Positions 1-64,000 of a stretch of 64,000 nucleotides of DNA are shown here, piece after piece. The translations under genes and the position numbers were made by a program. The notes below the pieces were generated by a model, which saw only the letters and a program-made list of their open reading frames with translations, was not told where the DNA came from and did no database searches. How positions within the stretch are numbered: the stretch's first letter is position 1; each line of letters opens with the position of its first letter. Origin of the DNA: Paraphysomonas bandaiensis (Eukaryota; Protista; Chrysophyceae); the NCBI GenBank assembly GCA_965644295.1, contig CBFFRP010000167.1, forward strand, positions 62,001-126,000. The letters are read 5' to 3'.

Positions 1-345
1 CCTTTTTTTCCCATATCCTGATGCGTCATTCTTACCCTCCATGAAAATAATTCATAAGAATGACATACTCTGTATTCCAAGTGAATACAGTGGAAAAATA
101 ATATTAACGTATATTTAGATTAGGGTGTATGCGATATAAGTATGTGTTAAAAACAAATGTATTCCGTATGTACGTATATTGGTATACTCTACACGTATGA
201 ATAGGCGCTAGAGAATACCTGGAATATTATAGCAGCAGCAGTGTGTGAGTGTATGATACGAGCGACAGGAACTGAGCTCACTAGATAGATAGGAACATAC
301 ACATATATATAGCCATACGGCGTGAATCTTAAAGAACCGTAAAAC

Positions 346-1541
346 ATGAGTTTATCGACCACATCAGCATCAATCACACCATACTATGGACGAACTATGG
401 TTCTTGGTAGTAACGATGCGGAGGTAAAGGAGACTATGTCTCAGCTATCTCTCTTGTCAGGTGAACTCTCTCAACAACACTATAGAACTAATGGATCAGA
501 GTGGAAAGCACTACAAGAGAGTGTTAATTCAATTGCTAATCATATTGCTGGAGGGGAGTATAGAGTTGATCTGTATAAACTGAATCTGCTACGGAATGCA
601 GTTATTCCCTATATACGAAAACTGAAATCTCGACTTATACTGAATAAAGCACGGTTCTCTCAGATACAAACACTTCTAAACCTTTTATCATGTGATGTAA
701 ATAATGGGCATTCGATTGGTGATGATCACCCTGCTGTGACGCTTCTAATGATCGATGACATAGTGGCTAGTATAGTGCGGGAGGGTGGATGGTGGAAGAG
801 CGAATTTGCATCTCAACTTCAGGTGGCTGTCGATTATGAATGGCGACCGATACTCGATGACAATAGGCACGTATATAAACGAATTAGCACTCTGCTGTTG
901 TATATTGTATAATTTCCTGAGCTTCCACCTGACAATTACGTGATCTATTTTTTTCATGCAGGCGGGCGCTGCAGAGTATTGGGAGTAAGCTTGCGGCGGT
1001 TGGGCTAATTGAAATTGTCCGTCCTGTGCTACTTGTGTGGCCCATATGGATGATTGTAACCGAAGTTCTTACTATCGTCCGCAGTGTTAATGAAAAACGT
1101 GGCCTGCATCCAGACTCTATCATTCAGCTATGCAAATCTGCTGTACTGTTAGTTGTCGTGTATATCCTCATCATGCTGGTAGGGATGATGCCAGGGTTAG
1201 GATACTCAAGTATGCTTCTCGGGGCAGCGTGTTTAATGGTGTCGTCTACGCCTGCCCTGCTAAAGCACGCATGTCCATACATTGCCCCTAATCTAGCTCA
1301 ATTTCAGTTTGCAATTCATCAACTCGAAAAATTTGAAACGGGTACTTTGGGGGCTTTTCGGACAGCTTCCACGTCCTCAGAGAGACTTCGTCAAGAGCAG
1401 GGATTATGTGATATACGAGTCGAAGAGATATCGGAAGAAAATAAAGAATCACCCCACCGAGATTCTGATGAACCATCGGTCCATCACAGAAGTGATGGTG
1501 ATCAAATAGATACCACACTTGGAATTAGAAAAAGAAAGTAG
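346..1541 (+). CDS. Hypothetical membrane protein, probably 2 exons (ORFs 346-912 and 1026-1541 joined)
   Basis: A GT donor at 871 and an AG acceptor at 974 join the two ORFs in phase. The second part has 2-3 hydrophobic segments (SAVLLVVVYILIMLVGMM; MLLGAACLMV). No family recognised. Confidence 0.55.
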
Positions 1542-2020
1542 TGAATGATCTACAGTAATTTATGTTAACTAAAAGTGTATCGGTGTCGCTAGAGTATCTA
1601 TTCTATTCTACATAGCTATATCTGCTGCAAGATTGAATCGCTCGAAGCTTGTGTGGGAAATTACTTTGCGTTGTTGTAATGCACTACACATTTAATCATG
1701 CGTAGTATTTTAGAGAGCATTATGCATCTTCACTGCTAAACAAAAAGCTTCAAGTAGGCGACATACAATTGAAAACTATCTGACAGCATATTCTATGTCA
1801 TTAGGATCACTTAAATTGTGACTACATGCTACACAGCTACACAGGCATTCTATTTTCTATAGAAGAATGTTGTGTGAGAGTAAAAGGACAATATGTATAA
1901 TGCATTACATTAACATATAAACTACAATTATTAGTTCGACCCTATTGAAAATTATATTCCTATACAAGCACATATTCAGGTTAGGGCTATATATTACACT
2001 GGCATCAGCTATGCACAATT

Positions 2021-4498
2021 CTAAGGAGCGCATGATTCTATATCCTCTGTAGTTTGCGCAAATGTATACACTGTATCGCCACTCTGCTCTCTTCCATACA
2101 TATCAGCAGTTACTTTTAACCGAATATGATATTTAGTAGCTGCCTGAAGATTGGTTATCATGCAACCCCTCCCTTTACCACGATATACATCCACCCAATC
2201 TGATATAAAGGCATTTCCCGACTGTCGTATAGATACTACAACTAATCCTAAATCTTCGTAGAGGATACCCTGCGGGGAAGAAGAAGAATAGTCCACAGCA
2301 TTGATATTAACATCATGGATAGAACTCCAGCAAATCGTCAATGCATTTACATCGGTGTCAAGAATATTCACACTTATACGAGACGAGGAATTCGAACTGA
2401 TCTGACTAGAATGTCTAGGACAGGCCGCGCTTGCTGCATGCTTACCAAGGATGTCAGAGGGTTGTTGGGTACTGAGAGACTTGAGGAACTCAACAGCCCC
2501 CTTGGGGTCAGGAAGTGGAGTGACAAACATGAGATACCTACGCATATAAGTGTTACGCCCATCGGTTTTGGTGTACTGCAAATAACACAGAGTTTCGAAT
2601 ACCACATATCAGATATATACACATACAGCATATTTAACTGTACCGTAAAGGACCACCAGTCAAGGAAGGTGACACCTCAGTCATGCCAACTCTTGAACAC
2701 ACTAATACTCGCCAAAGCTTAGATACGCTTATCCAATGGCATGTTTGTTTTGTTAAGACATCTGGACTTATTCGCCACGGGCCAGGAGGGGCCTCACACC
2801 GAGTGACAAGAACCCTAGCAAAGAGAAGATCAACCCGGAGGACATAGTACCATTGTTTCGCACACTGTGCGGAGTGTGGGTAGTCGTAGGCATTATTTGC
2901 AAGACAAATAATATCAGAGACATGAATGCGTGCCGGACATGTGGACATCTCTTCAAACTGTCCTTGTATACCATGAGAAGAATCAACGCCTACAGCGGTT
3001 GGGTCTGCATGCAGGCTAGGTTCATATGTGTATTGTGCGCAAGGCACTGTCAGAGTGCGCTCTCTGTCACGAACATTGCTGAAGCCTTTACCAATATTTT
3101 TCCTACTACTTCTACTTCTCTCGCACTCCACACTATCTGTGGACTGCACCCAGTAGGACAGGTATGCATAGCGCAAACGCTCTTCGGCCTCGTCAATAAT
3201 TTGACGACAGAGGGGATCAAAATATATATCATCTCGAGGCACGCTATCACTAAGTGCCTCCGGATGATCTATATGATACAACTCTTCCCGTCGTTGGCAA
3301 AGAAATTGGCGTGCTCGAACAATTCCTGCTTCATCGCAGTTACTTGATGGGCGCAAAGATGTCCATGCTGCCAGACAATCAGCCTCCGATGTGGCAAATG
3401 CTTCACAACTGTGCAATGCCACAATATATATAAAAGTGAGATGAAAGAATGAAGTGTCTAAAGCACCATACCTGCGTGCCCACTCCCACCATACATGGAA
3501 CAAATCCCGTCCCCCGAGAGAAACCACACGAAGAGCGCGGCCAACGGACAACCAATGGTATCTGAGTACAGATCTGTGACATATAGAACTACCACATTCG
3601 CATTATATTCACACCTGCTTAGACTAAGTGTACTATGTATTAATTTTAAGCAATTTGAGGCCTTGATGAGAATTCGCTTCTTTTCCATCCACGCCTGTAC
3701 ATGTGCCGACCGTTGCATCTTAACAAGGTGGTCATCTGTGGCCACTCCACCAAGAATATCACCCATATTATAGCCCCCATCTCCCTCCTCCACTAACGAT
3801 CGGAGATGAGCCAAAGCTGCCTGTGCGTCTGGTTTTGGTAACTGAAAGGTACACCAGCGTTTGTCGCCCTCCGCCTGGATGCACTGACAAACACCGGGGT
3901 AGTGCTCAGGACAGTATGGCAGCACAAAGCGCTTCACAAGGCAGCCAACCAAGGACAAGGCATATATTTCTTTGTATTCCCTGCCTTTAAGCTTCGATTT
4001 TCGACGGGATGAATCAGCTCGGATCAACAGTATACTATTGGTGTGCGGTCGAACTTCATGTACTATCCACCACACATCAGGATATCGACGAAGGCATACC
4101 TCATCCCCCACCCGTACATCCGCCCGTATTTCACCACCGTCGTTCAGCTCCTTACCATTTGAATCAAGATAAACACACGGTACCCGCACAATATCTTCAC
4201 ATCCTTCAACATCACTGTCCTTATAATGAATCAACACCCATCCCACACCAGCTATAAGATCAAACGAAAACGGGCCCTTCAAGCGAGTGAAGGCCTGTTT
4301 CAATAACCGTCTACACACTGAAACGTCCATGTTAGATGTCTTCAACCACTCCAACAAATGGGCTTCGTTCAGTTTCGGACATATCGTGACTAGCAGAGCC
4401 ACTACACCCTCAAGCTCATCTATGTATTTATGGGGATTAAGCTTATGAAGAAGATCCAGGACTCTTCTCTGTAACTGCGTGTTCATGGCGTGGGCCAT
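2021..4498 (-). CDS. Multi-exon protein with a PriCT-2-like domain and C-terminal fibronectin type III-like domain(s)
   Basis: Minus-strand GT-AG introns at about 3562-3614, 3409-3471, 2576-2643 and 2402-2445 join ORFs 3458-4498, 2634-3551, 2374-2631 and 2021-2605 in phase. The spliced product reads RYHWLSVGRALRVVSLGGRDLFHVWWEWARSCEAFATSEADCLAAWTSL (PriCT-2-like) and DVYRGKGRGCMITNLQAATKYHIRLKV (FN3-like). Confidence 0.65.
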
Positions 4499-4635
4499 TT
4501 CGACGCGTTACTGTGCTTATGATGAAGAAGTTGAATATTATGATACTGGTGAAGAGAATGCATTATCAGATCAGATTATATCAACAGCTATACTATATAC
4601 TGCTGTATACAGTAGATACACTATCATATGCTCAG

Positions 4636-4747
4636 TACATGCATACATACATACATACATACATACATACATACATACATACATACATGCATACATACAT
4701 ACATACATACATACATACATACATACTTACATACATATATACATACA
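4636..4747. repeat. (TACA)n microsatellite, imperfect
   Basis: Visible run of catacatacatac with a few interruptions. Confidence 0.95.
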
Positions 4748-5028
4748 CGTATTGGCAGTCAGTATCTCAGTTTTCGGAAATAAATTGAAGCAAACATCGT
4801 CTATATAACCTACATACAACTACGGCTGGAATACAGATAATTGTTATCTCAATATTAGAGGCATCTTCGAACAAAAATATACAAAGGATGCTGATACACA
4901 TATCTATTGGAGAGGAAGGATACTGCAGGCAGCAGTTGGCAGTATAGATACAGTTTGGTGTCTAGAATTTACATTCCTGTGTGTACTGTACTGTTATAGA
5001 CGGTGCATAGCCACGCTTGTGCGGCAGT

Positions 5029-7748
5029 ATGGATTACACGGAGTTCATCAGGAGTGGAACGGCTCCCGATGGCAGTGAGAGGAGTGGAAAAACATCTGCT
5101 GATAGAGTGCGCCCTAAAACTAGAGGAGTAGTCAATGGTACCTCTGAATTAGCCGATCTGAACATGTGTTTGAAGATGGATAAGACACAGGGGACTGTAT
5201 CATCGAGTTATGAGTCATCTGATGATCCTGAGGGTGACTTTCAGTGTGATATAGAAACATGGGAGCCATCCCGCCGCATTAGACAGACACCTGCGGAACA
5301 GCCCAGTACTACACGCAAACCCAGATCCGCTTACACTCATGGTGACCCCATTAGCGCGGTATACTCTTCCCTATTCAAGCCTATTAAGTCTGGATCTCCC
5401 AAGAGGAGTCCCCGTGCGACTTCCACTGTAACACGTCCGGTGACCGAGCTTCATGCTGCTTACGGCATGCCAATCGGAGGTGCTAAACGAACGTTTACAC
5501 CCTCACTGTCAAGTCGGAAGAAATCTCCATCCCTTATGAGTACAGCCGAAGGGAAAGGAAAGTTTAGTGGTTCTCCGACCCTAAGCACGGTCGGTTCGAC
5601 TGAAGCTTATATCAGTACAGCATCTAGTGGGATGGTCCAACCTCCAGCTGACAACGAGAATACTACATCCACGAGCCCTGGGATTGGGCAACGGGTGAGC
5701 CCTAAATTGTTTACAGCAGCAACCTCCTCTCCGACTCACGTGACAGCTCAGTCATCGAGGGTGGGTGCTTGTCGTGTGTCAAAGACACAGGGTCCCGACC
5801 CCCCGGCAGTACGACCATTTACGTCATCCTCTAAAAATGCACAACAGTCAAGATATCGTGATGCGAACTCTAAGGGAATCTACAAACAGAGGTCAGAACA
5901 TATGCGAATCAATTCTGCAGGAGGAAAGCGTTGCGAGATACAAGGGACAACTCCAAGGCAGTTGCCGGTAAGTGTATCGAGTGCTGCTTCAGTAGGCTCC
6001 TCAGTAAATCTGGCTGACGCTTCTTCCGCTAAATCAACTGCTGCAGTGTCTTCATCCAACCAACTTTGGACAAGCTTAGACGTAGATCAAGTTATGGAAA
6101 CATGTGAAGGAAATGGAGTGAATTCATACTCTAGACAGGACAACAAGAAGTCGCAGCGCCCACAATCCCGGAAGCTGTATTTAGGTGCTGCTGGAGCTTG
6201 TACGGATAGTGGTGTGCTGCCTTTACGAGCGCCCCTCTCGGCTGGAGCAATTCCGCGACGAAAGATGGCTCATGAGTACAATATGACAGTCACACCTGAC
6301 ACTCAGAACAGTGACCCCGTACTTTCCGCAGCTGCCTCTTTAAACGAATTCGTAAAGCCCTCTACTCCTTGGCAGGGGTCAGTCGTTAACTATTGCGAGC
6401 GTCCCCCTTCCCGGCAACGGTCTGCTTTTCCCACCCACCTCGCAGATATGGACTCTGCCGAAAGCAGAAGTGCAAATCGGAATGGTCAGAAAAAATCTGC
6501 TTTCTGTGCTGTCGCAAACATCGATGATAGGTCCAACTCCCTTGCTTCGAACAGCAGCCCAAGATCATTTAAGCGGACCACAAGCACTCGGGAAAGTCCA
6601 CTGGGACGACCCCCATCGAGACAGCGAATTGCAGCACAGAATTTATGGGACGACGAAACAGAGATTGATGCCGAATTCTCTCAAACTTTAGCTGGATTGA
6701 CCTGTGAGCATACAACTCCAGATGAGGCGGGAATATCCAGTCCTGACCCTGGTCTCATCTCCCCACTTCTGACGCCATATGGATCATCCCTCAGTATAGG
6801 AGGGATTGTCGTGACGGACGATGTGGGGGCCAGTCATCATTCCCCCTCACCAAATCACTACCAACCACGTGACCGTGCGGAAAGAGCTCGCTCTGCCTTC
6901 GGCTCATCGCGCAGAGCCCCAATGTACGATCCTGCCGCCGACGGGTTCGCTGATTTAGACTCACGCTCTCACACTGCGCCTTTTAAAATTTGTGTACGTA
7001 ATTGCTCGTTTTATTTCATCATCTTTAATATATAGTAATCCTGTGTCCAGCTCAACCACTCTAGCCGGAAGAATTCTGGGGTGGCGAATGCTGATGACGA
7101 CGGAGACACATCTGTACAGAGTACATCACCATTTTCCCGGCCCAACAATGAGACGGTAGAAAGATTAAGAAGAGATAAATCACCACCTTCCCCTACGACC
7201 TACATGCAAGTCGACAGTGATAACAGTAGCCCCCAGTTTGAAGTGCATCAGCATACACCATTGCCGTTGGATGGGGTCGCGAATGTAGTTCGTCCATTGC
7301 CTATGGAGACGTCGAAATCAACACCCGCACTGATGAAACCGGCGAAGTACGAAAAGCCTGCAGCAGGAATGGTTACTATTGACTCGAATACAAGGAGTAT
7401 GAGTTCGGATGACATGGCTATTTACGGCGACTTGTCAACTGCAAATCGAATTCGAAAAACGCCCCAAGATTTTGTGGACGACACGTCTTTCCATGACGAG
7501 GACCTGACTGTGATGGTAGGTGGTAGTAAATGGCCTGTAACCTGACCACTCAGTGCATATTATGTAAACACAGACGTTGCACTCTGACGACGGAGACAAA
7601 TATATTTGTCCAGACACTGAAATGAATGCTTCACAGAGTCTCATGCTGGAAAGTAGCTTAGGAGAGGTTCGACTCAAGTCTTATTTTGTCATGTTCTCAT
7701 CGTATTATGTAGGACTTCTTAAATTTATTTGCTCAAGGTAGAAATTGA
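5029..7748 (+). CDS. Hypothetical Ser/Pro/Thr-rich, probably disordered protein, multi-exon
   Basis: Long ORF from ATG 5029, with further exons about 7050-7515, 7575-7666 and 7713-7748 bounded by GT/AG. RPPSRQR occurs twice and the protein ends SLGEDFLNLFAQGRN*. The 3' exon structure is uncertain. Confidence 0.65.
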
Positions 7749-8232
7749 TTTACTGTGAGTGGATGTTTATGGTTGTATGTGCGCTATGTGTATCCCGGAC
7801 TTGGTCGTGCGTTGAAAGGTATTTTCGTCGCACGTGAATTACGAATTCAGAAGAAGATTGACTTCTGTCACTACGATTAATGTATTTATTGGAGTAAACT
7901 ACACCTGTTTTTTGGTCATACCAAAGTGAACAGTGAGACTATGCAATCCCTTATTGATTGCTTTTAAAACGTATTATATTAAATTGGTGTTTATATGCAT
8001 GATTCCTAAGTAATCATCTACTTTTTCCTTTGACTGGGGTATAACACATATCTCAAGTTGCCGCCTCGAATAGTGGCAGTATCTTTACTGTGTAGATGAA
8101 TCCAGTTTCTCACACGCCGTTGACTTTGAAAATACTGCCATACTACTCGAAGTCATGAGATGTAAAGTACAGCTACTTAATATATTATATTTACAGCACA
8201 GTAATATTTTTATACACCTTATGTACTACTAC

Positions 8233-8808
8233 TCATTTCCTATTATTATTCTGATGTCGTTTACCCTTCTTACGAAATTTCTTTCCTTCAGATTGCCGCT
8301 GCTCACCCAATTGGCGCTCGTCGACCACTTCCGCTTGGGGATACAGGGCATGAATATTTTCCTGTGCCTCCCCAAGGTCGGTTTCGTGACGAATCTCCCT
8401 TTCAAACTGTTCGGCAGTTATAGTTCCTACAATTTAGTTAAATAGAGGTCTAAATACATTGATAATTCTACCTAATAGTCTTCTACACCCTGCATTGAAA
8501 ACGCTATAGGCACTTGCTTCTCCAGGGTTGCGATCTCCAAGATTAAAGTATATTATACAGAATATAGAGATGATGATACATATTCGTCCGACTTTAAACC
8601 ACACTGATAGAGCATAAACTAGCAACCACAAAAATAATATCATAAGATATCGTGTGTCAGGCAGCTCAGTGGTCCATATCACCCTCCATATGGTGTTGAA
8701 CTCAGCATACAGCACAAGCGATGTGTCGCGGGCCCATACGAGCATATACTTAACATCATCCAACCGAAATGGCTGTAGCTCATATAGAATAGCTCGAATA
8801 ACATTCAT
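8233..8808 (-). CDS. SAYSD1: SAYSvFN domain-containing membrane protein, 2 exons
   Basis: TM hairpin followed by GEASAYSVFNAGCRRLLG, then an intron (about 8428-8472), then GTITAEQFEREIR, the family signature. Confidence 0.88.
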
Positions 8809-9144
8809 TGGTATCTAGTACCAGGGCTTCTATCAGTGTCAGTAGACTCCTTTATGTAGGCTCTGCCAGTGCCAGCTACATCCTCTCTCAACAGTACATT
8901 TGTACTTGTGTACTGGTGTACTTGTAGAGCACTACACCTCTGGTACACATATACCGTACCTACGCAGATGAATACTCCAGTATGGGTACGCTATCAAGTA
9001 TACAGAGTATACTCTGCCTGCCAGTGCAAACTGAGTCAGATGCAGCTGTATGCGGTGTACCGTCCTGCAGTTAAGTCATTAACTAACCAGTGTGGCTGAA
9101 GAGGGTTAAAGGGCTGACCCGAGCAGCTCCTAAGTTCTTAAAAT

Positions 9145-9471
9145 ATGCGGGTCCATGATATTGTCAGGATCATATTAATGTTCTGTTCAGCCATTGCGGT
9201 TATGGGCATACGCGGGGAGATCATAAGCTGTCCAGGATGACGGTTAAACAGGCTTCCTGAAGTTAAGCGCTTTCTGAAGGAACCTGGACACGCAAACTCC
9301 TACCAAAACTTAAAGGTTAATTTTATTAGAGGGCGAAATCCTGATTTGTTCATATATAACGACAACGGTGATCTCACTGAAAAGATTGACTTATCACCAC
9401 TAACAACCAATGGCATTCATGAATTGGTGGTACAGAAAGGGTTTGTAAAGAAAGTGCATGTACAAGATTAA
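9145..9471 (+). CDS. SELENOM: Selenoprotein M / Sep15-SelM family thioredoxin-like protein, 108 aa, Sec at codon 32
   Basis: ATG 9145; signal-peptide-like MRVHDIVRIILMFCSAIAVMG; then EIISCPG-TGA(9238-9240)-RLNRLPEVKRFL...YQNLKVNFIRGRNPDLFIYNDNGDLTEKIDLSPLTTNGIHELVVQKGF; TAA 9469-9471. Matches the SelM CxxU-xLNRLxEVKxF pattern. Absent from the ORF track. Confidence 0.9.
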
Positions 9472-9508
9472 ATTATTTGTATGTCTTAAATGGATGCGCT
9501 GTAAGGAA

Positions 9509-9596
9509 AGTGCGGCAGTATAGATTCTAAACGATAGAATAGTACTATTGGGAATGACGTTCTGAATGAACTGAATCTAATATGTACTGTTGTATT
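9509..9596 (+). promoter_or_regulatory. Candidate SECIS-like stem-loop in the selenoprotein 3' UTR
   Basis: AGTGCGGCAGTA (9509-9520) pairs with TACTGTTGTATT (9585-9596, G-U pairs included). TAGATTC (9521-9527) pairs with GAATCTA (9573-9579). The inner stem AGAAT/GTTCT is flanked by GA dinucleotides. The core is not canonical. Confidence 0.4.
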
Positions 9597-11054
9597 GATT
9601 ATAAATAATTTATTAGCAAAAATATGTTGTGAGTTGTTAGACGAAATTGACGCCACATGTAATTATTATGCAGCTCCATGGTCAAGTGAAAGTAATTGAT
9701 CCTTCGCCCACAATATAAGATATTGACCTGCCTGCGTTTTCTGCGCCACAATAAATTTCAAGATCTAAAGTATACAACGTTAATGGAATATATGTACAAG
9801 TAAATCTGACCATATAGCTTGCAACAAAGGTGTATGGCTTATATGCTCCACAGTCGGAAGCAATTTTATATTACTTGCTTCATACACTTATTATTATATG
9901 AAATCCTCCTCTGTAACAATCAGTGGGCTCGTTTAAGGTGATACTAGTGGTTTAAAGCCGTTCAATGACATATATATTCTGACAATAAGCAATACGAATG
10001 ACATAGATGCAGTGCTGCAGTGGATAGTAGCATAGTAGCTTCCTTACGACGTCCACAGGGGACATATGACATATTATACATTTCAAACTATTATTGTGTA
10101 GCTGACCCTATTTGTATTATTATTCAAGGGATGACTGCATCTCATAAAAGTGATATTATGCAAACACATGGTTGCCAATTGTTGAGAGTTCCTAGCAAGT
10201 CAACTTCAATTTTCATAGACCTACAACAGCGCATACTGTAATATAGACATATTACAGCCATAACAGAATATGAATATAATGCAGTCAGCCCTAACTCGAA
10301 AAATTGCATAGTGCTCCACAGGTCTGGTGTGATCCCATGTTCATTTACGAAATATTGGAAAACAACTCGGGCTCTCCATCTAACTGCTCGAATAAAAGCA
10401 GCTGTTTCCGATAATAACTATATATGTACCGACACCACTCCGATCCTACCTCGATGTAAGCCGGCTAAGTCCCTCTGTATATATCTCTCTGTTGAGGTAT
10501 GATACTGTCTTTCACGATATTTCTGCATCTTCTCCATAGTTCCAATGATAGGTATTGATCATCACACACAGTCATCGCCCTAACAAGGTAATGATTTAGT
10601 TGCATACTAATGTATACCGAGGATAGTAATAATATCATAGGGCAATAAATATTAAGTTATGTATCAATGGTGTCATCTTGATATGTTTGTTAGTGTTCTC
10701 TGTAGAGGATATCTGACCCATATGTAGCTTATCCTCCTCACGCATTGGCTTGTATGATCTCCTATGGATACGCAGCACCAGAGGAAGCCAGAAAGAATTC
10801 GAATTCCTAGTACAAAAAACATGTTCGAAAAATCAACTAAACCAGAAACTGAAATGTCTCTTCATGATAGGCCGAGAGCTGTTTTTGAGTTGACTCCAAA
10901 GTATATGTTTTTGTGTGTAAAAGAATATATATATGTGTACATCCACCTTACATACACACACATATATATAATATATAAGCTGCAGTGTGTAAAGAAGAAA
11001 CAGAATTAATTTTGGTTTACGACATATAGATAGAGTTTCATAGCGTTATCCATC

Positions 11055-12168
11055 ATGGCTGCAGTTACTCCTGAAGACGTAAACACCCTCACCAGACCAA
11101 CTGATGGTAACTTGGTGTGTATTAGTATTGTGCATATGTAATGTTCTTTCAGGTTTCTTGTGCTCATTGCACGACAACAAATACAACATTGACTTTTTGT
11201 CCTTTACAATAAGTGATTATGACACGAAGAATGTTATCTTTGAGGTTGGTAAGGATTCTCCAGCCCCTCAAGATATGACTCTGGATTTCTCTACTCTGGG
11301 CGAGGACATGTACAGAAAAATTAAATATAATTTTTCCGAAGATGTGTTGCGCCTTCCGTTCATACAGACATCGTAAGGATGATTGTGATATATATGTTAT
11401 ATTTACTTATGATGTTTAGGTTGGTGTTTTCTGTCGGTGATCAGGAGGTTCACGACTTCCGCATGATAGAGCGTCATTACTTCCGTAACCAGGTATGTTA
11501 ATCGGACTGTTGCCTATAGTCCTTCTAAATACCACACAGCTTGTGAAGAGCTTCGATTTTGAATTTGGATTTTGTATTCCTGGCTCTGTAAATACCTGGG
11601 ATGCAGTTTATAGCGTGCCACCACTCTCTGATGAATTGAGTACGTACAGTAGTCGCCAATAATCCACTACTTACTTCTTTGTAGTCGATGATATGATAGC
11701 CAATCCATTCGAGACTCAGTCAGACAGCTTTTACTTCGTCGATAACTCTCTAATCATGCACAACAAGGCATCATACAAGGTACTGCCGAACAGTATGTCG
11801 GAAATAGAAGTTTGACATTTATGCAGTACATCCGAGAGGACAGCGCGCAGTCCAAGAAGAGCTACGAAGATAAGTATGGCGCAAAGGTAGTCCTTGGCTT
11901 CAGTGTCACTAGCAGCACTGGTAACTTTATTTCGTAGGGTGCAAAAGGCGCTAAGGGTGCGAAGGGAGCCAAAGGTGCCGCTGCCATCAAAGAAGAGGCC
12001 TACATCGACTCTGACGAGATTGGTGCCGACGAGAAGTCTGAGGCTAAGGGCTCCGGAAGAGGCGCCAAGGTGAGCAGCTCTGTGTTTCATAGCCTACATT
12101 TGTTTACTTTCTTGCTTTAGGGAAGCGCCAAGGAGGTTGTGTGGTCAAAGGAAGAGGATTACTTCTAG
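11055..12168 (+). CDS. UNC119: UNC119 (GMP-PDE delta family) lipid-binding chaperone with a C-terminal GAK-repeat extension, about 8 exons
   Basis: Spliced product contains [83 protein letters not shown] and [19 protein letters not shown]. Confidence 0.93.
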
Positions 12169-12931
12169 ATTTTAACTGTATTTGCAGTACAGTGGTTGAT
12201 TTATAGAAATGCCATGCAGGTGCATGCCGTTCGCCTTGTATGTAGGCTGTTTTGTAGGTTTGTGAAAATGCGTGAGTTATTTCTGACTGGTCAAAAAACT
12301 GCATATCTGTGTGATGCTAGTTTATCTAGCATGTAATAATGTTGAGTTCATGCTCATTTCCTTTATTTTCCCCGTCTAGTCTGTTTTATTCAAACATGAA
12401 TATAATGCGACTACTGTTACAAAGAGAATATTCATTTAGTAAATTGTGATTAACATATGTTTAGTAGAGAAGTTTCAGTAGAGTGCATTTCGCGCCTCCA
12501 CAGCAGTTAATTTATTCTATATATTATATATACGTCATACATCTGATCCTCAATTGGAGAAAAACAACATACAACTCAAATTTTAACTTATACTTTGTAA
12601 TATCGGTGTTGTATGTATGTGTTAACTACTACTTTTAGCGTAGAATAAGTTCTGTTCACTATGTATCCATGTATGCGAGCAAAAATATATGGATTAATGA
12701 ATCATATTATTACCATGACGAGGGTACACCATCTTTTCAATAATAACCCCGTACTTAACAGTTAACAGTATATATCTGTATAAAATATATTAGCAGAACA
12801 TATGCAACAAGACACGCAGCTAACAAAGCACCACGGTTCTCCCTATGATACAATTGGGAAAATATTAAAGCCATATAGGTTATTGGTATAAAATGTATAT
12901 GCTCTTCACTTCAGAGTGACACACGTCGGGC

Positions 12932-14086
12932 CTAGAAGTTACAATCTTTAAACCACTGATGAGAGCGTATGGTGAGTATAGATGGGCGCTTACTAGGCAC
13001 TTCACATAATATACTCTGAATAAGATCTTGCGCGAGTGGAGATACTTCCAAACCTCTGAAAGAGAGTACACTAGATAATTTTCCTTCCATGATATCAGCG
13101 TAGTACGCGAATGCAGGGGTAGCTGCACCAAAAGGGGCCTCACCAGTTAGCATCATAAAGAGGATGACCCCTAAAGCCCACATGTCACAGAGTAGAGGAT
13201 TAAATGGGCGCGCTGTTGCGGGGCTGCCATTCTGTAACACCTCGGGGGCGATGTAATTCTTTTTCCCGTAAGAACCTTGGGGGGGTATGAGACAACAGCT
13301 TGGGGTTTTGTTATCACTTGATTGTGGCACCCGCAAACTCATTCCGAAGTCAATTAGAACAACATCGACTTTCTTTTCGTTCTCCGGGTTGAGCACAATT
13401 ATGTTTTCGCAAGAGAGATCCATATGAGCAACATTACGCGACTGCAGGTATTGAAATACGTCTAGTAGTTTCAAAAATATTCTTTTAGCTGAAGCTTCGC
13501 TCAGAGATTTATTCACAACGCAATCAAAGAGTTCACAACCCCTGTGGAACCGCATAATAGAGAAGTAGGTGTCATCATCTTCAATGCAGCATATTTGGCT
13601 CGATATATTAGGGTGATTGTTACCAATGAATTGCATTGCAGCGAATTCACTAAGGGGGTCTTCGTGACTTACAGTCTTCTCCATAGTTGCTTTGGAGTAC
13701 GTTTTCACTGCAACTTCTTGGGACATATCGTCAGGAAGCAGAAAGGTGTTGCAGTCAATTTTTTTAAGCTTTGAACCCCAGTGTACACTACCGTATACAG
13801 TATCTTTCAATACTCTGTGCTCAATGAAGAAGATAGGTCCTTCTTCAACATACAGTATCTTCCCATCCGTGATAGGATTTCCGCACGTGTCCACTACAGT
13901 TCCACTGGTGTGTGCTCTCTTCAAAATCTTTGGAGGGGGAAACTGTTCTGGAGGAGAGACATGCAGTCTTTCATCAAAGCTCCCACATTGATGCTTGTCT
14001 TCGAGTGTCATACTTTTGCTTCGAGTTGTCTTCCAGATGTAGTTATATATGAGGCGTAGAGATCCTTCAGTGACTGGTGCTTCCAT
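12932..14086 (-). CDS. CAMK-like Ser/Thr protein kinase, intronless
   Basis: Kinase motifs VAVK, HMDLSCEN, DFG, YIAPE and DMWALGVILF are all present. Confidence 0.93.
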   Translation of the reverse strand: MEAPVTEGSLRLIYNYIWKTTRSKSMTLEDKHQCGSFDERLHVSPPEQFPPPKILKRAHTSGTVVDTCGNPITDGKILYVEEGPIFFIEHRVLKDTVYGSVHWGSKLKKIDCNTFLLPDDMSQEVAVKTYSKATMEKTVSHEDPLSEFAAMQFIGNNHPNISSQICCIEDDDTYFSIMRFHRGCELFDCVVNKSLSEASAKRIFLKLLDVFQYLQSRNVAHMDLSCENIIVLNPENEKKVDVVLIDFGMSLRVPQSSDNKTPSCCLIPPQGSYGKKNYIAPEVLQNGSPATARPFNPLLCDMWALGVILFMMLTGEAPFGAATPAFAYYADIMEGKLSSVLSFRGLEVSPLAQDLIQSILCEVPSKRPSILTIRSHQWFKDCNF

Positions 14087-14844
14087 TGTTATTTACGTCA
14101 GTGCGCATACAAAGATAGTGTAATTCACGTTGAAATAATAGTTTATAACTCTTGTGATGTCGCACAATGATGCAGCGTTAGTCTTCTGAATTCAACTGCC
14201 AGCATCATCTATCTGCAGTTGGATATCTATGAGCGATATGTCAGACGAGATTATTCCACACCAGAAACTTCCATCTTCTCGATCACATTGGAAGGACATC
14301 ACGAGTAGCAGTGAGCATAGCAATGGATTTCCAAACTGAAATAGGATGATATTCTATCCCATATATGGGACAAAACATTTCTTCTGACGTATACCACGTA
14401 TACCAGTATATGATGTAGAATATTGTGTATAGAATATTCAATGGAATTCCTACCATCAATGATGTAGTCTCACTGTATACAAGAATACAATTGTGTATGG
14501 TGGGCACATGACTACAGAGTGTAGTCTTGTGGCGAAAATTCAGTTCCAGGATTCCAGATTGAATGTACGAAGAGATGTGGTAGGTACAGCAGGAACAGCA
14601 GTGTTGGTATATGGTACATGGTAGATGGTACAGTATGTAGGGAGGTACAGTATGTTACTGTAGTTGTATATGAGGGTTGTCAATATCAATTCAATTAAAT
14701 ACTGCAGTCCTAATACTATTAACCGCGTAATACATACACTGAGAAAATCCTACGTTTCTATGTGGTCTTCTGGTACATAGAAAGTAATTCATTGAATAGA
14801 TTTGTATGTCGATAATCTGACTTCTGAACTAGACAGAGTGTGAT

Positions 14845-17062
14845 ATGTCGAACTCAGACAGGTGTGTGTCTCTCATCGTATACTCTCATTACCCCACAGA
14901 CTCACTCTATTATCTTCAGGCGAGTGTGGGCTAAGGAAGAAGATGATGCCATCCGAGCCCTTGTTGCGAAATATGGCACGAAAACATGGTCGATAATCGC
15001 GGAGCAGATAGTCAAAGAGTACGGTATTGAAGGGCGGACTGGAAAGCAGTGCCGCGAGAGATGGCACAATCACCTGGGTATATATTTAATCATGATGAAT
15101 TATGTGTGGATTAATTATGGCTGCTATAGACCCTAATATCAATAAGAATTCATGGACTGAAGAAGAAGAAAGGATAATGTCTGAAGCTCACAAGGAGCTG
15201 GGCAACCGGTGGTCAGAGATCGCAAAGCGTCTTCCTGGCCGAACCGACAACCATGTTAAAAACCACTGGTACTATAAGATGAAGTATTCTTCCTTATCTA
15301 AGATGACTTAATAGGTATTCATTCATGCGCCGAAATGTGCGCCGTCTGAACAGAGAAGTTGGAAATGTAACGGGGTCGCACACTAAAGCCGAGAAGGCAG
15401 CTGAAGGAAGTGGAAGCGACAAAGCTAACGGTGATAATTCAGTTACGAAGAAAGCTAATAAGTCTCGTAAGGCAGCAAACCTGGCAGGTATATTTCGCAA
15501 CTATTTACGTTGTTGATACATTCGTAAAACAAGTCTATTGTGGTCATGATATGCTGTGCTTGTGCTTCATCTTCATTCCTACCAAAGTACCTGCTGTAAA
15601 TGTTGAAATTTGCGTAGAATTGCAACGCTACTTCAAAGCAGCCGCCGAGGCTGCTCATGAAGTGCTTGCGGAGCAAGGGTCGTCTGGGTTGGGTACCTGT
15701 GCAGATATGGCGAAGCTGACCGAGTCTGATGGAAAGGCCTTAGACTCACCGAGTAGGATGGTGGCGCTTAATCTTGCCAATGGCAACCCTTTATTTCGGT
15801 ATATCGCTCGTAATTCATCTTACATTTGTATATCTTACCTGTGTATTCGTTTCTGCTTCAGGGAAAAGTTGAAGCAAAAGTTGGAGCTGACTGGATCCGG
15901 AATGGGTGGAGTAAGCAGTTTGGAAGGACAAAGTTTGTCCTCTTCGTTTGACTCAAGTACTGCTTCCTCAGCTGCGGTGGCTGAGGCTGTTGACAGCACG
16001 ACCAAAGCACAGGCTGCGAACAAGAAGCAGTCCAAGGTTAAGAAGGAGCAATCTTCTGAGAGCAAGAACAGTCGCCCGCCTAAACTGCGACAGAAAAAGT
16101 ATAGAGGTAGGGAAGGTGATGGAGAGAAGGATGACAGTACATCGACTGATGTAAACGGATCTATTATCAAAAGACGCAGAAAGTCGGAGCTGCAGATACA
16201 GGTGAGTGAGATAGAACCGATACAGAGGCCCATGACAATTCATGAGTAGGTGGAACCCACTGCCCCCCCTGTTGCGCCCCTGCATTCTTTAGCACTCAGT
16301 GACATGGGGCCACCAGACGACACACCTCGGAAGGCATTCAAGTTCAAGTCCGGGAAAGACTGCTTGTTGAATATTCCACTTGAGTCACCTCTTTCACTCG
16401 ATAAGCATGTTAGCTTTGACAGCACCTTTAGCGTTGCTGCCGATACACCAACGCTGTCAAAACTAATGAACCTGATCCCTCAAAATAGCTCCAAGCCAGG
16501 ATCCACACTAACTAGTGACTCTCTGCGATTTGACTTTGACGACATTGTGAAGCACTTTCCCTCGCCCCGAGCGGGCTTTCCCTCTCCGCACAATGCCGGG
16601 TTTTCCTCGCCCCGTGTCAGTGACCTCCCTTCATCTACCTGGCATGGGCTCAATTTAGACAGTACCACCAGTATAGGATCTAATATATTCAACTTCCCGG
16701 AGAGTGCCAGTGGTGTCGGTCCTGGGGTATTCAGCAGTAAGGGTGATACACCCGCTGCTTCCGCAACCACATCCAGGAGCTCGCGTGATGTGTCCACTCC
16801 AGGAAGAGCAGAGGGTGATGACTTCAACCTCGCGTTGCTCTCACCTAAGTCACCAAGGGGGTTAACACCTCTTTCTTCTACCAGTAATGAGACTCCTGGA
16901 TCGATGAATTTGATGTCTTCTAGTGGTGGATTCACGCCCACAGGTGCATGTGGCCCTGGAGGGTCGACCCCCAGCTCATTCGATGTAGGAGACCATGGGA
17001 AGACCGGTTTAGTGAAGAACCGCAGAAACACATCTACGATAGACCTTGCGGACGATGTTTAG
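14845..17062 (+). CDS. R2R3-type MYB transcription factor, multi-exon
   Basis: [39 protein letters not shown]|[42 protein letters not shown], followed by an SP/TP-rich C-terminus. Introns include 14862-14919 and 16202-16249. Confidence 0.92.
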
Positions 17063-18597
17063 GTAGCCACGATGATATAGTAGCATATGTTGTGTATCAT
17101 GCCCGCACTGACGGCTCTCGGTAGATATCTCTAGTAGTGGTATGCATTCGTTCTCATTTTCAATGTTTCGTACGCGATGATGTTGCCGTGTTGTGCTTGT
17201 TCCAGGAAGTTGTGCCATCTGTGTATAATCTATATGCGTATACTTTTCCACTGCATGCCATCACAACACTGTATTGTAATATTAAATGCTGCAGTAATTC
17301 GAACCAAATAAGTTTATGTTGCTAGCCTTGGAACCTCGTTTATATTTGAGTCGTGGCGAAGAACGGGTAATGAATCAGATAAATAATGTAGTTAGATGCG
17401 CACAAAATGACGACGCCTCGGAAATCGATGCACAATACTATTTTTCTTCTCTTTTATCTTGCAATGCTCTACGCTCCATTGTTACGTGTGTGTTAGTGTT
17501 TTAGTATTGATGTGTGCCGCAACCGCAAAATTGAAACAAAAGTAATGTCGATCATGTTCCAATTCGATATAAAAATAAATTATTAAAATATCATAAATTG
17601 TTTCAAAGATAAAGCTGATAATCTATCAGATTAAGCTGATCTGGTAAATTCATATCTACGTCATTGCTTTCATCACTAAACAGCGCCAAAAGTTTAGTTT
17701 CTACGCCAGTAAGAGTACTCTTTAATTAGATTTTTAGAATATATAGATCACTGCCCTTTAAAAGAGAGAGATAGTAGCTGCATCCGATAGTTTTCAAGCA
17801 GAGCTAATAATCCGGACATAATTTCGGCTTCACCAAGATTATTCCATTAGACTCTGGTATTTGTGATATACTACTGTGTGTCAGCATAGAACGTAGTATT
17901 GCTGGCGTCCTCATCGAATTAGCATCAGAAAACTCTAAGACAAGCTATGACACCCTTCTATTCCAATGAACTCTCCATATTTTGAAGAGTTTTCAGAGAA
18001 GATTCAGCTTACAGTTTAAGAGATGATAATAGCATACAAATAGGAGTAAAATGATCGCCCCACCCCCTCACCCAGAGCTGTTTCTTTAGTTGCTCCAGCT
18101 GACGCTCTCTTAGCAGCATTATTCTCTCTCTGATATATCGTAACATCCTTCTAACTATGAGACATCAGATAACTGTAATTACAGTAATGTTTGAATCCAT
18201 TACGCATTGATCACATTATCTATATGCTACTGGTGCTCACCATCATCAAAGGGGGGCGATGACTTGATCTGGAGGACAAAGGCACTTGTTCCTCGTACTG
18301 TACCATATGGGGTGTACTACTGTACTGCAGTACTGTACTCTAGTACTGTACTTCTATATCGATGCTGTACATCTCCATGTACATGGTACAGCAGTATGTT
18401 CCTATTCTGCACATAGATGTACAGCAGTGCGGTACATGGAGATACATATGCAGTGCAGTCATATGTGGCTCACATGAATTAAACTAACCCTCATCTCAAT
18501 GCTCTATCTTCCAACCCCATGCCGCATATATCTCGGTATCTTATGAGTGTATATTAACAGCCCATATCATAGTGCAGGCACGTATACATGAGATGAG

Positions 18598-21500
18598 ATG
18601 AGGGGCTTATCTCTGACACTGTCGTTATTAGTATCACTATCAGCTCTGTTAGTGCATCCTATACACTCAGACACACACTCACACATCAATGTCAATAACA
18701 GAAACACTACCATGGAATCAGATGATCCCCCGTCTGTGGGTTCAGTCTCATTCACTCCTGTTGAAGACGAGTAAGTGTTACAACATATACACATATGCTC
18801 ATTTGATATATAATACTCTGCTGCTATTACACAGACATATACTCAGTGTCACAGTCAGAATATATTGCCCAGCTGAAGGTGCTGTGATATATTACACAGT
18901 GGATGGCAGTGAACCGAGCCCAGAGTCCTTGTCTATTTCATCTGGCCAAGTTGTAGTAATTGACACAATAGGAGATGTTCCCGTACGCGCATATTGTCAT
19001 GCCGATGGGATGTTAGATAGTGATATAGCGGACAAAACCTACCATGTGCTTGAACGGTGTAGCAAACCCTCCATATTTCCCAATGGTGGTACTTTCGCAG
19101 GATCTGTATCTGTGGAGCTCAGCTCGTCCACCCCTGAATCAAGCGTATATTACACACTCGATGATAGCTCACCACGCGAGGGCGGAAGCGGCAGCTTATA
19201 CTCAGCTATCGATGGTCTCACATTGTCCCGTACAGCTACTCTTAAGGCTGTTGCAGTAAAGAATGGTCTGGCCCCCTCTCCCATTGCAACTGCACGGTTT
19301 GTTCTTTTGCCCAAAGTGGCCAACCCTGTCATTCTACCCACTACAACTGTGTTTGCTATATCTGCGACTCTGACAATTACATGCGCGACTCCAAATGCTA
19401 CCGTGTACTATACTACAGACGGAACGAACCCTACTCTTTCGTCGTTAGTGGTGGACTCGTTGTCCCATGAGGTTATTATAGACACTCCTGGTCAGCACAC
19501 GATCAAAGTGATGGCTACAGTAGAAAGCATGCTGGCAAGTGATGTCATCACAAAGGATTTTACAATCCTGACCCGCGCGTCGCCACCTGAGCTGCTTCCA
19601 GCACCTGCAACATTTATCAAGCAAGTGGCAATCACACTTTCCTGTGAGGTGGGAGTAGAGGGGATAGTGTACTATACTACTGATGGTCTCACTACCCCCT
19701 CTGCCCAGTCGCCGCATGTTAACTGTGGGGGGGAGATTCTGCTTACTGGACCTGGAAAGTTTGTCATTAGAGCATTTGTGAGTGTGGATCATAAGAGTCC
19801 GTCGGCAATTGTTGAGGGAAACTACGTGGTGTTGCGTCCACCGTATGATACGTATCCCGTACTCAGGAATGTCACTCTGCAAGCCCGCCCAATGGTGGAT
19901 GTGTCCGTAGTCGCTAAAACCTTGCCCCACCCAGCATACACACAAAAGAGGTTCGATTTTTTTTTTCCTCTATAAAAATTAACTCGTGTTTTTCGAGCAG
20001 GTATTGCCCAGATAGAGATGTTAGGGGGCGTTTAGTGGTGCTTCACAATCCAGTGGGTCACTTCGATTTTCTGCAACCGGCTGGAGGGTGTGGTAGCGGC
20101 CTATCATTGCCTTCTGTATCTGGTCAACAAACCGTACCATCACCCCTACCATCCCATATTGAGTTCTATCAAGACGATATATCCGCGGCCTTGCCGGAGC
20201 AGATTCGGGATATGGAGTTAGAGTACAATGCCGCCAGTGTGAAAGGATGTGAGGTGGTACTTAACGCCGGATTCTTTAATATCACTAGCACTGCTTGCTT
20301 TGGAGATATTGTTACGGCTGGTGAAGTGGTGCAGACGTCCAACAAACACTCGGTGAATTTTGGAATAAGAAATGGTGAGTATGTTGTCGGGCATGTCGAC
20401 AGCGAAGAAGTAACCGGGGAGAGCAACAATACTGAGTGGACAGGATTCGACACTTTGGTGTCGGGAATAGTGTGGCTGGTACGGGATGGCAAAGTGTTCG
20501 TCGATGAGAGTCTTCATCCAGAGTTCGGCGAGGCAGAGGATATGTCTGGGCAGACAGCGGGATCCAGTTTTGCAACGGTACTGTCAGCTAGAACCGCCAT
20601 TGGTCACGACAAAGAAGGGCGACTTCTATTTCTCCAAGTTGAGGGAGAGACTTGGGTCAGAGGGATGTCGCTGTACGAGTTTGCTGAGTTTGCTGTTGAG
20701 CTAGGATTTGTGTCAGCCATTAATCTAGATGGGGGTGGGAGCGCGACGATGACTGTCAACAACACACTTGTCTCAGAGCCGTCGTGGAAGTGCACTCATG
20801 TTGATGCCATGCGTGAGTTTGTGTCTTCCGAGGCACGACATGCGGAGGGTCTCTATGACACGGATGGGGCGGTGTATAGAACGATGTTTAAAGGGTTGGA
20901 AGGTAAGAAAAACGTAGCGGTGACTGCGGTGGATGGAGACGGGTTCAAGTACTGTGAGAAACCGGTGGCATCTGTTGCTTGCATTCACTCTATGGCACCT
21001 CCGTACTACCATTCTCCAGCGAAGGGTGGCAGTTCGTTGCCCTCCCTGGCCCCAAGTTTGTCACCGAAGGATAATACACACACAAGTCATCCAAGTGTTG
21101 CTATTGAGAGTGACGATGACGTCAATGGATATGTTGTAGATCCTGGCAATGACATTTTAGAACCGACTATGCCTCCCACGTGGCGAGATGAAGCAGGCGT
21201 TGGAAACGCTTCTGTATCACGTCTTCAGGCGGCTTATGATATGCTGCTGGAATCAGAGAACTTTTACCGCACTCTGTGCTATATTCTTTCGATGACCCTT
21301 GCCCTTTCCTTCTGTATCCATTTAGTTGTCTGCTGGATGGCACGCCCGCTGCGCGGAAAACCATCATCACTGGTGACGGATAGCGATAAAGAAAGTCTTG
21401 CATCGAGCACACCACTAAGCGTCTCAACCTCCTCTTATTACCGATCAGAGGACGCTAATATGGAACAGCTTGAACAAGGTGACGGAAGAGGTGTTATGAT

Positions 21501-21978
21501 GACAACACAGATGCGCGACCGACTTGTACCTCACGAGAACGGGTCGAATGCGATGACTTCAGCTGCTGGAGCATCTTGGCAAGAAAAGATATCGAAAATT
21601 GATTTCAGTAATCAGGGATCGAGTGATGACGACTTAGAGTGTATTGGAAGTATGCACCCCCTGGTTCTAGACGAGGACGAGAGCGATGTCACAGAAACTG
21701 CGGGTTTAGTTCGCCACCACACCCCTGTTAGGGATAGTAATAAGAAGAGTATTTACAGCTCATCTGCTAGAAAAACCTCAAAGAAAAAAATATCAAGGGA
21801 CGAGGAGGATTTTGGTGATATATATGTTGCAGAGCCTAGTGAATCCGGTAGCTGGTTCAGAAGGAAAAAAAAGAAAGGCGATAGGAAGAAAAAGTCAGTG
21901 ACAATTGATAGAAGTGACTACGATGACGAATGTGCTTCGAACGAAGAAACAGCATTGACGTCGTCATATGACACATAG
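18598..21978 (+). CDS. NAGPA: Type I membrane NAGPA-like phosphodiester glycosidase with four Fn3-associated/chitobiase C-terminal-like repeats, 3 exons
   Basis: Signal peptide MRGLSLTLSLLVSLSALLVHP; four YYTxDG/DxxP repeats; catalytic-family motifs LNAGFFN, ARTAIGHDKEGRL and AINLDGGGSAT; TM segment LCYILSMTLALSFCIHLVVCWM; acidic/basic tail. Introns about 18771-18834 and 19951-20000. Confidence 0.85.
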
Positions 21979-22725
21979 TTTTGACGTCTCTGTATGACAA
22001 GTCACACAAATACAGGGATTCGTTGTATATAAATAGTTTGGTTTCAACGTGTTTTGTGCGGGAGAAAGTATCCAGGCATTTATTTCTAATTACTTCTTTC
22101 TAATTTCAATTTTTATTCTGACCAAATGAGCTTTGTATAGTGCTTATTCGCTAGATCAGAAGTTATATTCGCAATTTTCCCGCACGTTCTCTTAGGTGCT
22201 GTTTACAAAGAGAGAATTGGGATGTAATATGTAACTACAGAATACATATGAATATGTAGGATAATAGGAAGTCTGAAGTGACACTTCACTGTCTGAGAAT
22301 TGTAATTGATAGTCATTTTTCAAGTACAGTACTTACTTCAAAATTTGAAAAAATGCAGCACCACATACATGCAATATATTGTTCTTCCCTAGCCGGTTGC
22401 TGTGTCCGCAGTCGAAAGGGAAAAGCAATATTGAGTATATACAATATACAACTAATTCTGATTTCATATTTCATGGTTCCCACTTTCCCACAACCGTGTG
22501 GAAACGAAATACGAAGCATGTTCGTTGAGGTACAGCCAATACAAGTTAAAATTCTTCTTACTACATTTTCAAAATTGACGGACACATATGGGAACGTTGT
22601 AAAACCGTCCAGCAAACATACATTTCAGCATGCTTATTAACGCTAGAAAAATATTTTATGTTGCTTGCACACCATTTCAACATCACCAAAAAATATAGTA
22701 GATATATTCCGCCACCCTAACAGCT

Positions 22726-23682
22726 TTAAGTGGATTCGGTGAAAAGGCCTTTGCGAACAGAAGGCATCACGTCGTGATAGGCTATCTCCAATCGTCTGCA
22801 TCCACACAATTAACAGGGCGGCGTAAAACGGTAAGACACTTACTCGTCAAGGGTCTGATTTAGTACAATACGGTTGTCACAGGCTGTCAGAATGACTCCT
22901 CCAGAACTGTGATAATGCGGTTATAGTAATGAAAGAGAATTAAGGATGCACATACCAAGATTTGCTCGGGAGAGGTGTTTCGCTGACAGTAACCTGCGGT
23001 TTTACTTGGTGCCCTGCGGCGGTCATAATAGTCTTGAATTCCTTGGTAGCCTCGGTAAGCTGAGAAATGCATTAAGAATGAGAAAAGATGGTCTGACATA
23101 GTGGCAACAATACCACTCCACGGATAAGAGCTTTGTCTTCAGACCGGCAGCTGATCTGAACAACAGGCTCTTCAATCTTGATGAGGCCCTGAATAATAAG
23201 CTGTTTCAGCAGTTGTGTATATTGAGGTGTCTGGGTGATCTGAGCTAGCTTAGCGGTACTCTCCCGCTTAAGTGTCTGATGAAATCGTAACGCAAAACAT
23301 CACAACGTTCGATAATACATACATCTAGCAGTTCATCTCTAGCTTTCATTTTTTTCACTCGTGCGTTGCCAATTGCAGCTGATCTTTCCCTGTTAAAAAA
23401 TGATGACTGTGATGATCGGCATATCAACATATCCACATACACTCTCTGCTGTATCTCGAGGTCCTTCTCCTTCTGTGCAAACTCCTCTTGAATCTTAATT
23501 TTTCCGTTATGAACAAGCATCTGTTTCTCGAGGTTGAAGTCGTGTTCTGTCTACTGAATCTATTAGCTGTATATATATATATGAGCGGGCTGTACCTTTA
23601 TACGGATCTCGTTCACCTTCTCATGCGCCTCCTGCATGATAAAGTTAACCATCTGCTTGATCTGGCGACTCGTGTCTGTCAT
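22726..23682 (-). CDS. ATP6V1E: V-type proton ATPase subunit E, multi-exon
   Basis: MTDTSRQIKQMVNFIMQEAHEKVNEIRIKTEHDFNLEKQ..ARVKKMKARDELL..LLKQLIIQGLIKIEE..CDNRIVLNQTLDERLEIAY. Confidence 0.95.
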
Positions 23683-25010
23683 GATTATAATCAGGTTGGG
23701 GGTATGAGGGCGTAAGTGTCTTTAGAGGTGATGTAATGTGATGCTGATCTTATCTTGATACACACACACTGCATATGTACCATATACGTACAGATCTCGA
23801 CTATACATACTTGCAGCTATACCATATAGAGCCCAATACGCCCATATATCTATACACACACCCCACACACAATTTTTTTGTATACGTATATCACACCAAA
23901 AACATGATGGCTGTATTCTTGTAGTGTTGTGTGTTGCAACAATTATACTAAAATACAGAAATCTTCAAAAGACTTTTCAGTTTTTCAGATAGTGATTCTC
24001 AGCTTCAATCCAATGACTGATCAAACTAAGTCAATATAGAGGTCATTAGCATATATATACGCAGAATAAGAGTGAAATTGCAACTTTTTTCATCTATTCA
24101 TGGTTCATGTAGGGGATTTCTTCGGGCTCCAGGTCAACGAATTACCACCTGTGCAAGTAATAGTCCGTTTAATGCATTTGAGTGAACTCACAACCTTTTC
24201 TCTATAGCGCCTACAAATCATTCATATTTAATATATAGGCTATTTAGTAACAGTAGTATGGTGGCCATGGATGTCTTATATAGCCAGCTATTCCAGAAAA
24301 TTAACGCAATACTAACTTTGAAAGATAATATATCATACTCTGACGAATTAGCTTTGTGTTTGGCACTTGTGCGCAAATCAATGTATATACGCTAATAGTT
24401 TATAATTTATTTCTGCGGCCCGTCGTTACTCTTTCAACATTATTTATAATTAGCTGGAGCTATTTTAATTAAGACACTGGGGTAAGGAATACACTAATAC
24501 TGCCTACTCTGACGAATGAAAAATAATACCAATAACCCACTGAGCAATTCGGCACAAACAAAAATATTCTGTTCAAAAAATGAATGATCTACTTGAACGG
24601 TGAATATCTCCCGATGTTGATATGTACAATATACCTTAATTTATCAATCTGTCCCTTTTTCGTAATTTATGACTCCGATCTCGTGACTCTAAAATATATA
24701 ATGCAGCTGTATATGAGAATTATTTGTGCCAAATAGTTGAATTATTTATTAGTTTGACGATGTCAATTCTACAATTCATATTAACTAGGTTCAGTAGCAC
24801 ATTTCTATATTGCAAGCAAGAATACGTCTGCTATCTTATTGAATAGATGGGAAAAGTATGCTATCCTGTTCGAGTGGAAACTTTACCACAGAACTAATCC
24901 TCTATTTAACATTTTCAGAATAACTCAGTCACGACTGTAGGTACGCTATTTCTACATTAGGAAAATGTCGCTACTTAAAATGATAGACGGATATATACGC
25001 CACGGCTAAA

Positions 25011-25923
25011 TTAATAGAACAGCATCTGTGGAAGCTCTAGAATGCGCTCTTCTATTACACTTTCTGCCGTATCCCTATCTGCTCTAATAGCATCCACAAT
25101 TAGTGATCGTAGCTCCATGTGGCTTCGTGGACCTAGCATCCAGAAATTCCTATCGTCCCTCTGAATTCTAAATCAGTCCCATCATTAACTGCTCTGTGTG
25201 ATAATACCTGCAGCCAATTGTCTTCGTGCATCCGAAACAGAAAACGCTCCGCGTCTCTGTTGGTCCAATCATATCCCTTCTCATGTGCCCTCAGATTATG
25301 AATGGTGTATGTGCTGGAATGGGAAAACAGAGTCAGCAAACGACGCATATAGAAATTGCACATGCCTCAGATGTTTCTCTGTCGCCAGAGCCCTGCACAC
25401 ACTCTTGAAAAATTGAAGCTCTCTAATACAAAAAATTATTCCTCTAATAAAGAACTTGATTTACACATACACTACGGAATAAGGAGATCCGTAAGTAGTC
25501 GCGACATAATCGTCATCCTGACAGTTGCCACATTATTCATTCAATAAAGAATAAAAAAATTACCATATTCGCAGCCCCATGAAACACAGTAACTCCATTG
25601 TCACTAGGCATTCGCAATGTCCGTACCGAAAACCCAAGTGGGTAGAGTATTCTGTTAATTTTTTCGAAAGTGCCTTTCAAGGGATCGTGTCCTAACAAGT
25701 AATAAGAAACCATGCACTTCTCCACTGCATCACATCACTCACCATCGAGAGATATTTTATCAGTAAAATCATTGTTTAACTCAGCAATATATGTCTTGAG
25801 TACGCTGTCTTCGACCATCCCCAGAGACTGTGAGATATAATGAACGGTATTATCATCGACACGAATCGCACTACTCACCATAAGTATCTGCGCAACTGCC
25901 TTCTCGATATCTAATAATGACAT
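25011..25923 (-). CDS. NSE1: NSE1-like (SMC5/6 non-SMC element 1) winged-helix protein, apparently without the C-terminal RING, multi-exon
   Basis: FEKINRILYPLGFSVR..FHGAANM..AERFLFRMHEDNWL..GPRSHMELRSLI resembles the Nse1 WH domains (LGPRxxxEL). The protein ends ERILELPQMLFY* at 25011. Confidence 0.65.
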
Positions 25924-26636
25924 GATACCCTGATATTTCAATCCAGATCAACAGCTAATAAGTGCCATGCAGAGGTACTTTCACATATAAATATCTACTC
26001 ACTGCCTTTCTAGCTACTCTCGTCAATCATATACATATATGGTACGTCGAGCAGTATATGGAACACTGTACGACACTATGGACATAAAAATCGTATACAC
26101 AGGAAGTGGATGAAACTGAAAACTGAACCTATTGAAGATACTCTTCGGATACTGATTTAAAATCAGAAAATACACACAAAAGTATCCAGAATTGGACAAA
26201 AAAAGCCCCTCTATTTTTCCTGTTATTTAATATTTCTCTGGTTTTTACGAAGTAGAATAGATTTTTACAGGATTTCAACAGATTTTCTTGTTCAACGAAA
26301 TTTAATTTAAAAAAATTTAGTTATAAAAAATGCGTAACTAGTTTGATGCACTCAAAAAACTATGACAAGGACATTTTTGGGGCGTTTTTTTCCAAGATCT
26401 TGAATCTGAAATACGCTTCCCTTCTATACTTCTGTATTACGTATGAAATACCACAGTATGATACTATCCAAATGGTATGATCCGCATACCATACTATACA
26501 TACAGCTATACATCTATATACATAGCATACATACATACACATCCACAGGCTGTACCATACAAATAGATATAGATACCGATCAGAGACATCAGCGTGTCAT
26601 CTCATGCCTTATTACTCATACTCTGTGTGAGTTTCA

Positions 26637-29600
26637 ATGGACAGCAGTCATCAACAGCCGCAGCATCACCAGCAGCAAGCAGCGGTGTCTACAGAGGGTC
26701 CAGGAAGCAGTCCTCTGTATCTTCACGACGCCACCTCTGGAGGGGCTGGATACACTCTATCCACACCTACTGTCGGTAGGATCCCTCCTATAGAGTCCTT
26801 ATCTCGCAGTGTGTATCGCATGACGCCCTCTGCCTCTATAGACACTGATTCCTCTATTGCCTCGCATGACTATACAGACACAGCTCACACTGCTACTGTC
26901 AGACACTTGTCGCCCTTCACCACTCCGGAAATGCCGGCTCATACTACGATTTCACGACCGGGGAGTTCACATGTGAAGATAGAACATAAATTGCCTACAC
27001 ATTTACCTACTCAGAAAACCACTAACTCCCAACCCAGTGATGATGATGACGATGACATCTCAGTGTGCCCCCAAGGCGCAGAAGCGACTGGACGGTGGAC
27101 TAAAGAGGAACATGAGCTCTTTCTGGAGGCCCTCAATAAATACGGAAAAGAGTGGAAGAAGGTTGCGGCCATGGTAAAGACTCGTACCGTGGTTCAAACA
27201 CGAACCCATGCTCAAAAGTATTTCCAAAAGGTTCAAAAGTATGTGTTCTCCGACCCTGCTGAGTCCCACGAAGATGTACAACATCCAATGGGTGTTACCC
27301 CACCCTCTGGTGGCAGTGAACATCAAAAGTCTACTTCCAGCAAGCGGCCTCGTACCGATGTGGATCGCATACGACCATTACTATCCTCTCAGAAGCAGCA
27401 GCCTTCATCGAATTCAAAACAGTACGACAGTGACTACTTCTACTGCGACGCAGAAATTCCGCCGGCTTTACGCAATAACTCTACTCCAGTTCAACCCTCT
27501 GGACCTCTTCGTATACCCTCTCGGAATCGCCCTGATCTGCCCCCACCCTCTCCAGCCTCGTGTGGGAAGCGAAAGGCTGTGGAAGTGGCCGTCGCTCAGG
27601 CTTTAACCGGGTCCGCCTCTCCAGTGGACATGGAGAGTGGAATTCACACTCTTGCATCAATGAAAGAAGCTGTATTGCGTCCTCACCCGGCTCTACGTCC
27701 GTCCACCTCCACAGGATCATCAGGAGGTGCGGGCGGTCTCTCTATCATAAATCCGGAGCACCTGCCATCGGCATCTTTTCATTCTGATGATGAACCGCAT
27801 ACACCATGGGATGGTGATATGCGAGAGCTTGAAAAGAAACAACAAATGTCTTCTTCTGCTCAGCTACTAGTCTCTACCACTGCCGAGCAGAACGAGTTCA
27901 TCGGCAATGTGTGCGCGGCAGTTACAACTGGTGATGTAGTGGAGCTTAAACGTCTACTAGAATCGGCAAAAAAAATAGAACCTTTGACCCCTCAAACTTC
28001 GGAGCGTCAAGATGTCGGCAGAGCCAACCTTTCCGGCTCAATATCGTCACCACAATCAACCCCAATGCCCCCTCCTACCTCCTCCAGTGTAGTAGTATCG
28101 GCTGACTCACAAACACAATCTACGCCCCCAAGAATCGCAGACATGTTGAACCGCGTGAACGAAAACGGGGAGTCTGCATTAATGATTGCGTGTTATGGAG
28201 GCATTGACGGCAGAAGGAATGATCAAGAAAAAACACTTGAAATATGCAAGCTCCTTGTGGAAGCTGGAGCCTCCCCCTCTCTCGCCAATATTCGCATGCG
28301 AACCTGTCTGCATATCGCCGCTGAGCGAGGCTTCGAAACTGTCGCTAAGTATGTAGTTCTGAAAGGGTGCCCAGTGAACGACGCGGACGAGAATGGCGAC
28401 ACGGCTGTACATATCGCAGTTCAGTGTGGCCACGTTAAAGTACTTCAGGTACTCATTAATTGCGGTGCTAATTGTCACATTCGCAACCACAATGCACGCT
28501 GTGCCCTTGATATGGCTGTAGACTGCTCAGCGCAAAATTTGTCACGAAAGGATATCCGACAAACTATGCTTATGCTTGAGCCCCGAATGCGGTCGCTAAT
28601 ACTGTACCATGAAGACTGCCTTGAACATGCAGCGCGGCGTGAATCTGACTGGGAGGGACCCGACAGACTGGAGGGTATCATGTCTCTGCTCCAGGATAGC
28701 GGCACATTTGCCTCATACGAAATCGAGATATCTAATCAATTCGAAAAGGCGCACGTAGAGCTTTTGAGCCGTGTGCACTCCCCAGACTATATTGCTTTCG
28801 TGAACACACTTTCCAAACAGGTGCAGGAATCCGGCAAGTTTGCAGCTGCTGCTGTGCCCTTCACACCTCATGTTCAGAAAACGATGATGCGACAAGACTC
28901 GTCAGAGACTAAGCACCCCGAGGTGTGTGACACTTCATTTTCCAGCGGTACACTAAAAGCCGCGAGGCGCGCTGCTGGTGCAGTAGCACACGCTGTAGAC
29001 CGCGTGTTACTGGGCAGGAATCGTAACGCGTTTTGTGTCGTTCGACCACCAGGGCACCATGCAGGATACAGAGGATTGCTCGATGGGGGAAAATCATGTG
29101 GATTTTGTATATTCAATTCCGTAGCAGCAGGGGCTCTTCATGCATTGGAGGCCCACCACTGCGAGCGCGTTGCGATTATTGACATCGATGTGCATCATGG
29201 TGAGATTAAGTACAACACTATACGATGTGTCTTGTTTGATTAAATTGAGAACTATAGGTAATGGGACAGAGGATATAGTACGTCGATACCAACACCCGTC
29301 GCGGTTATTTTTCTTTAGCTTGCACCTCTTTGAGAAGGATGACGAAGTGGATTACGAGTTCTTTCCTGGTAGTGGGGGTGAGGACGACACCACACACAAT
29401 ATTATCAATGTGCCTATTCCTCCCATGTGGCTGGAGTCGAGCGTGTCTTCGCACAGTACTCGGTCAACTGGCAAGCCATCGACCCCTGTAAGTATATGTT
29501 TTATTCCCTGTGGTTTTATCTTAGCGCAATGCACAGTCAACTCGCTCAGGCAGAGATGCTTTCAAACAAGCTATCACCCAACGCCTGATTCCCTCTCTAC

Positions 29601-30006
29601 GCGCATTCTCACCCGACCTTATTCTTCTTTCCACGGGTACGATAGCTAGTATTACCTGAATCATGTCATGTGTATGTGCGCAGGTTTTGATTGTGCGGAG
29701 GGCGATGTTGGTAACATGCGCAATGGCTCAAGTGCCCCTCCAGCACGGGGAATGAATCTTAAACCTATAGACTTCGAGTGGGTGACTATGGAGCTGGTAA
29801 AAATATCAGATATATGTTGCAACGGAAGGTTGGTGAGTGTATTGGAAGGAGGATATGGAACATATCCTACGCCCAGTGGATCGAATGGTAAAAGTTCACA
29901 GAAAAGCAAAGGCAACGGGCTTAATCGCAGTATACTATCAGAGGCTGCATGTGCACATGTTTCCAGGTTGGTAGATCCCTACGGATATGTTGAGCCGACT
30001 CCATAG
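26637..30006 (+). CDS. Fusion protein: SHAQKY-class single MYB domain + ankyrin repeats + class II histone deacetylase domain, 4 exons
   Basis: MYB: GRWTKEEHELFLEALNKYGKEWKKVAAMVKTRTVVQTRTHAQKYFQK. Ankyrins: GESALMIAC, TCLHIAAERG, GDTAVHIAVQCGH. HDAC: EGPDRL, RPPGHHAG, GFCIFNSVA, DIDVHH|GNGT (intron 29200-29257), SLH, GFD, LEGGY. MYB, ankyrins and the HDAC N-half lie in one uninterrupted exon. Confidence 0.93.
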
Positions 30007-30249
30007 GTGTTTTCTAACCATAAGAGAAACGTGATACAGTTGTGCCTTTAGTTTGTGAATTAATTGGTAATAATGATGTCGTTTGTAGTATCGCTTGTAG
30101 TTGCTGCGCTTAGTATCTGATTGTAAGCATACTTTAAGAATGGGAGAAGCTAGGTATACTATTGTAATCACCACCAGAAGTTAATTTACATATATAATTT
30201 ATAATAAGCATATTTGTATGCCGCAAGTAACTAGAAATATTATTCAACC

Positions 30250-30985
30250 TAGTCTAATTGGTTGAATTACGTGGTCAAAGTATACACCTGGTTGAATAAT
30301 GTACTAGATCAACTCAAACAATAAACCCCCATATTTCTATAACAAGTAGTGAATATCTAATACCCCGGATCCCCTTAAGGTGGGCCCAGTCCCGGATGCC
30401 TGTTTATTCGTCAGGGCCCAAAGACATCTACACAAGCATTTGGATATGTGTGGACAGAACAATATCTGCTGACTGTATATATATTATGCGGCTCACGTTA
30501 GTTTCCTGGAGAAATATCTCCGGTACATACCCCCCAGAACACCACGAAAAGATGAAAGTCCGACTTTGTTGAGGGTACAACAAATTCACTCCTACCGCAG
30601 AGGGTACTAAGGGAATAGCAACTGCGAGGTGTTGAAATTGGTACATAAGTGTTATGGTGAATGTTATGACGCAATATAAAGAGATAAGAGTGTCAGAAAT
30701 GTAAACAGCTAGGTGTCATTTCATAGCTGCACTGTTGTAAGTTTGAGGATTACAGCAGAAGATGACTTGGAGTGTTTGATGATCTGATTTTGAAAGTTGA
30801 CATCATTGTGGTTTACCAATAAACGTGTACTATAATAATAAAGTCAAATACGTAATACGATTGTCAATATATATAAATATCATAATTAAGTGATTTTCTG
30901 TCCAAACAGAATATTGAAGTTGAATGTCTATATTTTCCCGGTGCTAACATGAGCTTTCTTTTGAACCCAATTCAGGTCAAAAAAC
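30250..30985 (+). repeat. Degenerate dispersed repeat, copy 1
   Basis: Shares blocks with 39230-39860, 40055-40100, 40720-41140 (reverse), 53990-54670 and 62810-63245 (reverse). Examples: GGGAATAGCAACTGCGAGGTGTTGAAATT, ATTGAAGTTGAATGTCTATAxTTTCCCGGTGCTAA and CACCACGAAAAGATGAAAGTCCG. Boundaries approximate. Confidence 0.8.
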
Positions 30986-31021
30986 ATTGCATAGCATTAC
31001 ATGGTACCAGGGATTCACTTC

Positions 31022-32111
31022 AAGTCGAGGTAATACCAAAACCTGGGTTTTGATGTAAAACCTGGTGAAATTTTTGGTGATGGTCGGAAAAGGGTATAAC
31101 TATGCACAATAAGTAACTATGAAGTTAATAACAGTGTGAAGAGTATTATTTATAATATTTTTTACTAATTTCTTCCATATTACTTCAGTTTTACAGCAAT
31201 AAAAGTCACCGACTACACATATATATTACATACAGTTCACAAGTATGAACTATAACCATCTCACTAAACACCACTACACCATCTCAGAATACACCCACAT
31301 ACCATCTCACTATACACCCATATACCATCTCACTATACACCCATACCATATTACTATGCATCACTATACCATCCCACTATATTATACCACTATACCATCT
31401 ACTGTATGCCACTATACCACCTAACTATACATCAATACACTATCTCACTATACACCCATATACCATCTCACTATACACCCATATACCATCTCACTATACA
31501 CCCATACCATATTACTATGCATCACTATACCATCCCACTATATTATACCACTATACCATCTACTGTATACCACTATACCACCTAACTATACATCACTACA
31601 CTATCTCACTATACACCCATATACCATTTCACTATACACCTACGTATGGGACAAATCATACGCGATGGGCAGAAACCAAGCCAAAGGAAAAACCGGGCCT
31701 GATCACATAACAACGGCCTCAGCATGCGCAGACTGTGCACTCCCAATCGACAACATGGCACACGGCTGTTGCCGCGTCGTTTCCGAGCATAGGTACTAAT
31801 ACTACTGTAAGTAGTAGTGGTAAAGATGGCTATATGCGTATGCAATGTATCCGAAATCAGGCTATTCGGTTGGAGCGTTTGCAGTCTCAAGCGAAGCAGA
31901 TGTAGCTATATGAGAATATGATATTACAAAACACAAGTAATAATAGCAGGGCCAACTTTTAACGCAATAAATACTGCTAATAACAACTATACTTGCGACT
32001 TTTTCTTTATCTTTAACCTCTCAGATACAAATTACAGTAAAATAATAACTCAATACTTATATATGAAACCTGGTGAAATTGCTTTACCAGGTTTTGGTAT
32101 TACCACGACTT
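31022..32111. mobile_element. Non-autonomous TIR DNA transposon (MITE-like), 1.09 kb, with an internal satellite
   Basis: 25-bp TIRs with 1 mismatch: AAGTCGAGGTAATACCAAAACCTGG (31022-31046) and CCAGGTTTTGGTATTACCACGACTT (32087-32111). TTC flanks both sides. Subterminal AAACCTGGTGAAATT occurs at both ends. Confidence 0.75.
31250..31642. repeat. C/A-rich minisatellite (about 23-nt unit CCATCTCACTATACACCCATATA) with a 161-bp higher-order duplication
   Basis: TTACTATGCATCACTATACCATCCCAC occurs at 31351 and 31512 (offset 161). Confidence 0.9.
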
Positions 32112-32879
32112 TTCATTCGTAGCAGACACCCCGTGAAATGCCGCTTCCCTTCCTGTCATCAACCTCAGTACAACTGATGGCCAGGCTATCCAGTTTTTTG
32201 TTGATATAAACACCATTGAACAGGGGGATATATACTTATCGGAACACTTCAGCTCAACATACACCTTTATGGTTGTATCGTGTGTATCAGATCTACATGC
32301 CGGTCATATATTAAAATATTAAATGAATGCTGCTCACACCTTGTCTATTATTACTGCTGCGGGTCACTGCTTACTGCTTACAGTATCCACTGGTTGTCAA
32401 CCTCCAAATGATTAGGCATTAGGCAAAACCACTGCGCATTACACGAATTAAATACAATATTATTTCAGTGCATGGCATCATACAACGAGCTTTATTTGTG
32501 GTGTTACGCTTCAATGTTCAATGGTCGTGTCACGCTTATCCCATGGTACAAGTTGCTTGTAGAAGCGTACACTGGGGTAGAACTAAATATATATGTATGT
32601 ATTTAGAGCTACTGGTTGCTGATTGCAATACAATATCTAGTAAAATTCATACGGACACAACTCGGGCATCGTATGGTTCAATATTTTATTAATTATACTC
32701 TGCACCTACCCTGTATTCGTCATGATTTTGTGAATGGTGAAAACACAGTTCTGATAGTTTTGTTCGCGAAAGAGCTGTACAACAGTATCTTACTATGCAA
32801 CACTATAACATGCGACATTGCTACATATACAGCTTAATAAATGCAATATTTCGAGCTGTATCCTAGCACCGCTACTAAA

Positions 32880-35213
32880 TTAGGACTTTTTCCAAACTGT
32901 AAGTGAATTCTTGTAATTTGGCCAATTTTTCATTTCGATCGTTTGGGTACATTCAAAATGAGATTTTAGATAATCAATTGTATCCGTCGGTTTTCCAGGA
33001 GGACATAGATCTAGGTTTCCGATTATAATAATTTTATCGCCCGAGTATGACCGCAAAAGTGCTTCGTCTGCCTCAACACCTTCCTTGGAAGAGGTGGCAA
33101 GCACGTTAGATATTGGCCAAAGAAGCACCAAGGTCCTTTCTTGGAAATCTTTTAGGTCTTCTACATTGGCTATCGCTCCTTCTACATTGAAGTAGAACGG
33201 CGGGAGGTCAAAACTTGACTTCACAAGTAGCATATCCAACTGTCTATCTGTCGCATGTTCTCTCAGCATCTTCACCCAGTAATCACCGCCTGTGGATACC
33301 ATAAATACCAGAGGCCCGGTAGATACGATAGCATCTAGCACTGGTTGAGAGGGAATACAAGCTGAGAAAACAGATACCAGGGGCTCACGCACAAGCATGC
33401 AGTAGTCATTCCATCGACCACAAAGAAGGAAGTCGTCCGCACTGCTACGCGAAAAGATAGCCTCGCCTTTAGCTCTGGCTCCTGCTGCTGTCATCATGAT
33501 AGAGAGACGTGCCTGATCCAGCTTCGATCCATTAGCATGGGCAGCCTCAGGATTGTCTGCTGGAGTCCACCGACGGAAAAGTGCATCCGAGAGGAAGGTA
33601 TCCTGCAGTTTGTCGAAAATTGCGGTATAGATGTTCCCTTTCGCAGTGGCCAGGTATTTCCCGCACATTTCCTTGCTTCCTCCAGCATCCTCAACTGCGC
33701 GGGTAAATCGTCCAATCGAATCCGCAAGACGGCGCTGTACTAAATATGTGGCAGGTTTCGCATCAGCCTTTCCTACCTTCTCAGCAGCAGTCTTTTTGTA
33801 GCTCTGTAGGTACTGGTTGAGTTCGCGCTTTAGTTCCATTACCAAGTGGGATAGCTTGAAGCACTTCATGTCCTCGAGATATTCTTCAAGCACACCCTTC
33901 AATTCTTCTCTTTTATCAGCTTTAGCTTTCTCATCTTCTTCCTTTCGTTGTTCTCTCTCTTCATCGTCGTCACCCTCCTCATTCTGCTCACCCTCCTCAT
34001 TCTGCTCTACCTCCTCAGAAGGCACACACGCGTCTAAGAGTGTCTGTACCATCTCACTGTTCTCATCCCCTTTGGCGCCTATTAGCGCCCATACAATAGG
34101 AGAAAACCCATTGGCGGATCGTAAATTAAGCTTTGCACCCGCTTCAATGAGTAATGCTGCCGAGCTGATGTCCCCTGACTGACAAGCATAAGAGAGAGCA
34201 TGCAACCCGTGGACATTTTGATTGTTTATCACGGACTTGCTCTCTATGAGCATGTCCACCATTTCATCGTTGGTCCGCATTCCACCTTCTCCGTCAGCCA
34301 CGCGAATACTGTTGGGCGCACAGGCTACCATTAGTGCAGTCCAGCCCTCAGCATCACAAGTAATTACACTGGCCCCGAATTTAAGTAAAAGTCTCGCGCA
34401 GTCGACGGCCCCCGCTGACGCCATGTGCATTAACGGGGTGTGACCAACATCTTTTTCTCCCTCTTTGTATCGTTGCTCTGCACGCGCTCCATGCATTATT
34501 AATGCTTCCACAAGAGGAAAGACGTCATCTGGATTCTCCTCAGGGGTCTTTGCGCGAATCTTTGCTGCCTGACAGACAGCCCACAATATATTGAAACCCT
34601 TTTCGTCTCTACGGTCGATAAACACACTACCACGAAACATGCTGTCAAGAATGGGCATAATACGCTCTACATTCCCGTGAGAATTAATAATTTCAACTAT
34701 TGTCTTCGATACCATATCAGCAGTGAGGTCTAGAGGTCTTGGAGGAATGGCGACGATATGCTCACTGTCATTATTGATAGCTTCGACGATACGATCCTTG
34801 ATGGAGTCAAGGGCATCATCCGCGGGATCATAGCTTATGGCTCGGTGAATAGAATGTAATGCGGCTTCATACTTTCCTAAATTCTCTAGTGCAATGGCAC
34901 ATCTCGTGTGAATCTTCTGCGCGAGATGGATCTCACTGGCAGCACAGGGGACCGTAAGGGCAAATCTACATAATGATGCAGCCTTCTCATACTCTTCAAG
35001 CTTAATAAAACACTGTATTTGATTAGTGAGGCATCTAAGAGTGCATAGTTCACTCATTGGCAGGGGTCTGAGGGGGTTAAGTGTCATAACTGCGGCGTGA
35101 TAACTCTCAACAGCCTGCTGCCAATTCTTACGAGAGAAATGAAGATCGCCTTCTTTTTTCTTCGCTTCTGCGGTGTCAAGAAGCTTACGAACAGGTGGGG
35201 GGAGATTATTCAT
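32880..35213 (-). CDS. TPR + ankyrin repeat protein with an acidic linker and a C-terminal methyltransferase-like domain, intronless
   Basis: TPR: KKKEGDLHFSRKNWQQAVESYHAA. Ankyrins: GHTPLMHMA, GWTALMVAC, GLHALSYAC, GFSPIVWA. C-terminus: IPSQPVLDAIVSTGPLV..YWVKML..TLVLLWP..YSGDKIIIIG..NWPNYKNSLTVWK. Confidence 0.85.
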   Translation of the reverse strand: MNNLPPPVRKLLDTAEAKKKEGDLHFSRKNWQQAVESYHAAVMTLNPLRPLPMSELCTLRCLTNQIQCFIKLEEYEKAASLCRFALTVPCAASEIHLAQKIHTRCAIALENLGKYEAALHSIHRAISYDPADDALDSIKDRIVEAINNDSEHIVAIPPRPLDLTADMVSKTIVEIINSHGNVERIMPILDSMFRGSVFIDRRDEKGFNILWAVCQAAKIRAKTPEENPDDVFPLVEALIMHGARAEQRYKEGEKDVGHTPLMHMASAGAVDCARLLLKFGASVITCDAEGWTALMVACAPNSIRVADGEGGMRTNDEMVDMLIESKSVINNQNVHGLHALSYACQSGDISSAALLIEAGAKLNLRSANGFSPIVWALIGAKGDENSEMVQTLLDACVPSEEVEQNEEGEQNEEGDDDEEREQRKEEDEKAKADKREELKGVLEEYLEDMKCFKLSHLVMELKRELNQYLQSYKKTAAEKVGKADAKPATYLVQRRLADSIGRFTRAVEDAGGSKEMCGKYLATAKGNIYTAIFDKLQDTFLSDALFRRWTPADNPEAAHANGSKLDQARLSIMMTAAGARAKGEAIFSRSSADDFLLCGRWNDYCMLVREPLVSVFSACIPSQPVLDAIVSTGPLVFMVSTGGDYWVKMLREHATDRQLDMLLVKSSFDLPPFYFNVEGAIANVEDLKDFQERTLVLLWPISNVLATSSKEGVEADEALLRSYSGDKIIIIGNLDLCPPGKPTDTIDYLKSHFECTQTIEMKNWPNYKNSLTVWKKS

Positions 35214-35281
35214 GGCTGCAACAGTGGTGGGGTGATATGCTTACAAATATTAATAGTGGCACATTGCTACATGTGGACTTG

Positions 35282-35570
35282 CATACATACATACATACAT
35301 ACATACATACATACATACATACATACATACATACATACATACATACATACATACATACATACATACATACATACATACATACATACATACATACATACAT
35401 ACATACATACATACATACATACATACATACATACATACATACATACATACATACATACATACATACATACATACATACATACATACATACATACATACAT
35501 ACATACATACATACATACATACATACATACATACATACATACATACATACACACTCACATACATACATAC
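35282..35570. repeat. (TACA)n microsatellite, about 270 bp almost perfect
   Basis: Directly visible. It explains the HTYI and MYVC junk ORFs in the track. Confidence 0.98.
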
Positions 35571-35876
35571 ACTCAGTGGGCATACTGCAGTAGGATTCCT
35601 GTATATACACATATACGTTGTAATAACCTGTATGTACGTACAGTATCTAATGATCGCATCTTGAGGTTGCTGTTGGTCAGTGCATATCTATGTATAATGT
35701 GTACGTATTGTATGTATACATAACAAGATGGTGGATGTGTGTATGTGGATAGGGTGGGTGTGCATTGTTCTTGTGCATTACACACACACTGACAACAACT
35801 GCACTATCTGCACAATACTATTGCTAATATATTCGCTCTTAGACGACAGATTACTTTAGTTTCTAATCTCCTCAGA

Positions 35877-38645
35877 ATGCCAGCAAAACGAACTGCATCT
35901 GCATCAGGTAACGGCGAGAAGAGAGCCAAGGGCCTTGCTCTCGACACAGCTCTAGCTGAGAAATGCATTAATACCATCCGCGTACTCACTGCTGATGTTG
36001 TGGAGAAGGCTAAATCTGGCCATCCTGGTGCACCAATGGGCTGTGCTCCGATGGCACACCTGCTGTGGGGTGAATTTATGGATTTCAATTCAGATGTTCC
36101 CTCTTGGCCCAATCGTGACAGATTTGTGCTATCTAACGGTCATGCATGCGCTCTTCTCTACAGGTTTGCTATAATTTTTATGCTTTTTTGTTTAATATAT
36201 TCGTAGTATGTTACACATGAGCGGATATGGTGTCAGCATGGATGATTTGAAGCAGTTTCGTCAGCTGGACTCCATCACTCCAGGCCACCCCGAGAACTTT
36301 GCAACACCTGGGGTTGAGGTGTCGACTGGACCACTTGGACAGGTTAGCTCGTGGTAGTTCTATTTACTACATTATAATATCTAAACAGGGTATTTCGAAT
36401 GCTGTCGGTCTTGCTATCGCTGAGAAACATATGGCTGCTACCTTTAACAAGGTTAGTTAGTCTCGTAAAAGTGTTTGCATATAAGGAAATATTTCACCCC
36501 TTGTTATAGGATGGATTCGATATTGTCGACCATTTCACATACGTAATTTGTGGAGATGGCTGTCTTCAGGAAGGGGTGTCTTCAGAGGCCTCCTCCCTTG
36601 CTGGCCACCTTGGTCTTGGCAAGCTCATAGTACTCTATGACGACAATAACATCACAATTGATGGAGACACTTCTCTATCATTCACCGAAGATGTTGCTGC
36701 CAGATATGCTGCGTACGGCTGGCATGTACAAAGTGTGAATGATGTGAACGACCTTGACGCTCTACGGACTGCTATCCAGAGCGCACAGGAGGAGACCGGT
36801 AGGCCGAGCATTATCAAAGTGCGCACTGTCATCGGACACGGCAGTATTGCTGAGGGCTCTCATAAAGTCCATGGGGCTCCCCTGGGCGCTTCAGATCTGT
36901 CGCAGCTAAAAGTAAAGTATGGTTTTAGCCCAGAAGAGGTTAGATCAGGAGTGGTATGTATATGTACGTATAATGTTGTTTGCAGTCCTTTGTTGTTCCT
37001 GACGATGTGCGCGCCGTGTATTCCGGTCGTGGGGGCGCCGCTAAGTATGAGGCATGGCAAGCTCTCTTCGCGGAGTATAGTGCTGCTCACCCTGAAATTG
37101 CTGGGGAATTTACCCGTCGCTCCCGTGGTGAGCTTCCTGTAGGTTGGAGGGATGCGCTGCCTAGGTTCCCAGTAGAAGAGGTGGCGGTAACCTTGTTGTA
37201 TTATAAGTATCTAATAAGGCACATGTAGGAGAAGAAGGCAGTTGGAACTCGCAACCACTCCGAAGCAGTTTTAAATGCAGTTGCTGCTGCACTGCCTGAA
37301 ATAGTTGGTGGGTCGGCAGATTTGACTCCTTCCAATTTGACGTCTCTTAAGGTACTTCTCATATGCATCTGTTGTTCTGAATCATGTGTAATGTGCAGTG
37401 CTCTGGCGATTTCCAAAAAGACTCGCCTGCGGGACGCTACCTGCGATTTGGAGTCAGAGAACATGGTATGGCAGCCGTGCTCAACGGCATGTTTGCATAT
37501 GGAGGACTTCGCCCATTTGGAGCCACCTTCTTGAACTTTATGGGGTACGCCCTTGGTGCTAGTAGGCTCTCGGCGCTGAGCAGATTCGGAGTTATTTATG
37601 TAATGACACATGATTCCATTGGGTAAGTAAATAGAGCTGTATTATCTATTAGATTTTAGTGATATGACTGCAGTCTTGGTGAGGATGGTCCCACTCATCA
37701 GCCCATTGAAATGTTGGAGTCGTTGAGAGCGCTGCCCAATATGCTCGTCTTCCGCCCTGCTGATGGGAATGAGGTTTACCATAATTTCTAGATTTTTCAG
37801 TGATAATTTTTATGTTTTCGTATGTGAAGGTTTGCGGCTCGTACATCTCCGCTATTGAGAACAGAGACGCCCCTTCTGTCGTTGTGTTGAGCCGCCAGGC
37901 AGCCCCAGCTCAAGAGGGAACCTCTCCTGAGAAGGTATGTTGATTTGTGGTCAGGCTAAAACTTATTTTTCAATCTGCTGGTAGGTTTCCTTCGGGGCTT
38001 ATGTTCTCTCTACGCATGGTAACTCGCCATCACCTTCCCTCATTATTGTGTCCACTGGGACTGAGGTACAGCTGGCTGTTGGAGTTGCCAAAGAATTGTC
38101 GTCAGCCGATGGCCTCACTGTGAGGTGAAGTACAGATGATTGTATTCGAGTAATGATGTAACTGAAATTTAATCAAGAGTCGTGTCCATGCCTTGCTGGG
38201 AGTTGTTCGACAAACAGAGTGTGGGCTACAAGCGTGAGGTGTGTTTTTCACCTTTTACTCTTACACTGCAGTAATACGTCAACTTTCATAGGTCTTCCCT
38301 GAAGGCATTCCAGTGATGTCCGTGGAGGCTTCTGGAGTTCATGGTTGGACAAAGTTTGCTCACTCTTCTTTCGGAATGAACAGTTTTGGACTGTCTGCTC
38401 CTGGAGCAAAGGTATTATTGCGCTGTTGAGAGTGTATAGTCGACTAAGCGCATTGAACTTGCAGGTGTATGAACGCTTCGGCTTCACTGTTCCCAACCTT
38501 TTGGGTTGCGCTCGCCAAGTGTTGAAGTATTACAGCGACAAGAATGCTCCATCTCTAATTGATCGTGTCAGGTGTGTTTTCATTTAAGCATTATATCTTT
38601 TGTTATATATGTTGTAGTTTCCCAGGGCCGACTTATCCTCATTAA
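35877..38645 (+). CDS. TKT: Transketolase, about 13 introns, no obvious organellar targeting peptide
   Basis: [99 protein letters not shown]. Confidence 0.98.
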
Positions 38646-39229
38646 AGCAGCATCTGTGGGGGCCTGTAAGCTGAGATTTGGTCAACTAACGGGTTCATAA
38701 TTGCCACGTACTGTTAGCTCCAAAATTTAAAGTTTTACGTAAATATCGTTTCACTTGATAAGATTTTACTTCGTGACAAACAGGTTTTACTGTTGCAGTT
38801 ATGGCAATTATAGTTCACACTTTAATATCACATCTACTGACAAATACTTGCAAGAAATAGTAATTTACATCTTGGCTTTTACATACACACACAAAACGAT
38901 GAACACAGCAGAACGTAATTTAAAAGGTGCGAATATTAATAAAGAAATCTCCTACAGTAAAAAATATAAAATTATATTTAGAAGAAAAAATAAAAGAGAT
39001 AGTTATAATATTTAACCATGGGTCATAGGTAGTTCAAGCTATTATTCAGTCATAAGCATAAAGCTAGTCTTTGTTCGACACGTTTTACGGTCAAAGTATT
39101 CTCAGATAAGAGCGCGCCTTGATCAACCCATTCTGTGGTAGGCTCTTCCACTATTTCCCATTTAGCCCATTTCTTTGACAAATCAACAAGAGTAACACAA
39201 ACATAATAAATTCTTAAACATCAATAATA

Positions 39230-39860
39230 GCTATACAACTAATGTGCTCCTTACCACAGAAGGATGCTGAAGGCATAGATAGCAAGTGCGAAGTTTAGAA
39301 ATTCGTACATAAATGTGATGGTGAATGTAAAAAATTGTAGCCCTCTTGTTGCCATTTTGGCATCACCGTCACATACATGAATATGCATTACGTTTAACCC
39401 CTGCTCGTTCAACTGAATCGAATGCTTTGTGTATGATATGAGAGATGGCATAACCCGAACCCTGAAACGACTGGGTGCCAATGCTCCAAATCGTCCAACA
39501 AGCAACCTTAATCGTCAAGTGTGATATTTAAACTCTACAATAAAATTCTTGAAGTTGTTGCGAAGTCCTAGTGTTAATAATATTCTACATTACTTTGATA
39601 TTCTACATCAGACGTAGGATAGAAGATGGCTTGGAATATTTGGTCATCTGATTTGAAAGTTTATTTATCATTGTGGTTTCTCTCTACAAATGTGCAAAAT
39701 AATGAAATCACTTTCAACTGACTGTCAATATTATTATCTTAACTAAAGTAAATATCATAGTTATTGTTTGAGCAGATTATTGAAGTTGAATGTCTATACT
39801 TTCCCGGTGCTAATATGAGCGTTCCGTTGAACCCAATTCAACACAAAATGAGATAACTAC
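39230..39860 (+). repeat. Degenerate dispersed repeat, copy 2
   Basis: Colinear similarity with 54040-54670 and 30590-30980, including CTGGGTGCCA, CGAAGTCCT, TCATTGTGGTTT and TTGAACCCAATTCA. Confidence 0.75.
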
Positions 39861-40719
39861 ATTTTTCACCAAGAAGTAGAGAAAGAGATGAAATTATATG
39901 AAATAAATGGAGAAATAATAAATGTTGAGTGTTGCTATATCTTTTGCAATTGAAAGCAATATTTTAAGGTTTTTGAATTAATGCTGTTACTTGAAGAATA
40001 TGTTATTTTTTACTTCTAGATTAAAGTAAGCGAGAAAGATTTTTTAGCGGCATTAAGAGATGAGAGTGCCAGAAATGTAAACAGTTTGGTGCATTTCATA
40101 CTGCCTTGATCCGTATGGGAGCATGCTGCTTAATATCTATGGTGTCACAGTGGTGTAGTTTAAGGGCATATTTGTATCAAGCTATCGAAAGAGAATATGG
40201 CTGTGATACTCTATCCATATTTTTAACTTGTGGCTCGTCATTGCAATACTATCTTCAACTAGATACTGTATTCAGCGGTAGAAGATTGTTTGTAATAATA
40301 TATGTAGTATAATTATTCGTATGACAGAATACTTTTCGTAAAATAATATAAACGACAGTACTATATTACTTTTCTAATAGCTTTGATGTGAAAGCTTTTT
40401 GACGATTTGATTAAATTATTACTAATCTTAAAGAGCGCTTATATTGCAACAGAAAAGCTATCATTAATAGAAGCCACCATATAGCTGTTCATATTGACAT
40501 CACTTTCATATTTAAGTTTATGCTAAAACTATATTGTCATAGAGATGTTCTCAGTATACGTGTTCAGTGCAAAGTATACTTGGGTGCGGTTGCTGAGCTA
40601 TTAGACAGTGCACTTCTTGATGAATGCTGCGTAAACTTGACCAGCAATGAATACTGCACTGTTGCTGTTTGTAGTTCATAGTAATATTGTTTGAGTACTA
40701 CGAAACGACTCATATACCG

Positions 40720-41140
40720 TCAACAAAGTCGGACTCACACCTTTTCGTGGTATTCTCCGGAAACTAACGTGAGCCACAATATATATATAGTCGGCAGATA
40801 GTGTTCTGCCCACTCACAGCCAAATGCAAGTGCGGTGCAAGAAAGGACACTAATATAGGTGTTACTTGTGTAGACGTCTTTGGGCCCTCACGAATAAACA
40901 GACATCCGGGACAGGGCCCACCTGAAGGGTAATCAGGGTATTGGGCTGCCTGCTGAAGTCAAGCATCCGGGATGTTCACTTTAAAGACTCCAATAACCTG
41001 AAGTCAGCAGTAATGCCAGGTATATCAACATCCTGCTTGCTTTTTGTGATAGAGCGACGGTGGTTGCACTTTGGTGCTCGCGGTGACGCACAAGCATCTT
41101 TCGTAGCGTAGTTAAATAGTAGGATATCAGTTATGTATTT
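40720..41140 (-). repeat. Degenerate dispersed repeat, copy 3 (inverted)
   Basis: GGGTATTGGGCTGCCTGCTGAAGTCAA..CATCCGGGATGT is shared with about 63050-63090. The reverse complement matches about 30370-30570. Confidence 0.8.
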
Positions 41141-41448
41141 AGGCATTCCAGGTAAGCGTAACAGTTATATTTATACTTCTAATCAGGCCATTCCAGTACA
41201 GATGCTAAAATGTTGTATAATATGCTGCATATCATTAAAGAGGGCTGCAGCTCTATAAAAACAGCATGATTTTATAGCATCAATTCCAATTATATATATA
41301 TTTTGTTAAGTATAAATTTCTCTTTTCTAGAAAAGCAAAAATTATTTTTCACAATATACCCACCGACACACTAGAAGGAAATAAGTGTAAATATTTAATG
41401 CATGTATTGAACTCCGAATGACTACAGATACGCTATAAATAGGCCTCG

Positions 41449-42502
41449 CTAATATTTATACTTCGCTACCCACTTAATCTTCTTTCCTGCGTGTGGTTTC
41501 TCATTTTTCTTTCTTGTTCTTCTATCTCTGGCCATGAGGTCACCAGTGTTTCTCATTGCATTAGTTCTGTCAACCACAGCTATTCCCTTCGGTTTAACAG
41601 CTCGTAAGCTTCCCTTCAGTTCATCAGAGAGAGGAACAGCTGCAGCCTCATCATATGTCATGCCGTCTGCTTCAGCTGCTGAAGCCTCCTTCAGTGCTTT
41701 GATATATTCCTTGTGCGCTTCGCGTTCCTTTTCTTCTTTCTCTAGGGACTGCACATGTCGCCCCAACACCTCAATGTCCTTCATCAGGTCACGTTCCTCA
41801 CGCTCTTTGTGTCGCTCATTCTGCAATATATTACGGTTTCTTATCTTGTTGCGCTGAGCACGAGTAAGTTTCTCTTTTGGCTTTGTCCGCCGTGTTCCTG
41901 GTTCAGCCCCACTGTCTGACTCGTCATCAGATTCGGATTCGGACTCATCAGATTCAGTCCAGGCAACACTATTAGCTATCTGGGGCACTTTGTCGAACGC
42001 AGTGTTCTTACGTACAAGTTTTTCCTCGTGCTGGATGCTGAGAGCGACCGCCTACAAAATAAATCACTAAGGCCATAGAGAGGTCAATACGATGTACCTC
42101 AGCTAATACATCTTGATGATCATTGTGGGAAGGATTATAAGACAATCCTCCCTCAGGCACACGAATTTTCTTCTTATTGCTAGGCTTGTTTGGTTTGGCC
42201 GAAGAGCTTTCGTCCCCCCACAAATCAAACAGCTCTTTGCTCTGTTTTTTTTTCTTCTTATTTGAAGTATCTTGAAGTTGTTTTGATATTAGTTTCCGCT
42301 CAACTTTAGATACGACTCTTGTGCTCTGCAGTGCTTCACGCTCTTTGTTTAACTTCCGCCTTGAGTTCTTGGACCCGGCCCTATCAACAACAAAGAGCTC
42401 TTCATCGTTCTGTCCAGCCAACACACCTGCATCGACACTATCATCGACATAGTTCTCATATGACTGTACAAGCTCTGCTTCTCTTTGCCTTTTCCTGGGC
42501 AT
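41449..42502 (-). CDS. NOP53: Ribosome biogenesis protein NOP53 (GLTSCR2/PICT1), 2 exons
   Basis: NDEELFVVDR, LFDLWG, GGLSYNPSHNDHQDVL, TRAQRNK, PLSDELKGSLRAVKPKG. Intron about 42052-42097. Confidence 0.9.
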
Positions 42503-42784
42503 TATGTATCTGGCTATATCCTGAAGTTATTCGACTATACGATATCAGAATATATAGCCTTCAAGTGAACTCTTCTCTCCTACATGTACTCTATATACAG
42601 ACCACTATAGTATATATGCCCATACCACTGATATTGAATGGTTGTTGTACATGTCAGGACGCAGGAACCAATCATCAGTGCCACACTTTCATTCATTCGT
42701 TCTGAATGGTAGTGTACCAAACTGGTTGAGAATTGAATATGTAATTCATTTATATATAATATATTCTATCGAAATAGTCAGCAA

Positions 42785-42856
42785 GCGGGGATAGCTCAGC
42801 GGTAGAGCAATTGATTGCAGCTCAATAGGCCATTGGTTCGAATCCGATTTCTCGCT
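42785..42856 (+). tRNA. tRNA-Cys(GCA), copy 1
   Basis: Cloverleaf: acceptor stem GCGGGGA/TTCTCGC, D arm GCTC/GAGC, anticodon stem ATTGA/TCAAT with loop TT-GCA-GC, T arm ATTGG-TTCGAAT-CCGAT. Discriminator U73 and a downstream T-run. Confidence 0.95.
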
Positions 42857-42964
42857 TCTCCTTTTTTGCACCTTTCATACACTGATATGATCGGAAACGT
42901 ATTCTGTGGCATGAACTTAAAATAAACCTTTATATTAACCAAATAACTCACGTGTTGTCAGCAA

Positions 42965-43036
42965 GCGGGGATAGCTCAGCGGTAGAGCAATTGATTGCAG
43001 CTCAATAGGCCATTGGTTCGAATCCGATTTCTCGCT
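42965..43036 (+). tRNA. tRNA-Cys(GCA), copy 2 (identical, 180 bp downstream)
   Basis: Same 72-nt sequence, followed by a poly-T Pol III terminator. Confidence 0.95.
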
Positions 43037-43549
43037 TCTCTTTTTTTTGCTATTTTCAAAGATATCTTTGTGTTTTTTTATGTAAATATTCCGGATTTTT
43101 ATATGCTGTACTGCTGTATACTGGCGTAATAGTATCATACCGCATACTCTGCGTGCTATAGTTATGGGAGGGGGCAGAGTATTTAACTCGACATTGCTAT
43201 AGTATCATCTCCGGCTGCCACGAAACTCTCAGCAGATACCGTTATCCAGGAGCTCTTAAGTCATCGACAAGGGACTATCCTGTATGCAATATAGAGCATC
43301 ACCACCCCTTGCAGGCCATATATATACAGATAGTTCTATATACTAAGAGTCCATTTAACGGACACGGATTAAGAGACACCAACACCTGTATCATCACTTA
43401 AACCAATCACCGGAGAGTTATCTTTTGTGCGGATTGTTTGAGTACTTCAGCGAGATATTGTGTGAGCTACCTGTGACGGCACTGTGCGATAGTTTGATAT
43501 GAGTATATTGAGAGGCGCAACAGTTATCGCTCTTGTTTTGTTTGTGAGG

Positions 43550-46075
43550 TTATCAACAATCAATGCACGAATGAAATAATTTCTATGCAGTGCGAATGGA
43601 GGATACAGATCACGGCTGGTATCTATGCTGAATCGAAACCAAATTCAGAGCAAACTCTTTGAGCCATGTATGGGAAAAGGTGAATGCTTCAGGTAAATTC
43701 TCTCTATATAAAAATAAGTACCAATCAATTAGACACTTTGTAGTGGCGCTTGGATGGGTAATATAGCTCATCTATTAGATAATCCAAAACTTGATGAATT
43801 TTTCCCCAATGGTGAAATCGATAAGGACACTCGATCCGTTCGTTGCGAAGATGCGTCTTTTTTCTTTTTTCATAAAATGCTCGATATTCGTCGCACAGAG
43901 AAATGGGGCGAGCCTCCTATTCAGACGATTGATCTCTTTGACTTCTCTGGTTTATTACTATAATATTATATCGTAAGTAATACCAGTTACTGTAGTTTTA
44001 CATTTGTCATCGACGGAGAGGCTTTTGTACAAAACTTTGAATCGTTCGAAGGAGGCAAAGGTATTGCTCGTATAAGTCACAATTAAATATCTTTCAGCTT
44101 CATAGGACTTGCTGGAAAGGGAGATGAATCACACACTTCGGTCTCTGAGCGTTTATTTTAATCCTCATGCGGAGGGTAACATTAGGTGAACGACTGAGTA
44201 TTACATGAACGGACTTCATCTATTTCTGCAGACGGATGGCCATGGAAGGCAAGAGCACTGCTTTGGCTTCTTCTGCTATCTCATATAATTTTAAAGTACT
44301 GTAGACATCATTTTACGTTTACCTACTGAACTAATTTTCTGACTACATACCAGAACAATAGGAGGTCTTTGCAGGAACTCGCAGATCGCACTCTTGTCGT
44401 GATACCCTTTCTTCTTAGCAGCAAGGGTGAAAGTTAGTACAATTGGGTAGTGTTAACTCTTTGTAAAATATATTTGGTACGCAGGTGGCACAATGAAAAC
44501 TTATAGAAAGAAAAATCTGAAGTTGTGTTTTTGGTCAATCTTTCCACTCTTTCGCAATATAATTGGTAATGCAAGATTTGCAGCGATTGAGTAACGTACT
44601 CACGTGCTTTGCAGGTGCCGTCGTCAATGACAGAGACAGAGAGCAAGCTTTACGCATATTACCTTTTTCACGTGTGATCAAGATTCCCGGTCGGTGTCCT
44701 GTTTGGGGCAGCGACTTTCTCCTCACTTACCATGTGCAGAAGTGACAGTGACGGGCATGTGTGGGCTTCCGATGGCAGCTCTTTTACAAATTAGGCGGTC
44801 TGTGTATTGCTAACATCTTATCGGAGCATCATATGCTTTTGATGTAGGGAAATGTTGATTAATACGACGATGCGAGACTCATTTGACTTCATATACTATA
44901 CGGAAGGGGATCAGGTTTTGTTCGCACGGAAACTGCCGGACATATTTTCGTATCTGACGACACACCAATATACAGTGAGTTTTTATAATTACTTGTAATT
45001 GTATCGTCACTTGTAATATGAGGCCTTATCTCCGCATCGACTCGTTGTGCCATCGGAATTGGTGCTACAGAGTTTTGGCAGAAACTTGACTGAGATGATA
45101 AATATTGGCGGTAGCCATTCAAGATTTTCATGCTGTCTTGATACTTCTTCACTTGCTGTGACCCGCGTACACTGGAAACCAATTTCCAGTCCGTCAGCTA
45201 CTGTGATAAAGATATTTGGTGTACCAGTAGTAGCAGGCAACGGGAATTTTTTCACTCAAGAGTATCGAGTCTGTAACATTTCTCATCGAGTAAATCATTG
45301 CCCTAAAAATGTGAACTCTGCTACATTTCTGATGTATGATGAAGATCCGCCTATATTTATTAAGGTGTTATGTTGAACTTATCTGTATACTTAGCAGTAA
45401 TTGTTATATAAGGCTATCCAGGAAAAACTCTACGTAAATGATATGAATGGTGGGTTGACGAAATATATTCACTAGGAAGGGGTATTCGTTTTCACCGGTT
45501 TAGCCAATGATCTTTTTTCCCTTTCCGAGAACGTGTCCTAGTATAGTGCTAGTGTTGATTAAACTAAGCTATGTATAGATTTTTATGAAAATCCCGGCTT
45601 ATCTTTTGTGTGTGCTGACAAGCAAGCCTCAGCTACTTCTACACTACACTTGCGTCATTCATACATGATTCCGAAAACCCCTCGCATTCTAGTGGATGAG
45701 GAGTCTCAACCAATGCAATGCTAGACCTATAATGAGATACTTAGTCATGCATGGTCACGAGAAGCTCCGCGAAATCGTTTTTAGGGAATGGAAAGATGAA
45801 CATGGCTTTGTTAGTTGCTAGAATCTGCGCGAAAAACATATACAGGTGATGCATTGCTATGAAAACCCCGTGTAAACTCTATGAAGAGGTGAAAACAGAT
45901 GAGGCAGTAGAGTGGTTCTCACAGAATCTGTACGCGATCTATATGGTCAGCCAAGATGGTGGCGGGTGTGCGTAACTACGTAGAATTAGCGCAAAATCTG
46001 GTGTTGTAAGTGGTGTACCAGTGAACCCACACTATGGCTACACTGTCGGAATCAGGCCCTGGTAACCATTAACAC
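43550..46075 (+). pseudogene. Probable decayed multi-exon gene of unknown family
   Basis: Protein-like segments between GT..AG intron-like spacers (WMGNIAHLLDNPKLDEFFPNG; AVVNDRDREQALRILPFSRVIKIPG; RHSYMIPKTPRILVDEESQPMQC*TYNEILSHAW), with in-frame stops and frameshifts. Boundaries approximate. Confidence 0.4.
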
Positions 46076-48306
46076 CTATAAGTAGACAATACCGCTCATA
46101 ATATATAGTGTGGTGCTCCCTTAATTACTAATTTTTAGTTAAATAACAGACTACGAATTGTAACTACTTCTCGCTCTCCACTGGCACATCAGGAACTTCT
46201 TGCAGGGTTTCATGGAGGGCATCATAAGCATCCCACAACATGTATAATTCGCTCGTAGGAAATAGCAACGATTCTAGAAAATAAGAATTCAGGTGTCATG
46301 ATCAACTTTGCACGATTACAGAGCCTCTCAACAATAACATTAGATTGTGCTTCGATATAAAGCAAAAAGCTGTAGTTGGTCTCTTAGATACTAAGTCGAG
46401 CTCTCTTTTGGTGACCTCGGCGCTGTCCAGAATCAGTTTCTGCACTTTTGTCGAATGAGAACAAACTGGCATTCTTAAACGTCTTTAGTTCTCTATATAT
46501 AGCATATATCAAGTACCAATACATACATGCCATTAATAGTACTTACCGGCAATTATAATGGCATGCATTAATGAAAAATGTCGCGGCGATTATAATGACC
46601 ATTTTAATGGTAATGGCCGCAATGGGGCAGGTATGCAGGTATGCTGTAGTACTGTAGTTTCGCTTCATAAACAACTTAATTTTAGATTGTGATATATATA
46701 TCCTGCGTACAGGAGTGGTATACAGAGTAGAGTATAAAGTCTTGTCTACTCCATGTTATCTTCTAGAGGATATATATATACAGCACCGTAAGTAAACCAT
46801 ATGCAAACGTGGGGGAAAAAATTCCCGCGCTTTTGACGTGTATTCCTCTTGTTAAAACTAGCTTGCTACTAGAGTCCTAAAATAAGTTTCTGCATTATTT
46901 GTACTGATATATATTATATTATTGACTAATATTGCAAAGTATTATTATTTTTCAGTGTATAAATGGGCTGAACTAACCATTTGATTGAAATGTACGTGAA
47001 TTAGCTACAAACTAGTTCTAGCTAGTCATTATTGTATAAACTTAAAGCCACATGATTATATAGAACAGAAGAGTAACGAACATACAATGTACACTCTACT
47101 CTACTCTCTCTACATATATTTCAATAACATTCTGCAGAATACTTTGTTCTTATCCTTCCTGTTATCAAGCTCGAGGCACTGGGCTTCAGCTTTGAAGTTG
47201 TCACGTTCGTAAGCAAAATGAATGTGTTCCAGTATAGAAGACTTTCTATACAGGAGTTCTTCCTGCTCTTCTTTCTATCTTTGCTTTGGTTTCGACGGGG
47301 AGGTCTCATCTTTCGACGAAGCTGAATGATGCCTCCTCTTCACAGCTGCTGAAGTGCCCATCATCAATGCGTGCAGGTAACTCCACAGAGCTCTCGATCT
47401 CTTTCTTCCGACAACCCTTTCTTAAAAAGTAGACTTATAATTAGTCAGGTCATGCACTACAGAAGCTGAAACTTGATACTTTTAAAGGACTATAGGAACG
47501 TCAATAGCGATGACATTGTCGAATAATATAAGACTTTGAAGATATATAATTATTTACTACCACTAGCGTTCTGATTAGGTAGTGGTTATATAAGTAGCTC
47601 AATTGACTCGGAGTGTTTTAGTGCTTGATATTTATATCAGTGTGCATGGTATACTGGACATTTCTGTTGCTATATATAGTGCATCATATTGATCAGTGTG
47701 CTTCAGTTCGATAAGTTAATGCGAATTTTGTTTTTGTGTGTATGTGAATGGAAGTATATCTGGTTAATTAATTATTCAAAAGATAGTGTTGATTTGACAG
47801 TTTTCAACAATTTGATATTATTGTCAATTTATTGGAAGTATTTTATCAGAGTATTGTATTGATGTTCATTGAATCTTGTTATAATATTGGAGATTATTAT
47901 TACGGTTTACACGCTGATAATCGATCGACAAAATATTTTGTTCAAATGTTATCGATTTCAAGTTGGTGTTTCAGTGGAGAGTAATCGATTAATGCCAGGA
48001 ATATTTCTATAAGCTTAATTCCGAGTGAATATTTAGTTCATTGTATTTTCGATTCGCCATTTCAACTCTTGATATTTTCGAGAAGTGTATTATTTTTATT
48101 AACTACTTACAAGAGTTTATGCATCGATATACATAGATAAATGCGGAACACAGATGCATCGCCTTCAATGCAACAATAATCCAGTATACCAAAAAATAAA
48201 GTACGATACATTACATCTTTAAATCCTAATGATAGCTTTGTCCCAGTGATAATTCGCGTAGGTATCATACTGCTAATTATTCTTGGCAAATCATAAAGCA
48301 CAAGGC

Positions 48307-51300
48307 TTATCTATCGTTTGTGTCAGTAGAGGCGGGATCGCGCGAGAACTTATCATCGTGCTCGCTGCTACACTCCTCATCAATATTCTCCATTACAGAT
48401 GCACGATTCTTTTTCACACTCTTTCCAAGTCTCCCTTCATCGTCGCCATCATCATTGTCACACATGTCTTCATGTTCACTCCACATTTTCGCAGATATCT
48501 TGGAGTGATAAATCTCCCTATTCTCTAAAATATACAGGCGACGATGCAAAGATTCCAGCTGTGCTTGGATCACATTTCTTTCGTCCGTAATGGCTGTAAC
48601 AGATGACACGGACGCCGCATTCATATGATCCTCCTTTCTTACCTCAGCCTTCTTCGGAAACAGCTGAGATAATATCCTTCAGATAAGTTAATTAGACGAT
48701 ACAAAGAAAACGCCGATAAATACCTAGACTTTATTCGTACACCGTCATCTTTCTTCACCAATTGAAATTTCTTATCGAGATCGTACCCCTGTACTAATGT
48801 TAGTGCTATGTTTCCATATACTATATTAAATTGATGACATCACCTCTAATAAGTTTCGTAGAATCCGTAGAAATAACAAGTCCATTATCTTGATAGCAGT
48901 AATTACGAAAGAAACCGCGATTACAGCACGTATTGTCGTTGCTTTCATATTGGTAAGTAGTATGATAGTCGATGTCACTCCGCATGATATGAATACCGCG
49001 AATGTTGCTGTACAGATTGAATATCACCACTTAAACCCAAATAAGAGAAATATGCTCACCGTATACTGCGCTCCGTATATGGCTCGTACCAACTGGAAGA
49101 TTTCGTGTGAGAAAGCAGAGTACAGCACCCATAAGAAGAATCAGTGCTATGTACCCGAACTGTAAATATATATACACGTCACTGACATTGTACGAACAAC
49201 ACAGCACATTAGTAATTTCAAATTGATTATCGCGTATAGTTTTCTTCTCAACAGAGCTTCCATTTGTATTTAAAGCAAGCAAAACGACTGCAATAACGAC
49301 AAGCAAAACTGTCCGAAATAAAGCCTGAGCTTTCGTTACTTTCACTCGAGTTAGGGAATTGTTGAGAACCATATACATACGCCACGTCTTCACAACAAGG
49401 GGTACAAATACAAGGTGAAATGCGAGTTGAGAGAGCCACAATAGCGCTTCGCATCGAACTGAAGTCACTTCTAGACACATCACGATTGCTGCGACGCATG
49501 CCGTAATACATCCCGTTAGAATAACATACGCTAACTCTGGTTGTGCTATTCCAATCAACCTATACTCTCTGTAACAATATATTAGCACTGCACATGTTAT
49601 TGCGATTAGAATTCCGATGACGGCCGCGGCGATAACAAGAGCAGCAATGAGAAGTGGAAGGTGTATCGTTTGAGGATCAGGTCTATCTGTGGTACGGGTG
49701 TTATCCGCGGTATTGAAAACGACATCACTGCTACAAACGCGGCCCATTGACATGCCACTAAAACAGGGCAAAAATACAGATTCTGGACCTGTTTGCACTG
49801 CCCCAATTTGAATGAAACCGATGTGATCTGAGACGTTTTCTAACTTTTGCTCCAGGTACTTATCAGGATCAAAATTCAACACCCTGTAGACAAGTCCTTC
49901 TGTACGAGCCCCCCCTGCACCGACACCAATGAGCTGCCCATCCAAAGAAACCGGTCCACTCAGTCCGCGGAAGCGCGCGTACTCTTCCATTGATTCCCTG
50001 AGAGAGTTATGTGTGATGTTATCTGCATGAGTGACATTGTTTTCTGACAAGTACAACAAGTGGTGCAGTCCGTGTGCTAACGCAATTACCGCATCATACG
50101 CAAAAGCTACAGTTCTACTCATTTCGTTGCCGGTGTAAGTAGAGAAGTTAAGTCCTGTGCAGACAAGGGAATAGTTATGAATAGACTCGTTTTCCATTTC
50201 ATACGGACAGACGGGTAGCAAGGATGTTTGATGCAAGTAGAACGTGCCACTGGAATCTGTTGCGTTGTTACATTCCCACTGGCCATCATGCTCTTGCCCA
50301 TTTGTAGGATCTTGCACACTCCACCTAGACACGAAGGCGGAAAACTCGTCTGATTCACGGTTTATGTCCAGTGAAACCCCTATGGAGCCTCTCATCACTT
50401 CTACTACATCAGAAGACGACATATCTCCACCGATACCCTCCCAGACTTCGGGGTATGTGATTACCTCTGTGCCAATGATCTGGATTCCTTCCCGAAACAC
50501 TCCTCTCTTACGCCCTTCAGAGAGAAGGCAACCTACTTCATGAGGAGAAATCAGCAGTACGTACACACGCGCTCCGCTTTGTCGCATGGCCTCCAAACTC
50601 AATTTATAGGCATCGCTGCAATTACTCCACGTTACACCCTCTTCGATACTGACAAAGGGTAGCTCAACAGTAGTCAATACAGATATACCGTGATGCCCTG
50701 CTCGCCTCATGAACTCCGCACTGGAATATATACCATCGACCCCGGTAGAATGTACAACACAAACCCTTCGCCAACCATAACTAGACGCAATGAAGTCCGC
50801 CAGCACCCTGCCCTGAAGGGAATAAGGAGGGTTTGCTTGTAGAAATGCCGGAAAGAGTTCTCGATCAATCACGAGTGTTGAATCTAACGAAAACCCCACC
50901 CCTAAAATATTACCTTCCTCGAATACAGGCCGCGTGCCTAAATCGTTTATAACATACAAAAATGCATAATATGATATTGACTGACCTCTCAATGCAATTT
51001 CTTCATCCGGGCCTAAATAGGCAACAATTCCAGAGCCTTCCGTAAGTGCGGTTGCTCCAAGACCAGAGCATCTGAAGGTGTCAGTACTCAAAAATCTTGA
51101 AGATATTCGTGTGGTAGGCAGAATATTATCATATATTCCGTCAGATTTGTTGTTTATTTCACGAATAGCCATTAGTATAGCTGATTCTACTTCCACATTA
51201 GAAACACTAATGCTCCCATATGATAGCAGCGACATAACGACACCGATATTGACATCATTTAAAGTCGAAGCTTCACTTAGCCAGACCAAGAGATGGATAA

Positions 51301-51334
51301 GATATATGAGGACCCCTATCTTGCTCCTTCCCAT
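48307..51334 (-). CDS. Class C (GABA-B/metabotropic glutamate-like) GPCR with a Venus-flytrap extracellular domain, multi-exon
   Basis: Signal peptide MGRSKIGVLIYLIHLLVWLSEAS; flytrap motifs AILMAIREINNKSDG..ILP, YGWRRVCVVHS, FAYDAVIALAHGLH and FRGLSGPVSLD; 7TM region with IAQPELAYVILTG and LVVKTWRMY. Later exons run through ORF 48307-48624. Confidence 0.88.
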
Positions 51335-52702
51335 ATCTATTTTATACGACAGATATGCAGATAGAACAGGCCCAAACACAAGTAGATACGCAGGTACAGT
51401 ACAGGGAGCTAATCAACATCTACAGCCTACCACTCATGTCACCAATTTGATAATATACAGAACTAACTGACAGATAAATGACCTGTTCGTGTTCTATGAA
51501 GTGCATAGAGCAGAGTAGAGTAGAGTTCTATATATATATCTGTGTATACGGTATATATATATGGAGAGAGAGGGCTCACTGTGGTATATATATACGTACG
51601 TAAGTAGTACTTGAATACACAGTACACTGTACACTGTACATACTGCTCTACCTCCCATCCTCGAAGCAGTTATACCCATACAAAAGAGCAGCAATCTGAT
51701 AATATTCTGAAAAACACTGATTTTGGCCTAACTTCTCTAAGAAATAATGGTATCTACAGAGAAATCTGTCTATTTTTTCGAAATATTGATTTTCTTGTCG
51801 TCAAAATTGTCTGTTTTTCTACAGCAGTCTATACTCTGAACTGAGAAGGTGAGAGAGAGCAAGCTGAACAATACTCATATAACTGTGAGACAACAGCATC
51901 AACATATCTGTTGGTATTCAAGATCAAGAGAGACTATGAAGAGATACTCACCAGCAGAAAGGAACTGACTACGAAGAGATCTTTTATTTAATTGCGGTGG
52001 ATGTAGTGCTACATCGCCTGGCAGTGCATGTGCATAAGCCAACCCGGAGATATAATTAAAACTATTACAAGTATGAACGACTGCAGCGCGGATGACCCGA
52101 TCATGAACCTTGTGAATCATAAACACTTCGAACATATCCGACTTTGGTTCCATTATGTGTTTTTGCAATAAGAAGCCTAATCAGGATGAATGTGTACTGA
52201 CGGCAGAAACAGCAGCAGACATAAAGACAATGGCCTTCAGAAAAGTCATTAATTTCACTCGGTGCTATTATGCCAAGTGGGCTCGAGTATATGTATATAT
52301 GTCGAACTATGCTCACCAGTTGGGAAGTATTACTATGCGCTTGAAGGTTTATGTATTTATTAGTGGTAGCTTGTTCTATCAACAGCAATGAAATACCATA
52401 CACAATTACTATAATAAGAGAGAAAGCAAACAGTATAAGCTAATACTGTGATAACATTGGAGACAGTGCTTGTAAGGTGATGTTGGCTGGTACTACCTCG
52501 TAGCAACAAAACTATCACAATATCAATATACTTTAACAGTTCTCTTAAGTGAATTAGTAAGCAGTTTTCTATCTATACAATACTCAAACACTATTAGAAT
52601 TTGGAATGCATTATGCATTACAATTCATAGATATGTTCAATGCACTAGTTCAGCTGAAGCTTATATAAGAATGAGAAACTACAGTTCTATGATAATACAA
52701 CG

Positions 52703-53102
52703 ATACAACGAGTAACTCATAACAGCCTCGAGAAGTAGTATATGTAGCATAAGAATTTATAGCTTTAGTTTTAACCACACTCAAAAACCACACACAACAT
52801 CAATACACAAAGAAACAGAAAACACTGTTAATATTAACAAAAAACGTAACATTCATTTCTGACTCAACTCAAATGAACTATGTCAATTCGCATGACATAG
52901 TACAGATTATACAACGAGTAACTCATAACAGCCTCGAGAAGTAGTATATGTAGCATAAGAATTTATAGCTTTAGTTTTAACCACACTCAAAAACCACACA
53001 CAACATCAATACACAAAGAAACAGAAAACACTGTTAATATTAACAAAAAACGTAACATTCATTTCTGACTCAACTCAAATGAACTATGTCAATTCGCATG
53101 AC
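52703..53102. repeat. Exact tandem duplication of 194 bp (52703-52896 and 52909-53102)
   Basis: ATACAACGAGTAACTCATAACAGCC...CAATTCGCATGAC is repeated at offset 206 with a 12-bp spacer. Confidence 0.95.
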
Positions 53103-53716
53103 GCATTGGATAATACACACAGACGCAATTGCTGGGAAAAATGACTTGCAGGTAACTTCATTATATTAGACTCATTCTTGTATTAAAGATGTCTCCGAAA
53201 CAGAGTGGATCCAATTTAAAATACCGCACATAAAAAGCTGCACGACAAGCCAAAGCTAGGAGCGAATCAAATAAATTCTAAAGCAGTGGAGGCAGATTTA
53301 TTTTGAGACATGAGTCATTACATTTTCTAGGTTCGGACATTGTCAGTCATATCCAATGTTTAAACTGCGAAGGCCAGCACACTCCTGAGCATATTTCTTA
53401 AGCTTGTTACACCTGAATTTGTCACGACAATTGCCTAATACGTATGTCCTGATCACCTCACTTACAACAGGGGAGACTCTATACTGATATAGAAAAATCT
53501 GTACCTAACCTTAACCTAACCCCAATAGATATTATAGAGTACTTTAGTTTTATCTTCAAGTACTAGCAGACGCTTTGTATGTGCATGGTGCATGCAAGCA
53601 CACTCTTTGATAGTACTATTCAGTATTCAGTGGGGTAATAGAGTAAATTTAATAGATTTGGACTTAAATTTATTGTTTTTTATAAGAGTTGTTCTGGGTA
53701 CTAATGTGTGTGGTTA

Positions 53717-53852
53717 TAGTTATATTTAACCACGGGCAATAAGGAAGCTATATCGTCCCGCGCTCAAAATTTTGAAACGAGGGCAAAAAGCCCGAGTTTT
53801 AAAATTTCGACAAGGGACGATACTCCTTATCCCTCTAGGTTATATTGTAGCT
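53717..53852. repeat. Imperfect fold-back (long inverted repeat), MITE-like or hairpin RNA
   Basis: Nested pairings: ATAAGGA/TCCTTAT, TATCGTCCC/GGGACGATA, AAATTTTGAAAC/GTTTTAAAATTT and GGGC-AAAAA-GCCC. Confidence 0.8.
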
Positions 53853-53989
53853 TATCCTCATGACGTTGAAAAGTTTATATTAGATTGTATAGCTATTTGT
53901 AGCATGCTTGCTGTAAGAAGAAATAGATGTTCCCTGATTAACTTTAAGAACACAATCAATGATATGTATACTGTATGCTTGGGGAGAGT

Positions 53990-54670
53990 AGCAATAGTAC
54001 TAGATCAACTCAACACAATAAACCCCAAGTTTCAATAACAACTACAACAAATGTACTCCTACCACAGAAGAATACTGAGGGAATAGCAACTGCGAGGTGT
54101 TGAAATTTGTACATATGTGTGATGATGAATGCGAACAGTTGTAGGCGCAAGAGAGGCTTCTTATTCCCTTAATTAGCATCATCATCACATTTATATATAC
54201 AGCAGGCTTGTTGACCTCTGCAAGTGCACCTGATCGAATGATGTGTGTATGATATGAGGCACACAATATCATATGACCCAAACACTGAAATAACTGGGTG
54301 CCACTGCTTCTAACCACCTATATAGCATCAGACATGGTACTTAAACTCCTGTAATATTCTTAAAGTTGTTTCGAAGTCCTGGCTATGAAGATAGATTGCT
54401 TGTACTGACATCGTTATGATGTTATACAGCAGTCGAAGGATGGAATATAACTTGAAGTGCCTAATGATTGAACTCATCATTGTGGTTTCTCTATAATTGT
54501 GTACTATATAATGAAATCACGTACATATGACTGTCATTATCATAATTAGGATAGAAGTGAGCTTCTGCTGAACCGAATATTGAAGTTGAATATCTGATAT
54601 GAGCGCTCTGTTGAGACAAAATCAGGTCGAAAAAAAGCTTTTTTTGAGACAAAATGGGGATAAGACTATA
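53990..54670 (+). repeat. Degenerate dispersed repeat, copy 4
   Basis: TACTAGATCAACTCAA..CAATAAACCCC is shared with about 30302. GGGAATAGCAACTGCGAGGTGTTGAAATT is shared with about 30610. Confidence 0.8.
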
Positions 54671-54983
54671 ATTACAATTGAGGAATAACTACATTGGACT
54701 TATCAAAGTGATCGATGCAAGCTGACAAGAAACCAATACCTTTTCTCACTTAATCTATGAATGACAAGTCGAGTTAGTTACAAGTTGTAGGGGTGCAAAT
54801 TGTTGTTCATCCCGACTTTAACAATAACTTTCCCACTATGGGATCTATCTACTTCTACACTAAACTAAACAATTATGCAAGTCTCGCCTAAGAAATACAT
54901 CTCATACTCTCCACTCACCCGCAGCAATAGATTAAACATAGCCGATTTCTCCCAGAACGGTGAGCAGCGCGAACTGTGAGAGC

Positions 54984-57929
54984 TTATTTCTGTTTACGAG
55001 TGACATCACCGATTCTTCCCTGCAACAGTAGTGGTGCTAACTCTTTAATATATGCCCATGACCCAATAACGTGCCTGAAAAAGCATATGTAATTATCCAC
55101 TATATAGCTGAATGGGCATACCTCCACGCAACAACTAGAAACCCGAAGAAAATAAAGAGGTAGATATTTTGGAAACCATCCTCAGCTCTCTGGACAGTAT
55201 ATTACTAAAACACCCAGACTACTTTATAATACCTCGCAAATATCAGTGGAACATGTCGAATCAACTATAACGGCGAGTATCCATGATAGAGTTGCAATAA
55301 TTAAAGGAAGGGCAAAAAATTCCACATTGCGAAACGGATTGCGATACGCATTGCTGTCGAAATATCGTTTACGCTCCTTCTCGATATCATCAAGCAGTTC
55401 GGTCCTAGAATCGAACATTATCATGGTTGTCTTCACAACGAGGAAAAATATTGCTACCTTTTGCGACCGATTGCAACTTCAGATCCCATTTCAGCAATCT
55501 CATTAAAAATACTCAGTGCACTTTGAAGAGATTCTTTGTGGATCACCTACAGCAGCACATGTGATATATCCTTCGAATATTTACAATTACTGCTGACATT
55601 AAGATTACTCTCTTTCACGAAGTGCCCTTCGGGTCCTATGTGCAAGTTACAAGATTTCATTTCGAGTGGCAGTACATTTCTTACCCGCAACTGCATCCAT
55701 TGCGGATTTATAGGACTTGATAGCCATATCATAAGCGTTGCGATTATTAGCATCCGCAGTGGCCTCAAGCATTGTCATTGCCTTTAGGCACAGCGTAAAT
55801 TGAAATTATCTCATTACTACTAGTATACCTTTGGGAAACAGCTCCCATCGTGCTCAAACATTGCAGCATATGCTTTGATAAAATTAAGAAGTTCTGGGCC
55901 CGTAATGGAACTGTACAATCGTCGTAAAATACACGTATCATTAAATCTTCCCATACCGGTTATTTATTCTCTTGGGTTCTATAATCGTATCGAAAATGAA
56001 TCGAACATAATGGTTTAATAAACCTCTAAACGCGAATGAGAAACAGTGAAATAAAAATACGGATCGTCATAAGTAAATCCACCTGAAGGATGCTTCAATC
56101 TTTTCAATGTCTCCAGCATAGTTCTTTTTAATAACATGAAATCCTTCAGCAACATTATTTATATCGTTTCCGTTTCGACATCAAACCTGGGTGCGGGAGA
56201 AGGAAACATCCTACTTTCTCAAAACACCTCGATATTTGGTCACGCGTACTCTGCTGGAACGATCAGCCACCCTAAATGATTGGGATAGAGAACTAAACCT
56301 GTAAATCGGATGCGCCCCTCGATTTTATGACACTATGCAAATATTCCATCATCTCTGAATGATAGGCTTTGAATACTTCATTCTAAAAGTGCAACAGTGT
56401 CACTTATAAACTACTAATTAAATAACCGACCTCAGATTTCCCCGACTCAAGTGCATCTTCCCAATCGGTGTCAAAGTTTTGCCAATCACGAACCAAAAAT
56501 TCAATTCTACATAAATATCAAATTTCACGTACAAATGCAGGATAATACACCCAACCTTTGAAAAGGACTTTTAACAATGACATTGGTGTCAGGTTTCACA
56601 TCTACTATATATGTGAAAACAAAGTACTATCAATAGAATAACTTACAACCTTCAGTTTCGTTTTCGGTATTGCAATCATCATGTACTTCCTAAAAGACCA
56701 ACATTAGAATACGTATATACTACTAAGCACTAATTCGATATTGTATATTCATCTCAGTTCTCTGATCATTTCATATTCTCATTGTTAGAAAGCCACTAGC
56801 ATTTGTACACAGCATATTGCAACAGCCAATACAACACAACCACAAATAGGCCGGTTTAAAACTAAACGAATATAAGGGCTACGAGGTATAATGCTTTTAC
56901 AATTGAGTACATGCGTGACAAAATGAAGGACGTATTCACCACAACGAATCAAATAAGATCAAGATACACATCATGGATGATGTATACATACAACAACGAC
57001 GTATCGTCACTACTTACATTAACAACATCATCGGCAGGTGTATCAGTGTTCTGCTCACCCAGTGCCATTCTGCCATACTCAGAAAAAAGAGCCAAATGCT
57101 GTAAGTTATCTTCCTGAATGCGCTTATCTACATTATAGATCTGGGGTCTGTTGATTAGTCGCGGAAGTTATGAGCTCACACAGGGTAGTACCTGGTACGA
57201 TGATATCATTGTACTCAAACCGAATATCTGCGCAGTCAATGTCATTGTAGTTTCATTGTCAAACATTCCTTGTGTATCCATCAGCAATATTGCTATCTTT
57301 TCTGGATGACTCGACACTTTTCGAAGGAAAGGTTCTGACCACATCCAAATACCAGTGGTCTGTCTACTTTGTCCCCCGCACCAAGCAAACCCTTTCAGAT
57401 CACCCGTCCCTTCTTCTGGACTGGATTTTTTTTCGTTTACATTTCCTTCGCGGAGTGCATCACCTATATCATACAATTCAATACTTGATTTGTAATCTCA
57501 CAGGTCACACACCACTAGCAGTCATCCACGCTGTCGACAAATCGTCCGAAGAGCCATGGCGGAGGTAGCGAAGAAAAAATGTCAATCTGTGTAAAGGTAA
57601 TGAAATTATTTTTGTACTAAATGATAGCTACAATGTCACTCACAGAAAAGACTTGCCACTGCGGAAGGCCCCAACAACCGAAAGAATCGCTACTTTTGTG
57701 CCAGCGGGAATCTATAAGCCCATCACATGTCGCAGTTAATATATATTTATATCGGCACCTTATTAAGGATGCGTTCAATGTTATCTTCTAGTAATATGAA
57801 TTCATTTTTATCCTCGTCTTCTCCAGTGGATACAATCTAAAGCACATGATTCAATCCATGAGGTACAGTGTGTATATATACAGATAGAATGAACCGAACC
57901 TGAAGCGGTTGTCCTTCATCGCTGTCCAT
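54984..57929 (-). CDS. ATL: Atlastin (GBP-family ER fusion GTPase), many short introns
   Basis: P-loop SVVGAFRSGKSF, TTGIWMWSEP, LLMDTQGMFD, IFGLSTMISSYQ, EFLVRDW, FLLPHPG, and a C-terminal TM hairpin (FFALPLIIATLSWILAVIV). Confidence 0.93.
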
Positions 57930-58417
57930 TATTAACACTATCTAGATTTACTCCCTTTAATCACTACAATTCTCACTTTAATGGCGCTTATTCAGTATGC
58001 GACCTGCAACTAATCTGCTGGGTTGGTTATGTAGCTACGGTATGGTATGGTACACAGGCTCACAGCACTACACGATCACTCATAGGAAAACACGCCCCTC
58101 ATCGGTCAATAATAGTACACAAATACGTGTATATACAGAACAATACAGCAGATTCACAGCGTATTCTTGTATTCTTCAATAGACCTATACGTACGAACCG
58201 GGTATGTGTAGCTGTGGTATACGGGATTATACGTATGGAGTGGTATGTATGGGATATTGCGTACTGTTTTTTATTGATTGGCGATGAGACTGAGGAGAAT
58301 GAGTGGTTGCGCATCGTAGTGGATGCATATCACAGTCTCGTGCACACGGCATCTAAAGTGCAAAGAGACTCACAATCCAAATACCAGATATTAGTATTTC
58401 AATAAACTATTTTAGAA

Positions 58418-59030
58418 ATGGATCTTTGTTTCGACGAGCTTGCTGTGGCACTGAGGTTATAAAATGCGATTGTTTGTGAAGTCTGGGGCTTAAAATTTAT
58501 TTTGCAGGTATATCGCTGATGTGGAACTCGCAGCAGCACCTGATGCTACTCAGAAGAAGGCATCTGCCCCAGCACAGCCTAGTAAACCAGCAGCCAAAGC
58601 TGATGATTTCGATGATATGTTTGGCGATGATGATGATGAGACCGAAGAGGAGAAGGCAGCTAACAAAGCAAGACAAGAGCGTATGGCTCTTGCCAAAAAA
58701 CTGAAGGAGGAAAAGGATGCCAAGGAAGGAAAAGTAAAGAAAAATAAGCCAAAGCCCGTGGAAAAGTCTCTTATTGTTCTAGACGTTAAGCCTTGGGAGG
58801 CCGACTGCGACCTTGAGGCTGTTTGGAAGGAGATCATCAAGTATGAACAAGAGGGACTTCAGTGGGGTGCCACTTTTAAACTCGAGCCTGTGGCTTTTGG
58901 AATCAAAAAGCTTGTTCTCACCTGTACTATAGTTGATAGTCTGGTGCTGTTAGATGATGTGACCGATAATATTGAGGCGATGGAGGATTATGTGCAGAGT
59001 GTCACTGTTGCTTCAATGAACAAAATATAA
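58418..59030 (+). CDS. EEF1B: Elongation factor 1-beta/delta guanine nucleotide exchange subunit
   Basis: DDFDDMFGDDDDE, KSLIVLDVKPWE, GLQWGATFKLEPVAFGIKKL, VQSVTVASMNKI*. A probable first exon 58418-58455 (MDLCFDELAVALR) precedes intron 58456-58507. The start is uncertain. Confidence 0.92.
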
Positions 59031-59886
59031 TTTGGTTGCAAGCTTATCGTCAACGAAACAGCACAAAATGATGCTCTTATCTTGTTGTCCATTTAATAAT
59101 TGAGAGTCGATTGAAAATTTTGTGTATTTTTGTCAATTTTGGATCACTGTGAAGCTCGTGTGTTTGTTGTACGTAGTATTCTTAGTTTCTCAGATAGAAC
59201 TTCTTTGTATTTACAAAGCACTACCGTACGCTATGTATACTTTTAGGATGATAATTGGAGGTATTGTGGCTAATACTTCCTTTCTCAAGTATTATTCAGC
59301 GTAGCTTTATGCGTGCTTAGCGGAACAAATTTCGCAGTCATGCGTGCGCATGCACGGTTAATCAAGTTGCTTCTCATTGATTTCGGTTTACTTCACTCTA
59401 TTCTACGGATTAAGTTAAATGGATAAGTTACTTTCAATATATATCATAAAACAAAGTTGATGTGCCACTTGTCTGTCTGAAGATTTAATGAAGCTGTCGT
59501 TTGTCATTTTCTTCATTAGGAAAAAAAATGACCCATTGTTCTATTACCTACATCACTAAACTAGAAGCAACATCGTATGTACTATATGGGATGCATAGAA
59601 ACATCCTTCCCTATTAACTTCACGGAAATGACATTTGACAGAACTACTACACAACTACGGATGGGATTCATCCCGTTTGACATCTAGAAAACATATAGTA
59701 TTCAAATCAGCATACACCGCTATGATTAGTTAAATAAAGCCATGAATGCAAAGAAGCTTGCCTAATTCTAGACATTATCAGATTATTTCGCACTTAGTGA
59801 TTATCAGCAACATACTGTACACAATAGAGATATTGTAGGCAGTTGACAAGGATATGTGGCGATTTTCATGGTCGTCGGACGAAAAT

Positions 59887-60993
59887 TTAAGAAGGAGGAT
59901 ATCCACCAATATCGATGCCAAACTTATCCAATACTTTGTTCGTAAGAAGAATTAGTGTGTACTGCAAGTTGTTTTGAAGTGAGAGGGAAATGTTGACTTC
60001 GCGAATAGGCACCCCAATGCTGAGCCCTTCATAATTTTTTATAGTGTGCCACTCCCAGTCAGGGTTGTAGAGTAGATCACCGGCAATAACATCAGAGTAT
60101 CGCAGAGGAATATGATCGTGAAGCTCAGCCATGTTGCGATTTCCGGTTTGCATATTGACTTTTCCTCCTCGCAGAGGGTACATTTGTGAGCTGTATTTGG
60201 GATCCATGAAATACCATCTCTTGCGTCCTGTCACTTGAGCGAACCAATTATTTCCACCAGCACAATGCCAGCCAGTGCCAGTAGTAGCATCACTGTCATT
60301 TGAGCCACGTCCCACAACAAGCTGAGAGCCGAAGAACGATTTGTGATTCGGTCCTCCGAATCCCGGCCAAATTCTGTCGAGATCCAAATCTTCGCGAACA
60401 ACTTGATTAATTCGCTTGCGCAACTCTTTCGCAGAACCGACATCAGAATGGTTGAAATTAGAACGCGACTCTACAGGGAAAAATAGATACTTCTTAGAGT
60501 CTTCCTGCTCCACAATTTCAGTGTACGCAGTGCGAAAAGGTAGCAGCTCACGCTCATTCTGAAGTGTTCCATAAGTAGCCTTAGATACCACCGGGATAAT
60601 GAATTCCCCAATTCTAGACGACAAATATTCTGGATCGGTCCATCTTTTCTCCGCATTGCTCCCGATAAAAAGACCACGAACAATGGCCGGGTAACGAAAA
60701 TTCTCCGTAGCAGTTCTCAAAGACTCGAATGAGTAATCTTTGGCATCAATAATAGGGATCTGAATAGGGGCCCTCTTGATTGATCTATCAATATTATTGA
60801 ACTGATTCCAAAAACTTCTCGCTTCCTCCCGATAGGATGTGAACAACAGAGCATTAGGGATGATATGGAGCAAGGAGTCCCCCGCCTGGCGAGTGCGTAG
60901 AATGGGAATCATGACAATAGCAGCCACGAGAGGGACGATGACAAACGTCATCAACGCCGAACAAACTGAACGTTTCTTTGCACGACTAGACAT
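59887..60993 (-). CDS. Membrane-anchored JmjC/cupin-like Fe(II)/2OG oxygenase-fold protein with an H-x-A metal motif, intronless
   Basis: N-terminal TM segment (ALMTFVIVPLVAAIVMIPIL); PAIVRGL; TGWHCAGGNNWFAQVTGRKRWYF; GDLLYNPDWEWHTIKN. Confidence 0.88.
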   Translation of the reverse strand: MSSRAKKRSVCSALMTFVIVPLVAAIVMIPILRTRQAGDSLLHIIPNALLFTSYREEARSFWNQFNNIDRSIKRAPIQIPIIDAKDYSFESLRTATENFRYPAIVRGLFIGSNAEKRWTDPEYLSSRIGEFIIPVVSKATYGTLQNERELLPFRTAYTEIVEQEDSKKYLFFPVESRSNFNHSDVGSAKELRKRINQVVREDLDLDRIWPGFGGPNHKSFFGSQLVVGRGSNDSDATTGTGWHCAGGNNWFAQVTGRKRWYFMDPKYSSQMYPLRGGKVNMQTGNRNMAELHDHIPLRYSDVIAGDLLYNPDWEWHTIKNYEGLSIGVPIREVNISLSLQNNLQYTLILLTNKVLDKFGIDIGGYPPS

Positions 60994-61579
60994 TGCAATA
61001 TTCCAATATAGCCACACAGGTTAAAAATAAGTCAGTGCGGAGATGATATAAATATATGGGTCCACATGTGCATGTATTTGATGCACAGAATACGCCTATA
61101 GAGAGTTGAAGCAACGTGCAATGAAGTGCATATGGATGATGCTGTGGGTGGTGGTCGAGAGCCTGCCTGTATCTATAATACAACTACAGCATCTGTATTC
61201 TGTGTATATGTGCTGTATACACTAGACAGTAGGTCTATACCAAGTTAAGAGAAGAATGGCATTTTTTTAACTGTCGGGAAGGCATAAATCTGGATTTATT
61301 GCATATATTGGAGTTTTTTGTCCTCCTTTAGGTTATAAATACACGATTCCTTTCTGGAACTGTGCAGCATAATAAGACAATATGGCAGTTCGGCAGTATG
61401 GTATGCATTACGTAGAGGAGTATTAACTTTAACCCACTGGAAGGACGCTCATCAATCCCTCAATTTTGTTTATAACTTTCTGTTGATTTGCTGCTTATAT
61501 TTGATATATTTGTTGCGATTCTAACAGTTTCCATCAACACAAGCAGTCCTGTTATTGGCAAATAGCTCTCGCCATTCAT

Positions 61580-61851
61580 ATGATAGAAGTCGTATGTAAC
61601 GATCGTCTCGGTAAAAAAGTCAGAGTCAAATGTAACGAAGACGATACCATAGGAGACTTAAAGAAATTAATAGCTGCTCAGGTAAATATTAGATACATTT
61701 CACTACGAGTTGTGACATCAGTCTTTGTAAGGTTGGAACACGACCCGAAAAAATCCGAATTCAGAAGTGGTACACAATATATAAAGACCATATTACACTG
61801 GAGGATTATGAGATTCACGATGGTATGGGTTTGGAATTGTATTATAATTAG
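61580..61851 (+). CDS. UBL5: Ubiquitin-like protein 5 (Hub1), 2 exons
   Basis: [34 protein letters not shown]|[39 protein letters not shown]. Intron 61682-61731. Confidence 0.98.
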
Positions 61852-62809
61852 GCTATCGCAGTGTTTGCCGTTTCTGAGAATGAGTGGTTTCGCGTTCATG
61901 TCCTTCTGCAGAGAAGTATTGGGTTGATAGTCATATAGTTTAAAATGAAATTCATGAACAGCACAGAAGTAATTTATAAATCAATGAATTGCTTCAACAT
62001 ACGTGATATAGCCTTAATCGAATAGTGTGGTAATTTTGGGTCACGTGCATACTACTTGTAGAGTTTGACATTCGTAACATTCGTAAATCTATTCTTACTC
62101 CACGACATCGCCTATACTAGAGACAAAACATTGTTTATATCAAAATTCTGCATGGCGTATGTCCAATAGTTGTGTTGGTTGAAATAAGCCCTACATGCAT
62201 TTATGCATTTTATTATGGTCTCGGCACCAAGCAAAATATAAGCATCATTTCTGATGAGTAGCGCAAGCAACCTGAAGCACTTAAACCAATGGATAACACG
62301 CAGCAAAAAATCACGACGGTCATCAAAGCACAACAATTCCATGGGTCAAGAGGGGTTTGGACAGCAAAAGGGTTAGAAACGCCCACAAACACTTCCCTCC
62401 AACAACACCTCAAGTTGAGAAGCCGGAATATCTCTTACATCCGAGATAACGAAAGTAGAACTGCAAGGTACTTCACGACTTATTCATCAACATCAACGAA
62501 GTAGGCATATAATATTTGTCTATCATCGCTGAGAAAAGAGAAATGTCATCATCCAAGTGCACTATACGGGGGGCGGATGCGGTGGTTTCTGGAAGGTGGA
62601 GATGCATAAAATTAACAGAGACCGAGAAAACTGCACGAGATTATCTAAACGCTAACATCAGGTGCTGAGAATATAAAGTTACTCACACTTCGCGTAATAG
62701 TTATAATTAATAATCTAAATTAAAGTTTTTCAAAACGTGAATTCGGATATTCAAACACGAATGGATTCGAAGATGGCTATAATGTAGGACATTTTACACA
62801 TATAGTGCT

Positions 62810-63245
62810 AGGACTTGGCGCAAAAGTCTGTCGGAACCCTCAACAAAGCCGGACTTTCATCTTTTCGTGGTGTTCTTTGAGGGACAAGTACCGGAGATAT
62901 TTCTCCGGGAAACTAACGTGCGCCGCATATATCGCTCTATCACTCATACCTGAATGCTTGTGCGGTACAATAAGTGTCTTTTGTGTACGTCTTTGAGCCT
63001 TGTCGAATAAACAGGCGTCTGAGAATGAACCCACCTCATGGGGCTTCCGGGGTATTGGGCTGCCTGCTGAAGTCAATCATCCGGGATGTCCACCATAAGG
63101 ACTCAAAAGTCCTGAAGTCAGCAGATGTCAAGTATATCAATATTCTGCTTGTTCACTGCGTTTGCTTTGAAAGTGATTGCACCTTGGTGCTTGTGGTGAC
63201 GCACAAGTAGTTTTCTTAGACATTCGGAAATAGTAGGATATCAGA
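62810..63245 (-). repeat. Degenerate dispersed repeat, copy 5 (inverted)
   Basis: Matches 40720-41140 directly and 30360-30575 in reverse complement. Confidence 0.8.
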
Positions 63246-64000
63246 GTTAAGGACTAGTTAGTTAATTTGAAATTCTATATTAGTTCTGACTCTTAAATAA
63301 ATGCCTCTTGCTAATAATAAGGAATTCACTACTGGTCTTCAAGAGTCACAAAAAATGTACTATATTATAGCGTATAAGCATTAAGAGTTTGTGGAGTTTT
63401 GAGTTATACCTAAAGTTGAGCAATGAAATGCTGTGGTCAATGGATTCTTGATTTGCTGTAGTCTGTAGTCCAGAGATAAAGACTGTATTATAAAAATATT
63501 TCACGAAATATATTAACTAAGCGAAGAATAGTGACTGTATTAGGTCATGACTGTCAGCGATTATATACTATTGATTAAGAGTAGCGAAGCCAAACCACGT
63601 AATAAAGCTTCTTGCTTCTAGGATCAAAACGTATAATTCTGGTCTAGTAGTTCCCCATACAGCCGAATTCGGTTGTATCAGCTGAACGCTTTACATCCAT
63701 ATAGTAGTCTTCAGTCAGAGCAGCTATGATATCCCAGATTGTTGACCGAGGGCGGCAGTTCAACGATATCACCTTCCTTTTAGCTTGCCTTCTATATCCT
63801 CATTCGTACATATTTCGACAAGTATTCTCTATCGTTAACTTTAACCCTCTGGGAATCAGTCACCAAAGTTTTTCTCTGTTATGAGCTCTACCATTGTATG
63901 TGACCTTGGTTTATAGCCATTTAGGGCATTATAAATTTGCTTGAATTTAAGGTTCTAAACAAAATATTGGACACCGCACAAGGTAGCACACAAAGAATAT

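Follow-up and report, generated by a model that had tools for sequence, protein, structure and literature searches.

Zinc-dependent histone deacetylases (HDACs) as a rule reach their target genes through separate DNA-binding factors and corepressors. CoREST-HDAC1/2-LSD1 and NCoR/SMRT DAD-HDAC3 are Myb/SANT-HDAC assemblies that act in trans, and the Arabidopsis factors CCA1/LHY recruit the LDL1/2-HDA6 complex. All of these are built from separate polypeptides around a class I HDAC. The animal protein MYSM1 (SANT-SWIRM-MPN) carries a Myb-like domain on the same chain as a histone-modifying hydrolase, in this case a JAMM deubiquitinase of histone H2A, and has no ankyrin repeats. Ankyrin repeats immediately preceding a class II Hist_deacetyl domain are present in the Cryptosporidium enzyme of Rider & Zhu 2009 (as cited in PMC12246861), in Phytophthora infestans HDA2 (PMC4030286) and in Phaeodactylum Phatr3_J4423; the ankyrin-HDAC literature also includes PMC11492738. 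The occurrence of ankyrin-HDACs in some protists, stated in the original prediction, is borne out by these reports.

The window (the whole stretch of 64,000 nucleotides of Paraphysomonas bandaiensis DNA that was analysed) contains a gene, here termed Myb-Ank-HDAC, whose product shares this ankyrin-HDAC arrangement. Unlike those enzymes as annotated or published (Phatr3_J4423 was compared by annotation), it adds a SHAQKYF-class Myb domain and conserved linker motifs upstream. In contrast to the trans assemblies it is a single chain with a class II HDAC, and in contrast to MYSM1 it is a zinc deacetylase with ankyrin repeats. No description of a fusion of Myb, ankyrin repeats and HDAC was found in full-text searches of the literature, although an earlier mention is possible in Rider & Zhu 2009, Iyer et al. 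2008 or subscription journals. In the literature found, ankyrin-HDACs are already known and the added SHAQKYF Myb is the undescribed element.

The gene occupies 26637-30006 on the + strand of the window, with four exons, 1071 codons and a coding sequence of 3216 nt. The transcribed unit was resolved as follows:

26577-26636, + strand, mRNA 5' leader (starts of RNA contigs: 26577 in run X4, 26583 in run X1)
26604-26630, + strand, 8-codon upstream ORF in the 5' leader (sequence reading)
26637-29199, + strand, coding part of exon 1, aa 1-854 plus 1 nt (ORF, Pfam, donor GT at 29200, RNA splice joint 29198/29257)
29200-29257, + strand, intron 1, 58 nt, GT..AG (sequence reading; spliced from the RNA of X1, X4 and X5, still present in DNA run X14)
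29258-29487, + strand, exon 2 (sequence reading, RNA contigs)
29488-29536, + strand, intron 2, 49 nt, GT..AG (sequence reading, RNA contigs)
29537-29636, + strand, exon 3 (sequence reading, RNA contigs, weak HDAC-like structure match)
29637-29683, + strand, intron 3, 47 nt, GT..AG (sequence reading, RNA contigs)
29684-30006, + strand, coding part of exon 4, with stop TAG at 30004-30006 (ORF, sequence reading, RNA contigs)
30007-30093, + strand, 3' untranslated region to the limits of the RNA contigs (ends at 30090 in X1 and 30093 in X4)

Exon 1 is uninterrupted over 2563 nt and carries, in order, a disordered N-terminus, the Myb, the linker motifs, the ankyrin repeats and the first half of the HDAC. 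It belongs to the first of three ORF pieces (26637-29243), and the two downstream pieces carry on the Hist_deacetyl domain. Transcript evidence consisted of contigs assembled from independent runs, which give no expression levels. A single spliced RNA contig of 3363 nt in X4 covered 26577-30093, and two overlapping spliced contigs crossed the gene in X1. The splice joints in X5, a poly(A) metatranscriptome, were identical to those in X1 and X4. All three joints were seen in RNA contigs, and DNA run X14 was unspliced. The gene is therefore real and expressed, with all three domains on one mRNA. In X1 the word depth of the 3' contig was twice that of the 5' contig, with the break at a genomic A8 run, and a minor transcript starting downstream of the Myb would be compatible with the assembled contigs. 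An internal transcript end was considered at 27968, where X1 has a poly(A) loose end, and rejected: the position coincides with the genomic A8 run and is spanned in X4.

The original prediction had placed the Myb-to-HDAC junctions within one exon of about 2.5 kb and had asked whether transcripts might start downstream of the Myb or splice it out. In the assembled transcripts the 5' end lies some 60 nt before the ATG, and the Myb is retained. It is extremely improbable that the three-domain protein is an artefact, with two adjacent genes read as one or the Myb exon lying outside the mature mRNA: the Myb, ankyrin repeats and HDAC all begin inside the one unbroken exon, one spliced contig covers them, and the same arrangement was present in a paralog and in transcript-derived proteins from many species. 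Nothing was found in favour of such an artefact. For the major assembled transcript, the single exon and the spliced RNA contig led us to reject a gene-model artefact.

Between the Myb and the HDAC, a series of conserved elements was recognised:

27342-27353, + strand, KRPR basic patch, aa 236-239, candidate nuclear localisation signal (basic-motif scan)
27543-27674, + strand, linker motif PPSPASCGKRKAVEVAVAQALTG and the following helices, aa 303-346 (family alignment, AF2)
27795-27977, + strand, TPWDG motif and helix, aa 387-404, then a helical pair, aa 415-447, upstream of the ankyrin repeats
28131-28556, + strand, ankyrin-repeat block, aa 499-640 (Ank, Ank_2 and Ank_4 matches, AF2)

A KRxR consensus was kept across the family at the position of the KRPR patch, and a CGKRK basic patch was conserved too. 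The N-terminus, judged by eye, was unlike a signal peptide, and we infer a nuclear location for the protein. Columns P304-E316 of the PPSPASCGKRKAVEVAVAQALTG region were invariant in the family alignment, and the mean identity of this region was 0.48, against 0.18 in the flanking linker; the helices that follow (313-346) were modelled by AF2 at pLDDT 54-61. T389, P390 and W391 were also invariant, and the TPWDG region and helical pair reached pLDDT 74-95. The ankyrin block, for which about 3-4 repeats had been claimed, was found to contain roughly three canonical repeats with capping helices, modelled as paired helices (pLDDT 94-98), and Pfam Ank/Ank_2 matches fell around aa 532-617 (E 1e-16 to 1e-17).

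The Myb lies upstream of these elements:

27090-27230, + strand, SHAQKYF-class Myb, aa 152-198 (PF00249, TIGR01557, 6nvz match, AF2 model)
27204-27224, + strand, THAQKYF recognition-helix motif, aa 190-196 (sequence reading)

Pfam Myb_DNA-binding (PF00249) matched aa 152-196 with E 1.7e-13 (50.9 bits against a cut-off of 24.4). The assignment to the SHAQKYF class made in the original prediction was upheld by TIGR01557, which matched aa 153-198 with 47.1 bits against a cut-off of 29.3. The AF2 model was a confident three-helix module (helices 156-169, 173-180 and 185-203, pLDDT 84-96) between disordered flanking segments, 1-150 and 205-310. The H-A-Q-K-Y-F helix and three-helix fold are shared with the SHAQKYF single-repeat MYBs (Entamoeba 6nvz, CCA1/LHY/RVE, MybSt1 and I-box binders). 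Unlike those factors, the domain reads THAQKYF, a Ser-to-Thr variant also seen in other Mybs of this genome, and it forms part of an enzyme chain, not of a plain transcription factor. A diel or clock role for the protein, suggested in the original prediction, is not supported by any of the data; the comparison with CCA1/LHY/RVE concerned Myb class membership, and the SHAQKYF class has other branches besides these factors.

The closest solved chain to the Myb was 6nvz, an Entamoeba SHAQKYF Myb annotated as DNA-binding (E 5e-13). The second-best solved match was the MYSM1/KIAA1915 SANT domain 2cu7 (E 1.5e-10), and CoREST SANT2 (E about 2e-7) and SMARCC (E about 6e-5) were also matched. These SANT matches might indicate that the Myb is a SANT-type chromatin anchor, held by non-specific nucleosomal or linker DNA or by histone tails, with targeting through partners of the ankyrin repeats or linkers. 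Myb-like folds recurrently partner HDACs in corepressor complexes, and the conserved linker motifs PSPAxCGKRK and TPWDG suggest additional partner contacts. We nevertheless consider this rather unlikely, as the domain scores above the SHAQKYF-class cut-off and, among solved structures, is matched best by a SHAQKYF Myb. The acidic surface without a basic recognition helix that marks the histone-tail-binding SANT domains of Ada2 and SMRT (SANT2) was absent: the Myb (aa 147-201) is strongly basic (net charge +6, pI 9.9), with a helix rich in lysine and arginine. Moreover, helix 3 was invariant in the family and near-identical to that of stand-alone Mybs of the same genome, three exons of which share a helix 3 reading THAQK(Y/V)F. 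DNA binding by the Myb is thus plausible and is the favoured reading, because the domain combines extreme conservation and basic charge with this shared recognition helix.

The catalytic domain follows in the C-terminal part of the protein:

28578-29865, + strand, class II HDAC catalytic domain, exons 1-4 (PF00850 in three ORF pieces)
29055-29060, + strand, HH dyad in RPPGHHA (sequence reading)
29187-29189 and 29193-29195, + strand, zinc ligands Asp and His, respectively, in DIDVHH/G-NGT (sequence reading)
29689-29691, + strand, zinc ligand Asp in G/FD (sequence reading)
29854-29856, + strand, catalytic Tyr in LEGGY (sequence reading)

The ankyrin repeats (aa about 499-640) stand directly N-terminal to the HDAC (from aa about 648) in the same exon. 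PF00850 matched exon 1 alone over aa 673-856 (E 7e-35, 121.2 bits against a cut-off of 27.9), and profile positions 154-207 and 234-285 were matched by the downstream ORF pieces of exon 2 and exon 4. As the exons of the window were searched and folded as separate pieces, full-length statements rest on complete homologues. One of these, P0025, aligned to HDAC6 over the full domain and had the same motifs as HDAC6 CD2. H807, H808, D849, D851, H853 and H854 were invariant in 35 homologues. With its Pfam matches, HH dyad, Asp-His-Asp ligands and LEGGY Tyr, the domain bears out the earlier claim of an intact HDAC in a three-domain protein. To judge from these residues the catalytic site is intact and of the active-enzyme type with a catalytic Tyr, and deacetylase activity is predicted.

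The best solved matches of the HDAC were HDAC6 CD1/CD2, Burkholderia 5ji5 and Arabidopsis HDA15. The best 60 comprised HDAC6, HDAC10, HDAC4, HDAC7, HDA15, Hda1, Clr3 and bacterial HDAH/APAH, with no class I chains among them. Exon 2, a very short piece, had no match to solved structures at E<=1 when searched alone, and exons 3 and 4, also short, each gave weak HDAC-like matches; for these pieces the assignment comes from Pfam and the alignment of homologues. The motifs RPPGHHA, DxDxHHGNGT, (S/T)GFD and LEGGY are shared with the HDAC6 catalytic domains and Arabidopsis HDA15. Compared with these two enzymes, which are without N-terminal Myb or ankyrin modules, the loop after the HH dyad is six residues longer and there is an insert after GFD; unlike HDAC6, the protein has a single catalytic domain and no ZnF-UBP.

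The nearness of the catalytic domain to HDAC6, bacterial HDAC-like amidohydrolases and acetylpolyamine amidohydrolases might mean that its substrates are mainly other than histones (for example transcription factors, proteins of the cytoskeleton or small acetylated amines), with the Myb serving protein contact or catalytic regulation. HDAC6-type class II HDACs often use non-histone substrates, and the automatic JGI names of homologues include 'acetoin utilization deacetylase AcuC-like enzyme'. We regard this explanation as improbable, since the highly conserved basic Myb and the NLS-like patches are what would be expected of a protein that is nuclear and associated with DNA. When intramolecular, SANT-like docking of the Myb (residues 45-105 of homologue P0025) onto the ankyrin-HDAC body (residues 280-960) was modelled without controls, the score was 0.00, which speaks neither for nor against such docking.

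A paralog on another contig of the same genome was 68% identical over exon 1; this value, with a divergent N-terminus and linkers, ruled out the second locus as an allelic copy. THAQK[YF]F was found upstream of the PPGHH HDAC motif in 98 of the 128 homologues retrieved. Many of the seemingly Myb-less homologues were gene calls starting at a Met inside the Myb, and because such database entries are truncated, domain-architecture counts under-report the fusion. Named members were from diatoms (Skeletonema, Thalassiosira, Pseudo-nitzschia, Fistulifera, Amphora, Epithemia, Mayamaea and Nitzschia) and from Triparma, Ectocarpus, Ochromonas, Epipyxis and Chrysophyte H1. Epipyxis and a transcriptome entry labelled Bolivina were the two taxa added by the cluster membership listing; the Bolivina entry is suspected to be of diatom origin because it was placed in a clade holding the diatom Skeletonema. 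Judged by its homologues, Myb-Ank-HDAC is a member of a large conserved ochrophyte family spanning diatoms, bolidophytes, brown algae and chrysophytes. The Myb was the best-conserved part among 35 family members, with a mean pairwise identity of 0.84 and 26 invariant columns, compared with 0.64 in the N-terminal half of the HDAC and 0.35 in the ankyrin block. Neighbours in the ESM Atlas were Ank+HDAC clusters from Chlorophyta and Bacillariophyta; the atlas clusters show ankyrin and HDAC alone and carry no information on the Myb.

On balance, Myb-Ank-HDAC is probably a nuclear class II lysine deacetylase whose own Myb holds it on DNA. The N-terminal single-repeat Myb, on long disordered linkers, would bind DNA via its invariant helix 3 (KTRTVVQTRTHAQKYF). 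By analogy with other SHAQKYF Mybs, its target is likely to be a short site resembling a GATA/I-box or an evening element. Once bound, it would bring the ankyrin-HDAC body to neighbouring nucleosomes, where the ankyrin repeats may engage a histone tail or a partner protein as ligand, and the HDAC would strip acetyl groups and lower local transcription. As in the trans corepressor assemblies, one of which contains the significantly matching CoREST SANT2, a Myb fold and a deacetylase would cooperate on chromatin. Nuclear location, DNA binding, sequence specificity, a histone substrate and a repressive outcome are all parts of this mechanism that we infer. The one-component, sequence-specific deacetylase of the original prediction is plausible from the sequence evidence. 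The fusion may also compete with stand-alone Mybs at shared sites as a built-in repressor, because their recognition helix is almost identical. Only tentatively would we extend this to an ancient ochrophyte one-component repressor, in which a sequence-specific THAQKYF Myb would deliver the attached class II HDAC to its cis-element without a corepressor complex and antagonise stand-alone Myb activators of that site.

The family occurs in diatom genera used as laboratory models (Thalassiosira, Pseudo-nitzschia and Fistulifera). The fusion, a DNA-binding domain joined to an eraser, could serve as a ready-made tool design for algae that account for the bulk of marine primary production. If the tethered-deacetylase reading is true, recognition and erasure in one chain would represent a simple model of targeted deacetylation.

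The gene lies on the plus strand and opens with a reading frame that starts at position 26637 (ATG) and meets an in-frame stop at 29243; the Pfam Hist_deacetyl profile was continued in two downstream ORF pieces (positions 154-207 and 234-285). The following structure was read from the DNA:

26637-29199, plus strand, exon 1 (2563 nt)
29200-29257, plus strand, intron 1 (GT..AG)
29258-29487, plus strand, exon 2
29488-29536, plus strand, intron 2 (GT..AG)
29537-29636, plus strand, exon 3
29637-29683, plus strand, intron 3 (GT..AG)
29684-30006, plus strand, exon 4

The coding sequence is 3216 nt long (1071 codons plus stop). As predicted, the junctions from Myb to HDAC lie within one exon, the 2563-nt exon 1, which holds the start of the HDAC as well as the Myb and ankyrin block.

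The contigs of four public sequencing runs (X1, X4, X5 and X14) were compared with window positions 25400-31000. A single 3363-nt contig of X4 corresponded to 26577-29198, 29257-29487, 29537-29635 and 29683-30093, so all three introns had been removed. Run X1 gave two spliced contigs that overlap each other (26583-27997 and 27968-30090), and the splice joints in X5, a poly(A) marine metatranscriptome, were the same as those of X4. The break between the X1 contigs falls at a genomic A8 run (27968-27975), a point that X4 crosses. Because the RNA contigs were spliced while the DNA run X14 gave one unspliced contig (25400-30263), the Myb, ankyrin repeats and HDAC are carried by one mature mRNA. 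The original prediction that this is no gene-model artefact is upheld by the X4 contig, which spans all three domains (26577-30093); a minor Myb-less isoform is compatible with the contigs. The assembled mRNA begins some 60 nt before the ATG. Within this 60-nt leader, the sequence and RNA contigs contain an 8-codon uORF (26604-26630; MPYYSYSV, stop), which shares the frame of the main start codon (26637) and ends 6 nt upstream of it.

The exons were searched one by one, and statements on the whole protein are based on complete homologues. Pfam detected all three domains that had been proposed, and all of the motifs named were found (THAQKYF, RPPGHHA, DIDVHH/GNGT, STG/FD and LEGGY). The structure of exon 1 was predicted with AlphaFold2 from a 35-sequence alignment. 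The combined layout, in amino acids of the ORF, was as follows:

1-150 and 205-310, disordered segments flanking the Myb (AlphaFold2)
151-204, Myb, confident three-helix domain, pLDDT 84-96 (AlphaFold2)
152-196, Myb_DNA-binding (Pfam, E 1.7e-13)
313-346 and 390-404, short helices at conserved motifs (AlphaFold2)
415-447, confident helical pair (AlphaFold2)
499-640, ankyrin block, pLDDT 94-98, with the HDAC N-terminal half next (AlphaFold2)
about 532-617, ankyrin repeats (Pfam, E about 1e-16 to 1e-17)
673-856, first half of Hist_deacetyl, profile positions 3-155 (Pfam, E 7e-35)

The layout of exon 1 is that of beads on a string. The catalytic domain is, by its sequence, a class II HDAC. Its best solved matches were HDAC6 CD1/CD2, the Burkholderia HDAC-like protein 5ji5 and Arabidopsis HDA15, followed by HDAC10, HDAC4/7 and bacterial HDAH/APAH, with no class I enzyme among the best 60. 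The complete homologue P0025 aligned motif for motif with HDAC6 CD2. The catalytic site of the HDAC is intact, as had been proposed.

Invariant columns across 35 family members fell in five clusters: the Myb (26 invariant positions in G147-Q197), a linker motif (PSPAxCGxRKxxE), a TPW motif, the ankyrin repeats and the HDAC active site. By region, the average identity between pairs of these members was 0.84 for the Myb, 0.64 for the HDAC N-terminal half, 0.48 for the PSPA motif region, 0.35 for the ankyrin block and 0.15-0.30 for the linkers.

With 47.1 bits, the Myb exceeded the curated TIGR01557 'myb_SHAQKYF' threshold of 29.3 bits; it is basic (net charge +6, pI 9.9). The nearest solved chain was 6nvz (E 5e-13), a SHAQKYF-family Myb of Entamoeba (PMC8854648), and the next matches were the SANT domain of MYSM1, repeats of c-Myb and SANT2 of CoREST. 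Six SHAQKYF-class matches were found in the genome of the window, the two HDAC fusions scoring highest. Three were stand-alone THAQK(Y/V)F Myb exons (C208:26585-26725, C69:110737-110874 and C445:145314-145451) with a helix 3 nearly identical to that of the fusion; the fourth non-fusion match, on C422, was a GARP-type SHLQKYR. One X5 contig matched only the 128-nt Myb core (27096-27223) and diverged for more than 250 nt on both sides. It probably comes from a different Myb gene or from a related organism; either would show the Myb core to be conserved at the nucleotide level.

On the most economical reading, the protein would be a class II lysine deacetylase of the nucleus that its own Myb tethers to DNA, and protein contacts would be made through the ankyrin repeats and the linear motifs that are conserved. 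DNA recognition is favoured over a histone-binding SANT role because the recognition helix is under extreme constraint, the Myb is basic and belongs to the SHAQKYF class, and helix 3 matches the stand-alone Mybs of the same genome. Sequence-specific, one-component targeting is plausible; a serious rival is that the Myb anchors the protein to DNA non-specifically, in the manner of CoREST SANT2 or MYSM1. The substrate of this putative DNA-tethered deacetylase may also be non-histone, and the suggested role in diel regulation found no support in the analysis.

A second Myb-ankyrin-HDAC locus was present in the same 62.6-Mb genome (C430:162017-165520). Its first intron has the same position, after DIDVHHG, and its identity to the window gene was 68% across exon 1, rising to 87% in the ankyrin plus HDAC N-terminal region. 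In a tree built on the latter region the two copies were sisters (SH-aLRT 99), within a clade of 20 proteins from metagenomes and public-run assemblies that was separate from the clades of chrysophytes, Ectocarpus and diatoms.

A dispersed, roughly 215-bp repeat (30359-30576, within 30262-30640), which resembles an element of the MITE or SINE type, lies just downstream of the window gene. It had 2197 first-look candidates in the genome, the scored copies being 78-88% identical and spread over many contigs. Its word depth in X14 was about 1e5, compared with 95 for the flanks, and it was abundant in the RNA runs as well. A divergently oriented neighbour gene (25400-25960, minus strand; introns of 46-51 nt, CT..AC on the plus strand) had a word depth in the RNA runs far above that of the HDAC gene.

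Class II HDACs and SHAQKYF Mybs are textbook domains. Ankyrin-HDACs are also known, including a Cryptosporidium enzyme (Rider & Zhu 2009, as cited in PMC12246861), P. infestans HDA2 (PMC4030286) and Phatr3_J4423 (PMC11492738, PMC6340190). For the Myb-bearing family, full-text literature searches, which covered part of the likely sources, returned no publication in which the fusion is described or tested, and no functional study of it.

A word-index search returned hundreds of relatives, the best 62% identical, and THAQK[YF]F preceded the PPGHH HDAC motif in 98 of the 128 sequences retrieved. Many matches without a Pfam Myb start at a Met within this domain (..AAM followed by VKTRTVVQTRTHAQKYF), and these represent gene calls that were cut short and not proteins that lack the Myb. 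Such public entries, including P0030 and P0040-P0071, begin at MVKTRTVVQTRTHAQKYF and therefore carry no Pfam Myb annotation, so that architecture counts from such databases under-report the fusion. In databases, proteins with the three domains have already been named automatically as 'SHAQKYF class myb-like DNA-binding protein' or 'histone deacetylase'. Members were found in centric and pennate diatoms (Skeletonema, Thalassiosira, Pseudo-nitzschia, Fistulifera, Amphora, Epithemia, Mayamaea, Nitzschia and Cylindrotheca), the bolidophyte Triparma, the brown alga Ectocarpus and chrysophytes (Ochromonas, Epipyxis and Chrysophyte H1). The Myb-ankyrin-HDAC proteins form a conserved, expressed ochrophyte family and are not peculiar to this genome.

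Follow-up and report, generated by a model that had tools for sequence, protein, structure and literature searches.

Does an oxygenase of the JmjC fold that has lost the carboxylate ligand of its iron site still hydroxylate, or does it halogenate? This question is raised by a gene of the chrysophyte Paraphysomonas bandaiensis, found in a 64-kb window (the whole stretch of DNA that was analysed, 64,000 nucleotides). An earlier note on the window pointed to an H-x-A motif where JmjC hydroxylases have H-x-D/E, and proposed an undescribed family of JmjC-fold halogenases that acts in the secretory pathway. The reaction type is placed here between halogenation and hydroxylation, and the protein is best filed as a two-histidine Fe/2OG enzyme of the OocP-like Cupin_8 branch, eukaryotic and membrane-anchored.

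The gene is an open reading frame of 368 codons on the minus strand of the window, with the ATG at 60993 and the stop codon at 59887-59889. The coding sequence (59887..60993 (-); 368 amino acids plus stop, protein P0001) is covered over 97-100% by homologues of 360-370 amino acids. At the RNA level, the region 59707-61031 is colinear with RNA contigs from four runs, with 0 differences, no joints and no gap. Three of the four RNA libraries are marine metatranscriptomes from different studies, and one of these was poly(A)-selected. One RNA contig has 23 T residues (plus strand) before 59707, which represent the poly(A) tail of a minus-strand transcript, and the flanks at 59400-59700 and 61033-61420 have no RNA contig coverage in the four libraries. 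The unbroken cover, the poly(A) tail and the bare flanks thus show that the JmjC gene is intronless and is expressed as a polyadenylated mRNA of ~1.3 kb (59707..61031 (-)). The untranslated regions are ~38 nt at the 5′ end and ~180 nt at the 3′ end, and the leader has no upstream ATG. A second JmjC copy was not found within the 64-kb window.

At the translated amino acid level, residues 101-328 (60010..60693 (-)) form a Cupin_8/JmjC double-stranded beta-helix domain, as seen from the Pfam match (PF13621, E=2.4e-10; 41.2 bits with a cut-off of 27.4), from the structural model and from structural matches. Asp_Arg_Hydrox (PF05118) and TPR domains have no Pfam match in the 368 amino acid protein, and NCBIfam gives no match for the protein or for nine relatives. 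The iron site of FIH serves as the reference. By both sequence and profile alignment, H243, A245 and H316 fall on FIH H199, D201 and H279; both histidine ligands are therefore present and the D/E carboxylate is missing. The motif H243-C244-A245, with the proximal iron histidine and Ala in place of the Asp/Glu ligand, lies at 60259..60267 (-). These are the coordinates that the earlier note had assigned to W-H-C-A; they are correct for H-C-A, but the four residues are translated from 60259-60270 (-), and W242 (60268-60270) lies outside. Among the FIH chains, the engineered mutants D201A and D201G give the highest scores, an independent sign that Ala245 is exactly at the carboxylate position. 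The distal ligand, invariant His316, is at 60046..60048 (-), as had been noted under the wider label WHT, which is translated from 60043-60051 (-).

The 2OG-binding strand, N248-W260 (60214..60252 (-)), translates to NNWFAQVTGRKRW and carries N249, F251 and K258, which align on FIH N205, F207 and K214; the codon of K258 is at 60220-60222. Thr240 (60274..60276 (-)) is the equivalent of FIH T196 by FIH alignment, and Tyr169 (60487..60489 (-)) that of FIH Y145 by profile alignment. In FIH, these two residues contact the C5-carboxylate of 2OG. Thus K258, T240, N249 and Y169, on FIH K214, T196, N205 and Y145, make up an intact 2OG set, and the earlier statement that the 2OG-binding region is kept is borne out.

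The structure predicted by AlphaFold2 with the family alignment has a mean pLDDT of 94.1 and a pTM of 0.91. It displays a long N-terminal helix (residues 11-36), two short helices (41-49 and 55-65, with high pLDDT) and a double-stranded beta-helix core. Foldseek matches include TYW5, FIH, JMJD7, JMJD5 and the chain 8a82_A, whose PDB entry is titled 'Fe(II)/aKG-dependent halogenase OocPQ'. The family profile matches OocP over nearly the full length with E=6.1e-37 and 131 bits, as compared with E=3.4e-20 for FIH, and OocP also ranks first when the single query sequence is used. On structural re-alignment OocP again comes first and gives the longest alignment (model range 33-357), and the helices that follow the membrane anchor align structurally with OocP only. 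OocP is thus the closest solved protein over the full length by both profile and structure. A word-indexed search with the broad bacterial alignment (A2) found no OocP homologues, and the 86-row tree discussed below does not contain OocP.

OocP is described as an Fe(II)/2OG halogenase that works in trans and, paired with OocQ in a heterodimer, chlorinates the growing oocydin chain (PMC11260071); deletion of oocP abolishes bioactivity (PMC4552970). Since this Cupin_8/JmjC halogenase was described in 2022-23 (PMC11260071), a halogenase of the JmjC fold is already known in bacteria. The proposal of an undescribed JmjC-fold halogenase family therefore has to be narrowed, in that OocP/OocPQ (PDB 8A82) precedes it and the HxA clade that contains the algal proteins is a wider one, with bacterial members. 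The algal family is a relative of OocP, and it is the membrane-anchored eukaryotic clade that is undescribed. A literature search returned no paper naming a JmjC or cupin halogenase in those words.

The family is large. A word-indexed search gave 168 relatives, many at 45-80% identity, and an exhaustive search gave 595 at E <= 0.001. The named organisms among the 168 relatives are the chrysophyte Paraphysomonas, Ochromonadaceae sp. CCMP2298, Ectocarpus, Phaeomonas, Synchroma and the diatoms Leptocylindrus and Proboscia. H-C-A is found at the iron site in 167 of ~200 aligned homologues, which range from ochrophyte algae (chrysophytes, diatoms, brown algae) to bacteria; the minority motifs in this alignment are HCE, HTE, HCD, HAD, HGD, HSA, HAA, HAG and HCS. 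In an alignment of 101 sequences, with identities down to 21%, H243, G256, K258, W260, G305, D306 and H316 are invariant, and N249 and F251 are at least 90% conserved. Among eukaryotic HxA members Tyr169 is conserved at 97% and Cys244 at 99%. Ala is strictly kept in HxA members, even though Asp is a single base change away. Loss of the carboxylate is accordingly a family trait and isolated degeneration is excluded, and the retention of both histidines and of the 2OG machinery makes a pseudoenzyme very unlikely. The family-wide conservation of HCA, the distal His and the Lys, which the earlier note had raised as a point to check, is evident from these alignments (HCA in 167 of ~200; H243, K258 and H316 invariant). 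D306 is the sole acidic residue kept family-wide, but it is part of the general PxGD...H cupin motif that FIH also has, and is therefore probably not a compensating ligand. In a protein atlas, the clusters nearest by language-model features and structure include Cupin_8 clusters that consist largely of giant-virus (Nucleocytoviricota) proteins.

Relatives with a carboxylate are also present, with HxE/HxD proteins scoring as near as E=1e-85. The earlier note had held that HxD in close homologues would speak for isolated degeneration. Such homologues do exist, but they are a minority (17 of the 86 rows of a quick maximum-likelihood tree have HxD/E), and most rows have HxA on the mostly bacterial side of the tree as well as on the eukaryotic side. 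The HxD/E rows form several groups that branch from within the eukaryotic HxA rows at four or more points. A single HxD/E clade is not rejected in the AU test (p=0.164), and repeated switching from A to D/E is therefore not claimed. Seven residues that are at least 85% conserved in HxA proteins, P134, Q145, Y169, W209, T238, G277 and T317, are lost in three or more HxD/E groups. The losses are more in line with a change of function than with neutral exchange; this is a weak argument, as the groups concerned are more divergent overall. Membrane-anchored eukaryotic relatives that have regained or kept a carboxylate are P0130, P0138-P0140, P0147, P0148, P0150 and P0153 (HxE) and P0179-P0207 (HxD), with the motifs HTE, HCE, HAE, HCD, HAD and HGD. 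The HxD group (P0179-P0207) also lacks the equivalent of Tyr169. These eukaryotic HxE/HxD relatives are natural partners for a comparison of halogenase and hydroxylase.

The N-terminal membrane anchor that was noted earlier is supported by the model and by hydropathy. It consists of residues 11-36 (60886..60963 (-)), which form the long N-terminal helix, and is preceded by R4, K6, K7 and R8; residues 14-32 are hydrophobic, with a Kyte-Doolittle mean of 2.76. The anchor is followed by conserved helices (residues 41-65, 60799..60873 (-)) with the alignment consensus PNxLLFTP..., which lie ahead of the JmjC core. An N-terminal hydrophobic segment (Kyte-Doolittle >= 1.6) is found in 85 of 93 full-length eukaryotic members, and most bacterial members are without it. 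Of 93 segment-bearing members (a slightly wider set), 74 have a higher net positive charge on the N flank of the segment than on the C flank, with means of +1.9 vs 0.0; the flanks of the query have +4 (N) and +1 (C). By the positive-inside rule, such a charge pattern would make the segment a type II signal-anchor and place the catalytic domain on the lumenal side. The location in the secretory pathway suggested by the earlier note would thus fit both the anchor and the charges.

The JmjC gene is a solitary one, flanked by genes for EF-1beta and a putative ubiquitin-like protein, and neither neighbour points to an OocQ-type partner or to a PKS or carrier-protein context. The neighbours of two eukaryotic orthologues are unrelated genes only. 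The EF-1beta open reading frame (window 58521-59030 (+)) is convergent with and downstream of the JmjC gene, and ends in an EF-1 guanine nucleotide exchange domain (Pfam EF1_GNE, E=2.7e-25). On the other side, RNA contigs of the region 61422-61927 (+) start at ~61422-61444, and the open reading frame from 61580 (+) appears by eye to be the first exon of a small ubiquitin-like protein of the Hub1/UBL5 type, interrupted by an intron; its 34 amino acid piece has no Pfam match.

Bacterial relatives, found by a genome scan with a narrower alignment (A3), have 25-33% identity and come from Cyanobacteria, Myxococcota (Nannocystaceae, Polyangia), an Enterobacterales MAG and Burkholderia. HxA is present at all ten of the ten bacterial loci, as HCA, HAA, HHA or HTA. 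In Burkholderia sp. BCC0405 (GCA_902833075.1; L014:5047-6755), the HCA Cupin_8 gene overlaps the end of a 210 amino acid Asp_Arg_Hydrox gene, an arrangement that is repeated in L015 and in two JGI (metagenomic) contigs. This overlap may reflect a two-subunit arrangement like that of OocP and OocQ. The Burkholderia cluster also encodes an ACP, a ketosynthase, a DUF6206 protein, an acyl-ACP desaturase, a cyclopropane-synthase-like (CMAS-type) methyltransferase and a fatty-acyl-AMP-ligase/ACP/luciferase-like/aminotransferase protein, and one contig with the Burkholderia-type arrangement has an NRPS and a P450 as well. At a second locus (GCA_029261895.1, L001:1862-10972; the same in L002), the HCA Cupin_8 gene lies among three sulfotransferase genes, together with genes for two SDRs, an epimerase, a P450, an enoyl-CoA hydratase and a PhyH protein with the canonical H-A-D; this looks like a cluster for a sulfated, oxidised and possibly halogenated lipid. 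In Polyangia/Nannocystaceae MAGs (L008:9956-11800 and L007:9959-11824), an HAA Cupin_8 gene has an ECF sigma factor gene before it and, directly after it, a FeeM-type N-acyl amino acid synthase gene. Two contexts are uninformative: the cyanobacterial one (L006) has a methyltransferase, an FAD monooxygenase, MetE and a TonB receptor, and in the Enterobacterales MAG (L009) a GGDEF protein alone is recognisable. In three of the five bacterial contexts, the neighbouring genes thus suggest aliphatic substrates that are carrier-bound or lipid-like, as with OocP; this lends remote support to a similar substrate in the algae.

The reading preferred here is that of a type II anchored, lumen-facing Fe(II)/2OG radical halogenase of the OocP-like Cupin_8 branch, to which a probability of about one in two is given. 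The gene and its expression, the fold, the set of ligands, the HxA motif of the family and the homology to OocP are established by the analysis; topology, halide binding, reaction type and substrate class are predicted from them. A single N-terminal signal-anchor would hold the protein in the endomembrane with its catalytic domain on the lumenal side. Iron would be bound by His243 and His316 only, and 2OG by Tyr169, Thr240, Asn249 and Lys258; with Ala245 at the place of the carboxylate, one coordination position would be open and could take up chloride or bromide. Activation of O2 would then lead to a halo-ferryl species, hydrogen abstraction from an unactivated aliphatic carbon and rebound of the halogen, as in OocP and SyrB2. 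The substrate would be lipid-like or another aliphatic compound of the secretory pathway. A lipid-like substrate is suggested because of the anchor, the membrane-proximal helices and the lipid or acyl-carrier contexts of the three bacterial relatives.

Several properties of the family favor halogenation: HxA is kept from bacteria to algae in an otherwise intact Fe/2OG site, with Asp one base change off; OocP, the nearest relative that has been characterised, is a halogenase in which a small residue likewise stands in for the carboxylate; and the bacterial contexts resemble those of carrier-dependent halogenases. However, the protein is only ~20% identical to OocP, whose Gly, OocQ partner and PKS-bound substrate are not seen here. 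In addition, a two-His site is insufficient for halogenation, as ER-anchored AspH hydroxylates only (PMC13168262, PMC6817910). AspH leads to the main competing explanation, a two-histidine hydroxylase in which water or a group of the substrate would occupy the position vacated at Ala245, and the ferryl would hydroxylate a protein, glycan or lipid of the secretory pathway; the new hydroxyl may then be sulfated or glycosylated. Such an enzyme is a serious possibility, if at somewhat less than even odds. It was already listed in the earlier note and has strong precedents, in that AspH is an ER-anchored type II protein that uses two His without halogenation, and FIH D201G still hydroxylates. The 45-80% identity over chrysophytes, diatoms and brown algae is more like that of a housekeeping modification, and no halogenated compound common to the three groups is known; the breadth and strong conservation of the family are in keeping with a hydroxylase. 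In Iyer et al. 2010, extracellular FIH-like stramenopile proteins are interpreted as hydroxylases and, together with related bacterial enzymes, tied to sulfotransferases (PMC2938197), and one bacterial HCA relative is the gene among three sulfotransferase genes described above. The HxE/HxD relatives, close up to E=1e-85, also weigh against halogenation, since the carboxylate could be dispensable for one reaction shared by all. In the algal protein, a non-conserved acidic side chain may reach the iron. On the other hand, a hydroxylase does not readily account for a halogenase as nearest characterised relative by both profile and structure, for the absent Asp_Arg_Hydrox signature, for the strict retention of Ala in HxA members with Asp one base off, or for the loss of Q145, Y169, W209, T238, G277 and T317 in three or more HxD/E groups.

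A two-His Fe/2OG enzyme might also catalyze another reaction, such as desaturation, ring closure or C-C/C-N bond formation, with a carboxylate, sulfate or phosphate of the substrate as iron ligand. The open coordination site and the intact 2OG site would permit this, and non-canonical Fe/2OG reactions are common in biosynthetic clusters, where bacterial relatives are found. Nothing specific in the sequence points to such chemistry, and we know of no precedent in the JmjC/Cupin_8 branch; it is improbable. Still lower, and hardly credible, stand a pseudoenzyme and a Cys-assisted metal site in which Cys244 would replace the lost carboxylate, both of which the earlier note had listed as alternatives. 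The canonical triad is lost, and Cys244 is conserved at 99% in eukaryotic HxA members. Both His, the 2OG Lys and the surrounding Gly and Trp residues are nevertheless invariant, so that the rest of the Fe/2OG machinery is intact. Cys244 is found equally in HCD/HCE relatives, and in other HxA members Ala, Ser, Thr, His or Asn takes its place; its presence is not coupled to the loss of the carboxylate, for which it is therefore no stand-in. In double-stranded beta-helix oxygenases, moreover, the middle residue of the HxD strand points off the metal. Both readings are rejected on conservation grounds.

If the lumen-facing radical halogenase is nonetheless the correct reading, a possible product may be considered. 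The chlorines of chlorosulfolipids sit on unactivated carbons, and their introduction in chrysophytes would suit a family of membrane-anchored radical halogenases that has several paralogues; this is no more than a lead. Polychlorinated sulfolipids are made by chrysophytes, and marine samples contain similar compounds of unassigned origin (PMC13413282). A literature search found no paper naming a chlorosulfolipid halogenase. The lead is weakened by the marine habitat of the window's organism and by the presence of the family in diatoms and brown algae as well. A more general version, in which the ochrophyte HxA JmjC proteins would be multi-paralogue lumen-facing radical halogenases that act on unactivated carbons of membrane lipids (chlorosulfolipids and the polychlorinated sulfolipids of marine plankton) or on secretory proteins, is unlikely. 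Were it true, these proteins would be the first protist Fe/2OG halogenases and a source of marine organohalogens. To our knowledge, Fe/2OG halogenases are found almost only in bacterial secondary metabolism, plus one plant alkaloid pathway, and they are prized for selective C-H chlorination. A conserved, expressed and anchored family over diatoms, chrysophytes and brown algae would, if it halogenates, be a new enzymatic source of organohalogens, and would offer candidates for chlorosulfolipid biosynthesis as well as catalysts on a JmjC scaffold.

Several groups of known enzymes can be compared with the algal protein. FIH, TYW5, JMJD5 and JMJD7 have HxD, are soluble cytosolic or nuclear hydroxylases of proteins or tRNA, and match the profile with E=3e-20 or weaker. 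FIH1-like JmjC proteins with a predicted extracytoplasmic location that are expanded in stramenopiles and Monosiga were read as hydroxylases linked to sulfotransferases by Iyer et al. 2010 (PMC2938197). That set probably overlaps the HxA family, but the missing carboxylate is not reported there. Halogenases of the SyrB2 type (HxA) and of the WelO5/BesD type (HxG) resemble the algal protein in having Ala or Gly in place of the carboxylate with the rest of the Fe/2OG site intact. They differ in that they belong to other branches of 2OG oxygenases (PhyH-like and others), are bacterial and soluble, and have carrier-tethered or free small-molecule substrates.

[quoted passage not shown] It is an ER-anchored hydroxylase that works without halogenation and has water at the vacant site (PMC13168262, PMC6817910). 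AspH differs in belonging to the Pfam Asp_Arg_Hydrox family, in having a TPR domain, and in its Gly at the vacant position, where D721 holds a water. Should the HxA proteins be hydroxylases, AspH would no longer be the only natural two-His case, and the comparison would inform on what decides between hydroxylation and halogenation.

The closest likeness is to OocP of Serratia (oocydin trans-AT PKS, PDB 8A82), which also has the Cupin_8/JmjC fold, two His ligands and a small residue at the place of the carboxylate. The two proteins also have the motifs GxKRWyFiDP and LEPGD...H in common, and where the algal protein has R331, OocP has an Arg as well. The iron motif is H-Q-G in OocP and H-C-A in the algal protein, and identity between the two is ~20%. 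OocP is a soluble protein that pairs with OocQ as a heterodimer; its gene is part of a biosynthetic cluster, and its substrate, on which it acts in trans, is an intermediate bound to the PKS (PMC11260071), whereas the algal protein is membrane-anchored and is the product of a stand-alone gene.
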